Below, piece by piece: positions 1-64,000 of a DNA stretch of 64,000 bases. Under the pieces are notes generated by a model. That model was not told the DNA's origin. It worked only from the letters and a program-made list of their open reading frames with translations, and ran no database searches. The position numbers were made by a program, and so were the translations under genes. This DNA comes from Hyphochytrium catenoides (lineage: Eukaryota; Protista; Hyphochytriomycota): the NCBI GenBank assembly GCA_900088475.1, contig FLMG01003999.1:1-64000 (forward strand). The letters are read 5' to 3'. The first letter of the stretch is position 1; every line of letters begins with the position of its first letter.

Positions 1-852
1 CCCCCCCCTTTCTCTGTCTGTCCATCATCATTATCCCTCCTGCGGTGTGCTGGCGGGACAGACGGCAGAGCTGGCTGCTGATCGCTTCTGCGAGCTCGCT
101 CCTCCTCTTCCTGCTTCTCTCTCCGTCCTCCTCCTGCTCTCTCTTCGTCCCTTCCCTTTCCAGATGGTTCAGGGTGGTGGCGGCCTCCTCATCATGATCT
201 TCTCCCTGTGATTTGCTGCTGCTTCTCACGACTCCGGTCATGCACCTTCCTCTGCTCTCCCTCTCAGATCCGCCGGCTTTTATATCTGTTGGTACCTGTT
301 GCTGTCATCGTCAATGGCAGCGTGCCTTCTTCCTACTGTTAGTAGGTCCCATCTGCGTGATCTTCTCTACCAACTCGTCTCCTGGCACTTCCCACTTTTA
401 CGCTTTACTTATGATTGGCACTGGGGTCTTTTTATCCAAGCCCAGCGTGAGCCTGCGGTTCGATGAATAATATTTGTGCCCTCTCCGATGAAGTGGTAAG
501 GGAGGCAGAATGCGACGCAACGCGGCTGCTAGTCTATTAGTGGGTGTTTGATAAGGGTCGCAGCTGGAAGGCTTCCGAAACCTATTTCTTCCTCATCTAA
601 CAACGAGCTATCTATACAATTACAGCTTTCCTGCCATTCCTTGCTGCTGGAACTCGTTCTGTGGGCTTGAAAAGGGCTACCAGCGAAGTCAACGAGTAGC
701 CTGATGAGGATAGATTGGCATCTTCTGCACTCAGTCCGGCCATTAGAGCCATTCCAGTCACCTCTTTTCTGAACATTAGTTTATGAGTACCAGCAGTGTC
801 ATCATATTGGAGGAGCTCTGAATAACTTTCCACTTCCAAGCTTTTCCAAAAG

Positions 853-3800
853 ATGACGACCAATCGCCAACTTCCTACAAGATCATCCATTATCAACGCA
901 GAGAAGGCTCTTGCAAGCGGGACTGGAGGGCGAAAGCGTTCTTCAATTATGCAGGCTCTTGATGATGCGCCGATTGCCCTTACCGAAGGGATGAGAAGAA
1001 ATCGTGCGGCGAGGGTGATCCAGCGAGCGATTCGCAGATGTTATGCCCGGAGAAGACTATCTTATCAGCGCTTTTTGCGACAGAAAGCCTTCAGTATGCT
1101 CATGGAGTATCGCAAGCTCTCAGATCGCCAAGCCTTAAGATCCATCAATCTGCGGTTGCTAAAACGGCACGAGCTGGTTCAGCTCTGCTGGAAGCTGGAC
1201 TTGGTTCCAATCGGCAAGAAATCTGATCTCATTCTTGCCATTGAAAATTGGATCAACCTGCCACAAAGAGCCCACGATGTTGGAGTCTTGGCTGCTGCCA
1301 AAGCGATGGAGACTGTGGAGCACGGTAGGATTTCCAGACGGTCAAGGTTAGCAGTCGTTTCATGACTAATGAGCTTCGGGTCTCTCCATGCTGCCCCGTC
1401 TTCTATAGGATGGGCGGTGTATACGTTACCAGAGGACTTTGCATCGCTGCGTGAGAGCTGGCAGCCGCAGGAGGTAAAATCCTTACGGGACCTCCACGTT
1501 ACACAGATCATAGCGGTGCGTCTGGCTGGGGCAAAAGAGAAGATTTCTGCTCATCATAGTGGTTACTGGAGCAACAGCTCCAACATATTTTAGACCTAAC
1601 CACCCTCCGCATCACGCAGAGCTAGAGCTAACCCTAGCGTCACGCAGAGCTATCACACTGGTGCCATATATACCATCGTAGGGGATACTGGCGACGTCCT
1701 ACTTTCTCGAACTGGCGGTGCTGCAGGAGACCCTCATCTCTGCCGCTCATCTTACTCTTACCAATGGGAGGTGGCTCCTTCGCAGGGCAATAGCTCTCCA
1801 AGCAGCAAACCAGATCTTCCCTGTAGTGAGTGGCTATTGGAGCCCTTGGCCGTTGCTAATCTGAAGAAGATCGCCATCATCCAAATGTCCATTAGTCATA
1901 TCGTGGCTGCCGCTGTATCTAAGGTGATTGTAGGGCCTAGAAAAACTGTCTTACCATCAGGCCCCTGTTGCGAGGTCCAGGTCCAGAAGCCTTCCGCTCC
2001 TAATCGTCTAAAACTCCATGCACGCCCTGCCTTCTCAACTAATGTCGTAGGATGGTGATCTCTTTACATGGGGTGACAGCCCTCACGGGGAGCTGGGTAC
2101 TGGCACTGGAGAGACATTGGAAAGCAGCCCCGTTAATAAACACAACACCGCATCCCGTGGCGCAACTAGTGCTACCGCTAACAATGAAGGTCGCCCAAAC
2201 AGCAGCTATAGCAGCGCAAGACCAGCTACGCAGGCCTCTGTCGTTTCAGGTGATTGTTCTCCTTAGAGAGGCCTACAACGAGCAAGACAAGGAGATAAAG
2301 AAGTGGGATGCCAAGGGAGTGACCAAGAGAGTTAGCTTCCGACTCTTACCATCCTGCTATTCTTCTCCTCATCGCTTGCCACCATTTATTAAGGTTCAGA
2401 GGACTTAGCTGGGCGGAAAGGAGCCACGACGACGCAAGAGCGAAATCCACCTTCAGCTGTACATAATCTGGCCCACTATCGCGTACGCCAGGTAAAAAGA
2501 CACCCCGTCCTGCGGAGGAACATAGGAGCAGCTTGATGTAGGATGACGGGACGGCAGAGGCTACTAAAGAGTAGCTAATAATCTATTTAATATCTAAGGG
2601 TTCCTCCTGCGATTTCCTCTCTTTAGGTGTCGGTCGGGCTTCACCACGTCGCTGCCGTCTGTGACAACGCGACAACGCAGGAGACCGGTGAGCAAGCGTT
2701 GCTTCGTCTTATATCTTTAAGATCCTTCGGTCATGACCGTTAACCTATCACGTGTCTCTTCGTACCATCGCCGGTCTGTCCTGGTCTCTAAAGGGCTTCT
2801 GATGGCCTGGGGCAACAATAATGTGAGACAGCTGGGGCTAGCAACAACTAAAAACCCGGATAACGGCATGTCGTACTTTCCTAGGCCAACAAGAGTCCCA
2901 GGTACCCTAGTCTTTCTAGCTTGGAGCCAAGCCTTCGTCGTCATTCTGTAAAGCTCATTGAAGGTATCCTTTGTCTTCCTAGGGCTCGGAAAGCCAATAA
3001 TCAAGGTCTCCTGTGGATCTGCGCACACTCTGGCACTTTCAGACACTGGATTGGTCTACTCATGGGGCTGTCCAGATGGAGGTAAGGGAAAGTATAATAG
3101 TAAGTTAGAAGCCTCTTTTGTTGCCGTATGTTACTCACTTTGCAACAAGACAACGGGTCCAAATGGAGGTCGCGTTAACGTGTCAGCCCTCCATAGAAAG
3201 TCAAACTTACCCACTCCGCGCTCTCACCATTCCACAAATAGGGAGGACCACTGGGAGCAATACTGACAAGGAAGAGTCAGTAGTCCACGACAATCCGGTT
3301 AAGCCAAGTCCGACCGCAGGATTTGTCACTCTTGTCGTTGGATTTCCTGCTGGCGCAACCGTAGTAGATATTTGCTGCGGAGCATGGCACAATGTAGCCA
3401 TTGTATCATGTCCCGTACGGACATCATTGCAAAATCCAGCCAGGGCAAGCAAGTCGGTTGATGCTCGTCAACCGGGAGTCGCCTCAAAAGGCGTGTGTCA
3501 GCTCGACTATCCTCCTCCTTCGGCCTCTTCTGTGGTGGAACGTCGCGTCTACACATGGGGCGCTGGGAGGTTTGGGCAGGTAGTTGGGATAGTGCAAGTA
3601 CTTTGTTTCTTAAGGGTTAACAACCGCCGCAACCCTGTATCCGTCCTTGCGGGCTGAGATTTGGTTTCCCCTATTGATATAGCTGGGCCAGAAGAACCTT
3701 CAGAGATCCGAGACTCCGGGAGCAGTGCAGTTTTTCACCGAAGCCGGCACAGACTATGATGAGGTACTCTTGCTGCTTATAATGATAGTCATCTCTTTGT

Positions 3801-6800
3801 TTCTTACTACGACCATATCATTAGCTCTGAACACTGTCACTCGACATTCAGAGAGGATAAACCAACACGTCTGTCGTAGGCAGGAGTCGCCGAGATTGTT
3901 GCTGGAAAGTATCAAACGGCCTGTGTGACCGCAAGTGGTCTCCTCTATGTTTGGGGCTCGTCTGCCTCCTTCGCACCTAGACCCAAAGTTGTAGAGCTTG
4001 GCGTAAGGGCGAGGACAATAGACATCTGCTCAGGTGGGTATATTGACTATCTAGACATGAATGTTGCTTTACTAGCCTACTCGAATCTACATCTTCTTCT
4101 CTGCTTTGCCGATGCCTTTCCCGCAGTGGGTTGCAGCTCCACCTTTGTAGCATTTGCAACCAAACCGCGAGAACAGAAAGCTTCGGACTTTGCCAAGAAC
4201 AAGCTTGGAAAGCAAGCTGCTCATATCAAGCGAGTGCTCCCTCAGCTGGATCTGTCAAAGTTAGTAGAAAGAGTGCCTCAACTAGTTCTTTTGTTGTCGT
4301 GTTTGTTCCTCGACTGATGACTTTTCTGTCGTCATTGTAGAGCCAAGAAACCGGAGGCAGAGCAGTTCATGGGAAAACTTCCGGAACGCCTCTACCCTCA
4401 CGCCGAGCAGTTAGCCTTAGCGAGGGAGGCCGCACAGGCTGAGAAGGAAGCAGAAGATACTCTTCTTGAGAAGCTTCGACCTCGCTGCAGGTGCTCCCCT
4501 CACTCAGACTAGCTGTTTCTGTTTATCTTAACTCGTAACTGCACCTCTACCCATTAGAGTGTCGTGGAAATGCATGGGATTCCTCTCCTCTCTCGAGAAC
4601 CCCTATGTCTGTCATGCATGTGGTTTTCACAGGTTCTACCATGGTACGTTAAGAGTGACAGCAGATCTAACGGGTGTCAAGCCCAAAATGCCATGAGCTT
4701 GTCGTCATCGTTCTTTTTAAGATTGGTGTTCATCACGATCACGATAGCTACCTCTTTAAAAGTGTCTGAGACTAATGTACACGGTAACTAGTTGCTGCTC
4801 TCTGAGTTCAAAAAGTAACAACAAACAATTCGCAGGCAAACGGACGGAGCCTTACACGGAAGGCGAGGCAGCACTTGTCATAAAGAAGGTGATGCTCATC
4901 GCGAGGGGGAAGAGGTAGGGAGCGATATTGAAACGATATTGAAACGACACCTTCCTTCCGTCACTTAACCTCGAATGCTTCTGAATGTCGACGAAACTAG
5001 GACGTTGAAGCGGATGATGGAATCGCGCTTTGAGAGGGTCCAGGATGGAGATACTGGGCGGGTCTTTTACTATGACACAATCAGGAATCGCGCATCTTGG
5101 TATCCCTTTCGAGAAATAAAAGATTCTGTGAGTACATCCTTTGTCAAGCTGGAGAGCACCCTTCTAAGGATAATAGGCAAGCATCTTAGCCGCATAGCAC
5201 GCCCTTGTAAGAGGGTTTATGCCGCTGAGTTTTCGCAAGGCGCTCCTCGCTTCGGTTGCTGTACAATGTCGATTTTCATCTCTCCCAGGATCAATTGAGC
5301 TGTTATCCTTGGTCCATAGGAAGTATCTCATCGGTAGCAATCGCGGACGAGGAGCCCCCCCAACACTATTTTCGCTCTGACAACTCGTGGGACTGCTCTT
5401 AACATTGCTCATCCTGCTGTTCCACTCCGTATTCAGGCCGCTCTCAAAATTCGGGACGCTTCTCTTCCTCCGGTAGCAGCACCATTGACTAATGAGCAGG
5501 TCAAGAAAACGCATTCCACTTTGTTGTTGATATGCAAAGGAGAAGGGCTTCATGCTTGGTAGAGGATACGTAGATAATGTAGACAGCGCAAGAGTACACT
5601 TCGCGGGGCGTTCACTTGAGAAGACATATTTACAGTTAGCGGTGGTGTCTCCAAGCTCAGACGTCCTTGGTTCCTTTGACGGTTCCCAGCTGAGAAGTGT
5701 GCTCCTTCTAAAATGGCTACTCCCTTTCGTGGCTTCGTAGGGCTCTTTGACACTGCAGTGCTTCTACCGAGTGCATCTGGCGAGGAAACGCTGCATTCAG
5801 GGGCTCATAGAGACGATAGACAAAATCATTGACGGAGATTCTGGCAGGTAAGGCGCGGGCAGCGATTAGCCTTAGGGCCAGATTCTGACTTTCCTTTTCT
5901 CCTTACTTGCCGTCGGTAGTAGAGTGTTTTATATTGTAAGACGAACAGGAGAGCGTTTCTTTCAGAAGCCTCACCTAATTGCCAAGTATGGAGACCATTT
6001 CCTCCACAAGGTGACGCTAAACCTTCAATCGAGGACAAGGAGGCACCCTTCTGACAAAGGGGGTGACTACTACGTCTTTGAGGACGAAGACGAGGCAGCA
6101 GAGATTATTCAAGGCCTATGGAGGATGAGGATCGCCAGAATCGAGTGCAAGCGGCGCGCCAGAAAGAGATTTCTTAGGATCAAGAGCTCAGACGAAGCGG
6201 GAGACTTTGTCTTCTACTACGATCCGGTCTACAGAGTAAGCACGATTGTCTTATGAAGCACTATGGTCCTGAACTTCACTCATTTATGGCATTCCTGGTC
6301 AACCATTTTCACTCTGTTTTTTTGTTTGGTGGTGCTCGGATTAACCTCAAGCTATCTAGCTCGTTCCATGCCCCCAACGTGGCGAAGACTTTCTTAAAGA
6401 CCCGCTGTTCGCTCTTTCGGGAAAGCTTATGACTCAATGCATCCTCTTTGGTTCTCATTGCCTTCTGACTCCACGGACCCGTGACACTTTTTCTGTACTT
6501 CTATACCTATCTCGGGTTCCTATACATTGCGCAGTGGAGACAGTGGGAGAAACCAAAGATATTGGGTGATGAGGAGGCTCCCGATGCTACGCCAGAGCTT
6601 CTGCAATTGCTCTCAAAGCAGCGAAGCGGGCTCAGTAGGCCCCTTTCTTCCTCCTCTTATGGCATGGCGCGCAGTCTCAGTGCAGACGTACCACCTATGA
6701 TGGCGGTTGAGGCTTCTGTTACGCCTCAGGGATTTACGAACTCGCAAGCGGAGAACGTTGCGTTGCATTCTGAAGGTCTGTCGCGGCCCACCTATTGGGC

Positions 6801-7501
6801 AAGTTCTTCTCTCTCAGGTTGCGCGGCCTCTTAAGTACACCGTACCTCGCGGCTGCGGCTTGTGTATATTCTTATTTTTGATCTAAGAAGGATTAGTCTC
6901 CTCTCTCACAAAGCACATATATTTTGAATTAGATATGACCGCAGTCGGACGTACTAAGGGCAACATTACCGAGTACCCTCAGATTGACAGCGAACGACCA
7001 ACGGAACTTCGTGTAAGTGAAGATCCGATAGTGGCGGCGACAAAAATTCAGAGCTACTGGACTATGGTCAGGACCAGAAGGTAAGCAATGACGTGGGACA
7101 ACTGACGCGCCTTCACTCGACATCTGCGGTTCCTGACCCAGCTCGTTCCGATCCACTTCTTTTCACAATATATTCCCCTAGACGAGTCAGACAGCAGTAT
7201 TGTGTCCGCTTTCTCAAGGTGTTTCATGAAGCAGCTGGCAGGTAGGAACAGAAAGTTGGATAGGAAGATTCATCGAACGAAAGCTTGCCACCCCCCCAAG
7301 CAAAGAGTCTTTACTTACTCCTAACGCTACTGCTTCCTGACCTAGCGCCTGATTGTCTAATTGCTCTCACATAGGTTCTACTTCTATGACAAGGAAAGAG
7401 GGGAGAGTCACTGGTACAAGCCCCCGTTTATAAGAGAGGAAGACATACAAGATGCTATGGATGAACAAAACGATGCGATCAGCTACCATTCTGGCCAGTA
7501 A
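853..7501 (+). CDS. Large multi-exon protein: IQ motif, SAP-like domain, RCC1 repeats, Cys/His zinc-finger-like motif, then alternating IQ and WW-like repeats
   Basis: IQ motifs AARVIQRAIRRCYARRRL and AAEIIQGLWRMRIAR. SAP-like LKRHELVQLCWKLDLVPIGKKSDLI. RCC1 repeats KVSCGSAHTLALSDTGLVYSWG, ICCGAWHNVA, VYTWGAGRFGQ. WW-like RVFYYDTIRNRASW and FYFYDKERGESHWYKPP. GT-AG introns link the frames; 3' end approximate. Confidence 0.8.
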
Positions 7502-7628
7502 CCGTTCTGTTATCTTGCCACACACTGATATAAATAGACAAGGAAGTTGCAGGAGGTAATGCGGACGCTATATAAGAGCAGGAACAGGAGACACGCCGTG
7601 GTACTTTGAGAGAAAGGGACTGTCATTA

Positions 7629-10600
7629 CTATTCTTCTTCCGGTTCTGAGTTGAATGAATCTTGATAAAGAGTCCCTGAAGCTTCAACAATATCCAGAGA
7701 TTGGACCAGCGTCTGCTGAGGGTCTGAAAGAAGATCATGTCGACCGCAAGCGTAGTGGGCCTAAATTCATGCACCATTAGATGGCCGGTTTGACAGGGTT
7801 TTGAAAGGCGGAGAGAGAACTACAATCCTACCACAGTTCCACTAGGAAAGCAGACAATTGGACCTCCATTTTCCATATTGCGCTTGCAAAAGTGGCAGGA
7901 ACTGCTGCCAGAGATCCTCACTGACCGTCGTTGGTGTCGGATAAGGCGATCGTGCATCTGGCCCAAAGTTACAAGAGAAAAGTAAGAATCTCCGTAAGCC
8001 ACCGCCCAAAACTGCCATTTCTATCACCAGAAAGTTCTCAAATCTGAGGAGGTTTTTCTTGACGGAGAGCTCCCGTTTCTTTCTCAGTAATAAGCCCATA
8101 ACAATCTCAAAGTATTCTTGCACCAGTGAAGGCTGAACCGTGCCTGGGATAGCTAGCAAAGCCTAGAGAGGCCAGTTAGAGAGAGCGCTCATCCAGCGGC
8201 ATTAGGCGACTTACATTCTTTACGTCAAAGCGTTGATGGTAGCGCACCAACATTTGCTTAGCCTGAAGAAGATGTCTGCCATAAAAAGGGAAGTCATAGT
8301 CTGATTGAAGAAGCACTTCCGTCCCTTTCACAAGTCTGTGTCTTCAGCTCCTTGTCACTCTTGTCTCTAATGCACTCCAGAATGGCCCTCCTTCCGATGG
8401 CGCTCTCTCTGGGTAGAGCACGACATCTACCCATTTTCCATTGTTCTTACGTTTCGGTTCCGACTTCAAAAAGAAGCTTGATAAGCTCAGTATAGATCTT
8501 CCCAACGTCCTGATCCTTCTCCCTTTTCAAGCAAACAAAGTTTACACAGGAGACATATAATCGTCTTAGAGTTGGATTAAGAGTGACTTACCGGCGCTCC
8601 TCGTAGTAGTCATCGCAATAACGGCGACAGCCCTCAAAGTCCTCTAATTCGCAAAGGAGTATGCTTAAGACCTCCCGGTGCCTTCCTAGCTTGCTAAGGA
8701 GAAGAGTCCTGCCATGAAACAGATAAAAAGAGAACTGAGAAACTGTAAGACATCTAATATGACACCTGGTAAACCTTTCAAGCCTCAATGAGTCTTCAAT
8801 CATCGCGAGAAGGTGCCCGGCTGAGTACAGCTTTGATCTCCGGAGGAAAGAGTCAAATAGCACACGAAGGGCTTCAAACCGTCTACGATGAGGAGTCTTT
8901 AGGGTTAGCTTTGAAACGCCTTCGTCCAGTCTTCCCCTCCATCATATACCTACTTGTCGTGCGGTTGTCGGCCTGGCAAGAGATTCTGCAAGCAGTCGAG
9001 GTGCATTATCCCGAAAGCTGTATGGAAGGGGGTATCCTTAGCGTAACCCCTAACAATCTAAGAGCCTCTCAGAATCTGCTTTTAGGAGATTAATGACGGA
9101 AGACTGCTCGCTAACCAGCTCATGTCCGAGAAGGACAGCCAAATCTTCCCCGTCTTGAAGTAGCAGAACCGCTCTCTCCTGTGCTATCCCTTCGAGTACA
9201 ATTTCTACAGAAGCTAGTCACTAATAGGATTCGATTGAAACAAAGAGGAGTCCTGACCTTGGGGAACTTTGACATCACAACTTCTCAAGAACGACAATAC
9301 TCCTTTCAGGCCGAGACTCTTAGTCAGAAGCGGTAAGGACGCCTTGTCTAGGGTATCAGTCCCAGTCTGATGATCTCTTTCTGACTCCTTGTGATCACTT
9401 AGCTTCTCTCTGACGTCTCTCGAAAATATGTCGTCATCTATGAAGTGTAGCACTGGTGCATATGGGGAAATGTTTCCAGCAAATACAGCGAGTCCTAGAA
9501 GTGGCCTCCTGGCTACTACCAACCGCGCGAAGTCCAGTGCGACCGCATTCTCAGTTGCGTCAAGAAGCTACACAGCTCGAAGAGTTAGCGCAACATTGGT
9601 GTTGCGTTACTAACGGAAGGCCGATATACCTGGATGTAGCCACTTATGCGGGCGATGTACTTCTCCTTTTCCTGAAGACAAGGTCAATAAAAATATATGC
9701 TGTTGAGACCTCTACTATGCGCACCGTCTCATTCTGCTCGCGCTCCTGTAACTGAAGGAGTAGTCCTAAAGCCTTACTATGTAGTCCCTGCATACGTAAG
9801 GTGAGCGCCAGGAGCTGGCGTTAGCAGCACGCGGTCCCTGCTGCTTACATGAACTACGAAAAAGAGAAGTAGCTCCTTCCATTTCCCTGTTACGCGCAAG
9901 AGCATTTCGCATTCCACAATATTGCACTGCCTTGTCGCGCTGAATGGGAGAAATAATTTCAGCGTCGGGTTATAGGCCCAGGGTGACTGAATATCGTGCC
10001 TTACGATAATGCGGGTGATAGCGGTTGGTTGAGCCGCTAGCACGGCGCACTTGACTAGTATAGTCTCCACCGTGCTGTAATCTTCCCGGGGTATTTCCTA
10101 AACGCATTTCCTCTTAGCTCCAACCGTGAGCTCGAGTCGGCTTTCGAGAGAAAGGTCCTACCGCCTCTAACAGCATCTCCAGATAAGGGAGAAGCGCTTT
10201 AACAATATCCATCGTAGCTTTGCTATCCAAACCTTCATTGCGCAAAAGACCTGCTGATCTACGGGAACGAGGAACGTGACAAGGATGTCTGCAGACAGGA
10301 GCATCTTCCCCCTACCAAATAAACATGTGCAAGATGAAGAGATTCCGGCTCGGGATCTTCTCTTACCTCGAGGAATAACCACTGGGAGCTAACGTACGGG
10401 GAAGCCATAAGACCACTTCGCGGAACGTTCTGGGAGGGCAATGCATCAAGTTGCTTACAGCCTCTTCAAATTGACCCTAGGGCTTCTTACGTTAGGTGAA
10501 TACTCTATAAAGATAACGAGAGCTATACCTTTTGAAAGAGTTCCTCTGCACGCTTGAAGTAGAGCTGCTGGGCCTCGGCCGGAGAGATCTGGCCAGCGAA

Positions 10601-12185
10601 ATTCATGCTAGTAAAGTAAAAGATATATCCGGCTTATAGAGGACCTACCCCTGTGGCATTTCCATGCATGGAGATCAGAGCAAGTGCTTCGGGAAGATTT
10701 CCTCTTGCGATGAACCTGGAGACCTGGGCAGACCAGCTCAAAAAAGTTCAACGGGGAAAGAATCTTGTTGGTATACCTTACCACTTCGCTTAGGTTGGAC
10801 ATCTTCAAGGTAGTGATGCCCTCAGAGCCGATCAGCAGCACCTCACCAGAGGCTGGCAAGGTGGTGCATGTGGACGGAAGCACATTGACCCTTTGTATTC
10901 GCTTCATACTGATAGCACTATGCACTTCTATCCCCTGAGCTTGCACAGTTATTACGTATGGGTGGGAGTATGTTGCACACGTTGGGGGACTGGAGAATGC
11001 CATTGTCGCTCCGGAGACGACGGACGTGGTCCGCAAGTTGAGAAGGAAACCTAAGAAGGTACGGGTTGACATTTTAACCTTCATAATAACTGCAAACTCC
11101 GGTTCGAACCTTTTCGCTCTACGCCTATAAGCAAGGCATTAATCCCTTGGGACGTAGCGGACCCACTTTCTATGGGCAAAATGAAAGACGCTGCAGATCC
11201 GCGTTGGATCTCTGGAGGCATCTGGTTCATAGCAAAGCAAGTTGCTTAACCAACGAGAAGCCCTCGGACAGAGTACGGACATCTTACAGCTATACTGACT
11301 CCGTCCTCGACAGCAATAGCAACAGTATCACGCTTCACTGAGAGAAATAGGGAATTCTGTGCCGCAACCATAAGCTTTGGCACGTCGTTCAGTGAATATT
11401 CCTGCCGACACACCGGGTAAGCCCCACATCCCCTACCGTGCCAAAGACTATTGATTACCTTGACTGGCACGAAGAGCCTACCATCAGATGTCCATTGATA
11501 TGCCTTCACGTGCTTTGCCCTTGCAACGAAGAGAAGGGCCGGGCCTAAGAGATAAGCCAGAGTGAGCTTAAAGTGTGGGGCGTGTATCAAGAAATGCATT
11601 CCACCTTCATCGATGCAAAAGATATCAACATCCTTCGCCTCAAAATCTGGCTGTTCTATAACCTCATGAGTCTGCAGGTCAAGGACGAAGAGGTAGCGAT
11701 CTTCCAACGGATTTGAGGGTAAATTTATGATGGCTACATTTATAAAGAGTATAGGTATTTACCGGCACGGGCAAGAATAACTCCCCAATTGGCTATCACC
11801 TGGATCTGCGATACCGTGAGGCGCTCCTTTGACAGCTTGATGCTGCCAGTAGGCCAGATGTTGTCTGAAGCTAGACTCAGTAACAAATAGTGTTCGTCCA
11901 TGTGTGTCGCCTATCTGACTTACCATCAACCAAACTCTCTTCAGAGTGCTTAGAGCTGTAGGCATATAGTAATATTTCCCCATTCTTCGTGCCGAGATAA
12001 AGTGTACATGGGCTAGAGTTTGGAGGATGAGCTCTTGCTGCCACTGCCGTCACTTTTCTGTTGAGGTCTGCGGCTACCTTGGCTGGACGGAAGATCTCTA
12101 CCTTCTTCCCATCGTCAGCGAAGCCATGTACCTCCTGTCCACTGGGAGAAGCGCTTTGGCTCCTATCCCCTCTCCATTGGAGCAT
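7629..12185 (-). CDS. Vps39/Vam6/TGFBRAP1(Vps3)-like HOPS/CORVET subunit (CNH propeller, clathrin-type repeat, C-terminal zinc finger)
   Basis: CNH-like LYLGTKNGEILLY and YSHPYVITVQAQGIEVHS. Vps39-type LLSKLGRHREVLSILLCELEDFEGCRRYC. C-terminal CHFCKRNM...IVCFPSGTVV|AHYAC. Many short introns; start approximate. Confidence 0.8.
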
Positions 12186-12873
12186 TTTCAATCTAATGGA
12201 GTGACTGCTGTAGCCTGCTATATCAGCATCTCTTTCTCAGCGATCTGCCTTGCGACTAGTAGAATGCTGAGCTCAAAATGCCACTGTCTCCCGCCTAACT
12301 CATACAGCTTGGCGCTTCTTCCCACCCATCTTAAGCTACAATCACTCAGATGGTAGCTCTAACAACAATGAGCAAGCGTACCAAGGTTGCGAAGTCAATG
12401 CCTTGTCTATATTATCTCTACTTGCTGTCTTTGCCCTTCCTCTTCATATAAAGGCAATCGCGCTGGCACGCTGGCAGGACAAGGCCATCTTGCTTGCAGC
12501 TTCATCCATCAGGGCGAAGCTCCAGCTTGTGAGCGAAGGGAAACACATCAAAGTCCAAGATCTTTCTTAGGCACCTGCAGAACTCCCCCCTGACACACTG
12601 GCTTTCAGAACATTAGGAAAGAAAGGGGCCAAAATCCACTTCCCTCCTCCCTCCCTCTCTCCCTCCAAGCTTCAGATTCTCATCAGATCCAAGAAAGATC
12701 CTTCTTCGGTCAACAGTCATCATCAGCGCCTCTCATCTCGACACTTAGCGACTTCCAGGCTTCAGCAACAACTGTGTACCTTCGAAGACGTAGCAACCAG
12801 TCAAAGACCTAGTCAAGAGGTCGTGCTTAAGTTGAAGGTTGTCGCCATCGTCTAGGGACCAAGCGATCTCAGA

Positions 12874-14086
12874 ATGCTAGGTAGAAGCATTGCCGTGGTA
12901 CTCTTCGGAGTTGTTGCAGCCTATGTCCTCCACATAATGAATCAGGGCCACTTCTTCGAGAAGGCAGTGCCGTTTAATACTGAGAATTGCCACCTTATGA
13001 AAAAAGGTACGTTCCATCATGACCTACTCAATGTCAAATGTATAGCTTATATGGATTCTACCTGTGTAGGTGCTGATGCGTGTGAGAGCCTAGGGCTTCA
13101 CAAGCCTTCAGGTACCGTCATACTGGCATGCAGCAGCAGAGCAAAGCGCACAAAATGGTGGCCAGCTGTAGCATTCTGGGGCAATGGCAGTGCATATCAT
13201 TTGGAAAACGATGGGTTATTCAAATATGATCCCAAGGTATCCTCCTAGCACCTGCAAGGCTGTTAAATGTGCTTTGGCTTAAGTACCTTGTAACTCACCT
13301 ATTACACTCCGTTCCCTCACCCTTTCACCCTTTCTGTGTCAGAATGATAAGCTTGTAAAGCTTGATATGCAAGGATTGAAGGGCGAGTTCCACGCTCATG
13401 GGATAGGCATCCTAGACGATGGAGATCAGGATGAAGTCACAATCATGGCGGTGAACCACAGGACCCCTGGGTCAGTCATTGAAATCTTTACCCATCGGGT
13501 GGGCACCAACACTGTGAANNNNNNNNNNNNNNNNNNNNNNNNNNNNNNNNNNNNNNNNNNNNNNNNNNNNNNCAACGTTGTTCTGCGAAAGCCTAGTGGC
13601 GAGCTGCAGGTGGTGGCAAAGAATATCAAGTATGCGAACGGAATCACTCTTTCCTCAGGAAGAGACCTGCTATTCGTCGCTTCTTCGACAGCACCCGAGG
13701 TCCTAGTATATGCCAGGAATGAGCGAACTGGATCTCTAACCTACAAGGAAGCTGTTCCTTTGGACTTCATTGTGGACAACTTGTGGACTGAACCTGATAC
13801 TGGAGCTATCTTTGCCACCGGGATGTGGCATGCATTTGACTATCTCTGGTTAGAGATGAACGCAAGTGATCCTTCTCGGGTTGTCGCAAGCAAAGTGGCC
13901 AGAATTGTTAACAACACTGAAGAATCTCGCTTCTTTGGCAAGAACTTTATGGTGGAACCCGTCCTGTTGACCCCTGGCAGCTTCTTTTCGGATGCCGTGA
14001 CCACCGTCTATGACAAAGCAACCAACAAAGCTATTATGGGCAGCATTTATAATGACGGAATTCTAGTTTGCGACAAATTTCTGTAA
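12874..14086 (+). CDS. Paraoxonase/arylesterase (PON-like six-bladed beta-propeller lactonase) with N-terminal signal anchor
   Basis: Hydrophobic N-terminus; motifs GADACES, FHAHGIG, AVNH, YANGI, VDNL. Assembly gap at 13519-13572 lies inside the CDS. Confidence 0.85.
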
Positions 14087-14342
14087 GCAGCACTAGGCTA
14101 GAGCCGTTCACCCGAATGCTCTACTCCGAGTATCCCTCTAATGGAATCAATTAACTGCATCTCTCGCTAAGCGACGGTTTCTGAGCGACTTGTCTTCTTC
14201 AGTCAGATATATTTACAGTTTATCTGTGTGTATTCAACACTAGCTCTCAGTCTTGGCTCAATCTTGCTTAATTTGAACTTTCGGCCGCAACAGGGGTTGG
14301 TCCACAGAAAAGGATACTTCGAAAGATGTTGGTGTCCGCCGT

Positions 14343-15578
14343 TTAAGGTCCTCTTGGTGGCATGTGCATTCCTGGAGGAGGCATTCCTCGACCCATCATG
14401 CCAGGCGGAGGTGGCCCACGTGGAGGCATTCCTGGAGGTGGCATGCCAGGAGGTCCCTAGGCCAAAGGTAAAGTAAGCAACTTATAGTGGGGAAGCTTCT
14501 GAAAGATTGATCTTACCCGCGGCAGAAGGCCGGGTCCAGGCATACCCCCAGGTGGGGGCATCGGCATACCGCCTGGCGGAGGCATCGGCATACCTCGCCC
14601 TGGCATGCCTTGGGGATGTGGTGGCATTCCCGGCATTGGGGGTCGAGGTGGGGGCATTCCCCTGCCATAGGCCTGTGGCACTGCCTGCGCCGCGACTACG
14701 AGAAACGGTCAGCACACACCGTTATAGTGTCATGGAGACGTGCCTCCCAATACCACTAGCTACGACAGCCTTCATAAGCTGAGACCACACACTTAGCCCA
14801 GGATATAACGTAGCGCGGGCCAAAGCGTTCCCAACTATCGTCACTAAGAGTTCGGATATCTGCTCTAGCATCACTAGGCGTCGCCAAATCAACTCCGCAG
14901 TTCGGCCTCTCCTGCCGTCTATACTATGCCTCTGACTAAAAGTCTGATTGCCGGCAAAAAGTGCTTACCTTGTCCCATAGGCTGCATTACAGATGGAGCT
15001 GGACCACCGACGCCACGCACTGGACCTGCAAGACCAATCGGTGCTGCCCCAAGGGGTGCGGCGGGCAGGCCTCGCCCTGCAGCGCGTGCCACGCCTGGAC
15101 CCCCTTTTCCTGCTTTGGCGCTATCCTGAAAAAGGGTTAGCTACAAAGATGACACTTTCCATCAAACAAGGACAAGCATACATCTGGAGGTGGAGGACCC
15201 TCTATGGTAAGGGACACGACGTTCTCCCCTCGCAGTAAAACGAGGCCTAGGACCCGTTTTTCTTCTCTTTCTTCCGCTAGTCCTAAGACAGCATTGTGAG
15301 TCAGGGAAATCGAGGTCAATTCAATAGTGTTCCCCCAATCAACTCACCTAATCCCTTCTTGGATTTGATTTTGCGATATTCTTCGCAATCTGCCAGCACG
15401 AGGTTCATATGACGGTCAAACGCCATAAACCTGCCCACTAGCACGCGACTATCTTGGATGGTAACCCTCATCCGGTAGTTGATATAATTGAGCATCTTAC
15501 TGCTCTTTGACATAGACTTCATGGACGATGTTTAGTTAGCCTGAGCTACAGAGAGCGAGATGTGCATATCCTTACCAT
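14343..15578 (-). CDS. SNRPB: Small nuclear ribonucleoprotein SmB/B'
   Basis: ATG-only first coding exon (15576-15578), intron 15517-15575, then [67 protein letters not shown] and a Pro/Gly/Met-rich tail. Confidence 0.96.
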
Positions 15579-16204
15579 TTTTCCAACAGCTGCTGCCCGA
15601 CAAACTTGCTACAAAGGCCGCTGACTACAACTAGTCTAAAGGCGGTAGCTGCACGCCTTTCCGAGCTGAATCGGACAGAGAAGGTATCGTGGTGAGATAG
15701 CTCTATAACTGCTGACAGTATGTCGATCTACCCCAGAGCTAAGAGCTGAGAGTCGACTGCAGAAAGCTTCGCAGTTCATGTTGAGCTCTGCTAGATCTCA
15801 ATTTGACTTTCTCCAGCGGGGGTGTGCGGTTGTCAAACAATGGATTGGATTCAGACCTCACTATATATCACGGATAGGAAACAATTTATATCGCAATCCG
15901 CACGGTCATATTCTGGTTCAATTAGAAAATGGTGCTTTGAGGTTATCGCACTGATGAAGTTGCAGTTATTTTTCCTCTGAAGAGACATCATCAGAATCAG
16001 AAGAGCATTCCCCCTCCCGCAAGAATGAACATTGGCGCCGAAATTAGCTTTTGCCGCCGTTGCCGTGAGCGAAACACGAGGCATCTGCTCGCCCATACTG
16101 ACCTTCAGCAGCTTCTTGCCTCTGTCATGAAGATTTGTCACCTGTTTGGTCATAGGCAGACGAGCTTGGACCCAAGGATCGTTTTTAATAGCTTTTGTTA
16201 TTAG

Positions 16205-17184
16205 ATGTCAGTAATAGAATCCTGTTTAGCGGGCCTTGAAGATCTCAATGAAGAGGCTGCACAAGTCTCCAACTTGCTGCAGAAGCAGGAAGCGGAAAAA
16301 CATGAAGTTTGGGCATCTGTTCAATCGACATTTGAAACTGAAGAAACTCTTCGTGACGAGATTAAGGACCTTGGGCTCATTGCGGCAGAAGCGGAGTACC
16401 GTCTAATAGAAGTCACACATTTGCATCGTCATCTGGGCCAGGTTAACACGAGCAAAGAAGCAAAAATGTTGTCATTAGAACAAGAGACTATTCAACTTCG
16501 AGGCGAACTGTCGTCCTATCGTGGGAACTTTGTTGCTGAGACATGCAGCTTGACTGAGAAAATCAAGGAGGCAGAAAAGCAAATAGCTTTTGAGCTCATT
16601 CAAAAACCTCTGGCGACCGTTGGTGAGGAAGAAAGAGCCTGTTTTGCATGGTTAGCATAGCTCAACACAGGACTACTCAATCAGGTGAGCTTCATGCCTG
16701 TCAGGCCAAACTTACAGAAGAGGAACAAAGCCTAGATATGTGCCGTAAGAAGTTATTGGCGCTAAAGATCGTTCGTAACAAGAAGAGCCAGGTCTTGCTA
16801 GGACTAAACCAAGAGGCAAAAGGTGGGCTAAGAATAACTGCTTTGCTCAGTTGCAGTGACTGACCCTAACAAAATGGCAAGCTCTACTTAGTACTGAAGC
16901 CTCATTGTATGAAAGGTGCAAGTCTCTGGAGGAAGAGCTAGCTGCACTCGAGAATACGTGTGAATTGACTGAGGTCAGCAATTTAGCCACTTGTAGCTAG
17001 TCAATACTAACTCTGTTCGGTACAGCGAAACAAGCTGAAGAGAGAGGTTGATATGGCAAGAAGAGAGCGCGGTAAGGAGCCCGCCTATCGTATCATCGTA
17101 GCACTCAATAAGATGTCTCACACTTCAACTGGAACCCCTTCAGAACTCCTCTTGCTACAGAGGCGGAATCTCCAGCAGAGCTGA
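16205..17184 (+). CDS. Uncharacterised coiled-coil protein
   Basis: E/K/L/Q-rich heptad-like exons joined by canonical short introns. No family motif recognised; an upstream exon is possible. Confidence 0.6.
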
Positions 17185-17239
17185 AGATACAAGTTATTCA
17201 TTCAACAACACCAGAGACCGGAGCACCTAGCAGGCCATC

Positions 17240-18812
17240 CTAGGAAGGGATGTTGACAGTGCCCTTGCACATGGCAAGAAGCTTTGTCAAAATGGCCTCA
17301 CCATCCTCCCAGAGCTACAGTGGAAGAGAAGTGATGAGCTCAGATCCCGAGAGCGTAAGAGGACACCATGGGAGCACTCACCCCGTTGTGCTGGTACTCA
17401 TTGGTTACAAAGACCTTGCAATTGATAGTCTTGGCTAGCTCTAAAGAGAACTCAAGATCGACGTACATGTCCGTGAAGTAGACGGCGGCTGCGCATGGGA
17501 CTTGGGAACTCTTGAGAGTGTCTATATCGTAGAGATGGCCCCAGCTATTGTCGATAGCAACGAGCTCAGCCACAGCCTTTAGCTTGCCTAGCTCGCCGTA
17601 AGCTCCTTCAAACATCCACGGATAGACCATTTCGCCGGTAAAGAAAAGTGGTTGATCTGGATTGCCTAGTCTACCTCCAATTTGAAATTCTGGGAACTCG
17701 GTCTTCACCCGTTCAGCTGACCAGTTGGAAGCGCAACCTTCATTGTAGATGGATTCATGGAGCACGCTGTATATCCTGGTGCGAAGATCGAGTTATTATG
17801 TGGCAAATTTACAGAGATCTTTGGGTACGATAACTTACGGGTTGGTGTCCCACGAAGCCTGGTGAGACTCTATTTTGCGAAGAAAGTGATAGCTCAAGCC
17901 ATCTTCAGACTCCAAAAAAGCGTCCTCCAGGAGATAATGTAGCGCCTCGAAGCCTGATTGACTGCCAAGCATAATCCCTAGCTGCAAAAATCTTTGAGGG
18001 GAGAGAAACCCGCCGCTTGGAAGCTTTACGTTGTTTGACACCAGATACTGCACAATCCTGTCTACCCTCGAGACATCTTCGGGATAGCGGCCATAGAAGT
18101 TCTTGTTGCGCTCTATGACCCTTTTATAGGTGGCTCGATAGACCTCATCAGGGAGCTTTTTGATCGGAGGTAGGCCTCCAGTAAAGAGACCGAACTTGAT
18201 AGAGGAAGGGGCAAGGGAAAGATACGTTGTCAAGCAAAAGCCACCATAGGATTGTCCTAGCACCTGAGATTGTCATTTGGGCAAGGATCAGCCGAAGGAA
18301 AGATTAGCGCCAATTGAATGCTGAAGTCGTACCACCCATTGTCCATCTTTGCCCAACAGTGTTTCGCGAATTACTTCACAGTCCTTGACAATCGATGGGG
18401 CCCTGAAGTTCCTCAGGTATTGCGCTTGCTTCTCCGGTGTACCAAGAAGCAGGAGAGCCGCCGCGGTAATTGGAGTGCTCAAGCCAGTTCCTCTCTGGTC
18501 AAGTAGGATTACTCTGAACTCAGCCAAAGCCCTTTTGATCCAACCTGATGCCGCTACTGGTCGTGGAGAGGCAAAGCCTGGGCCACCTTGTAGGAAAAGG
18601 AGAAAGGGCAAAGATTCTTTCTCTTTTTGGGGATCAACGAGCTCTCGACAAAAGACCCGGATCGTCTTTCCTCCCTGATCGGCACTTTGCGGATGGTCCC
18701 AATCTAGCGGGACATTAAACCAATGCTCCGTCAGAGTCAGACCAGGGATTCGGCTCGTCATGCCGCGCCGGTGTCCCATTGCTCCGCTAGACGATTGCTC
18801 AGCGCCGCGCAT
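17240..18812 (-). CDS. Proline iminopeptidase (prolyl aminopeptidase, S33 alpha/beta hydrolase)
   Basis: FLQGGPG, LLDQRGTGLS, nucleophile motif GQSYGG, FTGEMVYPWMF, AAVYFTDMYV, NEYQHNG. Three introns; start is M at 18812 or 18761. Confidence 0.92.
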
Positions 18813-19327
18813 GGCTAAAGGCGGTCCTTAATTGGAGCTAAGGAAGATCAGAAGTACGGCAGCTTTTCTGGAGCTTCTTGGAGTTGAAGCTGCAGATTCT
18901 ATGATGATTTGTTCGCCTCTCTTTACAACAGAACTTGAGTTCTGATTAGCTGGCCTGCATCCCTCTCTACTTCCCACCAACTTGAACAGCAGACAATCGT
19001 GGGAATCTTTGAACCTCAACCTCCATTCTGCTTCTGACGATCTCGTAACTGTCTATCTTCCGAAAAAGACGGTTTGAGGATGAAAGAAACGGTCAATAAA
19101 GAGGAAGCAACAAGACCAAGACGACAAAAAGGAAGCGACACCAAGCCTAGCTGCACAATAGTGGAACAGCGCTACTCACAATACGGCCCACCTCCCGCCT
19201 CAAGAGCTTCACATGCGAGTGAAGCACTCTCCGACAGCATTGCAAGCAGCTACAGCTCAATGGCTTCACTGTGAAGGTGAAGGTTAATCTCATCATCAGT
19301 CAGTAGGTCAAAAGCTCAGCCGTCAAA

Positions 19328-20254
19328 ATGAGCATGGTGTCGGATGAGGCAACGAAGACGCACGTGATGCCCTTGGCGGAGGCTAATGACTCGCTATTAC
19401 GATTTGCCACCTATGAAGATTACCTAGATTCCCATGTCAGCGAGAAGGATATTGCCTATCTGGAGGTCAGACTAGTGGGTCTCTGCACCTTGATGTTATT
19501 ACTACTTAATCTCTTATTGATCTGATAAGCAGGACGAGGATTTAGCTAGGCAACTTGTTGAGCTGGGATTCAGAGGCAGCAGTAAGGCACTCAGTAGGGA
19601 AGAGTTTGACATCCAAAAGAAGGCGGAAATAGAACGACATCAGCCCAAGAAAGATGACCCCAAGCCTTTGGCAAGCGCTGGATGTGATCTTCTGGGCTCA
19701 CCTTTCTATCAGTGCCTTGCAAGTAGAGAGGAGCTAGTGCGAACAGGAAAGCTCAGTGTACGTGACTGGAACTCTCACCCGCCCACAATCACTCGCTGAG
19801 TCTGGCCCTTTAGACTATCATCTTTCTCAGAACTCACAATGCGAAGGGTCAAGAAGTAAGCGGCTATTTAGATTATGGTGCCAGACTGGAGTCAGACCCC
19901 TTTGAGCAATATTTCCAGAAAAAGAAAAGGCTCATGCCACGTCCGAACGATTTGAGCTATTATAACTGGGACTCCCAGACGTCGACATCTAACTCCACGG
20001 AGAACTTTCAGGTACTAGTTGATCCAGAGCACGGTCTATTATTCAAGAGCAAAAAGGACAGAAAGGTTATCAATGTCGACCCGGAGGTACGCCGCAGCAT
20101 AACTAGACAACAATATGCCTTCAAGACGTTGCTAACCCTCGCCACCTTGGATTGATAGGAGGACCCTGGAGACAATACGACTAGATCCGAGATAAAGACT
20201 CAGGAGTATGAACAAGTGGTCATTTACGACCACATGACCCGGAGGAAGGCTTGA
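19328..20254 (+). CDS. CFAP299: Cilia- and flagella-associated protein 299 (C4orf22/DUF4464 family)
   Basis: FATYEDYLDS...YLE|DEDLARQLVELGFRG, GQEVSGYLDYGARL, PRPNDLSYYNW, FKSKKDRKVINVDP, QVVIYDHMTRRK. Four exons. Confidence 0.92.
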
Positions 20255-20306
20255 CTGCAAACAGCTGTATATTTATGTGAAGCATAGGAATAAAGACCAT
20301 GACGAG

Positions 20307-21678
20307 CTATTGAAATGTGAGCTTTGGGCGAGGTGGCGGTGGTGGAGGCGCTTGCGAGTCTCCAGGACCCTTGAAATAAAGCTGAAGCTGTGCCATGAAA
20401 AGGGAAGACGATGATGAATGCCAATGCAGGTCAAGACATCCAAGGAGCTTGTGTGGACCTACCGTGAATAGTCGATTCTCGCGGTCCCAATTTGTGAAGA
20501 ATCTCCCTTCAGACTTATCCACCTCCATGTTTGGCACCTTGAACCCAATTGTCTCATAAGGCTCACATGCGAAAAGCACATACCTGACCACCTGTTAGTC
20601 TACATGATGATGATACGCAGCAATGGATAGTGTACATACTGGAAGTTCTTGTCCGGTGCTTCCACCCGCTGTTCATAGGCCGACATGAAGCGATGCCGTG
20701 GCTGAAATCCCTCATTGACCTCTGGATACTCGATTTGGAACAGAAGGCTTCTCGCTCCTGATTCAGGGTCTCTGGATTTGGTCACCTACGGTTGAAGCTG
20801 TCAGGACACAATCGGAGTGAACCACTGATGTCTCTAAGCGGCAAACCTTGTAGCCTGGACGGCCAATTTTGATAGTCTTTCTCACTTGAACCTTCGGGGC
20901 CCTAGAAGGGATGGGTTAGCAATGTTTCCCTATGAGCTCGGGGTAGTCATAGGATTTCTCTTACAGGCTTGGGGCAATATTTGCTTCCGCAGCTTCCTTC
21001 GCCGCTATAATTTAGGACCAACAGATCATGAGTATCATACTAAGACATCAACGTAACCACCAACGTACCTCGTCTGGCCAGATTTGTTTGATGGCGCTTT
21101 CCTTGGGTATGGGCTAGGTAATTCCCCTCGTTATTGTGGAGAGTTAAGCAGAGCTTGCACTCAAAGGATCCAAGGTGATTTTTCATAAAGTAGGGATCCT
21201 GGATATAACAGCCAGGTCAGATTGCGGATCATCGTAAGGTATGACAGAGAGGTCGTTACCTTGCTTAGGTCAATTGTTTCCATAGCTAGCTTTCTAAGGC
21301 GCTCTCTTCTGTCAATATTTGCCTGCTCTGCAGACATAACGCCTCCTGATCCAGGCTTCGAACCTACTCTATTTTGGAAGTCCATCCCTCCCCTTAACCT
21401 AAGGACAAGATGAAGAGTGCTCTCCTTGCCAATGTCGTACTCATAAAGGGACCGTCTATCCTCGAGCTGCTTTGTTCCGAAAATGAGTCTCTGCTGATCT
21501 AGAGGAATGCCCTCTCTGCTCATGAGCTCCATTTTCACAGAGCTGATTGTGTCAGCTGGGTCAACTTCCAGTGTCGTGGTCCGCTCTGTGGTTCAGAGCA
21601 ATCGGGTTTTAGTACACGGCCAATTGCAAGGTAGCGTGCGAAGGACGTACCATCTATATTTCTGACAAAGATCTGCAT
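20307..21678 (-). CDS. SF3A2: Ubiquitin-SF3A2 fusion: divergent 76-aa ubiquitin in frame with splicing factor 3A subunit 2 (SF3a66/Prp11)
   Basis: Exon 1 (21651-21678) plus 21386-21585 gives 76 codons [18 protein letters not shown]...[13 protein letters not shown]. It is followed directly in the same exon by [15 protein letters not shown]...[17 protein letters not shown]|[43 protein letters not shown] (U1C-type zinc finger), IGRPGYK and [14 protein letters not shown]. Confidence 0.95.
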
Positions 21679-22510
21679 ACTGCTTTACGTGGGCCGCTTT
21701 TTGCCTTGCAAACACACCAGGAAGCTAATGGTTCTGGAGGAAGCTCACGGAAAGCTATTCAGCTAGACACTCGCCAAGTCCTCCGTTGCCCGCACTTGCG
21801 CAACAGACTTTCGTGGCACTTGAACAACCTTCTTCACACTCCGATGCTCATAAATCGGCAGCACTGATGCTCCAGATTTATTCAAGTTGTAGCTATCTAA
21901 TAATGAACGCAAAGCAAAACAGAGGAACCTCGCGGAATCTCCATCTGCAATAGCAATACAACTCTGCCATTGGGGCCTCCAATCTCCTGGGAGGGTTCTG
22001 GCGGTCTGTCATTGAGTTTCTATGTGCAGAGATTCTGGTACAACAACCTTTTTGAGTACTGTACAGAACCTAACAACAACAACTGCGTACGGGGGGGTGT
22101 CGACGGCAGAAGCTCTTGTGGAGTTCTGTAGCCAAAGCTTCAGTGAGAAGAAGGAAAGGAAATCTACAATCTGATCAGCGATCATTGATCAACATCACAG
22201 TCACGGGCAAGCCCAAGGGTCAAATTGTCCTTCTCCAGACTTGCGCGTCCAGTTGAGGTTATTGAGTTGAGATTGAGAGGATTGTAGGAAATCGTACTCA
22301 CAGAGACACATCATGCAGCTGGCCATCCAGTGTGTGGAGTTTGGAGTGTCGAGATAATCAACGGCGGTGCAGGCCACCCCGCTCTTTACTTCATCCGTGC
22401 CTTGCCTATAGTCAAAAGAGTTGCCCCTTTAGCGCTTCCCCTTGCCTTTGAGCTTCACATTCTTTTCTTGGCTTAACATACAAGGCGAAGGGTTAATTCT
22501 ATTTGGTCCA

Positions 22511-24585
22511 ATGGAAGACAAGAAGTGGACTACTGTCATCTGCTGCATGGGCGCTGGGTACGTCGGAGGGCCGACAATGGCTGTCATTGCGTGGAAGTGT
22601 CCCGACGTGAGTCACAAGTTCTATTTATTCAACATAAGCGTCTGGTTCCTAAGCTTGCCCTCTAGATCAAGGTAATTGTAGTGGATCTCAACCAGCGCCA
22701 AATAGGCAGATGGAACGATAGCTCTAATCTTCCGGTCTATGAGCCTGGACTGCGCGAGATAATCGATGAAGTGCGAGGAAGGTGAGTTGACGAATGACAT
22801 GCCCTTGGGTCTCGACGAAGCTGTTGACCGCTACTTGACACTAGAAATATGTTCTTCACTACCGACATCGATGGCTCTATAAAAGAGGCGGACATAGTGT
22901 TTGTCAGCGTTAACACGCCAACAAAGCTTAAAGGTATTGGTAAGGGCGTAGCCGCGAATCTAAAGAACTGCGAGCTCGCCGCGCGTAAGATTGCTGAGGT
23001 AGCAACCACACATAAAATAGTGGTATGTGTCGCGCGCGGAGGCCGTCAAGGACTAGTACTAGTACCAAATCACAATCTGACAGCTGCCTTGTCGCTCCAG
23101 GTTGAGAAGTCAACGGTGCCAGTCCGCACTTCCGAGTCTATCGAAGCTGTGCTCATGGCGAACAGTAAGGGGTTGCAGTTTGACATACTCTCAAATCCAG
23201 AATTCCTGGCGGAAGGTGTGATCATTGCTGTCACTATTTTTGCTAACTTGCTAAAAGTTAGCGACAGGCACGGCGATAAAGGACTTGCTGAACCCAGACC
23301 GGGTACTTATAGGAGGCAAACAGACTCCAAGTGGACAGGCAGCCGTCGAAAAGTTAGCTAACATTTACAGCAGATGGGTACCTAGAGGTACGACCCTGCC
23401 GGTCTTTATGGTACCCACCACTCTAAACGAGAACTGTATACCACTGTTGAGCAGAGAAGGTCATCACGACCAATTTATGGTCTAGTGAGCTCTCCAAGCT
23501 CGTTGCCAATGCCTTTTTGGCGCAGAGAATAAGCAGTATTAATTCAGTCTCCGCCCTTTGTGAGGCCACCAGTGCGGATGTGCAGGAGGTGGCTCGTGCC
23601 ATCGGCGCCGACTCCCGCATAGGTAGTAAGTTCTTGAATGCCGGTGTGGGCTTTGGAGGGTCATGCTTCCAAAAGGTGACTGTTATCTGATATTTGAAAC
23701 CTCTACCCCTTGTAACGAGCCAACGTCTTCCTACCTCACAGGACATTTTAAACCTAGTCTATCTCTGTGAGCAGCACAACTTGGATGAAGTGGCAGATTA
23801 TTGGCGCCAGGTCGTCCTAATGAACGATTACCAGAAGACGCGTTTCGCGGAAGTCATTGTGCAAAAAATGTTCAACACAATTACAGACAAGACGTAAGTG
23901 CAAAGTCTACATCCGTAGTCCAATCTCGACTGGTGCTCAAGACGGACTACATATAGCATTGCCATTATGGGATTCTCCTTCAAGAAGGACACAGGAGACA
24001 CACGTGAGACCCCAGCTGGTCTGGTCATCAAAATTTTACTGGAGGAAGGAGCAATACTGAATATTTATGATCCTAAGGTCAGCTCTTATGCGCCAACAGA
24101 AAACAGGGACTTCCCGCTTCTAACCCTTTGTCCCCTCAGGTCGAGCAGGAAGATCTCATCAGGGAGTTGGAATACCAAGGGATCAATGAATCAGACTATC
24201 CTAACTGGCAGGTAAAGTCCTATTTGTGGTACGACTTGTGGTTGCCGCAACCTGACAAGGACCTGCACTACTTCCTAGAATTCAGTGCACCGTTGTAAAG
24301 ATCCGTATGCGGCCGCGGAGGGTGCACACGCCATTGTAGTTTTGACAGAGTGGGATGAGTTCAAGTCTCTCAACTACCGCAAGATTTATCAATCCATGGT
24401 GAAGCCTGTAAGTTTGACGATGTAGCTCTCTCAGACGTCCATAATCCTTCGGTAACTTTACCTGTACGGGGTAGGCTTTTGCCTTTGATGGCCGACTCAT
24501 CCTTTCGCGGCAAGAGATGGAGGCATGCGGATTCAGCTTCTTTGCCATCGGCAAGCCGGGAAATAAGCCTTTGAAGATCAGGTAA
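22511..24585 (+). CDS. UGDH: UDP-glucose 6-dehydrogenase
   Basis: [84 protein letters not shown]. About 10 short introns, all reconstructable. Confidence 0.97.
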
Positions 24586-24589
24586 GCTA

Positions 24590-25303
24590 AAATGTAAGGT
24601 GGCCACCGCTCCATCCTCAGCACGTATAAAGTAACAATTGTTTCTCTCCAGCAGAAGCAACCCTCCCTCTCCTGCAAGCCATTCTGCCGGAGCAGGCAGC
24701 CAGGGTTTTGGGATGCGGCCACCTGCAACAATCCGCGTCCATTCCGTGCCAGGTGGCGGCTCTGTAACTCGCTAGATTCATAGATCAAAGGGACAGAGAT
24801 CGCACCAATAAAGATAGAGTACATAAACGCTTGTCCGGTCGGGAGAGGAGGAGCTAAAGCGGCGGCCTTGAGCCTGGCCCCGCTCTCTCTCTTTAGTGAC
24901 CCAGCAAGGCGCGTCTTCTTCCATGACCCAATGGTAGACTAGTTCTATTGATCCAGTTGCTCCAGCAGTATCCCTGTGTATGTGGCTTTACAAAACCCGG
25001 GGGAGGTCTGAGGAGTGGTCCGTTACAGAAGTTTATTGTACTGTAAAAGGTAGTTCCAGCCGCCTCAAGGGAGTTCCCAGAGCTGAAGAAATATCGACGG
25101 CACCCTCTCAACCAACAGCTTTCTGGAGGCGCAATGACGGACCGCCATAGGTCGAGGATATCTGTCATTGCGCGCATCTCTTCGCATAATTGGGCTAGTG
25201 TCTCCACTGCCACCGGTTTCTTCTTTCCATTAGACAAGGGAGATCCTTGCGTTTTTGTCAGTATTGGTCGTTGTCCATTCTTCTCTGCTTCCTCTGCTTT
25301 CAC
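24590..25303 (-). CDS. Possible small uncharacterised gene between UGDH and IQUB
   Basis: Several open minus-strand frames with GT-AG-like spacers. No recognisable motif, and splice phases could not be fully reconciled. Confidence 0.3.
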
Positions 25304-25403
25304 TTCAACAAGCTTGGGCTAGATGGAGGAGGGATGTAGAGGTCTTCACTTGGCATAAAAAGCTGATAAGGCTGGAACGGCATCACAATCTTGTCCTGGA
25401 TCC

Positions 25404-27424
25404 ATGGAGGAAGTCCGGAAGCCTGACGTCACTGAGGCTTCTCTTGCTAATGAAGGCGATCAAGCGCTGACTGGCGACTCAAAAGCACATGAAGATAGTC
25501 TTGGGCGTTCTGGCAAGGAGCATGATCTTAGTGAAACGGTTCTAGTTATTGCTGAGTTCATCCCGGATAGCCTCATACACCGTGCGACGCTGCATGCGAC
25601 TGACTCTCTACAGCTGATTGTAGAAACAACGGCGGCTGAGCTTTCGTTAGACCCGACTCTTTTCAATGTGGAGGAGTTCTACCAACGTATGGACATTTCT
25701 GATGGCATAAAGCTTATACGGACTTGAACTAACTCGCACCTGTCCTATAGTTTACAGAGAGGGTCGATCGCTCTCGGCAGTGCAAATCAAGGACAGCCCT
25801 ATAGAACGCACTTTTACAGGTGCAAGAAGTAGCGAGCTCCTCTTGCACATTCGCTATGGAGAGCCCCCGCCCCGGTCCCAACCGCCAAGCAACGGCTTGC
25901 CCGCAAAGATCTCCGTCTCTGTCGATCGCGGCGACGGGCAGCAAGAAGTGATTGATGTTGCTATCGAGCCCTTTACTGGTAGAAAAAGGTATCTGGGTGG
26001 TTATAAGAACAAGAAGAACAACCGCCTTTTCCACCACGCAAGCGCACAGGTATGAAGTAGTGCCTTCGCGCCTTCAATGCATTGTGCGAAGGTTTGTCAG
26101 CCGTTATACCCGTTGCTAACTCTTGCGCTCGCATGGTAGACTGATGTAGTCCGGGAAGTCGGAAAGGTCAAAGATTATAGTCAAAGAGTGACACGAGAGA
26201 CTCAAACGGTGCATATAAGCTCTCGTTCGCAGCAGACAAAAAGAGAGAATGGCAGTCAAATGCAGCGGAAGGACCTTGTGATCGACTCATCGCATGACCG
26301 CGTGTTGCATCCGCGAGGCTACTTCACCTCAGAACAGCACAACCTACGAAAGATAGCGAAGACCATTGTTATACAAAGATATTGGAGGAAGTACAAAGCA
26401 ACATGCTTAGTAGCAGCAATTAGAGCAGAACGACAAAGGAAGCAGGAAGAGTGGAGACAGAGGCAGGCAGACAAACAGAGAGAGGTTGAGGAAAAGAGAA
26501 AGGTAAGATCAAAGAACCGACAAATGATTTGCGACAACTCATACTTGGCGCCAATGTCCTTCCGCCAGATTGAACTTGAACGACGTATAAACCCAAGGAC
26601 GAAGGAGGACTTCCAGCTGCTCTATAACGAGTTAGAAGAATGGAAAGAGAAAGAACAAGCCAAAATCAAGGCTGAAGGTGTCCTATGCCACCTCTATAAT
26701 GCGTCTCGCACACCATCAGACTGATATAAGACTGGTCCGCACGCTATACCAGGTTTATCACGCGAGGAGACACATGAGAAGCTCGAAAAGCTCCTTCATG
26801 CCGAGACTAGGCTGTTACAAGAGATTGACAGGCTGAAAATCGAGACTAACAAAAGTAATCGGGATGAGAAGGTGCTAGAGCGAATGCAGAAGCTTGCGAA
26901 GCCCAAACAGTGGCAGTTGGGAGACGGTAAAACCGTCGATATCCATACGCCCACAACCATCCGAGCACAGGTAACTTCTAAATATTCCTGGCTGATTCTT
27001 CAATTTTGCTAACGTGATTGGCCCAAACAACAACACATAGGAGCTCCTAGAGCTCCATCGAGCCCTTCTGGCTTCGAGTTTGACCGTAGACGAGCGCCTT
27101 GAAGTACTACTGAACATCAAATGGACCGTACTAGAGTTTGAGTGCCCGCTGACAAAGGAGATAGTGGAGCTTGTCGAAAGGGAAGCGGACCTTCTGAATA
27201 GGGGAAGATCACAGAAGAGCCTTGACGGCCTGCGAAAGCGTATTGGCTACCTTTTTCAACAATTTGTGGAAACCCCGGAGTTTAACCCCGAAGCTCGTGT
27301 ATTGATAAAGGTGAGTCAAGGCTACTCTACCGTCTCACTTGCAAGCGCTGCTAGCGGGATGTCACCTCTGACGGATGGATTATTACGACTAGATACCCAG
27401 CCAACGTTAGAAATGAAAAGGTAG
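25404..27424 (+). CDS. IQUB: IQ and ubiquitin-like domain-containing protein (radial spoke, FAP253)
   Basis: KRYLGGYKNKKNNRLFHHASAQ, RETQT, IQRYWR, RRINPRTKEDFQLLYNELEEW, ERLEVLLNIKWTV, FVETPEFNPEA. Stop at 27410 or 27424 depending on the last intron. Confidence 0.92.
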
Positions 27425-27444
27425 CCAGTAACATGTTTCAACCG

Positions 27445-29712
27445 TCAACCATGTCCCGAACCACAGCCAGACCTGATATAAGTTACCAGGGAGGTTATCC
27501 TAGCTCTAAGAAGATAGAAGATGAAGAAAAAGTAGGCCAAACATCCCACAGTAAACAGGAGTATCTGCCACCAGTTTAGCACAGCCGAGGATAGGAATTT
27601 GAAGGCAAGGTAGATGTTTGATATTGTGACCAATAGTCCAAGAGCGTACATTAGCGCCTGGGAAGACGAAAGTAATCCGGAAGAGATATCAGTAAATGCC
27701 CCAAGCGTGAGAATTGTGCAGATGTCATACCTGAGTTTTTCCACCGTTGGAGAAGCGCCCCATGAGCTTTTCATCTCCAGTGAACTGCAGAAGCGGAATC
27801 AAAGCAAATGGCAGTTGAACACTCTGAAGAATGTTAAGCCACTCATCCATACGGTCGCTCTCATCCGCATGCTTCTTAGACAAAGTGGCGACGAGGACAG
27901 CTGGGCCTAGAGCAAGTAAGCGGGTAGAAACTGTCCGTACCCATGGAGAAACTTTTATCTGCCAGAATCCTAAACATGTTGCCGTCGGTTACTAAGTTGA
28001 TATTGGTACCAGACGGCTCCCGTGTTCTAACCTTCCATCACAAATTGTCCGGCATAAGTTCCTGTCATGACGGATGCTTGGCCAGCAGCCAAGAGTCCTA
28101 CTGCCCACACTGTTCTGGCTACGTTACCGTAGAGACCATAAAGCGCCTCTCCAGCGTCCGAAAGGCCCACAGGTGTGCAAAGGCCAGTACTCGAATTAAT
28201 TGTACATCTATCACAAGGACCTACTATGTGACCGTCCTATGGGGTACAGTCAGTCAAACTGAAGCGACGACCTCTTGAAGAAAGGCATGCGGTTACCTCA
28301 ATCACACAGGCTCCCTTGTCGCCAAAGTTGTAGACCTCACCGCCTGACGCGAGAGCGACTGCGACTGGCACACAAGCCGTGTTTACCGCAGCCACAGCGG
28401 CACATGGCTCATAATAAAAGCTCTTCGCAAAGACGGATACTACTGCCAAGTTGATGATAAACGATACCGCTAGGGCCAAGGTTGCTTCTATAGTGAAATA
28501 GAAGATAGCCTGCTTCACCTGAGCTTGGCTCCCTTGATCGATCTTGCGAGACTTTAAAGTAAGAAGAGGAGGCAATCAGCAACCTTAGCTTTCCTGATGA
28601 AACGCGCCCTTGTGGTTTATCTAGGTTTCTTACCTGTACTAATGCAGAGTGCAAATAAATATTATGCGGCATGATGATCGCCCCCAGTATACCCACAGCT
28701 TGAAGAACTGCATAGTCAGAAACTTCAGGAAGAAATCCTCCGATCACTTGGAATGGATCCGGCTTGCTGATGCCAAAGTCCACTAAGAAGCTGAAGCCCA
28801 TTATGGAGACCAAGAGACCAAAGAACATTTCCAAAGCTCTGATCCCTGCCAGATGGACTCCTAAAAATGTGAAGGTGTCTATGCCTGTTACCAAGCATCC
28901 TACCCAGAGGGGCCACCCAAAAAGCAACTTGAAGGCAATGGCTGAGCCGATAACCTACGTCAGAAAAACTGATTTAGAAGGGAATGAACGAGTCGCTAAC
29001 TGGGCAACCGGAAATAGTTTTCACCTCTTGTATGTCACTGCCGATAATGGCAACCTCCGCCATTAACCAGAGCGCTGTAGCCGTGGCCCGTGAATACTCC
29101 TGCCGACATAGTTGAGCAAGATCGCGTCCGGTAACTACGCCTATAATGGGATTGGTAAAGAGGGAGGACTGAGCCTCTCATCTGTTTAGGTGCTAGCTCC
29201 ATATTGTTTGCTTCTTTACCTAATCTTGCAGCCAATATTTGAAGCAATAGCCCAATAACAGTGCTAACGAACAATACCCAGACTAGCTGGTAGCCTCCAT
29301 ATGCTCCAGCTTGTAAATCACTTTCAAGATTCCCAGGATCCAAGAAAGCCATGCTCTACGGTCGTGACACTTTAATCAAAACGTGCGCCAGACTGAGGCA
29401 GAACCAGCGACCAAAGATTGACCAGTCCTTACCATCAGCCATCCTGGTCCTGTATACGCCCAGAGAGTCCTAAAGCTAGGGCGTCAGCATCCGGGGTAGA
29501 GGGTAAATAGCGTCAGACTCTCCTAACTTCGTTGCTTTGGTCAGAGTCTCATACACCTACCTGAAGCGATGAGAATCTTCCTCTTCCGGAGGGAAGATCA
29601 CTGATTTGTCGCCAACCCCGTCCTCCTCCGCATGGTGTACTGGAAGGAATGGCTTGTATTGAGATTTGTTTTGACCAGTATCCTCAAGCTCCCTGTACTC
29701 GATCTCTTCCAT
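27445..29712 (-). CDS. NRAMP: NRAMP/SLC11 divalent metal (Mn/Fe) transporter
   Basis: [74 protein letters not shown]. Confidence 0.95.
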
Positions 29713-30449
29713 GATTTCTTTTGTTGGGAGAATCAAAATCTCAGGAAAGCGGTGGACCAGCACAAGACTCTGTGCTACTGGCGCCGTGTAGCTGAGCCCA
29801 TGCGTGCAACAAATCTTATGAACGTGCTTACTACGTGACGATCATTCACCGCAATAATAACATAAATTGCCACACAGGAGAACTACACCTTCTTCGTGGA
29901 GCCCTTCCTCTCAATAGATAAAGACGGGATGCTTCTGTCTACAACGCTCAAAGTAACGAAGCGCGACGTTGAAGCGTCTCAGAGTCTGCCAATCTGAGGT
30001 AGTCGCGACGTTGGGAGAGTGTCTTCATCTGCTGGTAACGGTGCAACAAGGGCGAAGGGCTGTGAGGAGGAGGAGGACCAGGAGGAGGAGCGATCCTGAC
30101 GAGAGAGGAGAGGATGACGCTTGAAGGAGCAACCATCATCTGAGCCCACGCCCTTCGGAACGAAGCTTCAGGGGGAGTTCTGAGTCTCGATGTGGCTTTT
30201 TTCCCCTCCTCTTCTTGACATGACAGGAGTAGTTAGTTGCATCACCACTCTCGAGATTCATTGCTGTTGTTGTTTGAGGCGTCCGCCGCCGCTTTTCAAA
30301 GTAATCGCAGTGAAGGCCTTTTCTCCGAGGTAGTCCCCTTGTTTGTCCCTCGATATCGCTTTCTCTGAAGCAGCCAGACACGAGATGACTCGCGAGGTTT
30401 GACGAAGGACGTTCCGCCCAAGGTCAGGGGAAGTATAACTATGATCTAT

Positions 30450-31600
30450 CATTGTGCGCTAATGCGAATAGGAGTGAGGAAAGAGCAATACGACGCTTGT
30501 TGACAAAGCCTCGAAGGACTACTCGTCAATGCATTGATGGTTATGCGGCGTGGCCAGGGAGAGAAGTGAGGTTTGACGGAGGTCCTACTACCCCTGATCG
30601 CTTGCTACCGATCGAGGACGAGGAACCACATGGAAAAGGATTTGAAGCGCTGCTCGATGAGCCAACGTCTGATAAAAAGCACTACTGCCCAGAATAGTAG
30701 TTCTGGCTCGTTGAAGTTTTCCTCGTCAAACGTAAGGATGTTTAAGTGGTGCCTTCGCATGAAAGCACTGGATGTGAGGGTTGTGTGACGGCGAAGAACC
30801 CAAAGAGATAATAACCAGCAGTCTTCCCTGTCAAGGGAGTTTGCAGAACTTACCTGGTTGTGGCCCCACAGACATTGTCCCTCTACAGGGAGGCTCTTCT
30901 GCGGCGCTTGACACCAATCCAAAGAACTGCAATAAGCACGATGGCCGTCATGGAAAATGACACAAAAGAAAGGATCGGGCTTGCCACCATTGACAAGTGT
31001 TTTTAGCTGTCCAGAAGCGATTCCCAAAAACTTTTCAATGCAGTCCACTGGTGTCTAGACGGCAACAAGCATTATACGAGCACCCACAATAGGGTGGTGT
31101 ATCGTCAACAGCAATAGTATTCTTTCTGTCGCATTCCAGGTACGATGATAGACCAGGTCTTCTGCTTTTCAAAATCTTCTGGGTCTCAAGGGGCTGGAGT
31201 TAAACACCCTTGATCTACCATATAATAATAGCCTTACTGATGACATCTTACCAAATGTCGGCGAATTAAGAGCTGTATCTTGGTGTGCCCGAAAGCTCTG
31301 AGCTCGGGCTGAGATAGGCCTACGCTCTCATGAAGAAGTGTCAATGATAAATAGTGGATTAGCATAATAATAGCTACTTCATGACAAGAAGCCATGATGT
31401 CTCCGAAACGTACTGTGGACGGAACCCCAACACGCGCGCTCATGTCTGGCTGATTATAGCTATTCCCAAATCCTATTATGTGGCAAATATACAAAGATTG
31501 GTAGTCCTAGGGCTGCCCAAAGCTTCGTCTTATGGTCGTTCGTCGAGGCCGATTTAGCTTTGGAATACGATGACGATAAGCAGCACACCTTTCACTCTCA
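30450..31600 (-). mobile_element. Decayed hAT-superfamily transposase relic
   Basis: Broken frames read HRTWNAT (like TRWNST) and then LLFW...QRFKSFSM...LDR*QAIRGSRTSVKPHFS (like the hAT dimerization motif WW..FP.LS..A..LAIP.SS...ER.FS), in the correct order. Many stops and frameshifts. Confidence 0.5.
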
Positions 31601-33345
31601 TCCGTCTCAGTATTCCAGTCAGAGTCGTCTGAAGGAGATGTATTCGTAGAGTGTCATGCTGAAGAGGCAAAAGCCATCCTCTGGGACCCTTGTAATAATC
31701 TCACTTGCTTTCGTCTGCCACCTTACCCGTTGTCACGCTTTTGCTTTGGGCTGCAATATTTCAACTTGAGACCTTGGATGAACTGTACCTTATTAGCTTA
31801 TTATAAGCTACGCGCCAGTACTGTTCACTCTTTCTTCCTGCTGCCCCACCCGCAGTAAATGTGCTTTGCTCCGTCTTTAATTATTGAGCAGAGTTGCCCA
31901 CCGTATCCTGACTTACTATGGTATTGTCCTCGGGAAGGAGGAACGATTGGGGCCACGGCTCTCGTCTCGTCATCGGGGATCCCCCGCACCACCAACCGCC
32001 GCCTCTCGACAATCGACAGCAAAAAAAGCGTTGCGAAGCAGCGGCACTAGAGGAGGTACGACCAGTCATCATATCAACCCTTCGCCCGTTGTTCCATCAG
32101 CAGTGCTAACAATTCAATAGCCGGCGCCCGACAACAAAAAGGGGGTCCGACTATGTAGTCAGTAAGCAGCGACATGCGAGCTACGTCCGGAACCCGATAC
32201 CTGCATCTTACCCACAGTACAGCTCACAGTACGCTAGGTTCTCTTGCTACTCCCTTCCATGTGGAAGCCTTCTTCCCACCAATCCATCTTCCATAGAACG
32301 ACAGTACTTGGTAATAACCCTTCACCAGTCTTTTTGTGTACAAAGAGCAATACAGTCTACAAATACTAAAACTGCTACTCCCTGTCAAGGTGCGCCGAAG
32401 GGTACGATCATCTCTAACACAGCTTGAGGCCCTGGAACATCTACTGTAGCTTCTATGTCATCAGCATGTCTGTTCCTGTGGGTACATAAAGTCAGTAGGA
32501 TAGCGTCAGGGCTAAGACCAACCTAAGATTACTTGTCAGCAGCCTTGAGGTTGTAGGTTGTACAGCCATAGGTAAAACAGTAGAATGACTGATGGGCATA
32601 AATCATGCTTCTTAGACTTCTCTGTATATTCCCTCCAACTCTTTCTTATATAGTCATAGACCTTTCACATGGATAGCAGCTGTATGCAGGCTTCTTAAAT
32701 TTTCAAGTGTAAAAGGACAAACTCTTATCCATCTACCCAGCACTTATTTTGCTTTGCTCAGTTGAGCGCTGCGACACAAGTAAAACAGGTTAATGTCAGA
32801 ACGATACCGCCTGTCCCACTTCCCATCAACGTCGTCATTTGTAGTTGAAAGAGTAAGAGAGAGCGGGACTATCCATGGAAGTAGCTGCTTATCAGAGCCA
32901 TGCTGACAACTGTATCACCGCTTCTCCTTGGAATGGCCACAAGGATAGAACTTCTCCTCAACTCGTCTTTATCCGTTCAAGTCGTGAGGGGAGAGAGAAG
33001 AGCTCCTCTTGTTGAGTAGGTGAGCAGCGACGGCCTGTACTACTGCTACTTGTAGAACTATACCCTCTTTAAAAGATACAATCGCTTTAACTAACAAAAC
33101 CTCTGCCTTTGCTTTCATCAGTTTGAGGGTTCAAACGTCAAGCTGATGCACTTCGGTCGGGACGTCCATAACTCTACTAGCAGACGGTGAGACGCCAAAT
33201 AAACGTAGCTGTCTATTCATCTGTCCTCACTTTGCATTTGTCGCGTTGAGACTCGAACCAGCGGGTAGAACTTGGCTACGCTGCAGCCTTTAGTCCTTGA
33301 GGTGTCGGCATACTCTACAGGCGATCGTGAGAGGACAGCGCAGCA

Positions 33346-35049
33346 ATGGGTTCTACCGTACATGCAGGCAGATGGAAAGTTCTCCTACTTATAACACTAT
33401 GGAGTGTCTTCGCCTTGGAGCCAGAGGCGAAGGATCCTTCCCTATCCAATAACTTTAGCCGAAGGCAGCTAAGCCAGGTGTACACAGGGGTTCAACAGGT
33501 CGAATGCGGCAATCTCGGAAGGCTAGTAGATTACATGTTCCAACACTTCTTTGACCGTCCGTCACCCTGTCGTCAGAGCGAACCTCCTACTAGTACTAGT
33601 CCTACACCAAGCCCTCCAGTTCCTACGCCAAGCCCTCCAGTTGTGGCGTCATCTAATGGCGATTCGGGGTATGATAATCTGCCAGATGGTAGCCCTGCTC
33701 CTCCACTTGGCTCGCCGCCAGCCACGCGGAAACCCAACCCGGATTCTACCGCTCCTCAAGCCCCCGCGACGCCTACACCTCAACCTGGAATACCAATACT
33801 CTCTCCTTCTCCTGCAAATAGCCCTCCCAATGTCCCCACACCAGCTCCAGCAAGCTTCGCGCCAACTCCGGCAGTGACTGTGGCTCCGTCAGCCCCTGCA
33901 CCCACACAACCTCCTACTCCAGCACCCAGTCCCCAGCCAACTCCTTCACAGCCTCCGCCGACGGTAGACCCATCGCGTGTTGATTCTGTTCGGAACTGCA
34001 AGCAAGGAGTTCGCCAGCGGAAGGAGTACAGGGAGCTCTCTTCAGCCGAGTGGGATTCGTTTAAGGCCGCGGTCATGAGGCTGCTCAAGGTTCCCTCGCA
34101 GAGAGGGCACAACTCCTTATACGAGGAGTTCTGTCACGACCACTTCAACTATCGAGAAGACTCGCATAGTGGGTCTCAGTTCTTACCGTGGCATCGCCTC
34201 TTCCTGGCAAGGTTTGAGTCGGCCCTTCAGTCAGTTGACCCCAACGTGGTGTTGCCTTATTGGGACTGGACGAAGGATCTCCCTGATCCTCTTAATATTC
34301 CGCTCCTCAAGGATGACAAGTATTTGCATCTGGGGAACGACTGCCCCATTAAAGTGAACAGCCCGTACGCATCCTTTGGTCCCAATCACTGCGTCTTCAG
34401 AGAGCCCGGCACACGAAACACTACGTGGTACGCACCCTGGAGAATTGACTCGCTAATTAAGACGGAGAGACGGTTCTGGAAGTTCTCTGAGGTGGTGGAA
34501 TTAACCATTCACAATGTGGCTCACGTCCAGGTTGGAGGAGATATGTATTATAAGAGTAGCTCGGCCTGCGATCCTCTCTTCTTTCTCCATCACGCGCAGG
34601 TGGATAGGCTCTGGTACTTGTGGCAAGCCCGGGAGGGAAATATGAACAGCTATGATGGTGAGCACTTCCATGGCACCGAGAAGCAGATGACTGTTGCCCC
34701 CTCGGACATTCTCATGCCATTTGATGTATCGGTGGCCAGTTCTCTCGATACTGCAAAGCTCTGCTATACTTACGGTTCTCCATCTTCGTCGGTGTCTTTC
34801 TCGTTAGTTGCGGAACACACGGAGCAGGAAGATACCTTTCAAGGTATTGACGAGGACTGGGTCAAGGAAATGGGAATGAGTATTGAAAAAGTGCGAGAAG
34901 CAGAAGCCTTTATGCTAGCGCTCACGCCGCCCAAATTAGAGAACAATAAGGCGTCTTCAGGATCACGGGCTTCGAGGTCTGTCGAGGGCATTACGTGTCT
35001 GGTAGCGCTGCTCAGCTGGTTGTTGACTTGGGGAACATTGTCTGCTTGA
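33346..35049 (+). CDS. Secreted, probably GPI-anchored tyrosinase (type-3 copper) with Pro/Thr-rich stalk; intronless
   Basis: Signal-like N-terminus; P/T/S-rich region; RKEYRELS; CuA CHDH...SHSGSQFLPWHR; LPYWDW; CuB HNVAHVQVGGDM...DPLFFLHHAQVDRLW; C-terminal small-residue site followed by a hydrophobic tail. Confidence 0.93.
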   Translation: MGSTVHAGRWKVLLLITLWSVFALEPEAKDPSLSNNFSRRQLSQVYTGVQQVECGNLGRLVDYMFQHFFDRPSPCRQSEPPTSTSPTPSPPVPTPSPPVVASSNGDSGYDNLPDGSPAPPLGSPPATRKPNPDSTAPQAPATPTPQPGIPILSPSPANSPPNVPTPAPASFAPTPAVTVAPSAPAPTQPPTPAPSPQPTPSQPPPTVDPSRVDSVRNCKQGVRQRKEYRELSSAEWDSFKAAVMRLLKVPSQRGHNSLYEEFCHDHFNYREDSHSGSQFLPWHRLFLARFESALQSVDPNVVLPYWDWTKDLPDPLNIPLLKDDKYLHLGNDCPIKVNSPYASFGPNHCVFREPGTRNTTWYAPWRIDSLIKTERRFWKFSEVVELTIHNVAHVQVGGDMYYKSSSACDPLFFLHHAQVDRLWYLWQAREGNMNSYDGEHFHGTEKQMTVAPSDILMPFDVSVASSLDTAKLCYTYGSPSSSVSFSLVAEHTEQEDTFQGIDEDWVKEMGMSIEKVREAEAFMLALTPPKLENNKASSGSRASRSVEGITCLVALLSWLLTWGTLSA

Positions 35050-35469
35050 ACTAATGGTGATCAAGGTCGTCTTTCCATCGTTCAAGTCTGGCGGGGAATA
35101 AGTGAATTTGCAGTTAGAAGCCTAGCTCTCTTATTCACTTACAAGTGGAACGGGTGCCCGCGACATGGTTGTCGAGAACGACGCAGTATCCTGACCGTAC
35201 TCCTAGGTGCTTCAATCAAGCCCTTGTCAGAATCGTTGACAGCTCACTCCTCCAGACCAGCTCTGGCCCGACAGTAAAAGGGTGTCACGGCAATGCTCAT
35301 GGAATTCAGCCCGTGCATCAAGACACCTCAGAGGGCCCTCGTGGAGCTGTACGTCTATATTCCGATCGTTTGAAATATATATATATATATGTGTATGTTG
35401 TCTCCGCGAGGTCTGTCGTAAGACCTTGGTTACGGAAACCACTATCTGTACCTAATAATAAACGGCTTA

Positions 35470-35720
35470 TCAAGCTTAGCCGATAAGTTCCAAAACATCC
35501 ATTGCTGCGTGCTTCTCATTGACATACATAAGGCGAGCTCTGGTTCTCTTGTCCTCATACTGAACTCTCTCTTCACTGTATAGTATTTTTCTGACAATGA
35601 ACAGCCCCAGCAAATCGAGACGATGGTAGGTAGGTATGCGCACCGAGGAGAGTGCTTCGGATGGGCCGGGAGAAGCAAGTGACGAATAGAGACCCGAACG
35701 GCCATTGATCATTTTAGGCT
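35470..35720 (-). mobile_element. Possible hAT C-terminal (dimerization) relic
   Basis: Overlapping frames give YLPTIVS...VKREFS and SEERV...KRTRARL, resembling ER.FS...R.RL. Very degraded. Confidence 0.3.
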
Positions 35721-36720
35721 CATGGCGGAGCAGCTGAAATAACCTAATCCAGACGACTCTGTGAGATCATCATCCTTTCACTCTGATGATGAGCCTTCTG
35801 CAACTAAGTCAAAGCATGGTGGGTTACTACAATACCTCTCAATCTGTGCGTCCGGTGTTAGCAATACATTTGTCGGCAAACGGGGCTGTGGGCAACTGTC
35901 TAGAGGGGCTGCGGGTCATCATCAGCAATTGCTTCTTTCTTGGAAAGAGCTTTTCGTTCTCTTGTCAATGGTGTCAGTCCATCGCCCCCGCCACCTTTGA
36001 TCAGGGAATAGAAAGCTACTTATGGTGGTGATTTGATTCACCATGAGTCTGGCAATGCTTAAGAACCTTAGCAGCGGACGGTAAGGATACCTGTAGACCT
36101 GCCACGATAAAGAAGCAAGCTTCTTCCGTCATCAGATGGAGAGAGCGTGTGCGATCAACAGCAGCATCAACATAAATAATTATAGAGACCCAGGTGGGGC
36201 GGCCGAGTGATCTCAACAGAGACAGAGACAGAGTGTGACCTTTGATGACGGGCGGCGGGGTTACAACCTTCAACTGGCGAACTACGCAGGTACGACTACA
36301 ACAAGATTGAAGGGGATCAGAAGCTTCAACTTGTCACCCTAGAGCCCCACCCACCCATCCAGGATTACTAATAATTAATAGTTGTGGCGGGCCGGGTGGG
36401 CGGCGCAGGCGAGCCATCATTCTTTTTGAGTAGATGCGAACTCTGCGGTGATGCGGAAGGCGCTGAGAGAGCTTCATCAGCAGCGTGTTATCAATGAAGG
36501 CTATTGGGACATCTTGAGGTCATTAGGACATCAGCAGCCACATGACCAAGGTCTAGAGGCCCACACACAATACACTTCTGCCTGAACAGTGAAGAAGAGG
36601 TTATCGCAGCGCTGCCTTGGACCCTTGACTGTTGACGCAGCGCCTCAAGAGATTGGAAGTGGCATACAGATTAAAGAGACATACGGATAATATAGACTGA
36701 GTTCGCCTGCCGCGATCAAG

Positions 36721-38685
36721 ATGTCAGGGTACGTGAGGACGAAGTGAGATACAGTGTGCATATCCTCATAGTGTGTCGTCTGGTTGCTAAGAATGTGTTT
36801 TCCATTAATTTTCAGGAAAAAGCTAGAATCCTTCATCAAGGTCCCAGAGACCTCTGACTTCTCCGTATACAATCTTCCATATGGAGTCTTTTCAGCTGCA
36901 TCTCTCAGGCCCAGAGTTGGTGTGGCCATTGGAGAGCAGGTACGGATAATGGCTGCATGTCTTGGTCCGCCTTACGTTGACGATCCTGTCCCTCCAAGGT
37001 CTTAGACTTATCAGTTATTGCATCAGCGGGGCTCTTCAAGGACTTTGATGCTTCATGCTTTGGCAGAGTAAGCTAGTCGATTTTGAGGCACACGCTGGTG
37101 GGCTCTCATACTAATAACTTTCCACCTAGGATTCTTTAAACGAGTTTATGTCAAAGGGGCCGCGAGTCTGGAAAAGTGCCAGGGGCACCATCCAGCAACT
37201 TCTGCTAGCTTCGAACCCCACCCTAAGGGACAATGAGGAGCTAAGACGCGCTGCTTTTCATCCACTATCATCGGTAAGCGCTCTCAGCACCCCCTTTCCA
37301 CTCTCATTCATGTACCCTAACGAACCAGGGATAATCAAAAGGTAACGATGCACTTGCCGGCCACGATTGGGGATTACACCGATTTCTACGCATCTAGAGA
37401 GCATGCCACAAACGTTGGAGTCATGTTCCGCGGGAAAGACAACGCCCTTCAACCGAACTGGTATGTATCACATGTGATATTAATCACTGATACTACCTTC
37501 TCACTCCGTCGGCTGATGTACGTCAGGCTGCATCTCCCTGTTGGCTATCATGGCCGCGCTTCATCAGTCGTGGTCTCTGGAACTCCTATTCGTCGTCCCT
37601 GTGGCCAGCTGCAAAGGGATATCAAGGATCCCAGCCAAGGGTCCGTCTATGGCCCGTCAAAGCGCCTTGACTTTGAAGTCGAAATGGTAGTTGCGGTTGT
37701 ATGTTGTTAGTCCCGAAGGCCTTTTCGCCCTGAACAGCTGTGGACTTCTCATAGGGTGTGTTTGTTGGCACTGGGAACTCTTTAGGGGAGCCCATCAGCA
37801 TGGAGAACGCAGAGGATCATATTTTTGGTCTGGTCCTGCTGAATGATTGGAGCGGTAGGCTCTTATTCCTCTATAACACCTGTGAGCTATCTTTTCACTT
37901 CACACTTACTTTCTTTTTGCAGCCCGAGACATACAGAAGTGGGAATATGTCCCTCTTGGTCCATTTGGGGCAAAGAATTTTGGTACAACGATTTCACCGT
38001 GGGTGGTCACACTAGAAGCCCTTGAGTCATTCCGCTGTGAAACCAGCGCCGGGGCAGTACAAGATCCCGAGCCTCTTCCCTACCTGAGGGACCAGAATTA
38101 TTCACGCAGCTCATACAACATCAACTTAGAGGTCAGAAGCTCGGTCCCTTAGTTTACGATGGTCGATGTCTTTAATCAAATGTTCCACGTTGATACCGCT
38201 TAGATTGGCATCAAGCCTGAGGGTGCATCGGCCTTCTCGACAGTCTCCCGAACGAACCTTCGCCACATGTACTGGAATATCAAACAGCAACTGGTGCACC
38301 ACACTGTCACTGGTTGCAACATGCGGCCTGGCGATCTCCTGGGCACTGGGACTATCAGCGGAGACGTAAGTAACTGCCAGCCGTCGCATCAACAAGGATC
38401 GCGTAACTCTAATTTAAAACTCGGATCTTTCAGCATGAAGGCAGCTATGGATCAATGTTAGAGCTTTCCTGGAGTGGTCAAAAGCAGGTAGAACTGGGAG
38501 CCGGCAGCTCACGCACCTTCCTGAACGATGGTGATGACGTCTTGCTTCGAGGTAGGGCTATAGCATGGTGCCGTTCTTGTGTGCAAGATGTTAACCTTTG
38601 CAATCCAGGATTCTGCCAAGGTGATGGCTATAGAGTTGGCTTCGGTGACTGTCAAGGGCTCATTCTTCCGGCCAAGCCCGTTTAA
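36721..38685 (+). CDS. FAH: Fumarylacetoacetase
   Basis: [91 protein letters not shown]. Confidence 0.96.
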
Positions 38686-38718
38686 GTAGTGGCCAACCTC
38701 GTTTTAATCTCTCCTGCT

Positions 38719-41258
38719 TTACTTTTTCACCAAGAGGTAAACCGAGGCACGACCCCAACTCATCTATCCAAATAGAGCGTTAGATATTCTAGGGTGAGGA
38801 GACTGCTTTTAGGATATTACTAACCTGGTGCAGCCCTAAATCAGTGACATGGAACTCATCTTCATCACCCTCCAGCAGCTTTAGGATGAGAACCTTTGCA
38901 CCTGTCTTGAGGTCCATGCATTTATCTCTCATTCGCCTAACATGGCAACTTCAAACCTACTATTATTTCCGTAAGCGGTAGTGGTCTTGTGCTTACCGAA
39001 GCAGATCCTCGTCAAAACAAATGGAGGATGTATAGATGAGATCGGCATCCCTCCAATCTACCTCAGTGAGATCCCCTGTCACTATTTGACACTCTGGCAG
39101 ATCTGCAGCATAAAGTGTCATGGTTTGAACGACCTGCGCGGCTGTCGCAGCCAAAGCAGGAAGAAGTTCCACGCCATAGCACTTAGAAAATGGAAGCCCA
39201 CTGAGGGCGGCAGCGCAAACTGCCTTCCCAATGCCACAGCCCAGGTCATAGAAAACAGCACCTGCAGAAGAAGTGAGGATGGTGGCGGAGTCCTTCTACT
39301 ATCAAGCTTGGTAGGCCCACTACCTGGCTTGGGGCTTGCGAGGTGAAGAAGCTTGGAAAAGGACAAAAACTCTATCTCTCCATAAACAAATGAGCTGTCC
39401 TTTTCGAGACCATGGTCAATGCGGTCCTCGTGGGATAGCTTTCCACCGTCAATCTGTCCGAAGAGAACATTGAAGATGTTGAAGGCAGATCGAGCGCTCT
39501 GCGGGACCAGATCCTCCTCATTGACTTCCTTCATATAGAGCTAAACTCAATGCAGAAAAGATGGCCCTCAAATCAATTCTTACCATGACGAACAGACCAT
39601 ACGGACGTTCAGGTGGAGATTCTTGAGAATACGCGGGGCCAGCACCTCCGTCAAAATGTAGGGGTGGTATATGCACGCTGAAGTAGCATCTGGTACTATG
39701 GCGTGGCCATTCTTCTGTCTCAACAAGAATCTCCACGTTGCCGTTCGGAGCCTCGACCTTCCACCTGTGGTCAGGACTGGTAGGATTTGCATCGGCCTCA
39801 GAAAGGTAGATTCCCATGCAAGAGTCGTTGTCCGTTGTTGATGGAGAAGAAGTACGGATTTCATCAACGAAAGTGCAGACAGTACTGCCGGACCAACCCT
39901 GGGATCCCTAAGCGACGAAAACGCTATGGCTTGACTAGTGCTGCATGTAAGATGTATGGTAACTATCACCCACCACTCGATGCAGGATATTCTGGCGATT
40001 GGAAGACTCGCCCTCCCGCAAGCTCGCTCCAGAGAATAGCTAAGGGTTTTCATTTATGAGAATGAGTCAGTTCTAGCATGCGGAGGATAAATAGTAACTT
40101 CCGTACCCCAATGTAGAGCTTCTTCAACTTTTCATCTTTGAGCGCGACATCAAAGAAATGGTACTGGCCACGTCTCAAACTTCCATGGTGCCAGACTCCT
40201 TCAGGTCTTGCGTTTATCCTTGTAGAAGGCATAGGCCGGCGAAGGATCACCTCTAGATCGAACAGGTTCCTCTCTGCATAGCCATAAATCCCAATGATGA
40301 AGCTGAACACGTATTGCCGTATATGTAAAGTGTGAGTCAAGTGCATGTAAAATGATTAAGCTGGTTACCTCCTTGAAGCCCTCAACCTAATGTCGTCAGG
40401 ATAAATATCAATACGATCCGCTCCAATGTTGGTAGACTTCCACTGGTATCTGTCGGTATCCGGCGCAAGATTACCATCCAGGAGGTTGTTGACGTATATA
40501 TCAGGATCTCCAATCTCCTCTCCATCATCACCAAGGACGGGAGCGACCTTCAACTAGGCCTTTCGTAAGCATCCTCTCTTTGACAATTGCACAGACCCAC
40601 GACAACACCATACCGTTAATACATCCTGCGGATCTGCTCTCTCAAAGCTATAGTATTTGAAGCAGTTCATCGCGACCTCGGCCCTTATGACTACTCCAGG
40701 CTTAAGTTTCTCTTTCTGAACTGGCTGAATAAGTTCACATATCAGTCGGAAGTAGATAGACTTCCCCGGAACCTGAGTAGAGCACCAGGCTAAGGGTAAG
40801 TTTAAGGTGATCCTAACGACAGCAAAGCTGCATACCGTTGATGAGAGTCCGAAGAAGATGCTCTTAGCTGCAGGGTACTTGGCCAGCTTGACTCCAAGGA
40901 GCCTCTCTCCTTTCCCACGGATATCCATTCCGTCCCTCCAAGAACCATCACAATGGTTCAACGTCGGAAAGGCATTATCAATGCCGTAAAGAGCGATGAG
41001 ATCTGAAACGGCACCCTTCTGAGATGAATAACCCGGATGAGTCTGGTCTCCGATTGGGCCCTTCAGAAGCTCACTCTCACCATCGTCAGAATAATATAAA
41101 GCTTGAAAGGCAAATAGTAGTAGGGCATCACTGGTCTCTGCTAGGCTTTCTAGAGATAAATGGTAATAGACATAGCCTTCAAAGGGACAAGAGCCGTAGA
41201 TAGTGCTGTTAAGACTCAATTCAGCCGGAGCAGCTATAGAACTATGACGAGTCCGCAT
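38719..41258 (-). CDS. Protein with about three PPC-like beta-sandwich repeats and a C-terminal DOT1-like class I SAM methyltransferase
   Basis: Repeat signatures FKYYSF...GDPDIYVNN...PDTDRYQWKS and GIYLSEADANPTSPDHRWK. Methyltransferase motifs SFVYGEIEF, FYDLGCGIGK, GVELL, C-terminal MSWGRASVYL. Start uncertain (41258-41390). Confidence 0.75.
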
Positions 41259-41433
41259 CTCTGCCTTAGTTATGGAGCTTTATCAAAAGTGGGAGGCTCT
41301 TGTATTGAAAGTAAACGATCCGCAATGGTACTAGTACGACCCAGCGCTAGCCATGGCCATGCAGGGTTCTTGAACGCCACACGCATCAACGTGATGCTTT
41401 TGGGTCTTAGCAACCGAGCTGGGAGCTTTCTTC

Positions 41434-41462
41434 AATCTGTGAATCTGTGAATCTGTGAATCT
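41434..41462. repeat. Tandem 8-mer (AATCTGTG) x3.6
   Basis: aatctgtg aatctgtg aatctgtg aatct read directly from the sequence. Confidence 0.9.
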
Positions 41463-42057
41463 CATGGGTCTCTGGACTGGACAAGAGATGAATTTCTCTT
41501 GAAACGACCAAAGCTCTACATTCGTACAAATACTAGAAAGAGCTCAATACTACAGATAGCGTTAGGCGGTTATCGATGCCATGGTTATCAGAAAGAGATG
41601 AGGCCGTTACCGGTGCTTCAGATCACTTTCGTTCGTTACTTCTTGACTTTTTGGTGTTCAACACCATGATGAGGCTCTCAGCATCTGTCGACCTTGGCAA
41701 ACAAACCTCTTGCCTTTGACGCCGCGCTCTCTTGAATGTAGTGCAGATTGACGGTGCTGAAGGCCGCAGGACTTCCAATGAGCAAACGTGCCCGATAAAA
41801 GCAAGAGCTCCTTTCCTACCCCAAACAGTTTTAGGCACGGTATCATAGTCAAAAGGGTTCTTCGCAGACAGGAGACTCGGAAAGTTCACGAGTAAAATGG
41901 TCAAATAGCTCTCCCCATAAAGACGTCGAAGCTATATCTCTTCTTCTTTCATCATCACGTCTCTGGCATGCCAGCTGCTGCTTGGACGCTGCGACTTCCT
42001 TCTTGCTTCTAGCCTCATGGTTACCCTATTTCACTGAAAGCAGCAATTAGTCCAAAC

Positions 42058-42717
42058 ATGGGGACATGCCAGTCCCAGCTGGAGGCTGTGAAGATCTTCC
42101 CGGCTGATAGCAATGGCGAGCTTTCAGCAAACTATGTGCCTACGTCTAAAGTCAAAGGTGGATATAAGGTCCTCGTCTCTGGACTTGCCTCTTGCGGAAA
42201 GACAAGTCTTATCTTAGCGATGGTTGCGTTTTTGGCCGAAGGGAAGCCAAGAGGAGATCAGGAAGGGAGGACGTTAGTGGTCCCAACGCCTCGGCCGTCA
42301 GAAGCAGTTCGATTTAGCAAACTGACTTATAGAGGAGCAACTTTATATGTAGGAGACCTCCCGGGCAGCATGCATCTCAGAAGAACGTGGTATAAGGACG
42401 AGGTGCTCAATGACACACGGCTCATCGTGCACTTAATAGACTCTCAAGATGAGGCGAAGCTAACGCTGTCTCTAGTAGAGCTCGAGAGGTTATGTGCAGT
42501 GTGCAAAGACAGAACGAAGCGCTTCAACTTGCTCATTGTCGCCACTAAGCAGGATGCACGGCACCCTATGGACCAGCTCTGTATCAAGGATCGCATTCAC
42601 GAGGCCGGCTTCAACCCTATGGTACCTTGGGATATCTTCCGCTGCTCAGTAAAAAGCGGGGAAGACTTGCTTCACATCTTGCAGTGGATAATGAACAGCA
42701 TCACTGGCAAGTTATAG
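42058..42717 (+). CDS. Divergent ARF-like (ARL) small GTPase; intronless
   Basis: N-terminal MGTCQS; G1 GLASCGKTS; G3 DLPGS followed by LRRTW; IVHLIDS; G4 TKQD; G5 CSV; Arf-type C-terminus ILQWI. Confidence 0.85.
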   Translation: MGTCQSQLEAVKIFPADSNGELSANYVPTSKVKGGYKVLVSGLASCGKTSLILAMVAFLAEGKPRGDQEGRTLVVPTPRPSEAVRFSKLTYRGATLYVGDLPGSMHLRRTWYKDEVLNDTRLIVHLIDSQDEAKLTLSLVELERLCAVCKDRTKRFNLLIVATKQDARHPMDQLCIKDRIHEAGFNPMVPWDIFRCSVKSGEDLLHILQWIMNSITGKL

Positions 42718-43399
42718 GTAAAGCGATCAGGCTACTGGCTGCCTTGGCCTAGCGCTACTGCCTGAGGCTCTGCCTTGGGCTTTCACTCAGGATCTGCCCC
42801 CCACATTCTGGAGCTAGACAGCAGTGCAAGTATCCCGCTTCAGTACTTACTTACGTCTAGAGGAAGCCATCAGCCCTGCCAGCAGCGAGACATAGCCTGA
42901 TAGCGCTTTAAGTGCTTTAAGGCCTAGCGATCTATCTTAGCCTTCATTATTCGCACTGCTTGCCTACATCTGACTCTATGTATGAGGTACTGATGGGAGT
43001 GAGAAAGGCTGTAAACACTAGAGGTCGACATATTCCCGACGTGATCTGTGTGGTTCGTGATATCTAGCGTATTTGATACTAGATTCATAATCGGAACGAT
43101 GCGTGGTCCTTTGCAATTCTCATCGTGTTGGCTTCTGATTCACCATCAAATCATCCAGTGTTACCCTTCAGCTTCTTGCTTCTTCTTATCGACTCATTTT
43201 AAGTTCCTCAGCTCCTCCAAGGCATTGTCACTAGTGAGTGAGGCCACGAGCGAGCTATCAGCGCGTGCAAGTTAACTGTACGACTCTGTTTGGTTGTGAC
43301 ACAGCGCTAGCTTCCTTGGAGACGCTCGTGAAGTGAGCGCTGTGCCTACTCCTGCGCAAGACTAGGACGGGACTAGTTCCTGCCTTTGCATTAGAAAAG

Positions 43400-45586
43400 A
43401 TGTACCTTGAGGACACTGTCCGCACGGGGCGCTTGGACTACTACCTATTTTTCACAGAGCAGGTGAACGACATTGGTGAGATTGGGTCACCCTTTCGCGC
43501 CACAGCAACAGTAAGTGCGTCAGCCCTTAGGGTATCGCCTCTTTGCTCCTGAATCGAGAGCTTGTCTAACTCACTGCACCCTTGCGATATACCTGATGCT
43601 TCCCCAGTCGCTACTGGCCGGGGCCGTCAAAGACGCAAGTCATGGAGTAATTGAAAGGGACGATGCTAAGCGTGGCCCCAAAGGCAATGGTTTAAGGTCC
43701 AAGGAGCCGTCATCGTCAGCCTTCACCTCTAAGCCCTCTGGTGAGGCTCACGTCACTTTTATAAAGACGGCTAACTGTTTTGCCTCTTGACTAATTTTTT
43801 GTTTCATACATGGTAAGCAATGAAGTTTCTCAGTTCTGCTTTTGTGTCAAGCATGTTTGCTGATGGAACCCAGTCAGAGCAGTATGACCCTAGTCATCTA
43901 TCAAGGTGTGAGTCCGAAGAGTTATGGCTTTCGTTACGTTTGATGTGTGGATTTCTCTTCAAGGCTGACTACTTCCATTTTCAATGCAGTTCTGGCCAGA
44001 GCGAAAGTGACCGCATCATTAAGGCACTTCAAGATATAGTCTCGGGAAAGCTAAGCACTGAGGTATAGATGACATAGACTGTCTGGTACAGTGCCAAAAT
44101 GTGGAGCGAGCTATCGTGTTGAGTGGCGGATGGTGTACTCAATGTCCTTGTGACAGGAACTTACCAATCCTGAGTACTGGCTTGATATTTCGGATGAGCT
44201 TTCTGTGGAGCCCTCCAGCCGCAGATCCATCAGAGTAGATCCGTTCATGCAGGAAGAAAGTGCTAAATCGGAGCTGAAGGTTGGAAGAACTTCACGTCGA
44301 AGCCAGTCTTTCCTATGTGACGCCTATGATACAGGCACAGGGCTATTTTACTTTGGAGAATATCTTTATAGACGCAGACTTTGAAAAGATCTCCACTACC
44401 ATTCGTCGTCTGAGAGCACGAGGGTGGCCACCTGTAAGACTCCTTCGTTTGTGGTTCTTGTTGTCTTTCATGACGACTTATATGTGCTGTCATCATGTCC
44501 GTGTCCGTAAAGGTGTTTGCCCTTATGTACAATGAGACTTGGGACCTTCTAGAGAAAGTATGGGGTATGTATGTTCTCAACCCTGTCAAAATCAGCTCAT
44601 ATCAGCTCCGTCAGACTAATGCTGGAAGGTAGACTTCATGATCCCTTTGCTAGGCGAAGACCCTGTCCTGGAACCCTCAGTTTTCCTCTGGGCTCTTTCA
44701 CCACGGCAAGAAGCTCAAAAGGCAGGAGAGGTGAGACCATGCTCCTTTTTGGCGGAGGTTGTGAGAGTCACGGCATTATATTCCTTGGCAGCGGACTCAG
44801 GGCGATGAGATAGGGAACAACTTTGGACTGCCACACCGGGACTACCCCTACACTGAGTGTCACTTTGAGGACGGGGGATACAAGGTAAGCTACGTGGATC
44901 ACCCTTGTAAAGTTCTATGCTCATTTGAGCTTGCAGATTCTCAATATTTGGATTCCCCTGACTCCTGCTACCCTGGATAACGGCTGTCTTTACGTGCTCC
45001 CTAAAGAGTTTGATGAAGATTTTGATAAACCGGACTCGGAGACACATATGGTAAGGGAAAGATTGGCAGTCTGTTCGGTTTGGTCCGGCAGCCATGATAC
45101 GGTCTTATTGTCCTCTCGTATGAACGCAGAAATGTGCGACTCCAGCTCTTGGCGGAGCAACGAAAATCCGATTCGACATCCAAGGTTCAAGGCCAGTCCC
45201 TGGCCCGCCAGGGATGCTCGTTTGCTGGGAAGGCAACCTCATTCACTGGGGATCGCGGTAAGCTTTCAAAACTCTAGACCTACTCCTATCATTCACCGCA
45301 TATCAAAGTGTAACAACATGCAACGTCTAGCTGTAGCCGCAACGCCAAGATTCCTAGGATCAGTATTGCTTGCACATTCCGTCATCCCACAGCCACTGAG
45401 ACTCATATAACCGCCGATGGGACACTGCCTCCGTTGTCCCGCTCCCTTCTCCAGCAGCGGCTGAGCTTAGCCGACCGCATTCGCTTTATCTCGAAGTCCC
45501 TTCTTATCTACAAGTTTTGGTACCCTATGGAGAGATCAATGTTTCCGGATTTCTTCTTTCAGTCACTGGGTCTAAGGGATCTGTAA
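43400..45586 (+). CDS. PhyH/phytanoyl-CoA dioxygenase-like Fe(II)/2OG oxygenase with an uncharacterised N-terminal region
   Basis: GWPP, FGLPHRDY (HxD), LNIWIPLTPATLDNGCLYVLP, distal IHWGS. 5' end uncertain. Confidence 0.8.
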
Positions 45587-45620
45587 CATTCAAAAGCATA
45601 GGTGTAATTGTCACTTCCTT

Positions 45621-46488
45621 CTACTCCTGGCCAAAGAGTACATTGTTCATCGTATAGTAGCCAGCAGGGCGCTTTGTGAGCCACTTCGCCGCTCTTAGGG
45701 CTCCACTGGCAAAAACATCCCTTGTTCCAGCACGGTGGGTCAGCTCGATGCGTTCATAATCGCTGGCGAAGTAAGCTGTATGTAGTCCGACCTCGCCGCC
45801 CATCCGCAGCGCATGCACTCCAATCTCCTTCTTGGTTCGGGCTCCCACTTGACCCTCTCTGCCGTATACCAGGTCGCTGCGAATATCCCTTCCGGTTGCT
45901 GCGCACAACGAGTCTGCAATAGCCATTGCCGTGCCTGATGGAGCGTCAACCTAGAAAGAACCACGTCAGAACGTTGCAATGGTGCAATAAGGTTGTAAAG
46001 AGGGGCACCTTTTTATTATGATGCGCTTCCACGACCTCAATGTCAAAGTCTTCGCCTAGAGCTTTGGCAACATCAGCCGCGACCTTGAGGATAAGATTTA
46101 CTCCCAGCGAAAAATTGCCTGCATGAATCATGGGGACGCTGTCAGATAAGCGTCGTAGCTCCTCCTTCCATTCAAAGTCCTTCGCGGTAGTCCCGATGAC
46201 AAGTGCTATCTTCAGGTCCTTCGCTTGACTGGCAATCCAAGTACAAGCCTCTGGTATGGAAAAGTCAATTACCACATCGGCCCCGGGTGCTAGGCGATCG
46301 GTGAGCGGAATGCCCGCGGCTGTCCCCTCAACTTGAGGCTCTAACTGGGAGATTGGCTTTCCTATCAACGGATGGCCAGCATATTCAATGGCCTGAACCA
46401 ACTGTAGCTCAGGATCCGTGCTAGCGAGCGCCAGAAGTCGGCGGCCCATGCGCCCACCTGCCCCATGTATAGCTACCTTGACAACCAT
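45621..46488 (-). CDS. dapB: 4-hydroxy-tetrahydrodipicolinate reductase (DAP lysine pathway), classical bacterial type, one intron
   Basis: KVAIHGAGGRMG, VVIDFS, VIGTT, NFSLGVN, EAHHNKK|VDAPSGTA (intron 45951-46008), ELTHRA..RDVFASGA. Confidence 0.95.
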
Positions 46489-47302
46489 TGGAAAGGAGCT
46501 CACCAAGGTAAGAGGTGCCGCTCGATGTGTCCTAACTCAGCAATAGCCCACCTTCCGTTGCCCTACCTTTCGCCTACTGATTTGAAGGATAGTAAGCAAA
46601 CTCGGTCCCAAAAATGGGTGGTGGCCTATGCTCGCGCAGCTAGAAGTATCTTATCAATGTAGAAGAAAGAAGATCCTAGGGCGCAACAGCTGCTCATCTT
46701 CTTCTCCCCACCGACGACGAGAGCACCGGCAGCACGGCTTCCATTGCCGCTTCCCTCTGCAGCCTGCCGTCGCTACAAGGGACAAGGGACTAGAAAAGTT
46801 CACCTTCAACAATTGCAGCAACAACACAACATTCTGACATGCAACACTGAGGATCCTAGCCGTTAGCCCCAACAGAAGCACATGTAAAACGGTAGTGATC
46901 CTCTGGGCTGTTGACCGAGAAGAGATGGGCAGGCAGGACTTTGTCCCTCCGAGTTCCTACCATTTGACCTGCCTCAATGTCTCCACGTATCTGAAAGTCG
47001 ACACCGAGTGCAGTACCCGGGAAAGTGTAGCAGTAGCGCAGGATGAGAAGCTGGCGACTGAGTGATGTCCACTTTCCTTATCACCCTCTCTGCATAGCTT
47101 CCCGTTGATGTATTAGAAGTATGGATGAATAGCCCGAGGCTCAAGTCACTGAGCTCCATGTTCAGCCCGCAGAGTGACGTCCGATGATCATTCGCAAAGA
47201 GTTTATAACATTGAGTTGACGTTTTCTAACGAACTGGATGCTAATCCTGACTAAACTATATCTCCCACATAATCCAACTGTCTCGACAAGTGGTGTCCGT
47301 CC

Positions 47303-50300
47303 TCATATCCCTTTATACATAGCTAGATCTTTCCCTTCAGCTCCGCACCTGTGGCTGCAGCTTCTGTACCGCTACTGTCCTCTAACAAGAGGTGAGTCAG
47401 TTACTATTAGGGGTCCGAATCGGAGCTTGTGCCAGCCTTATCACCTGGGCTATCCGCAGCCTGCTTCTGCACGTTTTTATCTTTCGCAATAGGTTTTTCA
47501 TCCTCTTCGTCGAACTCTACCTCACTGTCCGTATCTTCATCCATATTACCGCCAATCTGTACACAAAGAGAGTCAGACACAAGCCAAGCGCTATCAAGCG
47601 AATTCTTATGGCGTGGTAACTCATCTTACCGGATCAAAGAGACCAGGCTCATCGTCGAGAGCAGCATCCTCGGGGTGAATCTCTATCTTGGGAAGCGAGT
47701 CTGCTGCGATGACTGTGAACTTGACCAACTGTCGGACATCCAAGCCCAGGTAACAGTCACTCTTTACCAGTACATCTACGCCCCACTCTCCAGGTTGAGG
47801 CGGAGATGGAATGTTCACTTTCTCGATGACCTGTGCAGCGTTGAGTAAAGCAAGAAAGGCATATGAGCGTCATAACCAATCATCAAAGGAGAGTTATAGC
47901 AGTTAAGGGAGATGACATAGGGGAGTGTGGAACGAAAATGGCTGATGGGGATCAGAAATCTCATGTAGAAACCTTCCAGCGAGTACGATGTAATCGCTCA
48001 AGTTGGAGATTATCATCACGTTCCGGCCAGCAGTAGGGAAAGACGCGACATTAGAGACAAACCTTTCAGAACGAGAAAGAAATAAAGACCACAGATACTT
48101 GATAATGAATGCCAGAAAATGGCTGGAGACGACCTCCCTCTTTAAACATACCACTCTGTCCTGGTTGGCCACCTTGTGAAATGTCATGAGGTTAAGTCCA
48201 GCGTCTCTAACAAAAATAAACCATCTCTCTTTGCGCTCTAGAGGATACCGGTCCGAATATACTGGAAGCGCCTGCTCGCCCTCCTTCACATTGTTTCTTG
48301 TTATTTTCACGGTCAGGGTCATTAAATCACCAACCGCGATGTTAGGTTCGTCCTCGACTCCAACAGAGCACTTTACCCGGCACGCACGTCGTTGTTAGAG
48401 AGAGCAGATAGTCGTTAGTCCTGAAATATTACTGAGGATCGAGGGTATCGTCCTAATCCATCTCCTGAGTCAACCTACCTCTACGGTGATGTCAGGGAAA
48501 ACCTTCAGTGCATTCTCTACGTCCTGAATCTGCTCCTCGCTGAAATTGACCATCCCTTTCCGCTTCTCTGGTTCAAGCTTCAGGAACTGCTGCAAGCTCT
48601 TTACGCCATTCTTTCCCGACATAGCATGCTTGACCTCATACTCTAAGAAGACAATCAAGACGACAAATAAGAAAAAAATTTCCACGGCCCGATGGCAAGG
48701 GCAAAGGGCAGGACGGGTCGTCCAGCGTGGGTCATAATAAGGGAGCTTCGTACAGGAAAAAAAGCCTGACCAGTAGACAACGGACAATCCAAACAGTTGA
48801 CAACAAGAGCAAGCATGTGGTACCAGTAAAATGCGGAATCTGAAGGAGGCTCGAGTCCTTGGCCCAAAGTCCTTGCACCAAATATTGGCTCATGTCCAGC
48901 ACAGCGTTGGCCGTCTGCATCCAGTTCCTCATAGTGCAGATGTCAAGCATGGCATCTACCAGGCGAACTGAGTCCTTTAAAATGAACTTGAGGTCTTTCT
49001 GCAGAAAGTTATCGCTAGCTGTTAGATTATTGACATGCATTCGGCAAGGATTAAGGTGACGAAAGATATGACGGAGGTCTGGCACCTATTGACCGAGACA
49101 ATTGGTTGCAGNNNNNNNNNNNNNNNNNNNNNNNNNNNNNNNNNNNNNNNNNNNNNNNNNNNNNNNNNNNNNNNNNNNNNNNNNNNNNNNNNNNNNNNNN
49201 NNNNNNNNNNNNNNNNNNNNNNNNNNNNNNTGATAAGGTTGGTCCTTAACACGGCGGGGTGGTTGTACTTGGGTTTATTCATCTGCTCTCCCTTCATTTG
49301 CTTCATCAATGACCTCAATTCCTCCTCAGTAGAAGGGTTCTGGAAAGAGAAGGAGCCAAAGGTTAGTGCATGAGGGCTTAACCACTACCATGGCGGTACA
49401 CACCGCTGGCAGCTTCCTGAACTCTGCTGCTCCGGCAAGAATCTCTGGCATAAGCTTCACGTGTGTGTTCTCGGACAACGTAAAATTGAAGAAGCCATAC
49501 GTGTCATACAGGATGTTGTTATCGCCATACTGCTTTGACTTCGAGTACCTTAGAGTGTAAAGACATTGTTAGGAGCAGTGTCTCTTTAAGATGAAAAGGA
49601 TTTACTGAGGACAAACCATAGTGCGACGACAGACGGGACCACGATGCACAGGCCCATCAGGTAGATGAGAAGGATGAGATTGTGGGTGCTCTTGTCCTCG
49701 AAGAACACTGGCAATCCAAGAGAGACCTGAAGAAGCAGTAACGTTACTCCAAGACAGTTGGGCCCATTGATGACTGCCAGTCCAACTACCTACCTGCAAA
49801 GGTTGTCGACCATCAGGATTTCCATACTTTTCAAAGTTCTCCCGAGCTGCGTCGTCAGTCAGCGCTTCGTAGGCCTTGGCTATCAGCATGAACTTCTGTT
49901 CCGCGACGGGGTCATTAGGATTCCTATCGGGATGGTACTTGAGACTCAACTTGCGATAGGCTCTTTTGATAGCTTGCTCAGGTGTCCCTACAGCAATACC
50001 TAGAACCTACAACGGAGCAGGAGCGGCACAGGCAGATAGCACTTAGCAGAGCCGAATGCCGCCGAGCATGAGGGGTAGAGTTATTACCGAGTATGGATCA
50101 AACGACTCAATCTCTGGAACATCCACGACCAAGGTGATCAGCTTCACGAAAAGCAGCCACGTCAACGCCAGAAGGATGAGATGGATCATAAACCCAACTG
50201 TGAAGACATTGTGCATTGCTTTGTTTTCTTGCTCGATCTCTTTTATCTTGCTCCGTTCAATCTTTGTCCGAGCCTAAAATAGGAGCCCAAGGAACCGTCA

Positions 50301-50473
50301 TTATTGTTTCTAACGCAGCGGCTGCGTTACATCAAACTTACCGTAAGATGTTTCCGCGACCCAATGATAAAATCCAGAATCCTGCGGAAGGCTACCCATG
50401 TTCCCGGTATAAGGTACAGCGTGCACATACTCAGTGCAAAGTAGTAGAAGGCTGTATTGTCGTACAGCGCCAT
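47303..50473 (-). CDS. SEC63: Translocon J-domain protein SEC63
   Basis: MALYDNTAFYYF, FDPY, lumenal J domain LSLKYHPDRNP...AYEALTD...YGNPDG, Brl domain LLQIPHF, SDCYLGLD, acidic tail. Gap at 49112-49230; stop at 47397 or 47303. Confidence 0.95.
47941..48032 (-). ncRNA. Intronic box C/D snoRNA candidate
   Basis: Lies in the ~320-nt SEC63 intron. Box C GTGATGA at 48019-48013, box D CTGA at 47955-47952. Terminal stems GGA/TCC and GCTGG/TCAGC. The D-guide TTCTACATGAGATTT is antisense to an LSU rRNA-like AAAUCUCnnGUAGAA segment. Confidence 0.7.
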
Positions 50474-51566
50474 GGTTGGTGCTGTTGAAGCCTTCCAGGC
50501 TCACTCTTCCACGGTGATCAAGTCGCTCTTTCCACTTATTAGCAAGATTGGCTTACTGTTGGCCGTATGATTGAGGACAACCCTTTCCAGCGATAGTGAG
50601 AACCTGGAAGGACCTCGCTCACTACGTCTGCTCAGTTCTCAACAACCCTCCACAAGCCAAGACCCCTTAGAGGCAGTGCTAATCTTCATTCACAGAGCCC
50701 ATCTATTCAAGGCACGGTAGTCTGGGGTCGACTGGAATCTCTGTGTGGCAGAGCTTGGAAGAGCATTAGAAGGCCATCAGACAGTAAGGGTGAAGGGCAA
50801 TCAATGACCAGCTCCACCACACAAACCTCTGATTTGGCTGGCTCTCATGTATGATTCCCGATATTACAAAGTATTGACGGGGATATATCAACCGAATCGT
50901 TTGATATTCTGGAATAAGTTATGATTCTGGGTTTGGCGCTTGTGTTAGAGCTGGAGAAAGGCGCACTTCTCCACGTGGAAGGACCCAGAGAATCAGATCT
51001 CTCCAATGATAACCGTTATTTTGTAAGTATCACATATTGTATAAGTGTATAAGTACACTTTTCAACAATAGTTTTTGGAATTAGATTTGCTATTGTGATG
51101 AGAAGACGAAGTTTACGCTTTGACTCGAAATGGATAATGGTTACTTGCTGCATAGGATTTAGGGGAGGATAGTTTGTAGTAGGAGTACGCTGCTGGAGTC
51201 ATCATTCAACCTTAAAGCTGCGTTGTCGCCGATCCGTGACCATGTTCAGTGGCTCCTTGTCTGAGTGCCATCCTTTGAATGGGCCACCATACCTTGCTGC
51301 GCAGCAACGCCATTCCGAACTTCATTAGCAAGTGCTCGTCAGATATGAGATGCAGGAGCTCATTACAATGTGTTATCAGAGGTGCTCTCGAGCGGTATGT
51401 TATATTTTACATAGAGATAACACTTCCTGCACAAGACAAAGAACGACGACAACAATAGACTTTGAGGCACAGTGATGCCCCCTGTCATACACATAATAAT
51501 GGCCACAGCGCAACACATTCGAGCATCTCTCTCCCTTTGTAAGCAAAGAGCAAAGGAGGAGAACCG

Positions 51567-52469
51567 CTACTCGGTCAAAAGCGGTCCTAGATGCTCCAGA
51601 AGGATGGCTTTGTAGGACGCCGTCGCAACGTCATCTGGATTCTGCTTCAATCGCAGATCGCATACTTGCAGCTCTGACTCTATTTTTGCTCTTTTGTTCG
51701 TGGACCTTGAGAGCTCCTTACGTGGAACCGCAGATGTTGCTGCCTTCCCTTCATCTCTCTCAGCCTGACCTTGTCGAGGTTGCAGCAGGCTGGGGGCCTC
51801 AAACAAGCTGCCTACAAATGGTTCTGGACCCAAGTCAGCCATAAAGCCCTCAAAGTCCGGCGGTATACCAAAAAATGCGCTTGAGTAATCAACCTCTTCC
51901 GTCACCGGCGGAGCGGTCTCTAATTTTCTCTTTTTGGAAGCCCCGTTTACGTCCAGAAGGGATTCAGTGGTTGTTGAGGCCGAAGGTGTAGCGCCTCCTC
52001 CAGATGTCATCAACTGTGACAGGCTTGTAAGAGACTGAGTTAGCTCCGCAACCTGCGTTTTCAGCGCCTCCACATCGCTTCGAAGCCTTTCCATTTCACT
52101 CTTGTCATCGTCGCTATAAGTCTTCCGTTTAATCTTGGAGAGAAGTTCCCGCTTTCCTCTTTGGAAGTACTCGTGCTTGAACTCCCACCATCCTGTTTCC
52201 TGCGTTTGATCCAGCTTGCCGCTGCTCAAGGTCCCAGTTTCGTCAGTCCGAAGCTTATGGAAACCATAGAAGTTCAGCTGTCTGACAAAGGAGCTAAACT
52301 TGCTGTGGCGGAAAAACTTAGGCAGCACAGTCTCTGAGAACTCCTTGGGTCTCTTGACAATGAAGGTTCTCCCGTCCTTCGTCCAGTCAACAATACCATC
52401 TGTCTCGGGAGCAGAGATGAGCTTGAAGGTTTTCTCTAGAAACGCTGAGACTACGCGACCACTAGGCAT
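51567..52469 (-). CDS. Heat-shock-factor-type transcription factor; intronless
   Basis: FLEKTFKLI...IVDWTKDGRTFIVK...VLPKFFRHSKFSSFVRQLNFYGFHK...WEFKHEYFQRG, followed by a short coiled coil. First ATG at 52469. Confidence 0.95.
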   Translation of the reverse strand: MPSGRVVSAFLEKTFKLISAPETDGIVDWTKDGRTFIVKRPKEFSETVLPKFFRHSKFSSFVRQLNFYGFHKLRTDETGTLSSGKLDQTQETGWWEFKHEYFQRGKRELLSKIKRKTYSDDDKSEMERLRSDVEALKTQVAELTQSLTSLSQLMTSGGGATPSASTTTESLLDVNGASKKRKLETAPPVTEEVDYSSAFFGIPPDFEGFMADLGPEPFVGSLFEAPSLLQPRQGQAERDEGKAATSAVPRKELSRSTNKRAKIESELQVCDLRLKQNPDDVATASYKAILLEHLGPLLTE

Positions 52470-55249
52470 CTTTTTGGTATCCGTCGGTCCAACAAGATTC
52501 GAAGTGGCGCCTTTAGCCTGTTGGGCTTGGCCTGTAAAGACTAGAAATGATAAAGGCGCAGACACGCGCAGATTGGGTGTCTTGCAGATGAAGGGTTGAG
52601 ATAGACGATTCAGCAGCAGAGACCAACTGTTCGCATACTCAACCTGGCTAGAGTTTGTGCTCTAAAGTCAGAGATGGACCCGCATCATCAAAAACCACTC
52701 TCTTCCACGCATCGACCGAGGAGATTGGCAATAACAAGTCTTCCTTTCGAGTTCTTGCAGCCATCAGCAACCTTGGCAACAAGGTGATGACGGTCGGAAG
52801 CTGGATAAACAAACCCCTTGACCGACCTGGCCTGGAGCCTGGAGGGATGATTGTTCTCCTGCTTGCTGTGGCAATGATCAGCCTCATCATCATAGATACG
52901 TCACTTGCTTCCCCTGCTCTCTATAAGGACAGCAGCGCCATCACTCTGCCGCTTTAGGGGTTCTCCACTCCAAAAGCGATTACCCTAGGGTTGTGATTCC
53001 CACATGTTCAGTCTTATTCTGAGATGCAGTATTTCATAGAGATATTTCGACCGGTAGCTACAGCTCTTTGATGACGTTAATCGGGGCACACCCATTAGGG
53101 CGAGTATATCTGGACAGGTAGACGTGGATGCGTCTATACCGGGGTGGGTAGGACCCACCCATCCTGGCTTGCTGGTCATGACAAGGTTATGGAAACCGAG
53201 TAAACCTTACTCAGGAGGGTCGGTCGGCACTGCTGGTGAGGTGTAAGCTAGAGTTAAACACGGGAAAGCCCTTACACTAACTTGATGGGGCGGGCGAATG
53301 CGTAGCTTTCCTACCTGCCCTTTTGGTGATGAGAGCAAGGGAGCGAAAGGGAAAATGTCGACATAGAGGGCTACGGAGTCCTCCATCCTCCTTCCAGCAC
53401 ACAGCAGAGCCACACGGAAAGATCTCAAGAAGCTAGGATGATTGTCAAGCTCCCTTCTTGATATTGAGAGAGGAGAGGCCTATGATGGAAACTGCAGGAG
53501 CGATGGAGCGATGCGGCGCAGCTTGTTGTTGGAGGTCCATCAGGCAGATTCACAGTAGAAAGAGGCTACTATCTATCTTCCACCAACAAGCATGGACGAC
53601 TAAAGGACGTTTTCATTCTTCTTCCCACATTAGTTCTAGCTCTCTTTGCGCGTTTATCCTTTACTAACTACTACTCCTATTTGATGTAGAACTAGCTGCG
53701 TGGATGGGTGTGACTCATCTTGAGTGCATGCTGTACTGAGACAAAAGTCCTTTAGCGGTGGCAAGAAGAAGGGGAACCACTAGAAGAAACAAAGTAGGGA
53801 GTAAACTACCCTTATTTTTTAGTAGTTCATTAGTAACGATCACATCCTGCTGCTGATAGTTCGTTCTTGTCCCCTCATTCATCCATGACCATTCTCAATT
53901 AGGGCCTTCGAAACGTCATGCGGACCGTATATTTATTTGCTTATTACAACTAGCTATCCTACTACACTACATATAACGGCGACTCAGAAGACGACGACGG
54001 ACCTACTACGAATCATAAAAGAGTGCGAACAATCCTCCATCTTCATTTTTATTTATCTTCTTGTTACAATAATGATACGCCGCCGCTCGTCGACTGACAC
54101 CACCAGCAGCAGCAGCTCTCCTTAAAAGACGAAGATCTGCTGCTGTGTTTAAAAGCTGGCTGCAAACTACCGCAGCAGTTGCTATTGTAGTGTTAACACA
54201 ACCGAACGAGAGCAGCCATAACAACATCATATCACTGTCGCCTTTTTTCTCTGCTGCTTGGTTTGAGGAGGAGGTACTTTTTTCTACTACTTTTCTCCCT
54301 TTGTTGGCGCTAGGTAGTAACAACCCATGATGCCCTAGTACTATAGGAGGAGGAACGCCGGGACGCAGCGAGCAACTCCCACATCATGCCGGGAGCTGAT
54401 AATACGTCTTGGCTTTATTTACGTCTTTGTTTCTTCACTCGGCCTACATCTCTATTCCCATAAACTCCTCGTCGTGCACTTGCTGTTATAGAGTTGAATT
54501 CTTTTGTTTTTGCTGCGTCGTGGCTTCCAGCAGACTACTTCTACTCCGAAAAATCTTACAACAACATCAATCTTCGTCAAAATTGTTGTAGCAAATGATG
54601 ATGCTTCACCGAGTAATCACCGAGCTATAATCCTAGCCCTATGCTAAACATCTCTAGTCTTTGCGCAAAATCTATAGTATTTATGAGGTAAGTGAAGGTC
54701 ACAGTTGGTTATTAGAGGACGCAAAACGCTTTATTTCAATGCAAAGGCACTAATGTTATGATGGGAGGATTGACAACAACAGTAGTCGTCGCCGTCATCA
54801 TCATCCTGATCATTGGTGCACTCTATACTCCTTCACCGCGTGCTCTTCGGAGGATCGTCTAGAGTCCATCACATCCACCACTAAAACAGCAGGCCAGCAG
54901 CGCCAGCTGACGGGAGAGATGGAGGAAGAAGGAAGGCAACAAGTGAGGAGCTACACCAGGCTAGTCATCATTATTCATCATCATCAATTATCATGGCAAG
55001 AGTTAGTAGGTAAAAGGCCCAGCGGCTAGGCGGTACCGGCTAGCGGTTTAGTTCTTCCTTCAGTATCACTCAGTACTACAACTGTACTACGGACTACGAA
55101 CGCACGGGAAATGTTCAGACGTCTTTTACTGCGAACTTCTGGTTTGGTTGTCCGCTTCACCTCTCTTCTAGGTCGCTAGAAACCGATACTTCTTCTGGGC
55201 AAAAAGAAGCAGCACATGATGCTGCTGCTGCTGCTCACGGTGATCAGAA

Positions 55250-56650
55250 CTCGGGAGCAAGAGCCTGCTATTGTCAGGAACACGGACGTGGAAGAGAGCC
55301 TCTTTATTTGTCCATCATCACCTGTCTCTGACTTTTCCACCAGTCTCACGTGTACCCTGGACTCCTCCTCCAAGCAACGCCAACAACCATGAAGTCAGGT
55401 AGTAGTTCCTAGGGAGGTCATCAATTATATTCTTAAGTGATGGCAAAGGGCTCCCTGCTGCGTCTGCTTGCTCGTTCACACTTTTCTAAAGCGTTTCTGA
55501 GGCGAGATGTGCACTCTCGAGAAGTTCCACCTTGTTCCAACTCCTTGCCGTAAGGATGACTTTTGTGGGACGGCCTTTCGCACGTCTTGGAAGTGTTGAA
55601 GCTGTTATATTTTGGTGCCCCGGTAAAGAACCATGCCACCTCGAAGGAGACCACACCTTTTCGATGATGCTGCCCTCAACCTACTAAACAAAAAGTCTAA
55701 GGCGGCGGAGCACATTCCCAAGAAGGTATCATATCTCGTTAGATCGGTTGCCTGCCCGCCGAAGGTACAGAGATTGACTCTCTCGGGCCCCTCCCTCAGC
55801 CGTCGACAACAGGAACACGAAGTCCACACCAGGATCGCATTTTCTCGGCAGACGTCAATCTTTACGGAGCGTTAGCGGAAGGGACTGGGCCCTTGATCAA
55901 GGGAACCCGTCGGGATAAAGAAGATGCGATTCTGTTATCAGATACCTACGCAGCGATTCTGCTTCTCCGAACCTACTTCGTAGACTATTATGAGCGTGGA
56001 AGCAGTTTGGCGCCATGCCCTGTTATCCTCCTGCATCAAATGTGTGAGCCCATGTTTATCTTCTTCACACTGTTTGTATCACACTTTTTAGAGTCTTCCT
56101 ATTACTCTTACTTATCTCCCCCAGTTCATTCATGGTCGCCCGTCCCCTTTCCCCCGTCCTGCAGCTAAGGTTGTCCTCGAAAATGGCTTTCCTCCCTCTC
56201 CTAACGTTCCATGGTCACCGAGACCTAGTGCAGCTAAACTCTCCTGTTCCTTCCTCTGCCGCCTCTTCTCCATGAATAGCTATGCTATCGTCAAGAATAG
56301 AACTGAGGTGGATCGCACTGTTGAGGACATGAGGCTTAATGGGCTGATCGTTACGTTGCATTTCCAAAGCAACCGGATGGACGCAGTAGTGCTGCTACAA
56401 GACTACTTAGCGCTGGTATGAGCTAAATCCCTGGAGTGACCGTTATGAAGAGATTCGAGTAGAGTAATGAGAACAAGACTCCAGAGGAGAACCGGGGTGG
56501 AAGTGAGCGTATAAATGAACATCGGGGAACAGGCGCAATGAGAATGAGTGCTTCGCAGGTGTGAAATGACAGGAAGGAGGGATGTACAGGAGTGAACGTC
56601 CGGGACACCATGAAGGCAATGTTGGTGGCAAACACAGATAATTGGCAAAA
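55250..56650 (-). mobile_element. Decayed hAT transposase relic
   Basis: Ordered remnants across frames: RIAA*VSDN (like TDNA), IIEKV..VAWFF...PK, LRQGVGTRWN, REPFAIT, YYLTS. Confidence 0.55.
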
Positions 56651-58639
56651 TTTAGTCTGCTGGGAGCTAAAGTCCGCTAGATGTCATTGACTCAGATCCG
56701 AGCACTCTTCCATCCATACTCCTTTATGCATTCCGGTCCAATCTAAACCCACCTTATTGTCCTTAAGGTTGACTCCCATCTTGAGATCCTCACTACGCAA
56801 TCGCAGCATGAGGAGAATCTTGGCAAGGCAGAAGCACGACGTCAAGCTTTGGAAGCCATTAGGGCTTATCGTACATGCATTCCATTATTCTTAGGACAAA
56901 CAAAGCTTGTTGGAGAGTTCATCCAAGAGGCTCTTAGCAGTGAGTTCCCAGCGGACTCATGCTTGACAGAAAGAACGGAGGCATTAGAGTAAGTGAAGAT
57001 CCAATATCGTTCGTCGTTGATGATGCTCATTGATACCTGTCAGTATTCTACAGAGATCTCGCTTTCTTATTCGGGATAACAGGGAGCTAAGCAGCTTAGG
57101 AGCTCCTACTTACTATTTAGCAGTACCGCAGGTTTGTTATGTCCCAGCGAGCAACTGTCTCCGCCTTCTACTTCGTCCATAAAACTGGAGAACATTTTTT
57201 ATTCCACTTGGTTCCTTCCGTTCGTCGGTCCCACTTAGACCTATAAACTAACCTAAAGGGTAGGTGGGAACTTTCCTTTCTAGCGCGCAGGCCGGGAGAA
57301 AGGAGTTGCTTCGGATCCTTAAGGTTAGGGTCACATTCTCTCTTTATCGCCATATACTTTCCCTTACGACACGGGGTTGGTTCAGAGAGCGCGCTTCCAC
57401 GAGGTTCTTTTGAAGGAATTGCTGAAGAGAAAGCTGAGTTCTTCCCATCTAGGGATGCTCTTTCACGTGCGAGAGGGGCTTGGGGCGGATCTCTTGATGG
57501 AGTAAGTGCCATGGAGCTCATGTCGCAGACCGCACCCTCGAACTCACTGAAGTCTCCGCCTATCAGGGTTGCAACGCCAAATGGAACCGTTATTAGGCTT
57601 GCTGAGGAAAAGTGATCCCTTCCGTAAGAAGGCCACCCTCGCCATATCTTACGTCCCTTGTCCCTTTCAATTATAGTATATCCTGCAGCGTAGCAAGTGC
57701 AGAGATATGGAAATGAAGCGCGGGACGAGGACCGTAGAGTGTGACCATATCCCTACCGAAGGCAGTACACGAAGGAGCAAATCTAGATGCGGTATTGTGC
57801 ACTAGGGAATGAGTTTTTGCAGTTCGCTGATCATAAAATGTGCTTTTGGGGCCTCCCAATCTGAAAAGCTGCTCTCAGCTACAGCTTGGGCTGGCTTCAC
57901 GTACCAGCCTATTCTCGGACTCAACCACACCTCGTCAGCTCCCTAGTACTTCCAGCTCTGCCGACGGCACGCACTTTTCATTGCGTAGCCACAATCCTTC
58001 GCAACAAAATCCCTATCATCTATTGCAACTTCCAATTTTCCTGGAAGGACGCTTTTCAAGTGTTCTGCAGTGCACCCTAGATTTCCTTTTCACTCTGTGG
58101 CCAGGCACAAAGTAACGATAGAGCAAATTATGGACTCTCAGAGAGCTCCGATAATTACGTGTAGATGGGACATCAGGGAAGTAACTTGACCAGCCAAAGA
58201 TCTGATGGTCTTCTGCCGTCTAGAGTGAGGTGTCAAGAGACGATTGGAGCTTTTGAGATTAGGTTTAGCTATTGTTAGCCCTGTCTCCACCCCTTCTGGC
58301 CCCAAAACTGAACTCCTTAGTTTAACCGTGCACGGGAAGAAAGATAACATCCCCCTGACGAAAGACAAAGATTAAATGGCGACCTTTCTTGCGACATCTG
58401 TAGTGATCTGTGACTCACCGAAGAGAAATTTATAGTGGATTCTCTGGAAGTGTGGACGTTATTCCAGATCTCTACCCATTGCTAATAGCGAGAAGAAAGG
58501 AGCAAGAGAGTCAACAAGGAGCAAAAGTCATAAGCCGAGTAAATCCCTGGTTCAATGATGAAGGCTACTTCTATGCACCTACCGCGCAAACACTCTGCTG
58601 AACTTCTCTCTGGCAGGAAAGACATTTGCTAAAATGGTG

Positions 58640-58920
58640 ACCCATAACACAACCTCTATGTGGACAAAAGTCATGCCGTGCTAAAGACTCGAAATGACAC
58701 GGCATCTCATTGTCTACCTACCTTCTCTGTGTACCGAGGACTTCGAGGCATTATTGATGACCCTGGGCGACCTAGGAAACCCTCAGCTGACTCCGGGCGA
58801 TGATGCTAGCGGAAAGAAGGAGGAATCGTGAGGTTAGTGCGGGAGTCGAATAGGGACCAGCATAGCAAAGTCATATGAGGTTAGAGCATTGGTACCCTGG
58901 TGAAAAAGTGGACTTCATTC
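58640..58920 (+). mobile_element. Probable diverged copy of the 55.3-55.6 kb relic, in inverted orientation
   Basis: Collinear shared words with the reverse complement of 55330-55570: acaaaagtcat, attgatgacc, ctaggaa, ctgact, ggagga, ctggtg(g/a)aaaagt. Confidence 0.35.
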
Positions 58921-59449
58921 GTGCGCCAGTCGGAGGACCTACAGAGGTGCCCTTCTCCTATCCCTATGGCTCCAACTGATTGCTCCCGTAGAGAGCTCTC
59001 GTCTTGATACGGTGTTCGTTGTCACTTGCATCCAGTGCGGCCCTGGACAGGATCTCAACAAGCTCCAGGGGGGAGGAGAATGACGGTACAGCCGCCCTCA
59101 GCTCTACAGCACTCTTAGCCTTGGTGTAGTAGAGCTGGAAGGAACAATGGGGAGGATCTCATCATTATTGGTACAGATGCGGATGCAGGAAGGTCCATCA
59201 TGATGTAGTGGATATAAAGAACAAGCTACCGGCCTCGTACCGATGCTCGTCCGTAGTGTCTTGCCATCGCCAAAGGCGGAAGACCCCCCTGACTGGCCTT
59301 ATGCCATTGACGGGAAGCTTTTGCTTCCGCTCGTACACATTGCTTGACTAGACATTTGCTAAGATTGAGAGTCAGCAATGAGTTTTGACATCACATAAGG
59401 ACTAAGGGCGGGAAGAGACAGCGCGCAACAGCATTCCATAAAGAAGAAG

Positions 59450-60700
59450 AGTTTCTTGAGGAAGAACCATTCAAAAAGACCATCGCACACAGGATACAAG
59501 CTGACTTGCCACGTACAGAGCTAATCGCTTAAGTGCCTGAGTATCCGCCTGTTCGAGCCAAGCTCTAGCCTCCGGAGAACGTCCTTGTTTATAGAGAGTC
59601 TGGATGGTCGGAGTCATACATGACATTAGTAAAGATGGAACAACGAAATGAAGTAGCATGGCATTAGGGTTACTACGGCTTTTGATGGTAGAGAAGTGAG
59701 GGGAATCACTTTCGCATACATCTCTGCTCCACCAATCAAGAACTGACGGACTGATCGGAAGGAGCGGTCGGTAAAGAGTTGCGTGTGTGAACACAGGTGG
59801 TATCTATCTTTTGTCGTACCTTCAGGTGTGTCACATAGAACATCATCATCAGCTCTTTCTCAATGATGATAGTAGGTTTCTTCATATCGCCATTATTTGT
59901 GCTTGACCAGGTGTCTCTTTCAAGTTCCCTAGCAAGAAGATATGCTTGTCTAGAGGTCAAGGGGAAGTGAATGGGTAATACGTGAAAGAAGTTGCGGGTT
60001 ACCTCTACTTGCAGATTAACGCCACCATCGTAATAACTCTACTTATTATTACCTGGCGTCTGACGCTGTCATGTCGCGGCGATATTCCCCCAAAAGACTT
60101 CTGGCTCTGCATCTCTCCCAGTAAAGTAGCCCAAGGACGCGTTGCCTCGACATCCACAACGCTTCTTCTTGTTCGTCGCTGGGTATCTTGGTAGTAAGAA
60201 TCTCAATACCTTCATTAAAGTGATCCTAGACGACGAACGGGTGCCGCAAAGAAGACCACCAAAAAGAATTCAAGAAGAAGGTGAGCATCACTCATGATAG
60301 GGAGCTTTGTTATGCTGCGATACTCTTCTTTTGTTGCCACCACAAGCAAGAAGCCTACCTTTGCCTGGCTGCACATCTGGTTGTGTGTCCGCGCGTGGTC
60401 GCCGCGACGAGCACTTTCTGCTATTAAAAGCAACTCACAACCAAGTTTGCGCTTATAGTCGGCTTCTGCGATAAGTTGTTCTATTTTACGCCGTCTCATA
60501 TGCCTTGATAAGGAGGAGGATGGAGAGTTTAATCTCACGTAATTTGATTGCTCTTTCTCTTCCTGTTCGTGCGTCTGTGGTGAACCCACTGTGTGGCATA
60601 GTTGACCTGGAGTAGTAGTTTTAGAAATGCCACCACAGATAGCCAAAGCGAAGCCCAGCAAGTGCTGACTTGACAGGTGAGGAATGAAAGGCATAAGGCT
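59450..60700 (-). mobile_element. Internally deleted hAT relic (BED finger to dimerization domain)
   Basis: BED-like QLCH...SSSLSRHMRR near 60500-60610. Dimerization-like SVLDWWS...TLYKQGR...ARAWL...TQAL near 59500-59750. Confidence 0.5.
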
Positions 60701-63016
60701 CTCCTGGACTTCACCTGTCAGTGATAAGACGTGTTAAGGGCATTTATGCCAAAAGTTGGGATTAGACGGAAGAAATGACGATGAGCAGGGAGAAGGTCGA
60801 GTATACCTTCGCCTAGGATTGCACAGACAACTTGTTAGAAGAACTGCGCAGGACTTCCTCCTCCTCTCTATCATCAACAGCAGACGAATGATGCAAGTCT
60901 GATATAACATTGTTCTCAACATTTTTGGGGGTTGGACCTTCTCTGGTGAGGCTCCTCATAGTGGACTCCGTGTCATCATCTACATCATAGGCCGTGATAG
61001 TTGTTGCGGTGGAATCATCACGTTGACCTCCATTCTTACTTCCAAAGTCTTCGCCATGTTGCCAATCCGAAGGTACATGTGTATAGTGGACAAAAGGAAC
61101 AACAGTAAGGCCAACCACGAAAATATGTATAATGCATCTGTTGCTAGACATTGACAAATGGTATGCAATGGTGGACGAATTACCAGTTTGGCCTAGTACG
61201 ATTGCACAGGAAGTCGACGGTACGTCCTTCTTCACTGGCTGATATTGAGGCACAGCAGACTCCATCCTTTCAGAAGGCACCGATGACAGCGAGTCTTGGT
61301 GAGCAGCCCCCACATTAAGCCTTGCAGCAAAAAATCCAGCAGTGCCTCTTTTCTACTGTGCGGAACAGGGCTCTGCCGTTTCTGCCAAAAAGGAATGTTG
61401 ACGGGTTAGTCCAAAAGCAGTCAGGGTCGCGCACAAGGCCTCAAAATAGGCACCTTAACCCTGGTTCTCTGCAGCGCGATAGAGTTCAATGTAGTCTTAA
61501 TTGGTGGTTGATCAACAGTTGTGGGTGGAGGTAGTACTTGGATTCGGCTCGCGAGTTGGCAGTCGTCAGATACGAAGCCGCTGCGAGCTCTTCCATTCCA
61601 AGTGTTCAAGAGCTTGAAGTTATCCAGATGCTTCATCCCGTCAGTAGTCCTCCTCTCGCTTTCTGCTGCGCACCTATTGCCTGTTGCCGAGTTGGGCTTT
61701 CCACAAGAACCGACTCTTTTCCAAGATAGCAGTGATGGAGGGGACATGTCATTCAGCTTTCCTAAAGCCAAAAAGCTCGGGGCTGGGCGAGTAGTCGTCT
61801 TTGGGAAGCCGGCGTTAGGTCTTTCTTTATTACCGTTGCCCCAAACTCGGCAAGGGAAATTGGTTGAGGTTGAGATCCAATTGAATGCGGCGTTTAACAT
61901 ATTGGCAGATGCAGCTCTGATGATCGATGACAACAAGTTGCCACAGGCCACTAATTAGTTGTCTCGTCAATGACCAATCACTTGTTTCTGTTAGACGTTT
62001 TTGTAGAATGGTGACTGCGGAGACGATAAGGAGAGCAATTACAGGCAGTGATTCGTGGGGGCGGCGCCCGGCTATATACGGACGGGGAACATTACAGGCA
62101 GCTTTATTACCGAGGCCAACGAAAGGTCCTCCCTGCTAGATTATTGATTGAAGAAAATGAGTCAGGAGCGAGAATGAGGGAAGAAGAGCACCACCACGCG
62201 GCTACTAAAGCACTCCCTATCGCTCAAGCTTGGCCTTGGCTTCAGAGTTTTAAAATGCTCACGCTGCCAACGCATTGTAAGGCACAGAACATTGTCCCAC
62301 GAACAAGAAGAGAAGAGCCGAAGCGAGCGACCTTTCCACGGATAGAAAATGCGGAAGAGAAGGCTCTTCATCAAATGTCATATGAGTGTGCAGGGGAACT
62401 GCTGAAGAGTCGCAAGAACACCCATGTAGCTCCCTAGCATCGGCTACATCCGTATCGTTTTGTTTCTTTGACGTATGTCAATCCTGTTGTTCCTCTCCTC
62501 TCCCTCCACCTCATATTCCTTGTGTGTGTCTTCCATCCCTCTGTCTCTCTCGTGGTATTATTACTCGCTCTCTGGTGTTCCCGTCCCCTCCCCCTGCCGC
62601 CAGCAATAAAACAGTAGTGGTAGATGCCGGTTGCAACTCCAACGACCGGTAGTAGAACTAGTAGTCACGGATGGTTTCTCTTCTTTCCGATGACATCTCC
62701 GCCAGCAGCCTCTAAACGGCTTCGTAGGTGTTAGTCCTTAGAGTCTGCGACACCACCACCACCAGCAGCAGTAGAACAATGGGCCCAGCGGGCAGCGCTG
62801 TACACCTAGGACTAAGAGTGCACGAAAAGGGGGGCTGAAGGATGGCCCCAGTGACCGCCCAGTGACGGCACTGGCAGAATAAAGCGCAACAACAACAACG
62901 AACAGCGGGTTTGGTCTCGGGTCTTCTCTATGAAGTGGTGGAGTACAACTCACCAACATTGCACATACACAATGTACACTACCGTTTTATAAAAGGCACG
63001 CTGTTGCATTATTGGA

Positions 63017-63285
63017 AGTAAGAGAAGAGAGAACAAGAGAAGAGAGAGACAGACAGGCAGACAATTCTTCGAGAGACAGCAACCGAGAGAAGAGAAGAAA
63101 AGAGGAGAGAAAAAGACGAGGAAGAGAGACAAATAGGCGGCAGACCGACGGGACAACACAGAGAATAGGAGGAGGAGAGAGGAGGAATAATAGAGGAGAC
63201 AAGACAAGAGAGAGGAGAGACAGGCGACAGATAGAAGTCTAGCAAAGAAAGAGAAAGAGGAAGAGAGGAGAAAGAGAGAGGGACA
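63017..63285. repeat. GA-rich low-complexity/degenerate microsatellite
   Basis: Strongly purine-biased gaga/aaga runs. Confidence 0.85.
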
Positions 63286-64000
63286 GAATCGTAGCAATTT
63301 AGTTAGTGTGCATTATTACCAGCAAAAGGAGCAGCGGAGGAGTGGCCATCCGAGGCGGAAGAAGGACGACTTTGCGGAAGGTGATGATAGAAGACTCTTC
63401 TCTTCTTTACTACTTTTTCATTTTACTATTACTGCTAATGGTAATCAAAGAAGGACGACGAGAACAGTCATTGCTCCTTCGACGGCAAGCTCGCTGTGAT
63501 GAGAAAGGTACAGAAAAGATCATCCCTCCTCCTAGTATGGTCATTCTTCCTCTTCTCGGAAGATAGTCGACACGAGGACTACAAGAAGTCCGGCAATTCA
63601 CATCTGCAATCTTCTTTTTCCTCAACACTGCCGCCATCCCGCAGTCCCAGTTAAAGCTGCTCCTTTCTTTATTCTCCATCTCCAACACTGTCGTGCTTGC
63701 GTCATTCCTTTCCTCCTAGTAGCTTCTTTATCACGAAAGGTCGTATCCTATTGCGCGCAGAAAAAAGTAATAGACCTTATCTTCTGCTGTCGACCTCGTA
63801 GATACAATTTTTCTTGGAGCAGCTCTTCTTCTCGCTTCCTTATTGTCGTTATTTATCGTTTCCTTACTAGTAGGTGGTAGCCTGCGGTAGATCATCAGGA
63901 GCCGCTATGATGCCCCAGCTCCTGCGAGGTTCAGAGCCCTCTGAGCTTTGCTACCAATAGGAGGCTTGGGTGCTATTGCTCAGTCAATCACAACGCCGTC

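What the first reader, a model, noticed from the sequence alone, without database searches (positions are those of the whole stretch)
20307..21678. Spliceosomal SF3A2 encoded as a ubiquitin-fusion precursor with an intact LRLRGG|M junction
Seen: an exactly 76-codon ubiquitin (28 nt + 200 nt, with a 65-nt intron at 21586-21650) runs without stop or intron into the native SF3A2 start MDFQNRVG at 21385. The junction is inside one exon, so it is not a gene-model merge. Known: the canonical ubiquitin fusions are eL40 and eS31; some algae have extra partners; Sde2 is a splicing factor activated by cleavage of a ubiquitin-fold leader; SF3A2/Prp11 normally has no ubiquitin leader. Inference: deubiquitinase cleavage releases native SF3A2, so U2 snRNP assembly may be coupled to a ubiquitin leader (folding or expression aid, or protease-gated activation). 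I know of no description of this fusion, but could not search.
Basis: partly seen in the sequence, partly recalled or inferred. Interest (0 to 1): 0.8.

Follow-up and report, generated by a model that had tools for sequence, protein, structure and literature searches.

The report
Ubiquitin-like leader on splicing factor SF3A2
This gene makes the core splicing protein SF3A2 with a ubiquitin-like leader that is probably cut off to free its working end; the same arrangement is common in brown algae, water moulds and their relatives, and I found no paper describing it.

Summary
On the minus strand, 8 exons (21678-20307) encode a 308-aa protein. It consists of a 76-residue ubiquitin-fold leader ending LRLRGG, joined with no linker and inside exon 2 to a complete SF3A2/Prp11.

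Two corrections are needed. First, the leader is not canonical ubiquitin: it is 64-66% identical, and 4 of the 7 lysines are replaced. Second, the fusion is not peculiar to this genome. Of 282 SF3A2 homologues fetched, 104 carry such a leader, and all the named ones are stramenopiles: brown algae, xanthophytes, chrysophytes, a pelagophyte, Saprolegnia, Albugo and Lagenidium.

The leaders are 23-97% identical to ubiquitin. Even so, 101 of 105 (window included) end in GG directly before residue 1 of SF3A2. That residue is Ile, Met, Val or Leu, never Pro.

In published Bact spliceosome structures, residues 3 and 10 of Prp11/SF3A2 sit in the catalytic centre, so a globular leader fused at residue 1 should have to come off.

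Best reading: a precursor cleaved by a deubiquitinase, working like Sde2 or Ub-eL40/eS31. Cleavage is inferred, not shown. Eight literature searches found no description. I rate it a new variant of a known kind, of moderate to high interest.

The parts
21651..21678 (-). Exon 1: start codon and leader codons 1-9 plus the first base of codon 10 (MQIFVRNID).
   Evidence: An in-frame TAA lies at 21687-21685, three codons upstream.
21586..21650 (-). Intron 1, 65 nt, GTACGT...CACAG, phase 1, inside the leader.
   Evidence: Removing it restores a 76-codon ubiquitin-family reading frame.
21386..21585 (-). Leader part of exon 2: ubiquitin-like residues 10-76, ending LRLRGG (G75-G76 = 21391-21386).
   Evidence: Pfam PF00240, E=2e-19. 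The alignment to ubiquitin shows 64-66% identity.
21383..21391 (-). Junction GGA GGG | ATG: the predicted deubiquitinase cleavage site between G76 and M77, with no linker.
   Evidence: Read directly from the sequence. 101 of 105 fusion homologues end in GG at this exact position, and the next residue is I, M, V or L, never P.
21356..21385 (-). First ten residues of mature SF3A2 ([10 protein letters not shown]). F3 and K10 correspond to Prp11 Tyr3 and Lys10.
   Evidence: In Bact structures, Prp11 Tyr3 stacks on the 5' splice site and Lys10 occupies the K1 site (PMC12773743; PMC5835773). Among the fusions, position 3 is F in 96 of 105 and position 10 is K in 103 of 105.
21260..21385 (-). SF3A2 part of exon 2 (residues 1-42 of mature SF3A2).
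   Evidence: Up to 88% identical to the N-termini of other SF3A2 proteins.
21069..21198 (-). Exon 3: matrin-type C2H2 zinc finger.
   Evidence: Pfam zf-met PF12874, E=2.6e-8.
20965..21004 (-). Exon 4 (linker helix).
   Evidence: Gene model. It aligns with homologues without a frame break.
20847..20901 (-). Exon 5.
   Evidence: Gene model; tblastn match to P0152.
20640..20785 (-). Exon 6: first half of the SF3A2 domain.
   Evidence: Pfam PF16835, E=3.7e-14, profile positions 8-55.
20463..20583 (-). Exon 7: second half of the SF3A2 domain.
   Evidence: Pfam PF16835, E=3.1e-13, profile positions 58-96.
20307..20387 (-). Exon 8: short proline-rich C-terminus and the TAG stop.
   Evidence: Gene model.

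Best explanation
The locus is a real gene for a precursor of the U2 snRNP protein SF3A2/Prp11. The protein is translated with a 76-residue ubiquitin-fold leader.

Proposed mechanism:
1. One mRNA is translated from the leader's ATG.
2. During or soon after translation, a cellular deubiquitinase of the USP/UCH type cuts after Gly76. It recognises a leader that keeps ubiquitin's LRLRGG tail and the Ile44-patch residues (I8 in place of L8, then I44, H68, V70).
3. This releases SF3A2 with exactly the N-terminus it has in organisms without the leader ([10 protein letters not shown]...).
4. Only this free, flexible N-terminal peptide can later reach into the activated (Bact) spliceosome. There, residue 3 stacks on the 5' splice site and Lys10 sits in the K1 metal site.

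The leader is therefore a removable pro-domain. It most likely helps production and masks or gates the N-terminal peptide. It also determines which residue is exposed at the N-terminus. In about 80% of relatives that residue is Ile, which cannot be a start codon and is a destabilising N-terminal residue.

Shown here: the fusion itself, its fold, its conservation, purifying selection on a relative's leader, and the junction rules. Inferred: cleavage, the enzyme, the timing and the purpose of the leader.
For: - Anatomy and domains.
- The fusion recurs in 104 of 282 SF3A2 homologues from independent genomes, metagenome contigs and transcriptomes.
- Among them are single uninterrupted ORFs on genomic contigs: L001 and L008-L010.
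- Complete transcriptome ORFs that start at the leader's Met are also present: the MMETSP entries P0287, P0289, P0296, P0297, P0298 and P0383.
- Junction rules: GG in 101 of 105; no linker; next residue I 84, M 17, V 2, L 2, never P. In the 42-sequence alignment G76 is invariant while the rest of the leader is barely conserved.
- Leaders that Pfam does not recognise are still ubiquitin homologues (hhalign probability 98.3%, E=1e-14).
- The Saprolegnia leader, about 30% identical to ubiquitin, is modelled as a ubiquitin fold at pLDDT 93-98. It is followed by a low-confidence junction and N-terminal peptide. Its best structural matches after SF3A2 itself are ubiquitin chains, with TM 0.88-0.95.
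- The leader of one pair of relatives is under purifying selection. pN/pS is 0.21 with pS saturated, against 0.08 for the SF3A2 body.
- Canonical-ubiquitin leaders (P0376, P0379) nest among diverged-leader relatives. Any cleavable ubiquitin fold therefore seems to serve. A real ubiquitin fused to a non-proline residue is known to be cut (established knowledge: the ubiquitin-fusion technique).
- Lineages without the leader start at Met in the same position.
- The N-terminus of Prp11/SF3a66 lies in the Bact catalytic centre (PMC5835773; PMC12773743).
- Precedents: the Sde2 UBL is cut at GG-K by Ubp5/Ubp15 or USP5, and Fubi is cut by USP16/USP36 (PMC9508853; PMC13572447).
Against: - There are no transcript, proteomic or biochemical data for this organism or any relative, so cleavage has never been observed.
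- The junction residue here is Met, so a shorter product from a downstream transcription start cannot be excluded. Leaky scanning is unlikely, because four other ATGs precede it.
- Very diverged leaders, such as the pelagophyte type, are not recognisably ubiquitin by sequence and gave only a low-confidence model. General deubiquitinases might not cut those.
- Three UBL-like leaders break the GG-abutting rule: P0332 ends in AG, P0430 has three extra residues after GG, and P0322 ends in GG but is proline-rich and not visibly ubiquitin-like.
- The single-gene trees that place the window are only moderately supported.
Confidence: 0.7

Rival explanations
1. The ubiquitin-like domain is not cleaved. 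It stays as a permanent N-terminal domain of SF3A2 and acts as an interaction module. That would resemble the uncleaved C-terminal ubiquitin-like domain of SF3A1, which binds U1 snRNA stem-loop 4, or non-covalent Hub1 binding.
For: - SF3a already carries one uncleaved UBL, on SF3A1 (papers listed).
- Many leaders are so diverged that ordinary deubiquitinases might not recognise them (23-45% identity to ubiquitin; no significant profile match for the pelagophyte type).
- The leader is under purifying selection in its own right.
Against: - A permanent domain has no need for an invariant GG, a zero-length linker, or the avoidance of Pro at the next residue, all held over this much divergence.
- Residues 3 and 10 after the junction work inside the catalytic centre, where a globular domain two residues away would clash.
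- Some lineages carry near-canonical ubiquitin as the leader. Cells cut such fusions (established knowledge).
- Lineages that lost the leader kept the same N-terminus.
Confidence: 0.13
2. The leader is the real product. On this view the gene is an extra source of ubiquitin or of a variant ubiquitin-like modifier that rides on a housekeeping gene, as in Ub-eL40 and Ub-eS31, and SF3A2 gains nothing from it.
For: - The window's leader keeps K27, K48, K63, R42, R54, R72 and the LRLRGG tail. Once released it could in principle be activated and conjugated.
- Three relatives carry near-canonical ubiquitin leaders.
Against: - Across the family the leader ranges from 23% to 97% identity to ubiquitin, whereas ubiquitin itself is almost invariant.
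- The window's leader has 27 substitutions, including 4 of the 7 lysines.
- The leader evolves about 2.7 times faster than the SF3A2 body at non-synonymous sites.
- What is conserved is the GG and the fold, not the ubiquitin surface.
Confidence: 0.07
3. In this particular organism the leader exon is not part of the functional SF3A2 mRNA. Either transcription starts downstream and translation begins at the junction Met, or the juxtaposition is an assembly artefact.
For: - The junction residue here is Met, unlike about 80% of relatives, so an internal start is formally possible.
- No RNA data for this genome were available.
Against: - The leader and SF3A2 share one exon and one frame.
- The leader keeps an intact 76-codon frame across a correctly phased intron, with a strong Pfam match.
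- The same junction occurs in more than 100 independent sequences, including transcriptomes.
- Four other ATGs lie between the first ATG and the junction ATG.
- Misassembly exactly at a codon boundary that reproduces a family-wide junction is not credible.
Confidence: 0.04

Closest known systems
Ubiquitin-ribosomal protein fusions Ub-eL40 (UBA52/Ubi1,2) and Ub-eS31 (RPS27A/Ubi3)
   Same: They have a single N-terminal ubiquitin-fold unit of 76 residues whose GG directly abuts residue 1 of a subunit of a large RNA-protein machine. The leader is removed by deubiquitinases and aids production of the partner (PMC6721733 and PMC5027506, listed).
   Different: Their leader is canonical ubiquitin and feeds the ubiquitin pool. 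They are universal in eukaryotes and their partners are ribosomal. Here the leader is diverged (64-66% identity in the window, down to 23% in relatives), the named carriers are all stramenopiles, and the partner is spliceosomal.
[quoted passage not shown]
   Same: It is a splicing factor translated as an inactive precursor with an N-terminal UBL ending in GG. Deubiquitinases (Ubp5/Ubp15; USP5 in humans) release the active part, which then enters the spliceosome. The exposed N-terminal residue matters, and it is an N-end-rule substrate. Ubiquitin can replace the UBL (PMC9508853; PMC13572447).
   Different: It is an unrelated partner protein. The exposed residue is an invariant Lys, where here it is Met or Ile. 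Sde2 is an accessory, intron-specific factor, whereas SF3A2 is a core U2 snRNP subunit. The window protein has no Sde2 domains.
FUBI-eS30 (FAU)
   Same: It has a diverged ubiquitin-like leader (about 36-38% similar to ubiquitin) fused through GG to its partner, and it is removed by ubiquitin-family proteases USP16/USP36 (cited in PMC13572447). This shows that diverged leaders can still be processed.
   Different: The partner is ribosomal and the fusion is an animal one.
Lineage-specific ubiquitin fusions of algae (Ub-actin, Ub-P1, Ub-HMG box, Ub-NiSOD, Ub-membrane protein)
   Same: These are protist nuclear genes with an N-terminal ubiquitin fused to a non-ribosomal partner, often missed by automatic annotation (Sibbald et al. 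2019, PMC6332867).
   Different: SF3A2 is not among the partners that paper reports. It contains no occurrence of splicing, SF3, spliceosome, zinc finger, matrin or Prp11. Those fusions are patchy, whereas this one spans most sampled stramenopile groups.
C-terminal ubiquitin-like domain of SF3A1
   Same: It is a ubiquitin fold within the same SF3a complex.
   Different: It is C-terminal and uncleaved, and it binds RNA through an RGG tail (PMC8833184, listed). It is not a leader.

Membership tests
SF3A2 / Prp11 (U2 snRNP SF3a subunit 2) | Matrin-type C2H2 zinc finger | tested here: met
   Pfam zf-met PF12874, E=2.6e-8, on exon 3.
SF3A2 / Prp11 (U2 snRNP SF3a subunit 2) | SF3A2 beta-sandwich domain (PF16835) | tested here: met
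   Exons 6 and 7 cover profile positions 8-96 of 96, E=3.7e-14 and 3.1e-13. The Saprolegnia fusion protein P0307, a homologue of the window protein, when modelled with AlphaFold2, finds SF3A2 chains of human and yeast spliceosome structures as its best matches.
SF3A2 / Prp11 (U2 snRNP SF3a subunit 2) | Conserved N-terminal peptide with an aromatic residue at position 3 and Lys at position 10 | tested here: met
   The peptide is [10 protein letters not shown]. F3 and K10 match Prp11 Tyr3 and Lys10.
SF3A2 / Prp11 (U2 snRNP SF3a subunit 2) | Assembles with SF3A1 and SF3A3 into U2 snRNP | not testable with these tools
   Needs biochemistry.
Natural N-terminal ubiquitin-fusion precursors (Ub-X) | N-terminal ubiquitin-family domain of about 76 residues | tested here: met
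   PF00240, E=2e-19. The leader is 76 codons long.
Natural N-terminal ubiquitin-fusion precursors (Ub-X) | C-terminal Gly-Gly directly abutting residue 1 of the partner, with the next residue not Pro | tested here: met
   The junction reads LRLRGG|M. The same rule holds in 101 of 105 family members.
Natural N-terminal ubiquitin-fusion precursors (Ub-X) | The ubiquitin moiety is the cell's canonical ubiquitin | tested here: not met
   49-50 of 76 residues are identical, with 27 substitutions. It behaves as a ubiquitin-like leader, not as a ubiquitin gene.
Natural N-terminal ubiquitin-fusion precursors (Ub-X) | Cleaved in vivo by deubiquitinases | not testable with these tools
   Inferred only from the junction rules and from structural constraints.
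Sde2 family | N-terminal UBL ending in GG followed by an invariant Lys (GG-K), plus the Sde2 C-terminal domain | tested here: not met
   The residue after GG is Met, and the only Pfam families found are ubiquitin, zf-met and SF3A2. The gene works like Sde2 but is not a member.
Stramenopile UBL-SF3A2 fusion group (unnamed; defined here) | A 59-134 aa leader ending in GG immediately before [I/M/V/L]-D-[F/Y/M]-Q of a full SF3A2 | tested here: met
   The window fits the pattern shared by 100 GG-abutting homologues. It groups with oomycete-type sequences in SF3A2 trees, with support 98/88 and 83 SH-aLRT.

The most novel reading that the evidence does not exclude
Across stramenopiles, a core spliceosomal protein whose N-terminal peptide plugs the catalytic centre is made as a protease-gated pro-protein. 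The ubiquitin-fold leader keeps that peptide masked until a deubiquitinase removes it. The leader also lets the cell choose the exposed first residue: a free, non-acetylated N-terminus, which is Ile in most lineages. Unassembled SF3A2 would then be removed by the N-degron pathway. This would be a second, independently evolved 'ubiquitin-fold-activated' splicing factor after Sde2, this time acting on a constitutive U2 snRNP subunit.
Probability: 0.3. Interest if true: 0.75.

Novelty: new variant of a known kind. Interest (0 to 1): 0.6.

Why it matters
Natural ubiquitin-fusion precursors are few. The textbook list is the two ribosomal proteins eL40 and eS31, plus FUBI-eS30 and a handful of algal oddities. 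Sde2 is the only splicing factor known to be activated by removal of a ubiquitin fold.

This gene points to another case, and it sits on a constitutive U2 snRNP subunit. It has been conserved across a major eukaryotic lineage that includes brown algae, chrysophytes and oomycete pathogens.

There is a ready structural rationale: the first ten residues of SF3A2 work inside the spliceosome's catalytic centre.

The family also offers a natural experiment. Leaders range from near-canonical ubiquitin to unrecognisable sequence, yet they keep the GG, and there are repeated losses. This variation can be used to ask what a ubiquitin leader is for: folding aid, gating, or control of the N-terminal residue and protein half-life.

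It also shows that database entries labelled only 'Matrin-type domain-containing protein' or 'hypothetical protein' hide a conserved architecture.

Tried and rejected
- **Representative-library search.** The single search, run with exon 2 (collected), was swamped by polyubiquitins. All 150 listed hits were multi-repeat ubiquitins, so it said nothing about fusions. A junction-free query should have been used.
- **Length filter.** The search for homologous proteins filters by length, so it could not reach 308-aa proteins from any single exon. I worked around this in three steps: the SF3A2 N-terminus alone, then a 239-aa non-fused homologue, then a profile of 42 fusions.
- **Naming the source organism.** Exact look-up of four window ORFs found nothing. 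No window-encoded protein appeared in the hit lists, and no hit was more than 77% identical in the SF3A2 part. Placement rests on single-gene trees only.
- **Pelagophyte-type leaders** (P0151, P0271, P0272, P0277). The profile comparison with ubiquitin was not significant, and the AlphaFold2 model was low-confidence (pLDDT 57). Whether these keep the fold is unresolved. I ran no structure search on that model.
- **dN/dS.** Synonymous sites were saturated in the pair used (pS 0.77-0.80), so I report only pN/pS.
- **Whole-window scans.** Rfam and tRNA scans found nothing.
- **Explanations considered and rejected.** Gene-model merge or misassembly is ruled out by the single exon and the family-wide junction. 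A missed leader in the 'non-fused' oomycete models is ruled out because in-frame stops lie upstream of the start in Aphanomyces and Phytophthora.
- **Not done.** I did not submit the spliced 308-aa protein to any tool, because it has no reference and long sequences are not to be typed. All searches used exon references or stored homologues.
Full report
**1. The observation**

I read 20000-22300 on the minus strand and rebuilt the gene in a script.
- The ATG is at 21678.
- Exon 1 is 28 nt.
- The intron is 65 nt, GT..AG, at 21650-21586.
- Then come 200 nt of exon 2 ending GGA GGG (21391-21386), followed at once, in frame and in the same exon, by ATG GAC TTC CAA AAT AGA (MDFQNR, from 21385).

Six further GT..AG introns of 56-75 nt complete a 927-nt CDS of 308 codons, with the stop at 20309-20307. 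An in-frame TAA lies three codons upstream of the first ATG.

I scanned the exons separately by reference against Pfam.

| Exon | Pfam family | E-value |
|---|---|---|
| 2 | ubiquitin PF00240 | 2e-19 |
| 3 | zf-met PF12874 | 2.6e-8 |
| 6 | SF3A2 PF16835 | 3.7e-14 |
| 7 | SF3A2 PF16835 | 3.1e-13 |

The window holds only one ubiquitin-like and one SF3A2 locus.

One correction is needed. The leader is not ubiquitin in sequence. It shares 49-50 of 76 residues with ubiquitin. There are 27 substitutions, among them K6R, L8I, K11R, K29E and K33R. The core motif DQQRLIF and the whole stretch K63-G76 are unchanged. Q2, F4, T12, I36, I44, H68, V70, R42, R54, R72, K27, K48 and K63 are all kept.

**2. What it is: a member of a large, unnamed family**

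My first attempt, the single representative-library search with exon 2, was wasted. Polyubiquitins filled all 150 rows.

I then searched with the SF3A2 N-terminus alone. The closest hit, P0151, proved to be a genomic ORF (L001). In it a 95-residue, barely ubiquitin-like leader ends in LRLVGG and runs straight into [12 protein letters not shown].

Next I searched with a non-fused 239-aa homologue, and then with a profile of 42 fusions (alignment A1). Together these fetched 282 SF3A2 homologues.

Of these, 104 have an N-terminal leader of at least 55 residues, with a median of 78. Forty-two of them carry a precomputed PF00240 hit.

All the named carriers are stramenopiles:
- Brown algae: Ectocarpus, Choristocarpus, Discosporangium, Hapterophycus.
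- Xanthophytes: Tribonema, Heterococcus.
- Other ochrophytes: Phaeothamnion, Chrysoparadoxa, Fibrocapsa, Mallomonas, an ochromonad, and the pelagophyte Chrysophaeum.
- Oomycetes: Saprolegnia diclina, Thraustotheca, Albugo laibachii, Lagenidium, Pythium insidiosum.

Several are complete transcriptome ORFs that start at the leader's Met (MMETSP entries), so relatives transcribe the fusion as one message. P0295 is one uninterrupted 939-nt ORF on three metagenome or assembly contigs.

Animals, fungi, a haptophyte and a dinoflagellate in the same hit lists lack the leader. So do some stramenopiles. For Aphanomyces euteiches and Phytophthora ramorum I checked the DNA. In-frame stops lie upstream of the start, there is no GG, and translation starts at the Met that corresponds to residue 77 here.

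In SF3A2 trees the window groups with the oomycete sequences and two unnamed fusions. Support is 98/88 and 83 SH-aLRT. No sequence is more than 77% identical to it, so I could not name the organism. On the 192-row tree, fused rows fill the stramenopile part. At least 11 gains or losses are needed.

**3. The junction rules**

Counting the 105 leader-bearing sequences, window included:
- 101 end in GG exactly at the junction.
- Two of the four exceptions (P0275, P0328) are non-ubiquitin-like extensions, probably gene-model artefacts. One has AG (P0332) and one has GG plus three residues (P0430).
- The next residue is Ile in 84, Met in 17, Val in 2 and Leu in 2. It is never Pro.
- Position 3 is Phe in 96 and position 10 is Lys in 103.

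In alignment A1, G76 is invariant and G75 is at least 90% conserved, while almost nothing else in the leader reaches 50%.

Leader identity to ubiquitin runs from 23% to 97%. The window's leader is the fourth most ubiquitin-like.

Chrysophyte-type leaders that Pfam misses still match ubiquitin over their full length by profile comparison (probability 98.3%, E=1e-14).

I modelled the Saprolegnia precursor with AlphaFold2, using A1 as its alignment.
- It has a ubiquitin-topology leader at pLDDT 93-98.
- It has a low-confidence junction and first ~17 SF3A2 residues.
- It has a confident zinc-finger helix region and beta-sandwich.

Foldseek returns SF3A2 chains of human and yeast spliceosomes first. 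Ubiquitin itself comes next, at TM 0.88-0.95 and rmsd 0.9-2.3 Å.

For one close pair with DNA in hand (L006 and L007), pN/pS is 0.21 for the leader and 0.08 for the SF3A2 body, with synonymous sites saturated. The leader is therefore constrained, though it evolves about 2.7 times faster than the body.

Two sequences with near-canonical ubiquitin leaders (P0376, P0379) nest among relatives with roughly 30%-identity leaders. Leaders can therefore be replaced or converted by real ubiquitin. This may also explain why the window's leader is so much more ubiquitin-like than those of its nearest neighbours (28-33% identity to it).

**4. How it most likely works**

Two papers place the extreme N-terminus of Prp11/SF3a66 in the catalytic centre of the activated spliceosome.
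- In yeast Bact structures, Tyr3 stacks on the 5' splice site and Lys10 occupies the K1 metal site (PMC12773743).

The window's mature sequence, [10 protein letters not shown], has Phe3 and Lys10. A 76-residue globular domain attached with no linker to residue 1 is hard to reconcile with that role.

That constraint agrees with the comparative evidence: the GG and zero-linker rules, the absence of Pro, the interchangeability with real ubiquitin, and the retention of the same N-terminus after leader loss. It also fits precedent:
- Sde2 is cut at GG-K by Ubp5/Ubp15 and by USP5.
- Fubi is cut by USP16/USP36.
- Ubiquitin can replace the Sde2 UBL (PMC9508853; PMC13572447).

The best explanation is a precursor cleaved after Gly76 by a deubiquitinase. 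The window's leader keeps every surface that such enzymes are known to read: the LRLRGG tail and the Ile44 and Ile36 patches (that these are the recognition surfaces is established knowledge).

What the leader is for is less certain. The candidates are not exclusive:
- A production aid, as for eL40/eS31 (PMC6721733, listed).
- Masking of the active-site peptide until processing.
- Control of the N-terminal residue. Cleavage yields a free N-terminus and bypasses the co-translational NatB acetylation expected for Met-Asp. In about 80% of lineages it exposes Ile, a type-2 destabilising residue of the Arg/N-degron pathway. Both points are established knowledge, not tested here.

Shown here: the anatomy, fold, conservation, constraint and junction rules. 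Inferred: cleavage, the enzyme and the purpose.

**5. Rivals**

- **Permanent, uncleaved domain.** This is the main alternative (about 0.13). It does not explain the GG, zero-linker and no-Pro rules, or the active-site constraint.
- **Ubiquitin supply.** The divergence of the leaders argues against it (about 0.07).
- **Unused leader or artefact in this organism.** This is unlikely (about 0.04) given the single exon, the intact phased intron and the family-wide junction. Four other ATGs also lie before the junction Met. The Met does leave a formal possibility of an internal start, and no RNA data were available.

**6. Comparison with what is known, and novelty**

It works like Ub-eL40/eS31, FUBI-eS30 and above all Sde2. 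It is not a member of the Sde2 family, because it has no GG-K and no Sde2 domain. It is also not a canonical ubiquitin gene.

It is a member of SF3A2/Prp11, with all sequence-level features met.

The algal ubiquitin-fusion survey (PMC6332867) lists actin, P1, HMG-box, NiSOD, membrane-protein and RING partners. It contains no mention of splicing or SF3.

Eight full-text searches found no paper describing a ubiquitin or UBL leader on SF3A2. The library lacks most subscription-journal papers, so this is absence of evidence only.

The architecture has been visible in public databases for years under generic names. One example is the Albugo laibachii entry 'Splicing factor 3A subunit putative'.

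**Verdict**

The feature is real and conserved, and I found no paper describing it. I class it as a new variant of a known kind, the cleavable ubiquitin-fold leader. It is not unique to this genome. Interest: 0.6.

Noticed in passing
window 22442-24000 (+): A UDP-glucose 6-dehydrogenase gene lies head-to-head with the SF3A2 gene, about 760 nt from its start codon. It has several exons, a [11 protein letters not shown]-binding motif, and a Pfam UDPG_MGDP_dh_N hit (E=1e-19). The two genes probably share a bidirectional promoter region.
   Followed up: partly
window 33346-35049 (+); 51567-52565 (-); 42058-42717 (+); 17340-18812 (-); 13367-14086 (+): The other long ORFs in the window are these. 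There is a tyrosinase-domain protein (E=1e-35) and an HSF-type DNA-binding protein (E=8e-33). There is an Arf-family GTPase (E=1e-18). There is an alpha/beta-hydrolase with only a borderline Pfam hit, just below the curated cut-off, whose GGPG motif resembles prolyl aminopeptidase. There is also a weak arylesterase / SMP-30-like ORF. None of four long ORFs is in the protein collection by exact sequence.
   Followed up: partly
window 1-64000: There are no tRNA genes and no Rfam family at gathering threshold anywhere in the 64 kb. GC is even at 45-52%.
   Followed up: yes
L001 6765-7821 (Logan SRR22824304): A relative's SF3A2 gene has a 95-residue leader that is no longer recognisable as ubiquitin by Pfam or profile comparison. 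It still ends in LRLVGG directly before IDFQ, so the GG outlasts the recognisable ubiquitin sequence. The gene has a single intron. A sister sample (L002, SRR22824305) holds a closely related SF3A2 without any leader.
   Followed up: partly
P0376, P0379, P0355 (metatranscriptome or assembly proteins): Three fusions carry near-canonical ubiquitin (92-97% identity) as the leader, followed by Ile. P0376 and P0379 nest among relatives whose leaders are about 30% identical to ubiquitin. This suggests the leader was replaced by, or gene-converted from, a true ubiquitin gene.
   Followed up: partly
L003 2700-3060 (Aphanomyces euteiches); L005 2700-3060 (Phytophthora ramorum): These oomycetes truly lack the leader, with in-frame stops upstream and no GG. 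Saprolegnia, Thraustotheca, Albugo, Lagenidium and Pythium insidiosum have it. The leader has therefore been lost repeatedly within oomycetes. In Phytophthora ramorum an RXLR-family gene sits just upstream of SF3A2.
   Followed up: yes
P0430, P0332, P0322: These are exceptions to the junction pattern. P0430 has GG followed by three extra residues (SRG) before MDMQ. P0332 ends in AG instead of GG. P0322 has a proline-rich 64-residue leader that ends in GG but is not visibly ubiquitin-like. They could be natural tests of whether cleavage is needed.
   Followed up: no
P0427 and P0174 (EukProt 'Colp12' transcriptome): The same transcriptome sample yields one fused SF3A2 that groups with ochromonad sequences and one non-fused SF3A2 that groups near animal sequences. 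The fused one may come from prey or a contaminant rather than from the named organism.
   Followed up: no
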